A stretch of 7,108 nucleotides of DNA, taken from the IMG/VR virus record IMGVR_UViG_2778261165_000002, positions 1-7,108 of that record. One strand, given 5' to 3'. Under the pieces are notes generated by a model. It was not told the DNA's origin and did not search any database. It saw only the letters and a list, made by a program, of their open reading frames with translations. Below are positions 1-7,108 of this stretch, one piece after another. Positions within the stretch are counted from its first letter, which is position 1; every line of letters begins with the position of its first letter. The position numbers and the translations under genes are program-made. Origin of the DNA: a virus. Taxonomy: Duplodnaviria; Heunggongvirae; Uroviricota; Caudoviricetes.

Positions 1-547
1 CATTGCGCCGGGAACCTGAAGCAATAAGGATTTTGTGATCGCGCATCCACGCAAACAGTTTGTTTGGACCAATTCCAACAACCTTTGCAAAGTTTCCAAT
101 CAAAATTCCGCTGGCCTCGCCAACGCGATCGGCAAACTCAACTTTAGGTGCGGCAATTGCGAGCTGGTTTTCCAGTTGCATTTTCTGCTCAGCAAGGTCA
201 GCAGCAAGGCGCAACGCTTCTGGTAGCGTTTTTGGGATATTAACCGCAGCTTCTTCAAGCTCTCGCCAACGGTCAACAAGGCGAGCCGTGAATTCCGGCG
301 ACAACTGGGCAACAACGACAATACTGTCTCGCTTACCTTGTTCGCCCTCGAAGACGTAATGCTCGTACTGAACATTGAACCCTAAGTTATTGATTCTTTC
401 GGAAACCTCAATTTGAGGAAGCCGGATAACACCATTTTTAGCCAGCGTTTCGATGGTACGTTTCACATTGTCATGACGCTTACCAACCAACTCAGCGATT
501 TCAATGCTTGTCATTTTGATGGCATTGCCATTTATTAACTCATTCAT
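1..547 (-). CDS. Phage antirepressor, Rha-like N-terminus with KilAC-like C-terminus; partial, 3' end runs off the window start
   Basis: Hand translation from the ATG at 547-545 gives [48 protein letters not shown]... continuing ...KVEFADRVGEASGILIGNFAKVVGIGPNKLFAWMRDHKILIASGSRRN with no stop before position 1. Absent from the ORF track because no stop lies in the window. The start overlaps the ninF stop (ATGAATGA) and is preceded by AGGAAG. Confidence 0.7.
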   Translation of the reverse strand, partial: MNELINGNAIKMTSIEIAELVGKRHDNVKRTIETLAKNGVIRLPQIEVSERINNLGFNVQYEHYVFEGEQGKRDSIVVVAQLSPEFTARLVDRWRELEEAAVNIPKTLPEALRLAADLAEQKMQLENQLAIAAPKVEFADRVGEASGILIGNFAKVVGIGPNKLFAWMRDHKILIASGSRRN

Positions 548-710
548 CGTCTTCTTCCTCGTACATTGAGCTATTCGGATCGCTCATCAGTTCTGCGCAG
601 CAATCGGAGCACACGTGAACTTCCAGCACATGCAGCTTCTGACCGCAGTTAGCGCACGTTAAAGCCCGCTCGACGCTTTCTTGTTCGTAACTTCGATTTT
701 GGTCAATCAC
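540..710 (-). CDS. ninF: NinF-like small zinc-ribbon protein, 56 aa, GTG start
   Basis: ORF 540..752 trimmed to the GTG at 710-708, which overlaps the ninE stop as GTGA and is preceded by GAGGAA. Contains CANCG...CSDCC cysteine pairs and an acidic tail EEEDDE. The 56-aa length and sequence match my recollection of lambda NinF. Confidence 0.55.
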
Positions 711-889
711 CTTGTATTCCTCGCACGATGTCTTAGCCACCGGATATCCCACAGGTGAGCCGTGTAATTGAAGGTTTTTACGTCAGATTCTTTTGGGATT
801 GGCTTGCGTTTATTTCTGGAGCGTTTCGTTGGAAGGTATTTGCAGTTTTCGCAGATGATATCGGTGAAACTTCGTCGCTGTCGCCTCAT
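707..889 (-). CDS. ninE: NinE-like protein, 60 aa
   Basis: ORF 707..979 trimmed to the ATG at 889-887 ([60 protein letters not shown]). AGGAGG lies 5 nt upstream; the start overlaps the methyltransferase stop as ATGA. Recalled similarity to lambda NinE. Confidence 0.6.
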
Positions 890-1413
890 GCCGCCCTCCT
901 GACGCCCTGCCCGATCGCCATCAATGCCGCTTTGGATACGGTAGTAAACATCCGTCGAGGACTGATGAACGGTCGCCAAATCAGCAGCATGGAGCCTTTA
1001 CTGTTTCCCCTCTTCTCCAGCCCTGTCGATGGTTCGATAAAATTAATCCGTCCATCAGTGATAATGCGAACTTCGTCAACACTCTCCAGAGCCTTGCTGA
1101 ACCATCCGACAGACATATCCTCTGGCACAAGCATCACTACCGTCTGTCGCTGTTGTATGCACTGCTCAGCGGCTTTTTCCACCCACGGCCTGATATTGCT
1201 GTACGGTGGGTTATTCCAGATTGCACCGTGGCTTATCCACTCAGAATTGAGTGCGTCGTCGGCCTCAGTTAGCCAGTGAGCGCACAGAGCATTTTTGTCG
1301 CTCGCAGCTGAATCCAGCCAGAATCCAAACTCAATATCCAGCGCATCAAAAAGCCAAAGCGGCGTTTGCCAGCAGTCCTTGTCGTGTGCTGGTGTATTTG
1401 ATTTGATAGTCAT
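886..1413 (-). CDS. Phage Dam-type DNA N6-adenine methyltransferase, 175 aa
   Basis: NPPY motif (motif IV of N6-adenine methyltransferases) in ...[12 protein letters not shown]..., N-terminal CWQTP segment, and a size typical of phage Dam. The ATG at 1413 overlaps the ninB stop as ATGA. Confidence 0.8.
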
Positions 1414-1856
1414 GCAGCCCTACCTTTTCGTTGTGACCATTCATACTCTCGCCGGGAGTCATCACTCCACCGCACGTTGCGCTCTGAGCCGAACCAGAAC
1501 ATGATTTCGATAAGCTCAGTCATGCTGGCCTTTCGCATTTTGCTGGTACGCACGCCAAGCATGACAACGCCACCATCGATACCAGGCACACTTCGTTGCT
1601 CCAGTTTTTTGGTCTTAAGCCACAGGGCAGTGAACAGGTCTTTCCAGTCCTCCGGCGCAAGTCTCTGTCCATGCCATAGCACCTGACGCGAAACATCGTT
1701 CAGCATCGGCCACATACGGTCATTCTGCGCTTTGCTGCGCTTGGGTTCTTTAACGTGGACTTCGTGGGGTGACTTGTCGTCGATGGGTAGTGAGAGAATG
1801 GCGTCTATGGCGTTATTTCTGATTGCTTCGTTGCGAAGCAGAAAGGTTTGCTTCAT
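1410..1856 (-). CDS. ninB: NinB (Orf-family recombination mediator), 148 aa
   Basis: ORF 1410..1958 trimmed to the ATG at 1856 (MKQTFLLRNEAIRNNAIDAIL...), preceded by GGAGAG. Colinear with recalled lambda NinB, including DVSRQV, GxRMxxxExxELxExxxxFGxERxVxWSD and a C-terminal RAA. Confidence 0.8.
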   Translation of the reverse strand: MKQTFLLRNEAIRNNAIDAILSLPIDDKSPHEVHVKEPKRSKAQNDRMWPMLNDVSRQVLWHGQRLAPEDWKDLFTALWLKTKKLEQRSVPGIDGGVVMLGVRTSKMRKASMTELIEIMFWFGSERNVRWSDDSRREYEWSQRKGRAA

Positions 1857-2049
1857 CTCCTGCTCTCCGGTTCCATTTTTCAGCCGCCGCAGCAACTGAT
1901 GGTGCCCATGCCCCCCTGGCTTCACAGAGGTCACATTCTGCATAGCCCCACACATCAATATTTATTCCGGCCTCAACCCACAGACGAGCATTACCGCCGC
2001 AAAACGGACATTCTTTTAGCTTTGGCTGGGTTAATGATAGGTCGCTCAT
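1813..2049 (-). CDS. Lar-family restriction alleviation protein (zinc ribbon), 78 aa
   Basis: ORF 1813..2055 trimmed to the ATG at 2049, with AAGGAG 5 nt upstream. CPFCGG...(24 aa)...CDLC zinc ribbon followed by AAAAEKWNRRA, matching the Lar family pattern CPFCG...C..C...A..WNRR. The 3' end overlaps the ninB start by 44 nt. Confidence 0.55.
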   Translation of the reverse strand: MSDLSLTQPKLKECPFCGGNARLWVEAGINIDVWGYAECDLCEARGAWAPSVAAAAEKWNRRAGDEANLSASQRSNQK

Positions 2050-2059
2050 GCTCACTCCT

Positions 2060-2275
2060 TCACTTTAAATCCAGACTCCGGATAATTCTGTTGCGCTGAA
2101 ACTCATTGTTGAGTTTGAACAACCGTCGAAGAACACGGTCACGCGGATAGCGTCGTGCGGCAGGTGAATGCTCATACAACTCATCAAGCGGCAAACTGGA
2201 CGATGAACGATACCGATACCAACGCACCAACTCTTCACGAAAATTAGCCCTGGCAAGCTCAGCTATCGTACTCAT
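2060..2275 (-). CDS. Hypothetical protein, 71 aa, arginine-rich
   Basis: ORF with ATG start and GGAGG about 9 nt upstream, in a tight same-strand gene array. No family recognised. Confidence 0.5.
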   Translation of the reverse strand: MSTIAELARANFREELVRWYRYRSSSSLPLDELYEHSPAARRYPRDRVLRRLFKLNNEFQRNRIIRSLDLK

Positions 2276-2405
2276 TTCTTAAAACCTCCTCAAACGCATT
2301 CTGACGCATTTTTCATTCTCGCTGCATTGGCATGCCTTGCACGCGTTTACCTCGCTACAGAGCGATTGTGATGCCTTAAAAGCGATTTATTGAAGTGATA
2401 TTTGC

Positions 2406-2738
2406 TTAATCGAAATTCTTTTCTTTGATTCCTGCGACCCTGATGGCTTTCATTACTGCAATTACCGTTTTGTCACGCCCATCCTCATAACCCATCGCAT
2501 AAGCACCTTCTTCACCATCTTTCCAAAAGTCGTCATTCGATTCGGGCCAGTCGATATCCAGTTCAATAGCTGCTCGCGATGCCTGCCATAAAGTCCACCA
2601 CTCATTTAAGGAGTGACGAATATCCATGCTTGAAAATGCGAAGTACCTATCACCATTTCTTGCCTCGGTTATCATCTCGAATGGTAATTTCAATTTTTTG
2701 GCAACGTATTCCTCAAACTGCTTTCTTGATTCGTCCAT
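2406..2738 (-). CDS. Hypothetical protein, 110 aa, acidic and Trp-rich
   Basis: ORF with ATG start and GAGGGT upstream, 17 nt after the preceding stop. No family recognised. Confidence 0.6.
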   Translation of the reverse strand: MDESRKQFEEYVAKKLKLPFEMITEARNGDRYFAFSSMDIRHSLNEWWTLWQASRAAIELDIDWPESNDDFWKDGEEGAYAMGYEDGRDKTVIAVMKAIRVAGIKEKNFD

Positions 2739-2755
2739 CGATACTTACCCTCAGT

Positions 2756-2962
2756 TCAACTCACAAAACGCCACGCCATTTTTGCTACAGCGACAGGCGC
2801 AACACCGATAATCACCCACAGGAGAATGCTACCGAAAATCACACCCACCAGGTCTTTACCTTCGCCTACCAACCGGACAAAACTGCTGGCAACCACAATG
2901 AACGTCGCCACCATCCACATAGCACCGAGAATCCTCAATGCAGAGAAAATTAACTCAGCCAC
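2756..2962 (-). CDS. Small membrane protein, 68 aa, two predicted transmembrane helices, GTG start
   Basis: Hydrophobic stretches ILGAMWMVATFIVVASSFV and LVGVIFGSILLWVIIGVAPVAV. GTG start preceded by GGGGAGAG, overlapping the stop of the upstream 27-aa ORF. Confidence 0.45.
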   Translation of the reverse strand: MAELIFSALRILGAMWMVATFIVVASSFVRLVGEGKDLVGVIFGSILLWVIIGVAPVAVAKMAWRFVS

Positions 2963-3038
2963 GATTTACTCTCCCCAAAATAAAAAGGCCTGCGATTACC
3001 AGCAGACCTGTTACAAGCTCAGTGATGTAGATGGTCAT
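2955..3038 (-). CDS. Candidate 27-aa hydrophobic peptide (MTIYITELVTGLLVIAGLFILGRVNRG)
   Basis: Its ATG overlaps the helicase stop as TGATG, with AGGAGG 6 nt upstream inside the helicase 3' end. One predicted transmembrane helix. Below the ORF-track size cutoff, so found by hand translation. Confidence 0.3.
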   Translation of the reverse strand: MTIYITELVTGLLVIAGLFILGRVNRG

Positions 3039-4474
3039 CAGAATCCTCCTTTCTTCTTGGACTGCGGTTCCTCGCGTTCACGGCGGCGCATTTCAGCAGA
3101 CTGTTGGTCTGTGTCATAAATAGCGCCATTTGCCTGAATGCAATACACCGTGCCGGTATTGCCATGACGATTGAGACGAAGGATTAGTTCGGTTTCACCA
3201 GGTGGAACACTGTCATCAAAAGCACCTTCACGATGGATCCCCACCCAATAATCGCAATCCTGTTCAATCTGCCCTGTATCGCGCGAGTCACTTGGTAATG
3301 GGCGTTTATTGGTTCGGCTTTCCAGTGCGCGGTTAAGCTGTGTCAGAAGCACAACAACGCAATCAAGCTCTTTGGCAAGGTTCTTCAGTCCTTTGGTGAT
3401 CATGCCGTAAGCAAGGTCGTTGCGATCGGCCTTTTCAGCGGTCATTAGTGTCAGGTAATCGACCAGAATCATGCCAACACATCCTTTTTCTCGCTTGATT
3501 CGACGGCTTTCGCTGACGATTTGAGCCAGAGATAATCCCGGCGTGTCGTCGATGTAAAGCAGGTCGATTTCACTCAAGCGATTGGCTGTTTCGATCGCCC
3601 TGTTGAAGTCACCATCGTAATCACCCTGATAGCCGTCATCAGCGTCATTTGTCGCCGGAATGTAAAAAATATTCGGGTTAACACCTGACTTCTGTCCTAC
3701 CAGCTTTTCCAGTATCTGGTCGCCTGGCATTTCAAGACTGAACATCAGAGCGGGCTTTTTCTCATGCACTGCGCAGTTGATTGCCATCTGGCTGTATAGC
3801 GTCGTTTTCCCCATCTTAGGGCGAGCGCCAATGACGAACAGAGAGCCTTTCACCAGACCTTTCGGTGACAGCATCCTGTCCAGAGATGGGATCCCTGTGC
3901 TCATTCCTCGTTGTTCGCCTGACGGGTCAAATCGCTTCTCAAGGTCGCTAACCCAGTCTTCCATGACCTCACCAAATGAGCGAAGGCCGCGACGCGATCC
4001 GGTTTTTGCATGGTCTGTCAGTTGCGTGAAAATCGCCTGAATAGCTTCGTACTTCTGCGTCGCAGTCATTCCGTTGCGGGAATAGAGCAATTCCGTCGCT
4101 TCAGTCATGCGGTTGATGGCGTAGCGTTCCATTGCGGTTTCACGAACCTGCATTGCATAGGCAACGATGTTTGCTGCGCTTGGCGTGTTCTTTGCGATCT
4201 CAGCGATATAAGCAAAACCGCCAACAGACGCCGTTAACGATTTGCGCTCCAGTTCATCGAAAAGCGTCAGCCCATCTACTGGCTTTTGCTCCCGGTGCAT
4301 TCTGGTTATTTCTTCGAAAAGGATTTTGTGTGGTCGGCTGTAAAATGAATCAGGCTTCAGCATCGCCAGAACTTTCCGGACGCGCTCACTGCTGTCATCA
4401 TCCAGAAGCAATCCACCAATCACCGCCTGCTCTGCCTCGATGCTATGGGGCGGCGCATAAAAATTATCGGTCAT
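3038..4474 (-). CDS. DnaB-family replicative DNA helicase, 478 aa
   Basis: DnaB-like N-terminal domain (IEAEQAVIGGLLLDD), Walker A GARPKMGKT, Walker B-like ILVDYLTLM. ORF 3038..4489 trimmed to the ATG at 4474 (GAGGG upstream); the ORF-track start at 4489 is a GTG. Confidence 0.9.
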   Translation of the reverse strand: MTDNFYAPPHSIEAEQAVIGGLLLDDDSSERVRKVLAMLKPDSFYSRPHKILFEEITRMHREQKPVDGLTLFDELERKSLTASVGGFAYIAEIAKNTPSAANIVAYAMQVRETAMERYAINRMTEATELLYSRNGMTATQKYEAIQAIFTQLTDHAKTGSRRGLRSFGEVMEDWVSDLEKRFDPSGEQRGMSTGIPSLDRMLSPKGLVKGSLFVIGARPKMGKTTLYSQMAINCAVHEKKPALMFSLEMPGDQILEKLVGQKSGVNPNIFYIPATNDADDGYQGDYDGDFNRAIETANRLSEIDLLYIDDTPGLSLAQIVSESRRIKREKGCVGMILVDYLTLMTAEKADRNDLAYGMITKGLKNLAKELDCVVVLLTQLNRALESRTNKRPLPSDSRDTGQIEQDCDYWVGIHREGAFDDSVPPGETELILRLNRHGNTGTVYCIQANGAIYDTDQQSAEMRRREREEPQSKKKGGF

Positions 4475-5363
4475 CGTGTTCACCCTCACGAACTTTCAGG
4501 TAGGTATTGTCGTTAAGCAGGAAATCAAATCCCTTTTTGTGCCAGACGGTTCCGCGTTGATGGTTTGGGCGTTCTTCGAACATCCATCGGCAATTTTCGC
4601 CTACGTAGATCAAATAATTTCTCCAGTCCTGCATCGTGAACCCATGCCCGTCAAGCTGGCGGGTTATCACTCCGGCTTTGCGCCAGAACGTTCGGATCTG
4701 GTTTTTACGCTTGTCATTCAGTGCGCGGATTTTTGGCGCTTCAGGAAGGATTTCGTGGTAAGCATCGACAACATCCTGACAGCTAACGGAAGTTTTTTTC
4801 TTGTCAGACTTTTTGTCTGCTGTGGCACTCTCTAATACGTCAGTATTAGAGATAATATTATTATATTCTTTATCTGTGGTAATTTGCTGGTAATCTGCTG
4901 GTACAGTATTGCTTACAGGCATTGGTATTGCTGGCTTTGAGGTGGTAATTTGCTGGTAATCTGCTGGTACAAAATTTGACTGATAATCGTCATATTTCTC
5001 TACCGAGAAAACTGAGAATTTACCGTGTGAAACCCAGTCAATCATGCCGAGTTTTTTGAACTTTCTAAGCAGGTACTGAACGCGATCTGGTTTGAGTCCT
5101 GTTTCAAACGCCAGAGAGTTTCTACCGCCAAGTAGCTTCCCTCTGCCTACCAGAATTTCTCCTGCGTCAGTCATTACATACTCAGGCGTATGCTTTGCTT
5201 TGAGGATTAAGTGAACCCACAGATGCGCTGCTTCTGCGTCCTTGTAAAACGGCACATCCATAATTTTACGGTGCAGCAAGGCATACCCCTTACCGCTGCT
5301 TTGATGCGGTTGTTGTAGCCTTCTGGCCTCTCTGGCTTCGGCTAGATTAGATATGTTACTCAT
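4464..5363 (-). CDS. Replication initiation protein (lambda O functional analogue, non-lambda sequence), 299 aa
   Basis: Sits between cII and the helicase. Strong RBS AAGGAG 7 nt before the ATG. Iteron-like direct repeats lie inside the coding sequence and encode a duplicated [10 protein letters not shown] peptide. Stop overlaps the helicase start by 11 nt. Confidence 0.7.
4876..4971. repeat. Putative replication origin iterons inside the initiator gene
   Basis: Two identical 30-bp direct repeats (4876..4905 and 4942..4971), each with two copies of TGCTGGTA spaced 11 bp apart, plus a degenerate copy near 4929. An AT-rich tract (about 4840..4875) adjoins on the downstream side relative to the initiator gene. 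Confidence 0.6.
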
Positions 5364-5502
5364 GACCTTTCTCCTTCTGCATCAGCTTCACTTTTTCCAA
5401 CTCAGCCCGGAATCGACCAGGCTGCTTGAAGCTGGACAGGAAGCGATCACGTAGTATGTGTTTGTGAATTTTGTCCTGGTAAGGACTGAGTTGTTTTGTC
5501 AT
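5356..5502 (-). CDS. Hypothetical 48-aa protein at the position of the lambda O start
   Basis: Hand translation gives [53 protein letters not shown] lies 5 nt before the ATG in the sequence context I recall for the lambda O start (CAGGAGTNATTATGACAAA). Its stop overlaps the initiator start, and it is in a different frame from the initiator. Confidence 0.4.
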
Positions 5503-5512
5503 AATTACTCCT

Positions 5513-5591
5513 GTGGATTGATCCAGTAATTCCCTCAGAATTCCATCTGGATTTGTTCAGAACGCTCGGTTGCCGCCGGGCGTTTTTTATT
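5513..5591 (+). ncRNA. oop: oop antisense RNA (about 79 nt), overlapping the cII 3' end
   Basis: Plus-strand sequence GTGGATTGATCCAGTAATTCCCTCAGAATTCCATCTGGATTTGTTCAGAACGCTCGGTTGCCGCCGGGCGTTTTTTATT closely matches recalled lambda oop. A CATAAT -10 element lies at 5500..5505. Confidence 0.7.
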
Positions 5592-5828
5592 GGTGAGAAT
5601 CGAAGCAACTTGTCGTGCCAATCGAGCCATATCGTCGTCAACGACGCCCCATTCAAGAACAGCAAGCAGCATTGAGAACTTTGGAATCCAGTCCCTCTTC
5701 CACCTGCTGATCTGCGACTTATCAACTCCAACAGCTTCCGCTGTCTTCTCAGTTCCAAGCATTGCGATTTTGTTAAGCAACGCACTCTCGATTCTTAGAG
5801 CCTCGTTGCGTTTGTTTGCACGAACCAT
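5535..5828 (-). CDS. cII: Transcriptional activator CII, 97 aa
   Basis: [97 protein letters not shown] is essentially recalled lambda CII. RBS and start context TAAGGAAATACTTACATATG as in lambda. The ORF-track N-terminal extension from 5915 is rejected. Confidence 0.92.
5563..5591 (+). terminator. Intrinsic terminator of oop (tO-like)
   Basis: Stem CGCTCGG / CCGGGCG (one G-U pair) with loop TTGCCG, followed by TTTTTTATT. Confidence 0.7.
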
Positions 5829-5838
5829 ATGTAAGTAT
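5806..5838 (+). promoter_or_regulatory. pRE-like CII-dependent promoter directed toward cI
   Basis: TTGC-N6-TTGC CII-binding repeats at 5806..5819 inside cII codons 3-7, with AAGTAT at 5833..5838 as the -10. Arrangement as in lambda pRE. Confidence 0.7.
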
Positions 5839-5861
5839 TTCCTTAACAAATAAGAAGTTAT

Positions 5862-5879
5862 GCGCATCAACTTATGCGC
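5862..5879 (-). terminator. Possible tR1-region hairpin between nutR and cII
   Basis: 6-bp stem GCGCAU / AUGCGC with a 6-nt loop, followed by a moderately U-rich tract (AUAACUUCUUAUUUGUU). Weak as an intrinsic terminator; lambda tR1 is Rho-dependent. Confidence 0.3.
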
Positions 5880-5884
5880 GTTGT

Positions 5885-5930
5885 ATTCCCGCATTTCGGC
5901 GGGAATGAGGACCATGACTGTTAAAGAGCG
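5885..5930 (-). promoter_or_regulatory. nutR-like site (boxA plus boxB hairpin)
   Basis: On the transcribed strand, boxA CGCTCTTTAACAG (5918..5930) lies just after the cro stop. It is followed by a hairpin ATTCCCGC-CGAAAT-GCGGGAAT (5885..5906) whose loop contains GAAA. Confidence 0.6.
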
Positions 5931-5937
5931 GTGTTAC

Positions 5938-6162
5938 TTATGCTGCCTGATTCGGTTTTGGAAACAGGTGTGGCAAATCGGGGCGAATTTCGTAAGCCTT
6001 GATCTGCCCTCCAGTGGCGTTAACGATGGCGGTAACTTTCTCTGGAGAGACCAATCCGCCTTTCAGCCATTTGTGTACTGCTGGCTGCGTTACACCACAC
6101 TTGTCGGCAAGGCGCTTTTGGCTACCGACAATTTTCAAGGCTCGTTGAATTACTAAATTCAT
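5938..6162 (-). CDS. cro: Cro-type repressor, 74 aa
   Basis: Divergent from the repressor gene and immediately downstream of the operator/pR region. AAGAGG 7 nt before the ATG at 6162. HTH-like segment QKRLADKCGVTQPAVHKWLKGG and a C-terminal tail resembling lambda Cro (LFPKPNQAA versus PFPSNKKTTA). Confidence 0.75.
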   Translation of the reverse strand: MNLVIQRALKIVGSQKRLADKCGVTQPAVHKWLKGGLVSPEKVTAIVNATGGQIKAYEIRPDLPHLFPKPNQAA

Positions 6163-6185
6163 GAGCATACCTCTTGTGGTCATTA

Positions 6186-7108: not shown

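What the first reader, a model, noticed from the sequence alone, without database searches (positions are those of the whole stretch)
2060..2738. Two unrecognised proteins and a 130-bp noncoding gap within the early operon
The 110-aa acidic, Trp-rich protein and the 71-aa Arg-rich protein match no family I recognise. They sit directly upstream of the Lar-like and methyltransferase genes, where early anti-defence and host-takeover genes tend to cluster. The 130-bp gap (2276..2405) is the only substantial intergenic space in an otherwise overlapping array and contains short inverted repeats (TCGCTctgtAGCGA, GGCATGCC).
Basis: inference. Interest (0 to 1): 0.5.

Follow-up and report, generated by a model that had tools for sequence, protein, structure and literature searches.

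The report
Two uncharacterised prophage genes, recombination-scar spacer
The two small genes are real and belong to catalogued but functionally unstudied phage protein families found in Shiga-toxin phages such as 933W, and the 130-bp gap between them looks like a leftover recombination joint, so the finding is ordinary.

Summary
orf110 (2406-2738, minus strand) has pI 4.8 and 5 Trp. orf71 (2060-2275, minus strand) has pI 10.8 and 14 Arg. A 130-bp untranslated gap separates them in the rightward early operon of a 933W-like lambdoid prophage.

Both proteins now belong to named families of unknown function. orf71 is DUF7301 (PF23975, 89 bits). Relatives of orf110 carry PF26207 (Phage_phiTE_015). 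The same DNA occurs in hundreds of Stx phages and E. coli genomes. Sequence and fold searches gave no functional homologue. Both genes shuffle independently among helicase, NinA, Lar and NinB, as optional nin-region cargo does.

The gap is best read as a recombination scar. It begins with a dead copy of the ninB start (ATT AAG CAA ATA T). The block spacer + orf71 + lar is bracketed by the repeat ATGAAGCAAA. In other phages orf71 follows NinA directly, so it does not need the gap. The flagged inverted repeats occur at chance frequency, and the palindrome is broken in about a third of copies. No promoter, terminator, Rfam family or conserved small ORF was found. One small hairpin (2338-2359) shows a single compensatory pair, which is weak evidence.

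The anti-defence idea remains plausible but untested.

The parts
2406..2738 (-). orf110: 110-aa acidic protein, relatives carry Pfam PF26207 (Phage_phiTE_015), PHROG 343. It has two modules that exchange at the conserved WQASRAAIE motif (about 2590).
   Evidence: ORF. phrog_343 at E 1.1e-28. All 120 listed homologues carry PF26207, which is named. AF2 model: pLDDT 73, helices 3-16, 20-28, 40-56 and 85-101, residues 76-84 disordered.
2276..2405 (.). 130-bp untranslated spacer, read as a mosaic joint. It has invariant flanks and a variable centre (2306-2365).
   Evidence: It is never annotated as a gene in 466 complete E. coli genomes. No Rfam hit. No promoter or terminator. Fold z-scores are +0.67 and +0.86.
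2398..2410 (-). Vestigial ninB start, ATT AAG CAA ATA T. The ATG>ATT change creates the TAA stop of orf110 (2406-2408). This is the left copy of the ATGAAGCAAA repeat.
   Evidence: One search compares it with mEp213 NinB (ATG AAG CAA ATA TAC...) and with L062-type loci, which keep the ATG. Homology to mEp213 ends at about 2398.
2338..2359 (-). Candidate small RNA hairpin, UGUAGCG-AGGUAAA-CGC(G)UGCA. Weak evidence only.
   Evidence: RNAalifold and pair counts: 18 distinct alleles all paired, one pair seen as C-G, U-G and U-A, 2 of 500 shuffles as high. With more alleles, six stem transitions keep pairing and one singleton allele breaks it. On its own the hairpin has z = -0.71.
2285..2289 (-). 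Shine-Dalgarno GGAGG of orf71, 9 nt before the ATG. It lies in the roughly 16-20 nt that travel with orf71 in every context.
   Evidence: Sequence. It is shared between both upstream context types.
2060..2275 (-). orf71: 71-aa basic, Arg-rich protein, Pfam DUF7301 (PF23975), PHROG 1785. Predicted to form a helical hairpin.
   Evidence: Pfam 89.2 bits against a cut-off of 27. phrog_1785 at E 1.5e-32. Family alignment. AF2 pLDDT 86, helices 3-25, 30-35 and 44-69.
1813..2049 (-). Lar-like restriction-alleviation gene, the right-hand gene of the inserted block. Its tail, DEANLSASQRSNQK, is read from the alternate frame of the ninB 5' end.
   Evidence: PF14354 at E 1.9e-10 and TIGR03655 at 62 bits. 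Start and RBS read. Tail.
1847..1856 (-). True ninB start, ATGAAGCAAA, preceded by GGAG. This is the right copy of the repeat that brackets spacer + orf71 + lar.
   Evidence: The Pfam NinB match begins at residue 35 of the listed ORF.
2955..3038 (-). NinA-like 27-aa ORF enclosing a terminator-like hairpin (2986-3009) in the position of lambda tR2. It marks the start of the nin region, upstream of orf68, orf110 and orf71.
   Evidence: The same segment abuts orf71 directly in other phages.

Best explanation
The interval is the proximal part of the nin region of a 933W-like lambdoid prophage. This is the slot for optional genes between the replication genes and ninB.

Shown:
- orf110 and orf71 are genuine, conserved protein-coding genes. 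orf71 is DUF7301 and relatives of orf110 carry PF26207. Both families are uncharacterised.
- Each gene moves as an independent mosaic module.
- The 130-bp gap is a non-coding recombination scar. Its first 13 nt are a dead ninB start codon region. The block spacer + orf71 + lar (about 2397-1857) is bracketed by the direct repeat ATGAAGCAAA. Only the last 16-20 nt, which carry the GGAGG ribosome-binding site, travel with orf71 in other contexts.

Inferred:
- The genes are transcribed from pR as delayed-early genes, after antitermination at the terminator-like hairpin at 2986-3009.
- orf71 is translated from its own strong ribosome-binding site.
- Both products act by binding rather than catalysis.
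- DUF7301 is a basic two-helix hairpin. Its conserved residues cluster at the loop end (SSSLP..E..P..YxRDRVL). It most likely binds nucleic acid or an acidic partner protein.
- orf110 is an acidic two-module protein. It has an N-terminal helical domain with SRxQFE...WQASR and a C-terminal Asp/Glu/Trp-rich segment. It most likely binds a host or phage protein.
- Their biological role is optional. I put about 0.35 on help against host defences, and the rest on fine-tuning of recombination or replication, or on exclusion of other phages.
For: Family membership.

Real genes:
- DUF7301 shows a conserved motif in 39 relatives at 25-96% identity, from Escherichia, Salmonella, Serratia, Klebsiella, Erwinia, Ewingella and Rahnella.
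- The PF26207 family is conserved across Escherichia, Salmonella, Hafnia, Cronobacter and Enterobacter.
- Both genes have Shine-Dalgarno sequences.

Ordinary and widespread:
- Identical DNA occurs in E. coli chromosomes, and the interval matches 869 of 5426 complete genomes.
- The same gene order is found in 933W-type phages.

Independent modules:
- In 80 viral contigs, the gene upstream of orf71 is an orf110-family gene in 47, NinA in 24 and orf68 in 5. The downstream gene is Lar in 57, NinB in 14 and an orf110-family gene in 7.

Scar.

Non-coding gap:
- Alleles of 135, 136 and 137 nt shift every reading frame.
- A tblastn search with the gap translation finds only copies of itself.
- The gap is never annotated as a gene.

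Optional cargo:
- Deletions removing part or all of Sf6 genes 46-58 are viable and selected in culture (PMC5630979). That region includes gene 48, which the phage 1717 record names as similar to its orf110 homologue.
- mEp213 lacks orf71 and lar, and PhiR12_1 lacks an orf110 gene.
Against: - No functional evidence of any kind exists. No homologue or structural neighbour with a known role was found.
- The binding modes are inferred only from charge and predicted shape.
- The centre of the gap contains one hairpin with a compensatory pair. The two major alleles both keep an 8-bp palindrome (GGCATGCC, GGTATACC). A small cis element is therefore not excluded.
- Transcription from pR and the role of the terminator-like hairpin rest on analogy with lambda. 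No transcript data were examined.
Confidence: 0.75

Rival explanations
1. One reading: one or both proteins are dedicated inhibitors of host defence or host-takeover factors, clustered with Lar and Dam.
For: - Both lie in the same optional-gene slot as Lar and Dam.
- In 57 of 80 loci orf71 is followed by Lar.
- DUF7301 relatives often lie near DNA methyltransferases.
- Both genes are optional and highly mosaic, and the two halves of orf110 recombine separately.
- orf110 is acidic and orf71 is strongly basic.
Against: - No match to any known anti-restriction or other characterised protein by profile, PDB sequence or fold search. PADLOC also gave nothing, but it holds defence systems rather than their inhibitors.
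- orf110 has a net charge of only about -7, far from DNA mimics such as Ocr or ArdA.
- orf71 and Lar alleles recombine independently. Diversity jumps just inside lar.
- A published DefenseFinder run on EHEC phage genomes, which include phi345, a phage that carries this block, reported only methyltransferase, Ral and Gam (PMC12502783).
Confidence: 0.3
2. The gap holds a small cis-acting element, for example an RNA hairpin at 2338-2359 that affects processing, stability or translation of the orf71-lar message, or a palindromic protein-binding site.
For: - The hairpin is paired in 18 of 18 distinct alleles, with one pair seen as C-G, U-G and U-A. Only 2 of 500 shuffles score as high.
- Both major alleles keep an 8-bp palindrome through symmetric changes.
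- The flanks of the gap are invariant.
Against: - Single-sequence folding is no better than shuffles: z = +0.67 and +0.86 for the gap, -0.71 for the hairpin.
- The alleles are closely related, so the covariation is essentially one event. With more alleles, 6 transitions keep pairing and 1 breaks it, P about 0.1 by my estimate.
- The palindrome is broken in about 35% of copies.
- Palindrome counts are at chance level.
- orf71 functions without the gap in NinA-type contexts.
- No Rfam match.
Confidence: 0.15
3. The gap carries a promoter, so that spacer + orf71 + lar is a self-transcribed insert (a moron), possibly expressed from the prophage.
For: The block is a discrete insertion bracketed by a short repeat, which is how morons are built.
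Against: - No sigma-70-like site on the minus strand of the gap at 9 of 12 matches.
- No terminator follows lar.
- lar overlaps ninB, and orf71 abuts NinA in other phages, which indicates read-through operon transcription.
Confidence: 0.07
4. The gap encodes a small peptide, or an upstream ORF coupled to orf71.
For: In the commonest 137-nt allele, a GTG-started ORF of about 21 codons follows a GAGG and ends 4 nt before the orf71 ATG (sequences).
Against: - The 135-nt allele (this window) and the 136-nt allele (933W) shift that frame, giving unrelated peptides of 9 and 17 residues.
- tblastn finds no homologue outside this locus.
- PGAP never annotates a gene there.
Confidence: 0.03

Closest known systems
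Pfam PF23975 (DUF7301); PHROG 1785; 933W ORF-61, ST64T Orf-69
   Same: orf71 matches the model end to end (89 bits). It shares the motif RY..SSSLP..E..P..YxRDRVL.RL, the roughly 70-aa length and the location between the replication genes and ninB.
   Different: Nothing of note. It is 96-97% identical to database members. The family has no known function.
Pfam PF26207 (Phage_phiTE_015); PHROG 343; Sf6 gene 48, 933W ORF-60
   Same: It shares the N-terminal SRxQFE...WQASRxAIE helices and the C-terminal AIRAAGIKxK end, and it sits in the same nin-region slot.
   Different: This allele combines an N-terminal half that differs from the 92-aa 933W version with the same C-terminal half. It ends at a TAA created by the dead ninB start, whereas mEp213-type relatives run on over ninB (118-123 aa).
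Lambda nin region (ren-ninA-tR2-ninB...) and lambdoid mosaic joints at gene boundaries
   Same: Optional genes sit between the replication genes and ninB, downstream of a terminator in the tR2 position. Module borders fall at gene starts and ends, with short shared sequences.
   Different: Lambda itself has neither gene. Here the joint left a 130-bp untranslated scar instead of the usual overlapping stop and start codons.
Arginine-rich RNA-binding phage proteins (lambda and P22 N with boxB)
   Same: orf71 is small, helical and about 20% arginine, and a small hairpin lies in its leader.
   Different: There is no sequence similarity. The hairpin has a 7-nt AGGUAAA loop rather than a GNRA-like pentaloop. 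The hairpin is absent where orf71 follows NinA. This is a loose analogy only.

Membership tests
Pfam PF23975 DUF7301 | Score above the curated gathering cut-off over the full model | tested here: met
   89.2 bits against a cut-off of 27, residues 1-64 on model positions 1-64 of 65.
Pfam PF23975 DUF7301 | Conserved family motif and length (about 70 aa, SSSLP...RDRVL) | tested here: met
   Alignment of 39 relatives. L28 and R45 are invariant. S26, E32, P38, D46 and V48 are conserved in at least 90%.
Pfam PF26207 Phage_phiTE_015 | Direct score of orf110 against the PF26207 model | not testable with these tools
   The local Pfam copy lacks this model, and the scan returned no family.
Pfam PF26207 Phage_phiTE_015 | Clear homology to proteins that carry the PF26207 assignment | tested here: met
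   All 120 listed homologues (E from 1e-66 to 1e-20, up to 97% identity) carry PF26207. The family name is given. phrog_343 matches at E 1.1e-28.
Lar/Ral restriction alleviation (PF14354, TIGR03655) | Profile match with the Cys4 zinc-ribbon | tested here: not met
   Only the neighbouring 78/80-aa gene matches. orf71 and orf110 contain no Cys and give no hit.
DNA-mimic anti-restriction proteins (Ocr, ArdA type) | Very high negative charge and an elongated DNA-like fold | tested here: not met
Known anti-phage defence proteins (PADLOC-DB) | Profile match | tested here: not met
   No family at E up to 1 for orf110, orf71 or orf68.
Known RNA families (Rfam 15) in the gap | Covariance-model score near the gathering threshold | tested here: not met
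   No hit at E up to 1 in the whole window. Only noise (10-14 bits against 33-45 required) when the gap is searched alone.
Intrinsic terminator or sigma-70 promoter in the gap | GC-rich hairpin plus U-run, or -35/-10 hexamers | tested here: not met
   The scan of 1800-3200 found neither in 2276-2405. The only minus-strand terminator-like site is at 2986-3009.
RalR/RalA type I toxin-antitoxin | RalR equivalog score and an adjacent antitoxin RNA | tested here: not met
   The Lar-like gene scores 27.5 bits against the cut-off of 113 for the RalR equivalog. No RNA family was found.

The most novel reading that the evidence does not exclude
DUF7301 is an arginine-rich nucleic-acid-binding protein that either recognises the small hairpin or palindromes in its own leader, or blocks a host defence or recombination nuclease. 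In that case the spacer + orf71 + lar block would be a mobile counter-defence module that inserts at the ninB start.
Probability: 0.08. Interest if true: 0.55.

Novelty: already known. Interest (0 to 1): 0.15.

Why it matters
Little changes for this window. Both genes are standard, already catalogued 'hypothetical' genes of Stx-converting phages, and the gap is a scar.

The practical value is as a pointer. DUF7301 and PF26207 are widespread in Enterobacterales prophages, and the interval matches 869 of 5426 complete E. coli genomes, many of them EHEC. They are optional, they sit beside Lar and Dam, and no sequence or fold homology explains them. That makes them reasonable candidates for anti-defence or host-interaction screens.

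The repeat-bracketed block also gives a clean example of how nin-region cargo is inserted at a gene start.

Tried and rejected
Function by homology:
- Pfam, NCBIfam, PHROGs and PADLOC gave only DUF or 'unknown function' labels.
- PDB sequence searches with single proteins and with family profiles gave nothing.
- AFDB50 was not available.

Gap as a decayed gene: tblastn with its translation found only itself.

Gap as RNA: Rfam twice and folding of both strands gave nothing.

Gap signals: the promoter and terminator scan was negative, and inverted repeats and palindromes were at chance level.

Upstream ORF: rejected because the three indel alleles shift the frame.

Context searches: the genome-contig scan with the DUF7301 alignment found no confirmed locus.

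Literature: searches for DUF7301, PF26207, phiTE_015, ST64T orf-69 and 933Wp30-32 found no paper.

phi92 match: a 42-nt similarity between the gap's 3' end and phi92-like phages led to no shared gene.

RalR/RalA toxin-antitoxin: rejected on score.

Full report
**Setting.** The window is the immunity and early-right region of a lambdoid prophage of E. coli.
- cI lies on the plus strand (6244-6981).
- On the minus strand come cro, cII, an O-like gene and a DnaB-type helicase (3038-4489).
- Next are a 27-aa NinA-like ORF enclosing a terminator-like hairpin (2986-3009), a 68-aa membrane protein, orf110, the gap and orf71.
- These are followed by a Lar-like gene, NinB, Dam, NinE and NinF.
- The interval 2000-2800 is 100% identical to two chicken E. 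coli chromosomes and matches 869 of 5426 complete E. coli genomes.
- The stretch 2060-2420 (orf71 plus the gap) is found at 95-99% identity in 182 phage records, all Stx-converting or related E. coli phages, including 933W-type and VT2-Sakai.

**Check of the observation.**
- orf110 has pI 4.77 and 5 Trp. orf71 has pI 10.8 and 14 Arg.
- The gap is 130 bp and is the largest untranslated stretch in the operon.
- Both inverted repeats exist, but neither is unusual. 39% of shuffles of the gap contain an 8-bp palindrome and 43% contain a 5-bp hairpin. Dinucleotide-preserving shuffles give P = 0.51.

**What the proteins are.**
- orf71 is a full-length member of Pfam DUF7301 (89 bits, cut-off 27) and PHROG 1785.
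- A profile search of 1.84 billion cluster representatives found 44 relatives. A second search placed the family in prophages of Escherichia, Salmonella (ST64T Orf-69), Enterobacter, Serratia, Klebsiella, Erwinia, Rahnella and Ewingella.
- The DUF7301 alignment shows a firm motif, RY..SSSLP..E..P..YxRDRVL.RL. This is a real protein under constraint.
- AlphaFold2 gives a confident two-helix hairpin (pLDDT 86) with the conserved residues at the loop end.
- orf110 matches PHROG 343. All 120 listed homologues carry PF26207, which another tool names Phage_phiTE_015. The local Pfam copy lacks that model, so the direct score could not be obtained.
- orf110 has two modules. 933W-type phages share only the C-terminal half (window 2406-2590), while other relatives share only the N-terminal half. 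The exchange point is the conserved WQASRAAIE motif.
- Its model is moderate (pLDDT 73), with a helical N-terminal domain and a poorly ordered Asp/Glu/Trp-rich segment.
- The papers library holds nothing on either family.

**How the genes behave.**
- In 80 viral contigs carrying close copies of orf71, the upstream neighbour is an orf110-family gene in 47, the NinA/terminator segment in 24 and orf68 in 5.
- The downstream neighbour is Lar in 57, NinB in 14 and an orf110-family gene in 7.
- Distant DUF7301 genes sit between the helicase and NinB in Salmonella, Ewingella and Klebsiella prophages. In Serratia the gene lies in an early region near an integrase and an MT-A70 methylase.
- mEp213 has orf110 but neither orf71 nor lar. 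PhiR12_1 has orf71 but no orf110-family gene.
- In Sf6, deletions removing part or all of genes 46-58 arise spontaneously and are favoured in culture (PMC5630979). That region includes gene 48, which the phage 1717 record names as similar to its orf110 homologue.
- Both genes are therefore optional, independently shuffling nin-region cargo.

**What the gap is.**
- Homology breakpoints define it as a unit. Phages of the mEp213 type stop matching at about 2398, and PhiR12_1 stops matching at about 2289.
- The left end is a dead ninB start. mEp213 reads TTCG ATG AAG CAA ATA TAC ATG CTT..., which is NinB (MKQIYMLRNEAIRNN) overlapping the end of the orf110 homologue. The window reads TTCG ATT AAG CAA ATA TCA CTT CAA TAA.
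- The G-to-T change destroys the ATG and creates the TAA stop of orf110. Loci in which orf68 precedes the gap still have the ATG.
- The working ninB start, GGAG ATG AAG CAA ACC, lies at 1856 inside the end of lar. The block spacer + orf71 + lar is therefore bracketed by the direct repeat ATGAAGCAAA.
- At the right end, only the last 16-20 nt, which carry the GGAGG ribosome-binding site, are shared with the NinA-type context. There orf71 overlaps the NinA stop.
- The gap is non-coding. Alleles of 135, 136 and 137 nt shift every frame. A tblastn search with its translation finds only itself. The core occurs in 466 complete E. coli genomes and is never annotated as a gene.
- It has no Rfam match and no promoter- or terminator-like site. 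Its folding is no better than shuffles, with z = +0.67 and +0.86.
- Within the conserved module, the gap centre (2306-2365) is the most polymorphic part, with pi about 0.07 against about 0.006 in orf71. The flanks of the gap are invariant.

**Residual hints in the gap.**
- A 7-bp hairpin with a bulge (2338-2359, minus strand) is paired in all 18 distinct alleles first examined. One pair is seen as C-G, U-G and U-A, and 2 of 500 shuffles score as high.
- With more alleles, six stem transitions keep pairing and one singleton allele breaks it. About half of all transitions keep pairing by chance, so this is about P = 0.1 by my estimate. The alleles are also close relatives.
About 35% of copies carry broken forms such as GGTATGCC, GGCATGTC and GGAATGCC.
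- I treat a small cis element as possible, at about 0.15, but not shown.

**Mechanism.**
- Shown: both are genuine genes of catalogued families, both move as modules, and the gap is a scar.
- Inferred by analogy with lambda: transcription from pR, with passage of the terminator-like hairpin at 2986-3009 by antitermination, and translation of orf71 from its own ribosome-binding site.
- Inferred from charge and predicted shape only: both proteins work by binding. DUF7301 would bind nucleic acid or an acidic partner. orf110 would bind a host or phage protein.
I give it about 0.3.

**Verdict.** The sequences and both families are already known, though their function is not, and the gap is ordinary. 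Interest is low. The main value is to flag two widespread EHEC-prophage families as candidates for functional screens.

Noticed in passing
window 2955-3038 (-), hairpin 2986-3009: A 27-aa NinA-like ORF (MTIYITELVTGLLVIAGLFILGRVNRG) overlaps the helicase stop and encloses a terminator-like hairpin followed by a U-run, in the position of lambda tR2. The same segment abuts orf71 directly in other phages. The 'peptide' may simply be the terminator read as codons.
   Followed up: partly
window 2756-2962 (-): A 68-aa hydrophobic protein, probably with two membrane spans (PHROG 1165, unknown function), sits between the terminator and orf110. In some phages it is followed directly by the gap, with no orf110.
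   Followed up: partly
window 1813-1856 (-) and homologues P0022, P0001: The C-terminal tail of Lar (DEANLSASQRSNQK) is encoded by the alternate frame of the ninB 5' end. Whichever gene sits upstream of ninB acquires this tail; mEp213-type orf110 homologues end ...FDEANIHASQRSNQK.
   Followed up: yes
window 2276-2317; L095 701-742 (phage phi92): The 42 nt just upstream of the orf71 start, including the GGAGG and a weak AAAUGCGU-CAGA-AUGCGUUU hairpin, are 83-89% identical to an intergenic stretch between convergent genes 036 and 037 of phi92-like virulent phages. There the sequence folds well (z = -3.15). No shared gene was found.
   Followed up: partly
protein P0146 (68 aa): A chimera with a Cro/YdaS-type helix-turn-helix N-terminus fused to the last 29 residues of DUF7301. 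This shows recombination inside orf71 as well.
   Followed up: no
L001 3943-4158 and 3440-3608 (phage 1717): Phage 1717 carries an ST64T Orf-69-like gene upstream of its orf110 homologue; ST64T Orf-69 is itself a DUF7301 protein. Its DNA also matches this window's gap and the start of orf71 downstream, where the record annotates a 141-aa 'Lar-like' ORF instead. The phage may therefore carry two DUF7301 copies. I did not test the 1717 genes directly.
   Followed up: no
window 2338-2359 and 2986-3009 (-): The loop of the gap hairpin (AGGUAAA) and the loop of the terminator-like hairpin (UGGUAAUC) both contain GGUAA. This is probably coincidence.
   Followed up: no
window 2306-2345: The two major gap alleles differ by 7 transitions within about 30 nt, while the flanks are identical. 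Allele B carries two adjacent 8-bp palindromes (GCACGTGC, GGTATACC). That is not significant against shuffles (P = 0.11), but the clustered divergence is unexplained.
   Followed up: partly
window 1410-1958, 707-979 (-): The mechanical ORFs for NinB (182 aa from TTG) and NinE (90 aa) are longer than the real genes. The Pfam matches begin at residue 35 of NinB and residue 31 of NinE. The NinB start is the ATG at 1856.
   Followed up: partly

Follow-up and report, generated by a model that had tools for sequence, protein, structure and literature searches.

The stretch of DNA analysed here (the window, 7,108 nucleotides of the viral sequence IMGVR_UViG_2778261165_000002) matches, at 100% identity, a prophage carried by two E. 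coli isolates from chicken. In that identical prophage PGAP annotates, in this order, cI, cro, cII, a replication protein, a helicase, a 68-codon gene and a 110-codon gene, followed by Lar, NinB, a Dam-type methylase, NinE, NinF and onward, which is the gene order of a lambdoid early-right operon. All genes around the region under study (positions 2756-3038) are on the minus strand. Upstream lies a DnaB-like replicative helicase, whose longest ORF (483 codons) spans 3038..4489 on the minus strand and ends in a TGA stop at 3040..3038; the start chosen by PGAP maps to 4474 and the longest ORF begins at 4489. The protein matches Pfam DnaB (5e-31) and DnaB_C (2.9e-60) as well as phrog_19, and carries the PGAP label DnaB-like helicase. 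The downstream neighbour (110 codons; 2406..2738, minus strand) matches phrog_343 at 1e-28 and shares 98% identity with a PGAP 'phiTE_015 family protein'; it lies outside the feature under study, yet recurs beside relatives of the 68-codon gene. No promoter-like site was found when both strands of 2300..3300 were scanned, the whole window gave zero Rfam matches at E<=1, and a terminator scan of 2300..3300 returned one site, on the minus strand and inside a 27-codon ORF.

Two small ORFs are linked to the helicase in the manner described in an earlier reading, made without database searches (the sequence-only reading). The first (27 codons, MTIYITELVTGLLVIAGLFILGRVNRG; 2955..3038, minus strand) has its ATG at 3038..3036 and shares one base (A) with the helicase TGA, so that the junction reads TGATG, and it is preceded by an AGGAGG Shine-Dalgarno sequence at 3045..3050 (minus strand), located in the last helicase codons, 6 nt before the ATG. 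Pairing of this AGGAGG to the 3' end of 16S rRNA is predicted at -11.6 kcal/mol, which corresponds to a background quantile of 0.001 (about 0.1% of 5000 random positions in related loci are as good). The TGA of the 27-codon ORF (2957..2955) lies in an 8-nt overlap, GTGGCTGA, with the second ORF, a 68-codon gene at 2756..2962 on the minus strand (GTG start at 2962..2960, stop at 2758..2756; WP_143366800.1 according to PGAP). An SD-like site for the GTG (GGGGAGAG; 2969..2976, minus strand) is placed directly after a T tract, and the same G-rich block is also located ahead of ninB (lambda, P22) and ahead of the ATG of a homolog of the 68-codon gene (type C, below).

Both products are hydrophobic, with maximum 19-residue Kyte-Doolittle means of 2.26 for the 27-mer and 2.57 for the 68-mer. 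Neither has a significant match in Pfam (E<=1), NCBIfam or PADLOC, the sole listed match of these searches being fumarate reductase subunit C (E=0.023; 15 bits against a cutoff of 234). The only significant PHROG matches are a full-length match of the 27-mer to phrog_5907 (E=2e-16) and a match of residues 1-68 of the 68-mer to profile positions 1-68 of 68 in phrog_1165 (E=8e-36). Both ORFs recur across hundreds of phage and prophage sequences, and both are evidently more than chance open frames. In BLAST comparisons with related loci the homology mostly begins exactly at the ATG of the 27-codon ORF (window position 3038; query position 82/83), and its far border either coincides exactly with the stop of the 68-codon gene (2756) or falls some ten codons inside the gene after it.

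The 27-codon ORF, left unassigned in the sequence-only reading, is by homology ninA, the first ORF of the lambdoid nin region and an already named gene. A tblastn search with the 27-mer yielded matches in 388 of 50,697 phage records, lambda, P22 and 933W among them, with 85-96% identity over 23-27 residues. The P22-pbi record contains a matching 26-codon CDS labelled 'NinA protein' with a terminator feature inside it, and the 933W record has 'orf4; homologous to ninA gene', likewise with a rho-independent terminator inside; in the mEp235 record the terminator is annotated and ninA is not. In lambda the ninA sequence (reading MTIYITELITGLLVIAGLFIWGRGKS) occupies the 73 nt between ren and ninB and is unannotated, and PGAP annotates the 68-codon gene of the present locus but not the 27-codon ORF. 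ninA is counted among the non-essential nin genes of lambda and P22 (PMC8022706, PMC2629481), and NinA is also named in a study of exactly this ninA/tR2 element (Li et al., PMC4824070). The NinA peptide was not found in the entries listed for the small-ORF studies PMC11188072 and PMC5597208, with the Sakai cells assumed to be uninduced.

In lambda, P22, L, epsilon34 and 933W, ninA likewise comes directly behind replication genes or ren, and its start codon overlaps the stop before it; in the window, as in P22, it is located directly behind the helicase. The lambdoid ninA genes share with the window the embedded hairpin and a stop that overlaps the start of the next gene (ATGA at the ninA-ninB junction of lambda and P22). 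Over residues 1-23 the window's NinA is identical to that of P22 at 22 of 23 positions (W21L only) and to that of lambda at 21 of 23 (V9I, W21L), and among the copies examined only the window and the two E. coli chromosomes that match it at 100% (represented by L001) have W21L and a synonymous GGC-to-GGT change. The C-terminal end of the window's NinA, RVNRG, differs from the RGKS or RGKT of known NinA, and the 3' end of its gene is adapted to the GTG-started 68-codon gene instead of to ninB. Its AGGAGG (-11.6 kcal/mol) is much stronger than the GGAG of lambda (-5.9 kcal/mol).

The statement in the sequence-only reading that lambda has ren at this position holds in so far as ren is present there, and Ren is also the product of a small, non-essential gene starting on the stop of the preceding replication gene. 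However, lambda has ren and then the same ninA/tR2; in lambda, 933W and H-19B ren is found upstream of ninA/tR2 and not in its place, and it is absent from the window.

The terminator-like element within ninA extends over 2977..3009 on the minus strand, with a stem formed by 3009..3002 and 2993..2986, a loop at 3001..2994 and a T tract (TTTTTATTTT) at 2986..2977. The terminator scan gives the hairpin as AGGTCTGC-TGGTAATC-GCAGGCCT (3009..2986), followed by the tail TTTTATTTTG. The 8-bp stem has 5 G-C pairs and closes an 8-nt loop, with a folding energy of -13.0 kcal/mol (z = -3.9). When lambda was scanned the match was the homologous hairpin at the homologous place, and terminators are annotated at this place in the mEp235, P22 and 933W records. 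Judged by these similarities and by alignment of the two sequences, the element is the ortholog of lambda tR2, which has the same stem, loop and T tract in the orthologous position, about 30 nt from the upstream stop. Lambda tR2 folds at -15.7 kcal/mol, so that the window allele is 2.7 kcal/mol weaker; a private C-to-U change turns a G-C pair into a G.U pair, and the tail (UUUUUAUUUU) has one extra T. According to PMC4824070, tR2 of lambda lies 30 bp past the NinA AUG and 16 bp ahead of the NinA stop, and the natural spacer before tR2 listed in its Table S3 (...TATGGAGTTAAAAGATGACCATCTACATTACTGAGCTAATAACA) equals, in our comparison, the 5' end of ninA. In vivo, lambda tR2 reaches an efficiency of about 0.9 if some 30 bp separate it from the upstream stop, and a translated gene that ends only a few bp ahead of it represses it almost completely. 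The hairpin (3009..2986) and the T tract (2986..2977) inside the 27-codon ORF had been missed in the sequence-only reading.

Hardly any variation is seen in the stem, loop and T tract among the 200-odd copies collected from IMG/VR and GenBank, and this holds for synonymous codon positions too. Three hairpin alleles occur at the same spot, after the same 33-nt 5' segment and each followed by a T tract, two of them being GGGGCUAUU-UACAC-AGUAGCCCU (allele B) and GGGGCCACU-UACAC-AGUGGCCUU (allele C). The alleles were folded one by one because A and B pair in different registers; B and C gave -12.6 and -14.1 kcal/mol, and all hairpin alleles fall between -12.6 and -15.7 kcal/mol. B and C are distinguished by a single compensatory change (U-A to C-G) together with two changes that wobble pairing accommodates, and none is disruptive. 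A low-GC gene for an HNH_3/AP2 endonuclease interrupts ninA after codon 11 in several loci, L016, L044, L050 and L190 among them; the hairpin survives there, with a perfect stem, at the 3' end of the insert. From these comparisons the hairpin is evidently selected as an RNA structure and terminator.

The near-invariance of hairpin and T tract is also compatible with an incidental 27-codon ORF, that is, with tR2 and a spacer that are either untranslated or translated without consequence, the 'helix' being the stem and T tract read in frame. Much in the second half of ninA agrees with this reading. The C-terminal half of NinA is wholly different between the hairpin alleles (GLLVIAGLFIWGRG..., GAIYTVALFYWIKNEG..., GATYTVAFLFEDRD...), that is, the alternative alleles encode unrelated C-terminal peptides, and insertions of the HNH gene are tolerated, as are nonsense and frameshift variants; aberrant copies amount to about 6 of 208 and comprise a nonsense variant (L203), at least two frameshifts (L027, L146) and a few other forms. 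In addition, 17 stop-free codons would arise by chance with a probability of about 0.44, and the ORF goes unannotated in lambda GenBank-type records and by PGAP. Since the C-termini are allele-specific and the HNH insertion and the nonsense and frameshift variants occur, the sequence of NinA beyond residue 11 is under no strong constraint of its own. The T tract reads in frame as Leu-Phe-Ile-Leu/Trp, so part of the single membrane helix ascribed to NinA is a by-product of the terminator, and roughly the last two-thirds of its hydrophobic stretch are dictated by hairpin and T tract. The single-helix description of the 27-mer thus stands as regards hydrophobicity (2.26), but much of the sequence concerned is translated hairpin and T tract.

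In contrast, the start and the first codons of ninA behave as expected of a translated gene, and we consider it improbable that the ORF is incidental. Seven unrelated genes precede ninA (ren, two helicase types, a 633-codon ORF and three ORFs of 90-101 codons), and all seven end within -3 to +1 nt of the ninA ATG, five of them with a TGA inside ATGA. An SD-like site is present in each of these seven contexts, with duplex energies of -5.9 to -11.6 kcal/mol and background quantiles of 0.089, 0.071, 0.023, 0.022, 0.013, 0.003 and 0.001, and the homology between loci begins, as noted, exactly at the ATG. In a sample of 209 loci that was anchored on the hairpin, and is thus unbiased for the 5' part of ninA, 202 keep the 33-nt 5' segment (the N-terminal 11 codons) with no indel or stop, the other seven being the HNH inserts; GTG replaces ATG in one copy of this sample. 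Changes in codons 2-11 are synonymous in 10 cases and non-synonymous in 6, all of the latter conservative (I/V, I/M, T/A, T/S, T/N), a synonymous excess (P = 0.003-0.007) over the expected share of 0.27-0.30. At the other end, the ninA stop and the following start codon overlap in almost every context; the overlap is ATGA before ninB and either GTGGCTGA or ATGGTTAA before the 68-codon gene. In Klebsiella phage phiKp_30 the hairpin is degraded (-9.1 kcal/mol, z = -0.7), with mismatches in the stem and an interrupted T tract, yet a hydrophobic ORF of 27 codons is still intact.

The lambda experiments point in the same direction, in that mutation of the NinA ribosome-binding site or AUG restored the output of an upstream reporter in vivo and the authors judged the NinA initiation site 'not weak' (PMC4824070). 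In its passage on the NinA start, the same paper refers to Kroger and Hobom 1982 and to the lambda ribosome profiling of Liu et al. 2013. Several independent lines of evidence hence indicate selection on ninA as a translated ORF, at the least as regards initiation and its first 11 codons. A programmed frameshift from ninA into the 68-codon frame was also considered and rejected: it would need +1 or -2, and by reading no canonical slippery heptamer is present in CUUUUUAUUUUGGGG.

The 68-codon frame is a genuine gene, and its product belongs to a catalogued family of two-helix membrane proteins, PHROG 1165. The gene occurs in 107 phage records, and the protein has 194 close clusters in a set of 5.8 billion proteins, the latter from E. 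coli, E. albertii and Salmonella, and a scan of genome contigs with the 68-mer gave 3 loci. Full-length matches are found in HK75, HK629, mEpX1, mEp235, Stx2-86 (orf70), mEp213, HK633 and Salmonella P22-like phages, where the proteins, as in the window, have 68 codons and two predicted helices and are encoded between ninA and later nin genes. In the mEp235 record an internal ATG is taken as the start, so that the product has 52 residues; this start is disfavoured by the ATG-started type C and by the distant homologs. Three types can be distinguished, A (the window), B and C, which are 41-55% identical over the first 48 residues and nearly identical over the last 20. All are exactly 68 codons long, C starting with ATG and A and B with GTG, and 110 of 115 copies keep exactly this length. 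The window's protein, as type A, is 97-99% identical to its closest relatives, from which it differs in nothing essential. W16, T20, F21, K36, W49, G53, P56, K61 and W64 are invariant in PHROG 1165 proteins. The sequence-only reading would have been undermined by missing start signals or by frames broken in related prophages; start signals are present, and the frames are intact in 202 of 209 loci for the ninA N-terminus and in 110 of 115 copies for the 68 codons.

Purifying selection on the 68-codon gene is only moderate. Between types the pN/pS of the sense frame is 0.54-0.67 (overall 0.5-0.7), as compared with 0.80-0.88 in the codon-aligned antisense frame, and it approaches 1 within type A, where changes are few and dN/dS ranges from 0.1 to 1.3. 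An antisense ORF (2579..2953, plus strand), open in types A, B and C, was rejected as a real gene, its pN/pS lying above that of the sense frame in every comparison; its product is of low complexity and rich in His, Pro, Thr and Asn.

The two-helix description in the sequence-only reading is borne out by the AlphaFold2 model of the 68-mer, a helical hairpin with helices at residues 2-33 and 38-67 (mean pLDDT 91.4). In the alignment, charged residues are located near the N-terminus (K/R10), near the C-terminus (K61 and R65) and in an acidic loop with G-x-K-D. The protein is predicted to form a helical hairpin in the inner membrane with both ends, to judge from these charges, in the cytoplasm and a short acidic Gly-x-Lys-Asp loop outside. 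The structure-based search that the sequence-only reading had envisaged did not assign a function, as the model matched only generic helical hairpins in the viral and PDB libraries (E >= 0.95).

A profile search of 1.84 billion protein representatives found only 25 clusters. The distant members have 63-66 residues, share K10, W16, P56, K61 and W64, and sit in early regions of temperate phages, after replication genes. One of them directly overlaps the end of a DnaB helicase (L222), another follows Rep_O and DnaC-like genes (L220), others belong to gene chains of a similar kind, and a phiTE_015-family (PF26207) gene is next to or near the distant homologs in L220, L223 and L221. The ninA/tR2 element is absent beside all distant relatives examined. 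Since ninA occurs in 388 phage records and the 68-codon gene in 107, and since distant relatives of the latter are without ninA, the two are independent genes whose adjacency here is incidental.

Taken together, the most likely explanation, to which we assign a probability of about 0.78, is that the region is the start of the nin region in a lambdoid prophage, transcribed rightward from pR (along the window's minus strand), and that ninA/tR2 is a terminator within a translated relay ORF that hands ribosomes on to the 68-codon gene. By analogy with lambda, RNA polymerase lacking N modification would stop at the hairpin and U tract of the window's tR2, while N-modified polymerase would read through and continue into the nin genes. 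Ribosomes that end translation of the helicase at the UGA would restart at the overlapping AUG behind the strong AGGAGG, translate across the terminator and terminate on the GUG that opens the following gene. ninA would then serve mainly as a short translated bridge, by which the chain of genes linked through their starts and stops stays unbroken across the terminator, in line with the description of the nin region as a chain of ATGA-linked, interlinked genes (PMC8022706). The 5' half of ninA, about 30 nt, would hold the upstream stop far enough from the hairpin for termination to occur; it supplies this distance, and a ribosome finishing the helicase would therefore not mask the hairpin. Any effect of translation on tR2 should be small because translation from the NinA start cut termination by only about 10% in a plasmid system (PMC4824070). 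Expression of the 68-mer would require that the early-right transcript extend past tR2. As the scan showed no promoter-like site upstream, the protein should be made only during lytic growth and not in the lysogen. Our best guess as to its role is that it may bind and modulate another membrane protein during the early lytic phase.

It is unlikely, in our estimate, that NinA is instead a genuine membrane microprotein, for which about 50 nt would encode terminator and helix at once and which would act together with the following small membrane protein. Cooperation of NinA with the 68-residue hairpin is hinted at by natural NinA-hairpin fusions in Salmonella: two independent in-frame fusions of NinA to the type C protein occur there, in up to 47 contigs, and a three-helix fusion is accordingly tolerated.

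These fusions would also suit a functional membrane pair of NinA and the 68-mer directed against the host envelope or incoming phages, as entertained in the sequence-only reading, which considered an exclusion, toxin-like or membrane-targeting role. Both proteins are hydrophobic and tightly linked, and they form one mosaic unit with borders at 3038 and 2756. Exclusion is a frequent function of small membrane proteins in phages. On the other hand, ninA is found in far more phage records than the 68-codon gene (388 as against 107), elsewhere it is followed by ninB or other genes, and no ninA lies beside the distant 68-mer relatives. Searches of Pfam, NCBIfam, PADLOC and Rfam and the fold searches lent no support to such a role, and no promoter-like site for expression in the lysogen was found in 2300..3300. 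As for a type I toxin (Hok, TisB or Ibs-like), neither a promoter-like site in 2300..3300 nor an Rfam match at E<=1 was found, and no antisense RNA or Rfam family suggests one. With respect to a holin, the 68-codon gene lies in the early-right operon, in the helicase-ninB interval, and has no Pfam match. A membrane pair of this kind is thus quite doubtful.

Least likely is that ninA acts as the leader peptide of an attenuator, in which the spacing of ribosome and polymerase would decide on tR2 and tune nin and Q expression to translation of the replication genes: the terminator does lie wholly within a translated ORF coupled to the upstream gene, tR2 is, as mentioned, almost fully repressed by a gene ending a few bp upstream, and extending the upstream frame through tR2 brought termination to about 40% of that of the parental construct, but such an attenuator is unlikely because translation from the NinA AUG lowers tR2 efficiency by only about 10% (PMC4824070), and the 84 nt of ninA revealed neither regulatory codons nor an alternative antiterminator hairpin. 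Read-through in lambda is already explained by N antitermination, which also speaks against the attenuator.

Both ninA/tR2 and the 68-codon family are already known or catalogued, and the locus is ordinary for its phage group, given that ninA is a named gene, tR2 a classic terminator and the 68-codon protein a catalogued one. For annotation this means that a tiny 'membrane ORF' directly after lambdoid replication genes is to be regarded as ninA/tR2 and not as a new toxin or exclusion gene, and that hydrophobic mini-ORFs can be the translation of a terminator stem and T tract. The narrow family of two-helix proteins of 63-68 residues to which the 68-mer belongs recurs behind phage replication genes and near phiTE_015-family genes. 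The NinA peptide is also present in lambda. If NinA were indeed a membrane microprotein, an overlooked gene product would be added to the best-studied phage, and NinA would be a clear case of dual coding of an RNA terminator and a protein segment.

When the window was compared with dozens of related phages, the edges of mosaic homology were found exactly at the start codon of ninA (window 3038), the 27-codon ORF that begins on the helicase stop, and at the point where the 68-codon gene for the two-helix membrane protein stops (window 2756, its stop codon). The two genes are swapped as a single cassette, and its ends are gene-precise.

Several observations concern the surroundings of the cassette and its distribution. 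A phiTE_015-family gene (PF26207; 2406..2738, minus strand, in the window) adjoins the two-helix membrane gene or lies near it in the window and in the distant relatives L220, L221 and L223, and the two may form a conserved gene pair. The enterobacterial prophage module also occurs on two contigs (L085 and L086; 93% and 80% protein identity) whose labels assign them to metagenome-assembled genomes of Cellvibrionaceae and Bacillota; both contigs are probably mis-binned.

Within ninA, the terminator tR2 of the window carries a C-to-U change that produces a G.U pair, and its tail is one T longer, which goes with W21L in NinA (window 2986..3009 and 2977..2980). Among the copies examined, the combination of the G.U pair with the extra T was found only in the window and in two 100%-identical Escherichia coli chromosomes (represented by L001). 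Elsewhere the lambda-type stem is replaced by other terminator hairpins behind an unchanged 33-nt 5' segment of ninA, namely by allele B in five loci (L138, L143, L174, L185 and L207) and by allele C in L170, where the ninA frame has no stop and reads into the next gene as an 80-codon ORF. In Klebsiella phage phiKp_30 (L095, 901-984) a 27-codon ninA homolog persists despite a mismatch in the tR2 stem and an interrupted T tract, and it has no tightly linked gene downstream.

NinA and the type C form of the 68-residue protein are also found naturally joined in frame, as proteins of 93-94 residues from Salmonella prophages (P0121, P0123, P0125 and P0128). The region coding for these fusions is homologous to window 3038..2756, and one fusion is present on 47 contigs. 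At least two distinct peptide junctions were observed, which implies that small indels arose independently in the runs of T and G 3' of the hairpin.

As for the 68-codon gene itself, the GenBank record of phage mEp235 begins it at an internal ATG (L002, 2887-3045), which gives 52 residues and removes half of helix 1; the GTG start, with 68 residues, agrees better with the homologs. An antisense ORF of 124 codons (window 2579..2953, plus strand) spans the whole gene, and none of types A, B and C has a stop that closes this frame. Its substitution pattern and composition speak for a shadow ORF and against a gene.

In five loci (L016, 1757-2500; L044, L050, L105 and L190) ninA is interrupted past codon 11 by a gene of low GC content that encodes an endonuclease of 203 residues with HNH_3 and AP2 domains. 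The ninA frame cut short by this insertion reads on as a new hydrophobic 34-codon ORF (MTIYITELIAGLSLLMVLTVYIIKYILYANKKTN), and a tR2 hairpin with a perfect stem is retained directly 3' of the inserted gene, which looks like a free-standing homing endonuclease aimed at the conserved ninA/tR2 sequence.

Follow-up and report, generated by a model that had tools for sequence, protein, structure and literature searches.

The question raised by this locus is why the translation start that serves the initiator gene O in phage lambda is occupied here by a 48-codon open reading frame (ORF), and whether this ORF is a gene or an accident of module exchange. The window, that is, the whole stretch of 7,108 nucleotides that was analysed, belongs to a lambdoid prophage of E. 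coli and is described here along the minus strand. Its sequence is 100% identical to a chromosomal prophage of E. coli strain Z1323CEC0004, save for a 66-nt length difference in the initiator gene. The minus-strand order is cro, cII, the oop region, orf48, O and helicase, and P22, HK022 and HK620 agree with it. The cro-like gene of the lambdoid early-right region occupies 5938-6183 on the minus strand, and the repressor gene (6244-6981, plus strand) lies on the strand opposite to the early-right genes. Alignment with lambda cII (38360-38653) places a lambda-type cII of 97 codons plus stop at 5535-5828 on the minus strand; its start was taken from lambda homology and not from the longer mechanical ORF, and the NCBI PGAP annotation of the Z1323CEC0004 genome likewise gives a 294-nt 'lambda phage CII family protein'. 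The ORF of interest, 48 codons plus TAA, follows at 5356-5502 (minus strand), where it is supported by the ORF list, by homologs, by a Pfam match and by dN/dS.

Downstream of the ORF, a replication initiator of the HK022 O type (299 aa) is encoded at 4464-5363 on the minus strand. It matches phrog_345 ('replication initiation O-like', E=2.6e-86), while the Pfam domain Phage_rep_O was not matched in it. Inside this gene, at 4876-4976, are iteron-like direct repeats that form a probable ori: two 35-nt copies with 94% identity, spaced 66 nt apart and with an internal period of 11 nt. A rep_origin is annotated at the equivalent place in HK620. The next gene is a DnaB-like replicative helicase, the 'P' gene of the HK022 type (3038-4474, minus strand; Pfam DnaB E=5e-31, DnaB_C E=2.9e-60; 1437 nt in the PGAP annotation), and the nin-region genes come after it in minus-strand order.

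The original prediction was that the sequence matches lambda through cII, the oop region and the ribosome-binding site with its ATG and then diverges, leaving the 48-aa ORF on the lambda O ribosome-binding site at a module-exchange junction. This is borne out by pairwise alignment. A gapless comparison of the minus strand with lambda (NC_001416) shows 96.1% identity across a stretch of 334 nt that begins with the cII start codon and ends with base 8 of the ORF (ATGACAAA), and position 5495 is the last base in common. Past 5495, the next 30-300 nt are only 20-28% identical to lambda, and local alignment detects no lambda similarity beyond this position (score 15, compared with 16.4 +/- 2.0 for shuffled sequence); homology does not continue past the start codon region. 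The other end of the lambda homology lies approximately 343 nt upstream of the ORF ATG, just before the cII ribosome-binding site.

The position of the break coincides with a known element. The conserved 33-bp oop/pO linker, ACTGGATCAATCCACAGGAGTAATTATGACAAA, occurs at 5495-5527 on the minus strand as an exact single match in the window, with 0 expected by chance. Searching at a threshold of at least 90% match to the published consensus, given as ACTGGATCaATCcACAGGAGTaATTATGaCAAA (Hayes et al. 2012, PMC3349717), returned 33 of 33 positions at the same place and on the same strand. Clark et al. 2001 named this 33-bp segment 'sequence 5', as cited by Hayes et al. 2012 (PMC3349717). The alignments thereby place the breakpoint at the right-hand end of the published lambdoid oop/pO linker. 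The linker ends with ATGACAAA, which is the start of O in lambda and the start of orf48 here, and the short oop/pO segment is common to lambda, HK022, P22, HK97 and the window.

A joint of this kind has been described before. A lambda/P22 hybrid departs from lambda at base 38694, corresponding to position -19 of pO and to base 9 of O; the -10 element of the hybrid pO is in common, and the P22-type module has a -35 element unlike that of lambda (Hayes et al. 2012, PMC3349717). The same paper reports that orf48 is present in P22 and absent from lambda. The divergence point in the window is the same as in this hybrid (the ninth base of the ORF, equivalent to lambda 38694), and pO is likewise hybrid, its -10 being shared and its -35 not of the lambda type. 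On the other hand, the published hybrid bore P22 genes 18-12, whereas the natural prophage bears an HK022-type O and helicase. Compared with HK022, cII differs; the two sequences meet at the oop terminator, and from there the match extends across the ORF into the initiator gene (HK022 O, U02466), of which ~210 nt at the 5' end were aligned, with a single base different. Compared with lambda, the ribosome-binding site, the ATG and the first 8 nt are identical between the O start and the orf48 start. In lambda, the initiator is translated directly from this shared start site, whereas here a 48-codon gene intervenes and the initiator begins at the overlap ATGAGTAA. The DNA similarity between the initiator gene of the window and lambda O is undetectable. 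The lambda O protein (MTN...) and the initiators that follow orf48 (MSN...) nevertheless start alike, and several of the latter are Phage_rep_O homologs. It is conceivable, as speculation, that the lambda arrangement derives by a microhomology deletion between the similar start contexts ATGACAAA and ATGAGTAA.

The 5' end of the ORF is crowded with signals on both strands. On the minus strand, the Shine-Dalgarno sequence AGGAG (5508-5512), which serves O in lambda, stands 5 nt upstream of the orf48 ATG, and the context CAGGAG(T/G)AAT(T/A)ATG is kept even in homologs from Erwinia, Klebsiella and Enterobacter phages. On the plus strand, the -10 hexamer of pO, CATAAT (5500-5505, the reverse complement of ATTATG), spans the orf48 start codon and 3 nt upstream, and a TG at 5497-5498 makes it an extended -10. 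The hexamer at the -35 position, TGGTAA (5477-5482, plus strand), falls in orf48 codons 7-9, matches TTGACA at 3 of 6 positions and is separated from the -10 by a 17-nt spacer. This hexamer is not homologous to the lambda -35, and its equivalent in P22 is TGGTCA; codon 8 of orf48 is polymorphic (Y8/D8). The first 26 nt of orf48 thus hold the -10 and -35 positions of pO on the opposite strand. The earlier proposal that the oop promoter lies inside the ORF stands for the -35 position; the promoter as a whole, however, straddles the 5' end, since the -10 reaches 3 nt upstream. The annotated oop promoter of P22 (NC_002371, complement 32346..32374) extends from -3 to +26 of orf48 and corresponds to the hexamers found here. 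A generic sigma-70 scan of 5300-5950 called no promoter, and pO combines a good extended -10 with a weak -35.

From this promoter, an OOP-like antisense RNA is predicted at approximately 5512-5592 on the plus strand, where it overlaps the 3' end of cII and is near-identical to lambda. According to Hayes et al. 2012 (PMC3349717), OOP extends from -10 to -90, counted from the ATG. The predicted fold comprises two stem-loops (-29.8 kcal/mol, z = -4.19), and the terminator scan identified the oop intrinsic terminator, a stem-loop of 12 pairs followed by a T run, at 5559-5586 (plus strand). Rfam has no model for OOP RNA to compare against; searches of the whole window at the gathering threshold, and of 5300-5900 at E up to 10, gave no OOP family and only terminator-driven noise. 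In HK97 the linker, the ribosome-binding site and the ATG are the same, and a different small ORF, gp53 (53 aa), occupies the same slot. It resembles orf48 over the first ~11 codons only (MTK...YQxK), in the pO -35 region; the remainder is unrelated and gives no DUF2740 match, and gp53 overlaps the downstream O by 14 nt as opposed to the 8 nt of orf48. Because the likeness is limited to these codons, it suggests that the N-terminal codons of orf48 are also constrained by pO.

Is the ORF, then, a gene that is already known? The 48-aa translation is 100% identical over its whole length to orf48 of HK022 (U02466, AF069308) and to hkaW of HK620, and 85.4% identical to orf48 of P22. It matches Pfam DUF2740 (PF10872) over the full model (positions 1-43 of 43) with a score of 99.4 bits (E=8.9e-29; the gathering cut-off is 27) and the profile phrog_1913 (E=2.7e-28), and in the Z1323CEC0004 genome NCBI PGAP calls it 'DUF2740 family protein' (WP_000166207.1). 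A search for the protein in other phages, made with tblastn, found 136 phage records, 135 of them with at least 80% of the ORF covered, and the frame is intact in relatives. The identical protein is also found in HK630, mEp043, mEp235, Sf101, VT2-Sakai (H0097) and other Stx phages; identity falls to 85% for P22 and related phages, to 58% for an Erwinia phage and to 35-42% for phages of Klebsiella and Enterobacter. Among complete E. coli genomes, 400 of 5426 (~7%) contain orf48. An exhaustive HMMER profile search of 1.84 billion representative proteins returned just 17 clusters, so the DUF2740 family is small. With the exception of one 386-nt contig labelled Xanthomonas pisi, every named member is from Enterobacterales, either from a genome of this order or from one of its phages or prophages. 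Two apparent fusions proved uninformative, one being a frameshifted c1-orf48 read-through (P0060) and the other a spurious repeat protein (P0061).

By these alignments, the ORF is orf48, a gene described earlier from lambdoid phages of the P22 and HK022 types. The GenBank annotation of HK022 (U02466) reads 'orf48 ... sequence well conserved in phage P22', and HK022 orf48 is credited to Oberto et al. 1994 by Hayes et al. 2012 (PMC3349717). The orf48 genes of P22 and HK022, hkaW of HK620 and H0097 of VT2-Sakai are the same gene in the same slot, between cII/c1-oop and the initiator, with the same 8-nt overlap. There is no difference of substance between orf48 of the window and these named genes; its own setting, a lambda-type cII with an HK022-type O, is one of eight flank combinations observed. 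The arrangement itself was already known from Hayes et al. 2012 (PMC3349717) and GenBank U02466. A literature search found no paper naming DUF2740, the term 'hkaW' brought unrelated word matches only, and two papers on mosaicism do not mention the orf48 locus. Work on P22 lists orf48 as an ORF of unassigned function, and neither expression nor phenotype data on the peptide turned up.

The 3' end of orf48 is organized around the octamer ATGAGTAA (5356-5363, minus strand). The stop codon TAA (5358-5356) sits within this octamer and the initiator ATG is at 5363-5361, so that the stop overlaps the start of the non-lambda initiator by 8 nt, and the two frames differ because the starts are 139 nt apart; the original prediction had described both the overlap and the change of frame correctly. 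The Shine-Dalgarno sequence of the initiator, AAGGAG (5371-5376, minus strand), is encoded by orf48 codons 43-44 (Lys-Glu). The overlap follows the pattern (A/G)TG(A/G)(G/A)TAA in 97 of 97 loci. Of these, 16 are diverse loci, and the other 81, from IMG/VR, encode an identical orf48 protein and also have an identical octamer throughout. Since the octamer is shared, the downstream proteins all begin with M/V-S/G/D-N. The RNA is predicted to form a hairpin inside orf48 with a modest z of -2.19, and folding around the junction of orf48 and the initiator gave no clear sequestration of the initiator Shine-Dalgarno.

The genes that follow the octamer belong to at least three unrelated families, namely Phage_rep_O initiators (P22 gp18, mEp043), the HK022 O type without that domain, and a T5orf172-domain protein (Salmonella phage S137). 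After this first replication gene comes either a DnaB-like helicase or a toprim primase-helicase. A specific tie between orf48 and DnaB-like helicases was considered and rejected, as the mEp043-type and S137-type modules use the toprim primase-helicase. It was also observed, as a refinement of the original description, that the flanking sequence diverges directly after ATGAGTAA, which gives the ORF another mosaic joint, at its 3' end.

The 147 bp of orf48 are ~90-100% identical among phages whose flanks cannot be aligned on either side (alignment A4). One DNA allele accounts for 67 of the 81 loci that encode the identical orf48 protein, and these 81 loci combine four upstream types with two downstream types, all eight combinations being present. 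The upstream neighbours of orf48 include unrelated P22 c1-type and YdaT-type sequences. In addition, there are alleles that mix E. coli-form and P22-form variant residues between the N- and C-termini (P0006, P0008). Taken together, the comparisons indicate that the 147 bp of orf48 form a conserved island bounded by a mosaic joint on either side, and that the lambda breakpoint is one of the two.

Against this background, the nature of the ORF can be weighed. Its start right at the breakpoint and its use of the ribosome-binding site and ATG of lambda O would fit an accidental by-product of the junction, a functionless frame left open behind the lambda O start signals. Short ORFs are moreover common in the window, which contains 69 of at least 30 aa, so ORF length alone says little. 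However, the same ORF stands behind the unrelated P22 c1-type and YdaT-type sequences, it belongs to a Pfam family, and every full-length homolog keeps 48 codons, down to 35-58% identity. The in-frame dN/dS (Nei-Gojobori) is 0.25 for the window and P22, 0.27 for the window and Erwinia, 0.35 for P22 and Erwinia, and 0.20 for the Klebsiella and Enterobacter phages, whereas the two other frames give 0.56-2.16. Variable sites in the divergent clade fall at codon positions 1, 2 and 3 in the numbers 12, 12 and 29, respectively, a third-position bias. An accidental origin is thus already refuted by the comparative data, and we give it next to no credence. For the same reasons, the suggestion that the exchange had created or preserved a small gene holds in its second half and fails in its first: the gene follows unrelated upstream sequences and belongs to a conserved family under purifying selection, and it was preserved at the junction, not created by it.

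A more serious alternative is that the 147 bp owe their conservation solely to the DNA or to a role as cis-acting leader, made up of pO, a homology patch and an upstream ORF that delivers ribosomes, with the amino acid sequence being irrelevant. Conserved DNA signals do overlap both ends of the ORF, the overlap octamer is invariant, a hairpin is predicted within the ORF, lambda does without the ORF, and the likeness to HK97 gp53, in the same position, is confined to the pO region. Conservation at both ends may accordingly reflect, in part, the overlapping signals (pO and the translation start of the next gene) and not the protein. On the other hand, the core HKNIxRDRF and the second helix lie away from the DNA signals and are conserved as protein while their codons vary synonymously, at codons 13, 16, 19, 20, 22, 30, 32 and 38 in one clade and at 15 purely synonymous codons in the divergent one. 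His13, Lys14, Arg18 and Asp19 are invariant in 18 of 18 aligned members, and Arg20 is nearly so. Synonymous variation sits mid-gene, away from the signals at both ends, so that constraint on DNA only is an insufficient explanation; nor would such constraint give a dN/dS of 0.2-0.35 in one frame and ~1-2 in the others. We consider this alternative unlikely. The DUF2740 match and the substitution pattern together argue that orf48 is a real gene, a genuine small protein-coding gene under purifying selection.

What the product may look like, and whether it is a protein of known type, was addressed by structure prediction and profile comparison. An AlphaFold2 model built on a 23-sequence alignment predicts helices at residues 7-25 and 28-44 with a mean pLDDT of 82, and the net charge is about +6; the product is modelled as a basic two-helix hairpin. 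Its place next to cII could point to a CIII-like or another known small regulator. The short amphipathic-helix character and a QPG turn are features that we take to recall lambda CIII, as a lead only. An hhalign comparison with lambda CIII gave a probability of 0.9% over 11 columns, on which a CIII-like identity was rejected, and P22 has its own c3 gene. A search of PDB sequences with the family profile returned chance hits only (E at least 0.095), Foldseek of the model against PDB and BFVD found no match, a two-helix hairpin being too simple to inform, and neither PADLOC nor NCBIfam matched orf48. A structural role is suggested by the 'tail protein' label of phrog_1913, which has been copied into the RefSeq records of P22, HK620 and others. 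At every examined locus, however, orf48 has cII-like genes on one side and replication genes on the other, within the early-right operon and never among tail genes, and 48 aa would be implausibly short for a tail component. The label is unsupported by genomic context and appears to be an annotation error. That orf48 is either a regulator of known type or a tail protein is highly improbable.

Based on the results presented above, the best explanation of the locus as a whole, to which we assign a probability of roughly 85%, is that a lambda-type cII-oop segment has been joined at the right edge of the linker to a module consisting of orf48, an HK022-type O and a DnaB-like helicase, and that orf48 is a genuine gene for which translational coupling, a recombination hinge and a role in trans are proposed. 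Ribosomes would enter at the conserved AGGAG-N5-ATG and, having translated orf48, would stop directly on the start codon of the next gene. It is therefore probable, as far as the gene arrangement indicates, that termination-reinitiation couples expression of the first replication gene to orf48, although coupling would not be strictly needed because each downstream gene has its own Shine-Dalgarno sequence. The pattern of reassortment is consistent with the island and its two conserved ends serving as homology patches for the recombinational exchange of cII-type and replication-type modules. The orf48 product would be a trans-acting accessory, encoded at the start of the replication operon and not essential; since lambda and other O-type phages do without it, orf48 is dispensable for lambdoid replication in general.

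A further proposal goes beyond this explanation, and we advance it tentatively, regarding it as doubtful on present evidence. The gene may be a portable adapter, in which the conserved ends form a recombination hinge that lets any replication module join the cII-oop signals, and the hairpin product acts in trans on a target common to all modules, tuning the start of replication whatever the type of initiator. Candidate targets would be, for example, a host replication or proteolysis factor, or a transcript of the ori region.

In general, the finding mainly confirms textbook lambdoid modular evolution at one of its best-mapped joints. What the survey adds is that orf48, which P22, several Shiga-toxin phages and about 7% of complete E. 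coli genomes carry, has joints on both of its sides and is freely combined with at least four modules on the cII side and several on the replication side.

The small gene orf48 (48 codons, Pfam DUF2740; window 5356-5502, minus strand) lies behind a 33-bp linker, the conserved oop promoter sequence of lambdoid phages (window 5495-5527, minus strand). In the IMG/VR loci L021-L100, six variants of this 33-mer precede an identical orf48, and the exact lambda allele (ACTGGATCTATCAACAGGAGTCATTATGACAAA) is found in 6 of these loci; crossovers have therefore also taken place within the linker or right at its end. The same position can be filled by another gene. In HK97 (L019, NC_002167), gp53, a protein of 53 aa encoded at 1221-1382, occupies the orf48 slot behind the same linker; it resembles orf48 only in the first ~11 codons (MTK..YQxK), a stretch that encodes the -35 element of the oop promoter pO on the opposite strand, and its overlap with O is 14 nt. 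Since gp53 is a second, unrelated small ORF at this place, the slot behind the linker itself appears to be favoured.

The neighbours of orf48 vary as well. In Salmonella phage S137 (L009), the gene directly after orf48 encodes not an initiator but a T5orf172/MUG113-domain protein of 200 aa (3140-3742); the ATGAGTAA overlap is the same, and the protein begins with MSN. It is followed by an HTH_36/DnaD_N-like protein and a primase-helicase. Such a head is unusual for a replication module. In the most divergent DUF2740 clade, which includes Enterobacter phage CobraSix (L006) and a Scandinavium MAG (L018), the upstream gene encodes a YdaT_toxin-domain protein (PF06254; 1869-2411 in CobraSix) in place of a Phage_CII protein, and there is no 33-bp oop linker. 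The gene family is therefore also found without the oop junction. PHROG 1913 carries the label "tail protein", which has been copied onto orf48/DUF2740 in RefSeq phage records (orf48 of P22, NC_002371; hkaW of HK620, NC_002730). Because orf48 is always located between cII-like and replication genes, the gene is almost certainly mislabelled, and this annotation error is spreading.

Within the downstream initiator gene (window 4464-5363), two iteron-like repeats of 35 nt (GTGGTAATTTGCTGGTAATCTGCTGGTACA...) are located at 4876-4976, with a spacing of 66 nt and an internal period of 11 nt; they are probably the origin. The prophage of E. coli Z1323CEC0004, otherwise 100% identical to the window, is exactly 66 nt shorter at these repeats (initiator of 277 aa vs 299 aa). 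Near-identical prophages thus differ in how many repeat units they carry. Further along the minus strand, between the helicase gene and the Lar-family gene, which lies ahead of ninB, there are several small nin-region ORFs (2406-2738, 2756-2962 and 2060-2275), for which the matching E. coli genome gives no annotation other than hypothetical protein.

In the middle of orf48, the minus-strand RNA is predicted to form an 8-bp hairpin, CAGCCUGG-UCGAUU-CCGGGCUG (window 5403-5424), at codons 27-34, which in the modelled protein would correspond to the turn joining both helices. Folding of the 106 nt around it gives z = -2.19. P22 retains the predicted hairpin, in which one pair is G-U; in the Erwinia homolog its place is taken by another small hairpin, and the Klebsiella/Enterobacter clade of homologs has none there. 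Residue 8 of the orf48 protein is polymorphic, being either Tyr (TAC) or Asp (GAC), and this change also alters the hexamer at the pO -35 position on the opposite strand (window 5477-5482) from TGGTAA (3/6 consensus matches) to TGGTCA (4/6). Hence a single base in codon 8 may be under dual selection, for the protein and for the antisense promoter.

Follow-up and report, generated by a model that had tools for sequence, protein, structure and literature searches.

The DNA analyzed here, a 7108-bp stretch referred to throughout as the window, very probably carries the replication origin of a lambdoid prophage of the HK022/HK620/VT2-Sakai type, located in the linker-coding part of the prophage's own initiator gene. 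Followed in the direction of O transcription, this putative origin would consist of six 11-bp iterons in two blocks, an A+T-rich tract of ~23 bp and a palindrome of 24 bp. In the window lies the early-right replication module of a lambdoid or Stx-type prophage common in E. coli; of 5426 complete E. coli genomes, 372 contain the origin region. An origin had already been proposed by the first-pass annotation for the interval 4840-4975, and the sequence comparisons support that interpretation. The interval holds the repeats and the A+T-rich tract but cuts the palindrome, which had not been noticed, in half; the whole feature spans approximately 4829-4971. The relevant features are listed below.

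4464-5363, minus strand: O-like replication initiator gene, 299 amino acids (open reading frame list, PHROG 345)
Initiator residues ~26-125: N-terminal winged-helix domain, predicted (AlphaFold model, Foldseek)
Initiator residues ~131-203: disordered linker, predicted, with the C-terminal domain after it
4942-4971, minus strand: iteron block 1, the first in the direction of O transcription; exact repeat composed of TGTACCAGCAGAT-TACCAGCAAAT-TACCAC
4906-4941, minus strand: inter-block spacer of 36 bp, encoding 12 residues and poorly conserved
4876-4905, minus strand: iteron block 2, identical to block 1 and 66 bp (6 x 11) away from it in a shared 11-bp register
4853-4875, minus strand: A+T-rich tract, AGATAAAGAATATAATAATATTA on the minus strand, encoding the conserved N/I-rich peptide DKEYNNII
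4829-4852, no strand assigned: perfect palindrome TCTCTAATAC-GTCA-GTATTAGAGA with 10-bp arms and a 4-nt centre, directly after the A+T-rich tract
3038-4489, minus strand: DnaB-type replicative helicase gene ('P' of HK022/HK620, gene 12 of P22), identified with Pfam

The two iteron blocks are exact 30-bp direct repeats (GTGGTAATTTGCTGGTAATCTGCTGGTACA), as first reported, and lie at 4876-4905 and 4942-4971 with 66 bp from start to start. No other non-overlapping exact direct repeat in the window is as long. Across 200 dinucleotide-preserving shuffles the longest repeat averages 12.3 nt and reaches 16 nt at most, and an exact repeat of 30 bp is far beyond chance. Within each block the unit TGCTGGTA occurs twice at a distance of 11 bp (positions 4885 and 4896, 4951 and 4962), with only one further copy on that strand in 7.1 kb. 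The initial description of two units per block at about one helical turn is correct in its spacing but incomplete in its count, as each block ends in the coding direction with a truncated or degenerate third unit, TACCAC. The resulting unit consensus is TACCAGCArAT, 11 bp in length and present three times per block; six phased units of 11 bp are a better description of the functional unit than a pair of 30-bp repeats. The units occupy nucleotides 393-488 of the 900-nt gene, and the A+T-rich tract occupies nucleotides 489-511. The blocks are purely direct, and an inverted-repeat scan of 4760-5000 detects no dyad symmetry in the iterons, which agrees with the original remark that the repeats are direct and not palindromic like those of lambda.

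The adjacent A+T-rich tract is likewise confirmed. Windows of 40 bp within 4830-4889 contain 22.5% G+C, compared with 47.5% across the window, and among all 30-bp duplexes in the 7108 bp, 4844-4873 has the lowest stability (-26.4 kcal/mol; mean -40.4, sd 3.2), even though the tract is coding. The equivalent tract in 75 unique homologues has a mean G+C content of 11% and a maximum of 20%. The tract is presumed to be the DNA-unwinding element. The origin has no DnaA box in its vicinity, the sole TTWTNCACA match in the window being far off at 7082-7090, and GATC sites are absent between 4699 and 5083; the signature of a host-DnaA-dependent or SeqA-regulated origin is therefore not found.

The palindrome is the only inverted repeat in 4760-5000, and its single-stranded DNA hairpin has a predicted energy of -8.6 kcal/mol (z -4.5). 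Of 77 unique homologues, 76 have the palindrome in perfect form, and at least 15 different arm sequences are represented among them. When 32 distinct versions are compared, all 10 pairs are found to have changed on both sides, pairing holds in 97.5% of cells, no pair varies one-sidedly and G-U combinations are confined to 2 of 320 cells, both in the outermost pair. The variation thus consists of compensatory changes of the Watson-Crick kind only. On the strength of these alignments, the palindrome is the third conserved element of the putative origin. A search of Rfam finds no family in the window, with neither the palindrome nor an oop-like RNA matching anything curated.

The location of the repeats inside an initiator coding sequence, as originally stated, is borne out by the assignment of the open reading frame to PHROG 345 'replication initiation O-like' (E 2.6e-86). 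The gene lies between cII/orf48 and the DnaB-type helicase gene, as in P22 and HK022, and its stop codon overlaps the start of the helicase gene. Over all 900 nt, its DNA is 99.7% identical to HK620 O and 99.1% identical to VT2-Sakai O. The encoded protein is 98.3% identical to HK022 O, and the O proteins of HK022, HK620 and VT2-Sakai as a group share 98-99% identity with it. The helicase reading frame matches Pfam DnaB_C (E 2.9e-60) and the DnaB N-terminal domain (E 5e-31), and its product is presumed to be the partner recruited by the C-terminal domain of the initiator.

For structure prediction, the alignment was built from a second search with a diverse N-terminal profile, which was needed because the top 120 matches of the first protein search comprised near-identical sequences only. 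The resulting AlphaFold model has pLDDT values of 75-90 at residues 40-130 (means of 10-residue blocks) and of ~30 at residues 132-203, which are modelled as disordered. The mean pLDDT of the full-length model is only 52.8, and since the model is poor outside the N-terminal domain, no claim is made on the C-terminal fold. The listed Foldseek matches are all weak (E 6.5e-3 to 5.7e-2), and nearly all of them are winged-helix DNA-binding proteins; the N-terminal domain is accordingly given here as a predicted winged-helix domain. Pfam returns no named family above threshold for this domain; below threshold it places DUF7376 on the linker and C-terminal part and gives scattered winged-helix hints (E > 0.003). 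A search of the initiator against NCBIfam yields no match. A PDB sequence search yields only spurious matches to the geminin coiled coil, which fall on the linker and C-terminal part.

To assess conservation, 118 homologous loci were extracted from Enterobacterales phages and prophages, giving 83 unique 200-nt segments and later 77 unique records. The extracted loci share one layout at the same place in the gene: three plus three units of 11 bp in a 66-bp register, followed by the A+T-rich tract and the palindrome. The exceptions among the 118 loci are one with a single block (L097) and one with three blocks. Block number in nature ranges from 1 to 4, with the spacer duplicated along with the block in the three- and four-block variants, and, given the single-block variant, an origin of this type may not depend on having two blocks. 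The trinucleotide CCA at unit positions 4-6 does not vary in any of the six units across 75 unique homologous sequences. Among diverged homologues of the same class, the blocks are 92-98% identical, compared with 48-59% for third codon positions and 58-67% for the spacer, so that the repeats do persist while synonymous sites vary, a check that had been suggested at the outset. More distant homologues have the matching architecture and gene position with a different 11-bp unit. Because 11 bp is not divisible by 3, copies of the same unit are translated in each of the three frames. Taken as sequence evidence, this pattern indicates that selection acts on the repeats as DNA.

The homologues fall into eight iteron classes, including TACCAGC, TGCCAAC, GTCCAAC, GTCCAGC and ATCCAAA. 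The adjusted mutual information between iteron class and N-terminal cluster, defined on the helix-turn-helix region, is 0.79, compared with 0.27 for the C-terminal cluster. Similarly, the Spearman correlation of the iterons is 0.57 with the N-terminal domain and 0.06 with the C-terminal domain. Rank correlation and cluster-based mutual information are relied upon here because ungapped N-terminal identities are underestimates where classes differ by an indel. Natural chimeras also occur in which a window-type N-terminal domain and its iterons are fused to a lambda-O-like C-terminus; in one of these, Erwinia phage 59, the neighbouring gene is annotated as a P-like helicase loader. Judged from these sequence associations, the unit sequence tracks the predicted winged-helix domain at the N-terminus of the initiator and not its C-terminal domain.

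Several known phages carry related elements. The ori of HK022, HK620 and VT2-Sakai is essentially identical to that of the window, with few point differences in the gene, whereas the immunity and nin genes form a different mosaic, and no phage record covers at least 80% of the window. Salmonella phages L and ST64T and Shigella phage Sf6 (gene 18 / gene 43) encode homologous initiators with 64-66% identity and a nearly identical C-terminal part. Their putative origins are likewise built from three plus three units of 11 bp, with a block distance of 66 bp, followed by an A+T-rich tract and the same palindrome, TCTCTAATAC-TrAC-GTATTAGAGA. Their unit, however, is TGTCCAACGnn in place of TACCAGCArAT (TGTCCAAC in the phage L/Sf6 type and TACCAGCA in the window), and their N-terminal recognition-helix region reads PDNKVKSLLRSF, where the initiator of the window has another sequence of 12 residues. 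The combined difference in unit and recognition-helix region suggests that the phage L/Sf6 and window types differ in origin specificity. P22 shares the context of orf48, initiator and DnaB-type helicase, the mid-gene position of ori inside gene 18 (271 amino acids) and the order of repeats, A-rich tract and short palindrome. The P22 repeats are ~20 bp in length and of another sequence than the window units. The C-terminal part of P22 gp18 is weakly similar to the window initiator (24% identity, E 6e-4), and its N-terminal domain has no detectable similarity to it.

The resemblance to lambda ori noted in the first-pass annotation holds for element order, orientation and position. In both cases the elements lie mid-gene in a 299-amino-acid initiator, in the linker between a DNA-binding N-terminal and a partner-binding C-terminal domain, and iterons, A-rich tract and inverted repeat follow one another in the direction of rightward transcription with the same orientation to the gene. 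Lambda ori nevertheless has four iterons that are inverted repeats of 18-19 bp, each bound by one O dimer, compared with six 11-bp direct repeats lacking dyad symmetry in the window, and lambda P is a loader of host DnaB whereas the window encodes a phage DnaB-type helicase. Direct similarity to lambda O is rejected (BLASTP E 4.8), and there is no match to Pfam Phage_rep_O (PF04492) even at E <= 1 across seven family members. The absence of similarity to lambda O and of a Phage_rep_O match, along with the co-variation of the unit with the N-terminal recognition-helix region, is in keeping with the earlier expectation that the DNA-binding specificity probably differs from that of lambda.

Theta-replicating plasmids such as pPS10, R6K, F and RK2 use winged-helix Rep monomers that bind direct repeats beside an A+T-rich unwinding element. 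The window resembles these iteron origins in its helically phased direct repeats beside an A+T-rich tract and in its predicted winged-helix initiator, a likeness of functional analogy only. The plasmid units are 17-22 bp in length rather than 11 bp, and the window origin lies inside the initiator coding sequence. A Rep_3-type plasmid replicon was considered and rejected, with no Rep_3 match in Pfam and no DnaA box nearby.

A mechanism of binding, melting and helicase delivery can be inferred from lambda O/ori and plasmid iteron origins as analogues: the winged-helix N-terminal domain would attach to the 11-bp direct repeats in head-to-tail fashion, roughly on one face of the helix, and form a nucleoprotein complex. 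This complex, together with rightward transcription through the gene, would melt the adjacent A+T-rich tract, and the C-terminal domain would then bring in the phage's own DnaB-type helicase, which is encoded directly downstream.

Three other explanations of the region were weighed against an origin. The repeats could be a tandem duplication at the protein level, kept or tolerated in a flexible linker for the sake of the protein and with no function as DNA. In translation one 10-residue peptide does occur twice, the region encoded by the repeats is predicted to be disordered, and the variation between one and four blocks resembles that of many linker repeats. A protein repeat would nevertheless be expected to have a period divisible by 3, whereas the internal period here is 11 bp and identical units encode different amino acids in the three frames. 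The peptide changes completely between lineages while the 11-bp phasing and CCA core are invariant, the blocks are conserved well above synonymous sites and the spacer (92-98% compared with 48-59% and 58-67%), and changes in the unit go along with changes in a distant DNA-binding domain. A role of the repeats at the protein level only is considered extremely improbable. It is also conceivable that the 11-bp units bind the initiator mainly for autoregulation or copy control, by titration or handcuffing, and that the true initiation site is elsewhere in the phage. In iteron plasmids, one set of repeats functions in initiation as well as in control, and for lambda it has been discussed that additional ori copies titrate O (PMC3349717); sequence alone cannot separate an origin from initiator-binding sites with a regulatory role. 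Against such a role, the least stable duplex of the region comes directly after the units, in the order and orientation of the experimentally defined lambda ori, a repeat search finds no other iteron-like array elsewhere in the window, and cited genetic evidence on phages L and P22 locates the origin within the gene 18-12 module. A mainly regulatory function is regarded as very unlikely.

The remaining alternative concerns the palindrome, which together with the plus-strand T-rich run could form an intrinsic terminator at 4829-4862, antisense to the initiator gene, such that the A+T richness would serve termination and not unwinding. A consensus scan does report a terminator-like signal on the plus strand, made up of 4829-4852 and the TAATATTATT that follows it, and an automatic antisense 'terminator' feature in the phage L record overlaps the homologous palindrome. 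The stem, however, contains no more than 3 G-C pairs and A residues break up the tail, and a consensus scan detects no sigma-70-like promoter in 4400-5600 on either strand. The lack of one-sided pair changes and the near absence of G-U combinations in the homologues fit a pairing constraint on double-stranded DNA, or on both DNA strands, better than an RNA hairpin. A terminator would also leave the iterons and their co-variation unexplained, and it is judged very unlikely to account for the tract and palindrome.

The origin prediction is decades old and is already contained in GenBank feature tables. The rep_origin feature of HK620 (AF335538) maps to 4876-4971 of the window, and the VT2-Sakai record (AP000422) labels 4876-4905 as 'ori iteron 2' and 4942-4971 as 'ori iteron 1', with O-protein binding. 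Because the HK620 and VT2-Sakai records already label both repeats as origin, the element is not a discovery. Both annotations cover the two blocks only and leave the A+T-rich tract and palindrome unmarked. The homologous repeat region is also annotated as a putative origin in the records of Sf6 and phage L, and the paper on phage L describes six homologous 11-bp repeats as the likely origin (PMC8022706). These public annotations rest on analogy, with wording such as 'putative' and 'reminiscent of the phage lambda origin'. A literature search on the origins or iteron sequences of HK022, HK620 and VT2-Sa turned up the genome paper of phage L and studies of lambda-type origins only; it returned no experimental demonstration of an HK022-type origin by binding, origin mapping or an ori plasmid, and earlier evidence could exist in the 1999-2004 papers on HK022, HK620, VT2-Sa and Sf6.

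The present analysis shows the anatomy of the element, how its DNA is conserved among homologues and that the iteron sequence varies together with the N-terminal domain. It adds quantitative support for selection on the DNA and for co-evolution with the N-terminal domain, the 11-bp unit structure with its natural specificity classes, and the conserved palindrome, which is unmarked in the public annotations examined. The HK022-type origin is of wider relevance as it would drive replication in Stx phages of clinical importance, VT2-Sakai among them.

A more tentative proposal, considered rather doubtful at present, is that the palindrome is a functionally required, structure-specific origin element and that the iteron classes seen in nature, with the recognition helix belonging to each, constitute a protein-DNA recognition code. 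As an example of such a role, a hairpin or cruciform extruded on melting might mark the place at which the phage DnaB-type helicase is loaded. If true, the proposal would provide a readable recognition code for an uncharacterised family of winged-helix initiators. In the unrelated origins of lambda and P22, an inverted repeat is found at the equivalent relative place.

The window corresponds to the early-right region of a lambdoid prophage; most of its genes lie on the minus strand:

6244-6981, plus strand: cI-like repressor
5938-6183, minus strand: cro-like gene
5535-5915, minus strand: cII
5356-5502, minus strand: small 'orf48'/DUF2740 gene
4464-5363, minus strand: O-like initiator of 299 aa (PHROG 345 'replication initiation O-like', E 2.6e-86)
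3038-4489, minus strand: DnaB-type helicase
nin region: genes that include NinB and a Dam methylase

Taken as a whole, the window is a mosaic for which no phage record reaches at least 80% coverage. Its replication module is common to many Stx phages at 96-98% identity.

The first-pass annotation had placed a candidate origin inside the initiator gene, consisting of two identical 30-bp direct repeats and an adjoining AT-rich tract, and these elements are confirmed. The exact repeats occupy 4942-4971 (block 1) and 4876-4905 (block 2), and the longest exact direct repeat in 200 dinucleotide-preserving shuffles averages 12.3 nt and never exceeds 16 nt. On the coding strand each block reads TGTACCAGCAGAT-TACCAGCAAAT-TACCAC, that is, two full 11-bp units (iterons) and a truncated third. 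The sequence TGCTGGTA occurs at 4885, 4896, 4951 and 4962, and hence twice per block at a spacing of 11 bp, close to the one helical turn originally described. The blocks are spaced at 66 bp (6 x 11), which places all six units in one 11-bp register. The tract flanking the blocks has 22.5% G+C and, though coding sequence, contains the least stable 30-bp duplex of the whole 7.1 kb (4844-4873; -26.4 kcal/mol versus a mean of -40.4, sd 3.2).

An origin of this type has been annotated before. The initiator gene is 99.7% identical to HK620 O and 99.1% identical to the O gene of VT2-Sakai and of numerous other Stx phages, and the protein is 98.3% identical to HK022 O. The two-part rep_origin of the HK620 record coincides exactly with 4876-4971. 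The VT2-Sakai record carries 30-bp misc_binding features, 'ori iteron 1' and 'ori iteron 2', at exactly 4942-4971 and 4876-4905, with the O protein stated as the bound moiety. The homologous place in Sf6 is labeled 'putative; repeat region reminiscent of the phage lambda origin; similar to phage HK620', and in phage L a 'putative origin of replication' is marked. All of these annotations are predictions by analogy. No experimental test of the HK022/HK620/VT2-Sakai origin type was found in the literature searched, and a paper on the biochemistry of the Stx-phage O-ori complex does not mention HK022 or Sakai (PMC7466680). The element is the ordinary, already annotated HK022/HK620/VT2-Sakai-type origin, present in 372 of 5426 complete E. 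coli genomes (~7%), and strong comparative evidence from sequence supports reading it as an origin.

For this comparison, homologues were gathered from six annotated phages, 51 bacterial-genome loci and 80 viral-contig loci. From 118 loci the sequence following the conserved KYD(D/E)(Y/F)Q motif was taken, giving 83 unique 200-nt segments, which were reduced to 77 unique records. Except for a locus that has a single block and another that has three, all 118 loci share one plan at one position in the gene: three 11-bp units, a variable spacer of ~33-36 bp, three further units in the same register, a 10-22-bp A+T-rich tract (mean G+C 11%) and a palindrome. The units fall into eight classes, three of which are each confined to a single locus, and positions 4-6 are CCA without exception in the six units of each of 75 unique sequences.

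Iteron unit classes among the homologues
TACCAGCArAT, the window's own class
TGTCCAACGnn
TGTCCAGCCnn
TGCCAACAGAr
AATCCAAnGnA

The natural copy number of the 66-bp block-plus-spacer unit varies. One block is found in locus L097, where the gene is 66 bp shorter; three in locus L095 and the 321-aa proteins P0002-P0027; and four in protein P0001 (343 aa, 35 member sequences). The existence of these variants indicates that the unit number is flexible. Within any one of these genomes the spacer copies are identical, and the variation is consistent with the pattern expected of unequal recombination between the 30-bp repeats. Homologues of the initiator, an enterobacterial phage protein, also appear in assemblies of unrelated bacteria, namely a 386-bp Xanthomonas pisi contig (L048; 100% identity over the first 84 residues) and a Chryseobacterium sp. 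(L015; 61% identity); assembly contamination is a likely source, at least for the former.

Four observations support the view that the repeats are selected as DNA rather than as protein. A period of 11 bp rules out a protein repeat, since one and the same DNA unit is translated in all three frames, as in TGT CCA ACG GAT GTC CAA CGG ATG TCC AAC G. The block-encoded peptide is wholly different between iteron classes while the DNA phasing is constant. In diverged homologues of the same class (loci L102-L105 and L018), both blocks match those of the window at 92-98% identity, with 48-59% identity at third codon positions of the N-terminal domain and 58-67% in the spacer; the repeats therefore persist while synonymous sites vary, the check that the first-pass annotation had proposed. 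Finally, the protein segment that the iterons, A+T-rich tract and palindrome encode (residues 132-203) has a pLDDT of ~30 in the AlphaFold model and presumably forms a disordered linker.

The palindrome, which the first reading overlooked, is the sole aspect of the locus left unmarked in the public ori annotations examined. It is perfect (10+4+10; TCTCTAATAC-GTCA-GTATTAGAGA, 4829-4852) and lies directly past the A+T-rich tract; 4760-5000 holds no other inverted repeat. In 76 of the 77 unique homologues the same place is occupied by a perfect inverted repeat whose arms are 9-11 bp long; the remaining homologue is the one-block variant, in which the search window missed it. At least 15 different arm sequences occur. 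When 32 distinct versions are aligned, each of the 10 pairs has changes on both sides and none has them on one side alone; paired cells make up 97.5%, versus 63% in column shuffles (none of 500 reaches the observed figure) and 29-47% with the partner slid. The encoded peptide varies, so the constraint is on nucleic-acid symmetry. A minor rival reading takes the palindrome as a terminator on the antisense strand, where it scores as weakly terminator-like. G-U pairs occur in only 2 of 320 cells, and this lack of wobble intermediates is more in keeping with a constraint at the DNA level than with an RNA hairpin. The loose linkage of arm sequence (adjusted mutual information, AMI) to iteron class (0.34), N-terminal cluster (0.48) and C-terminal cluster (0.59) points to a structural role and away from sequence-specific recognition.

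The proposed resemblance to lambda ori holds, as the window, lambda and P22 share the three-part plan and its mid-gene position, including an inverted repeat at the same relative position as the palindrome. Lambda O, also 299 aa, carries four iterons at gene nt 349-433, an A-rich tract and an imperfect inverted repeat (TCAGAGAATTC...GAATCCTCTGA); P22 gene 18 carries ~20-bp repeats, an A-rich tract and CCCCCTAAAGGGGG. The lambda iterons are inverted repeats bound by dimers (PMC6022878), whereas those of the window are short direct repeats without dyad symmetry, and no relatedness is detectable between the N-terminal parts of the window initiator and the lambda or P22 proteins. Both differences support the earlier suggestion that DNA-binding specificity probably differs from that of lambda. 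By analogy with plasmid iteron initiators, monomers may bind head to tail.

Iteron class follows the N-terminal domain. Its AMI is 0.79 with clusters of the helix-turn-helix region versus 0.27 with C-terminal clusters, and pairwise identities give Spearman correlations of 0.57 (N-terminal domain) and 0.06 (C-terminal domain). Recognition-helix motifs sort by class: DR(V/I)KYLLNKF with TGCCAAC, PDNKV(K/R)SLLR(S/T)F with GTCCAAC and ADRVKSLLRKF with GTCCAGC, while the TACCAGC class has its own 12-residue motif. Phages L and Sf6 are nearly identical to the window in the C-terminal part and differ in N-terminal domain and units. Conversely, natural chimeras in this Erwinia phage and several prophages (L008, from Erwinia phage vB_EhrS_59; L049-L052; L055) join a window-family N-terminal domain, 11-bp iterons and palindrome to a lambda-O-like C-terminus, with the module boundary just past the palindrome; in the Erwinia phage the neighboring gene is annotated as a P-like helicase loader in place of the DnaB-type helicase. 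These swaps and chimeras indicate that origin and N-terminal domain travel together, in line with the lambda paradigm, where the O N-terminus binds ori and the C-terminus binds the partner (PMC6022878).

Searches of Pfam, NCBIfam and PDB sequences return no match to this domain. The initiator model has a mean pLDDT of only 52.8, with 10-residue block means of 75-90 over residues 40-130, and shows two helices (81-88 and 92-104) and, after them, a beta hairpin (108-121). Foldseek matches are all weak (E 6.5e-3 to 5.7e-2 among the matches listed) and nearly all are winged-helix DNA-binding proteins, including CadC/SmtB, the CodY C-terminal domain, CRP, TubR and MarR. The modeled fold is therefore likely a winged helix.

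Several further features lie outside the origin. In the nin region, an 80-aa ORF (1813-2055, minus strand) with the helicase gene on one side and NinB on the other matches the Lar family restriction-alleviation protein (TIGR03655, E 4.3e-17). The ORFs at 886-1413 and 1410-1958 (both minus strand) are a phage Dam-type N6-adenine methyltransferase (Pfam Dam, E 1.3e-64) and, immediately upstream of it, NinB (E 1.8e-48); GATC is absent across the origin region (4699-5083). The conserved lambdoid pO/oop box (ACTGGATCaATCcACAGGAGTaATTATGaCAAA) is matched exactly, and a strong terminator-like hairpin accompanies it, at 5495-5527 (minus strand) and 5559-5586 (plus strand); the hairpin is on the plus strand, within the 3' end of cII. 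The pair suggests an oop-like antisense RNA at roughly 5513-5590 (plus strand), for which Rfam holds no matching family. Two intergenic stretches are very A+T-rich (15-17.5% G+C): 6180-6219, between the cro-like and cI-like genes and presumably the operator/promoter region, and 7058-7097, at the right end of the window.
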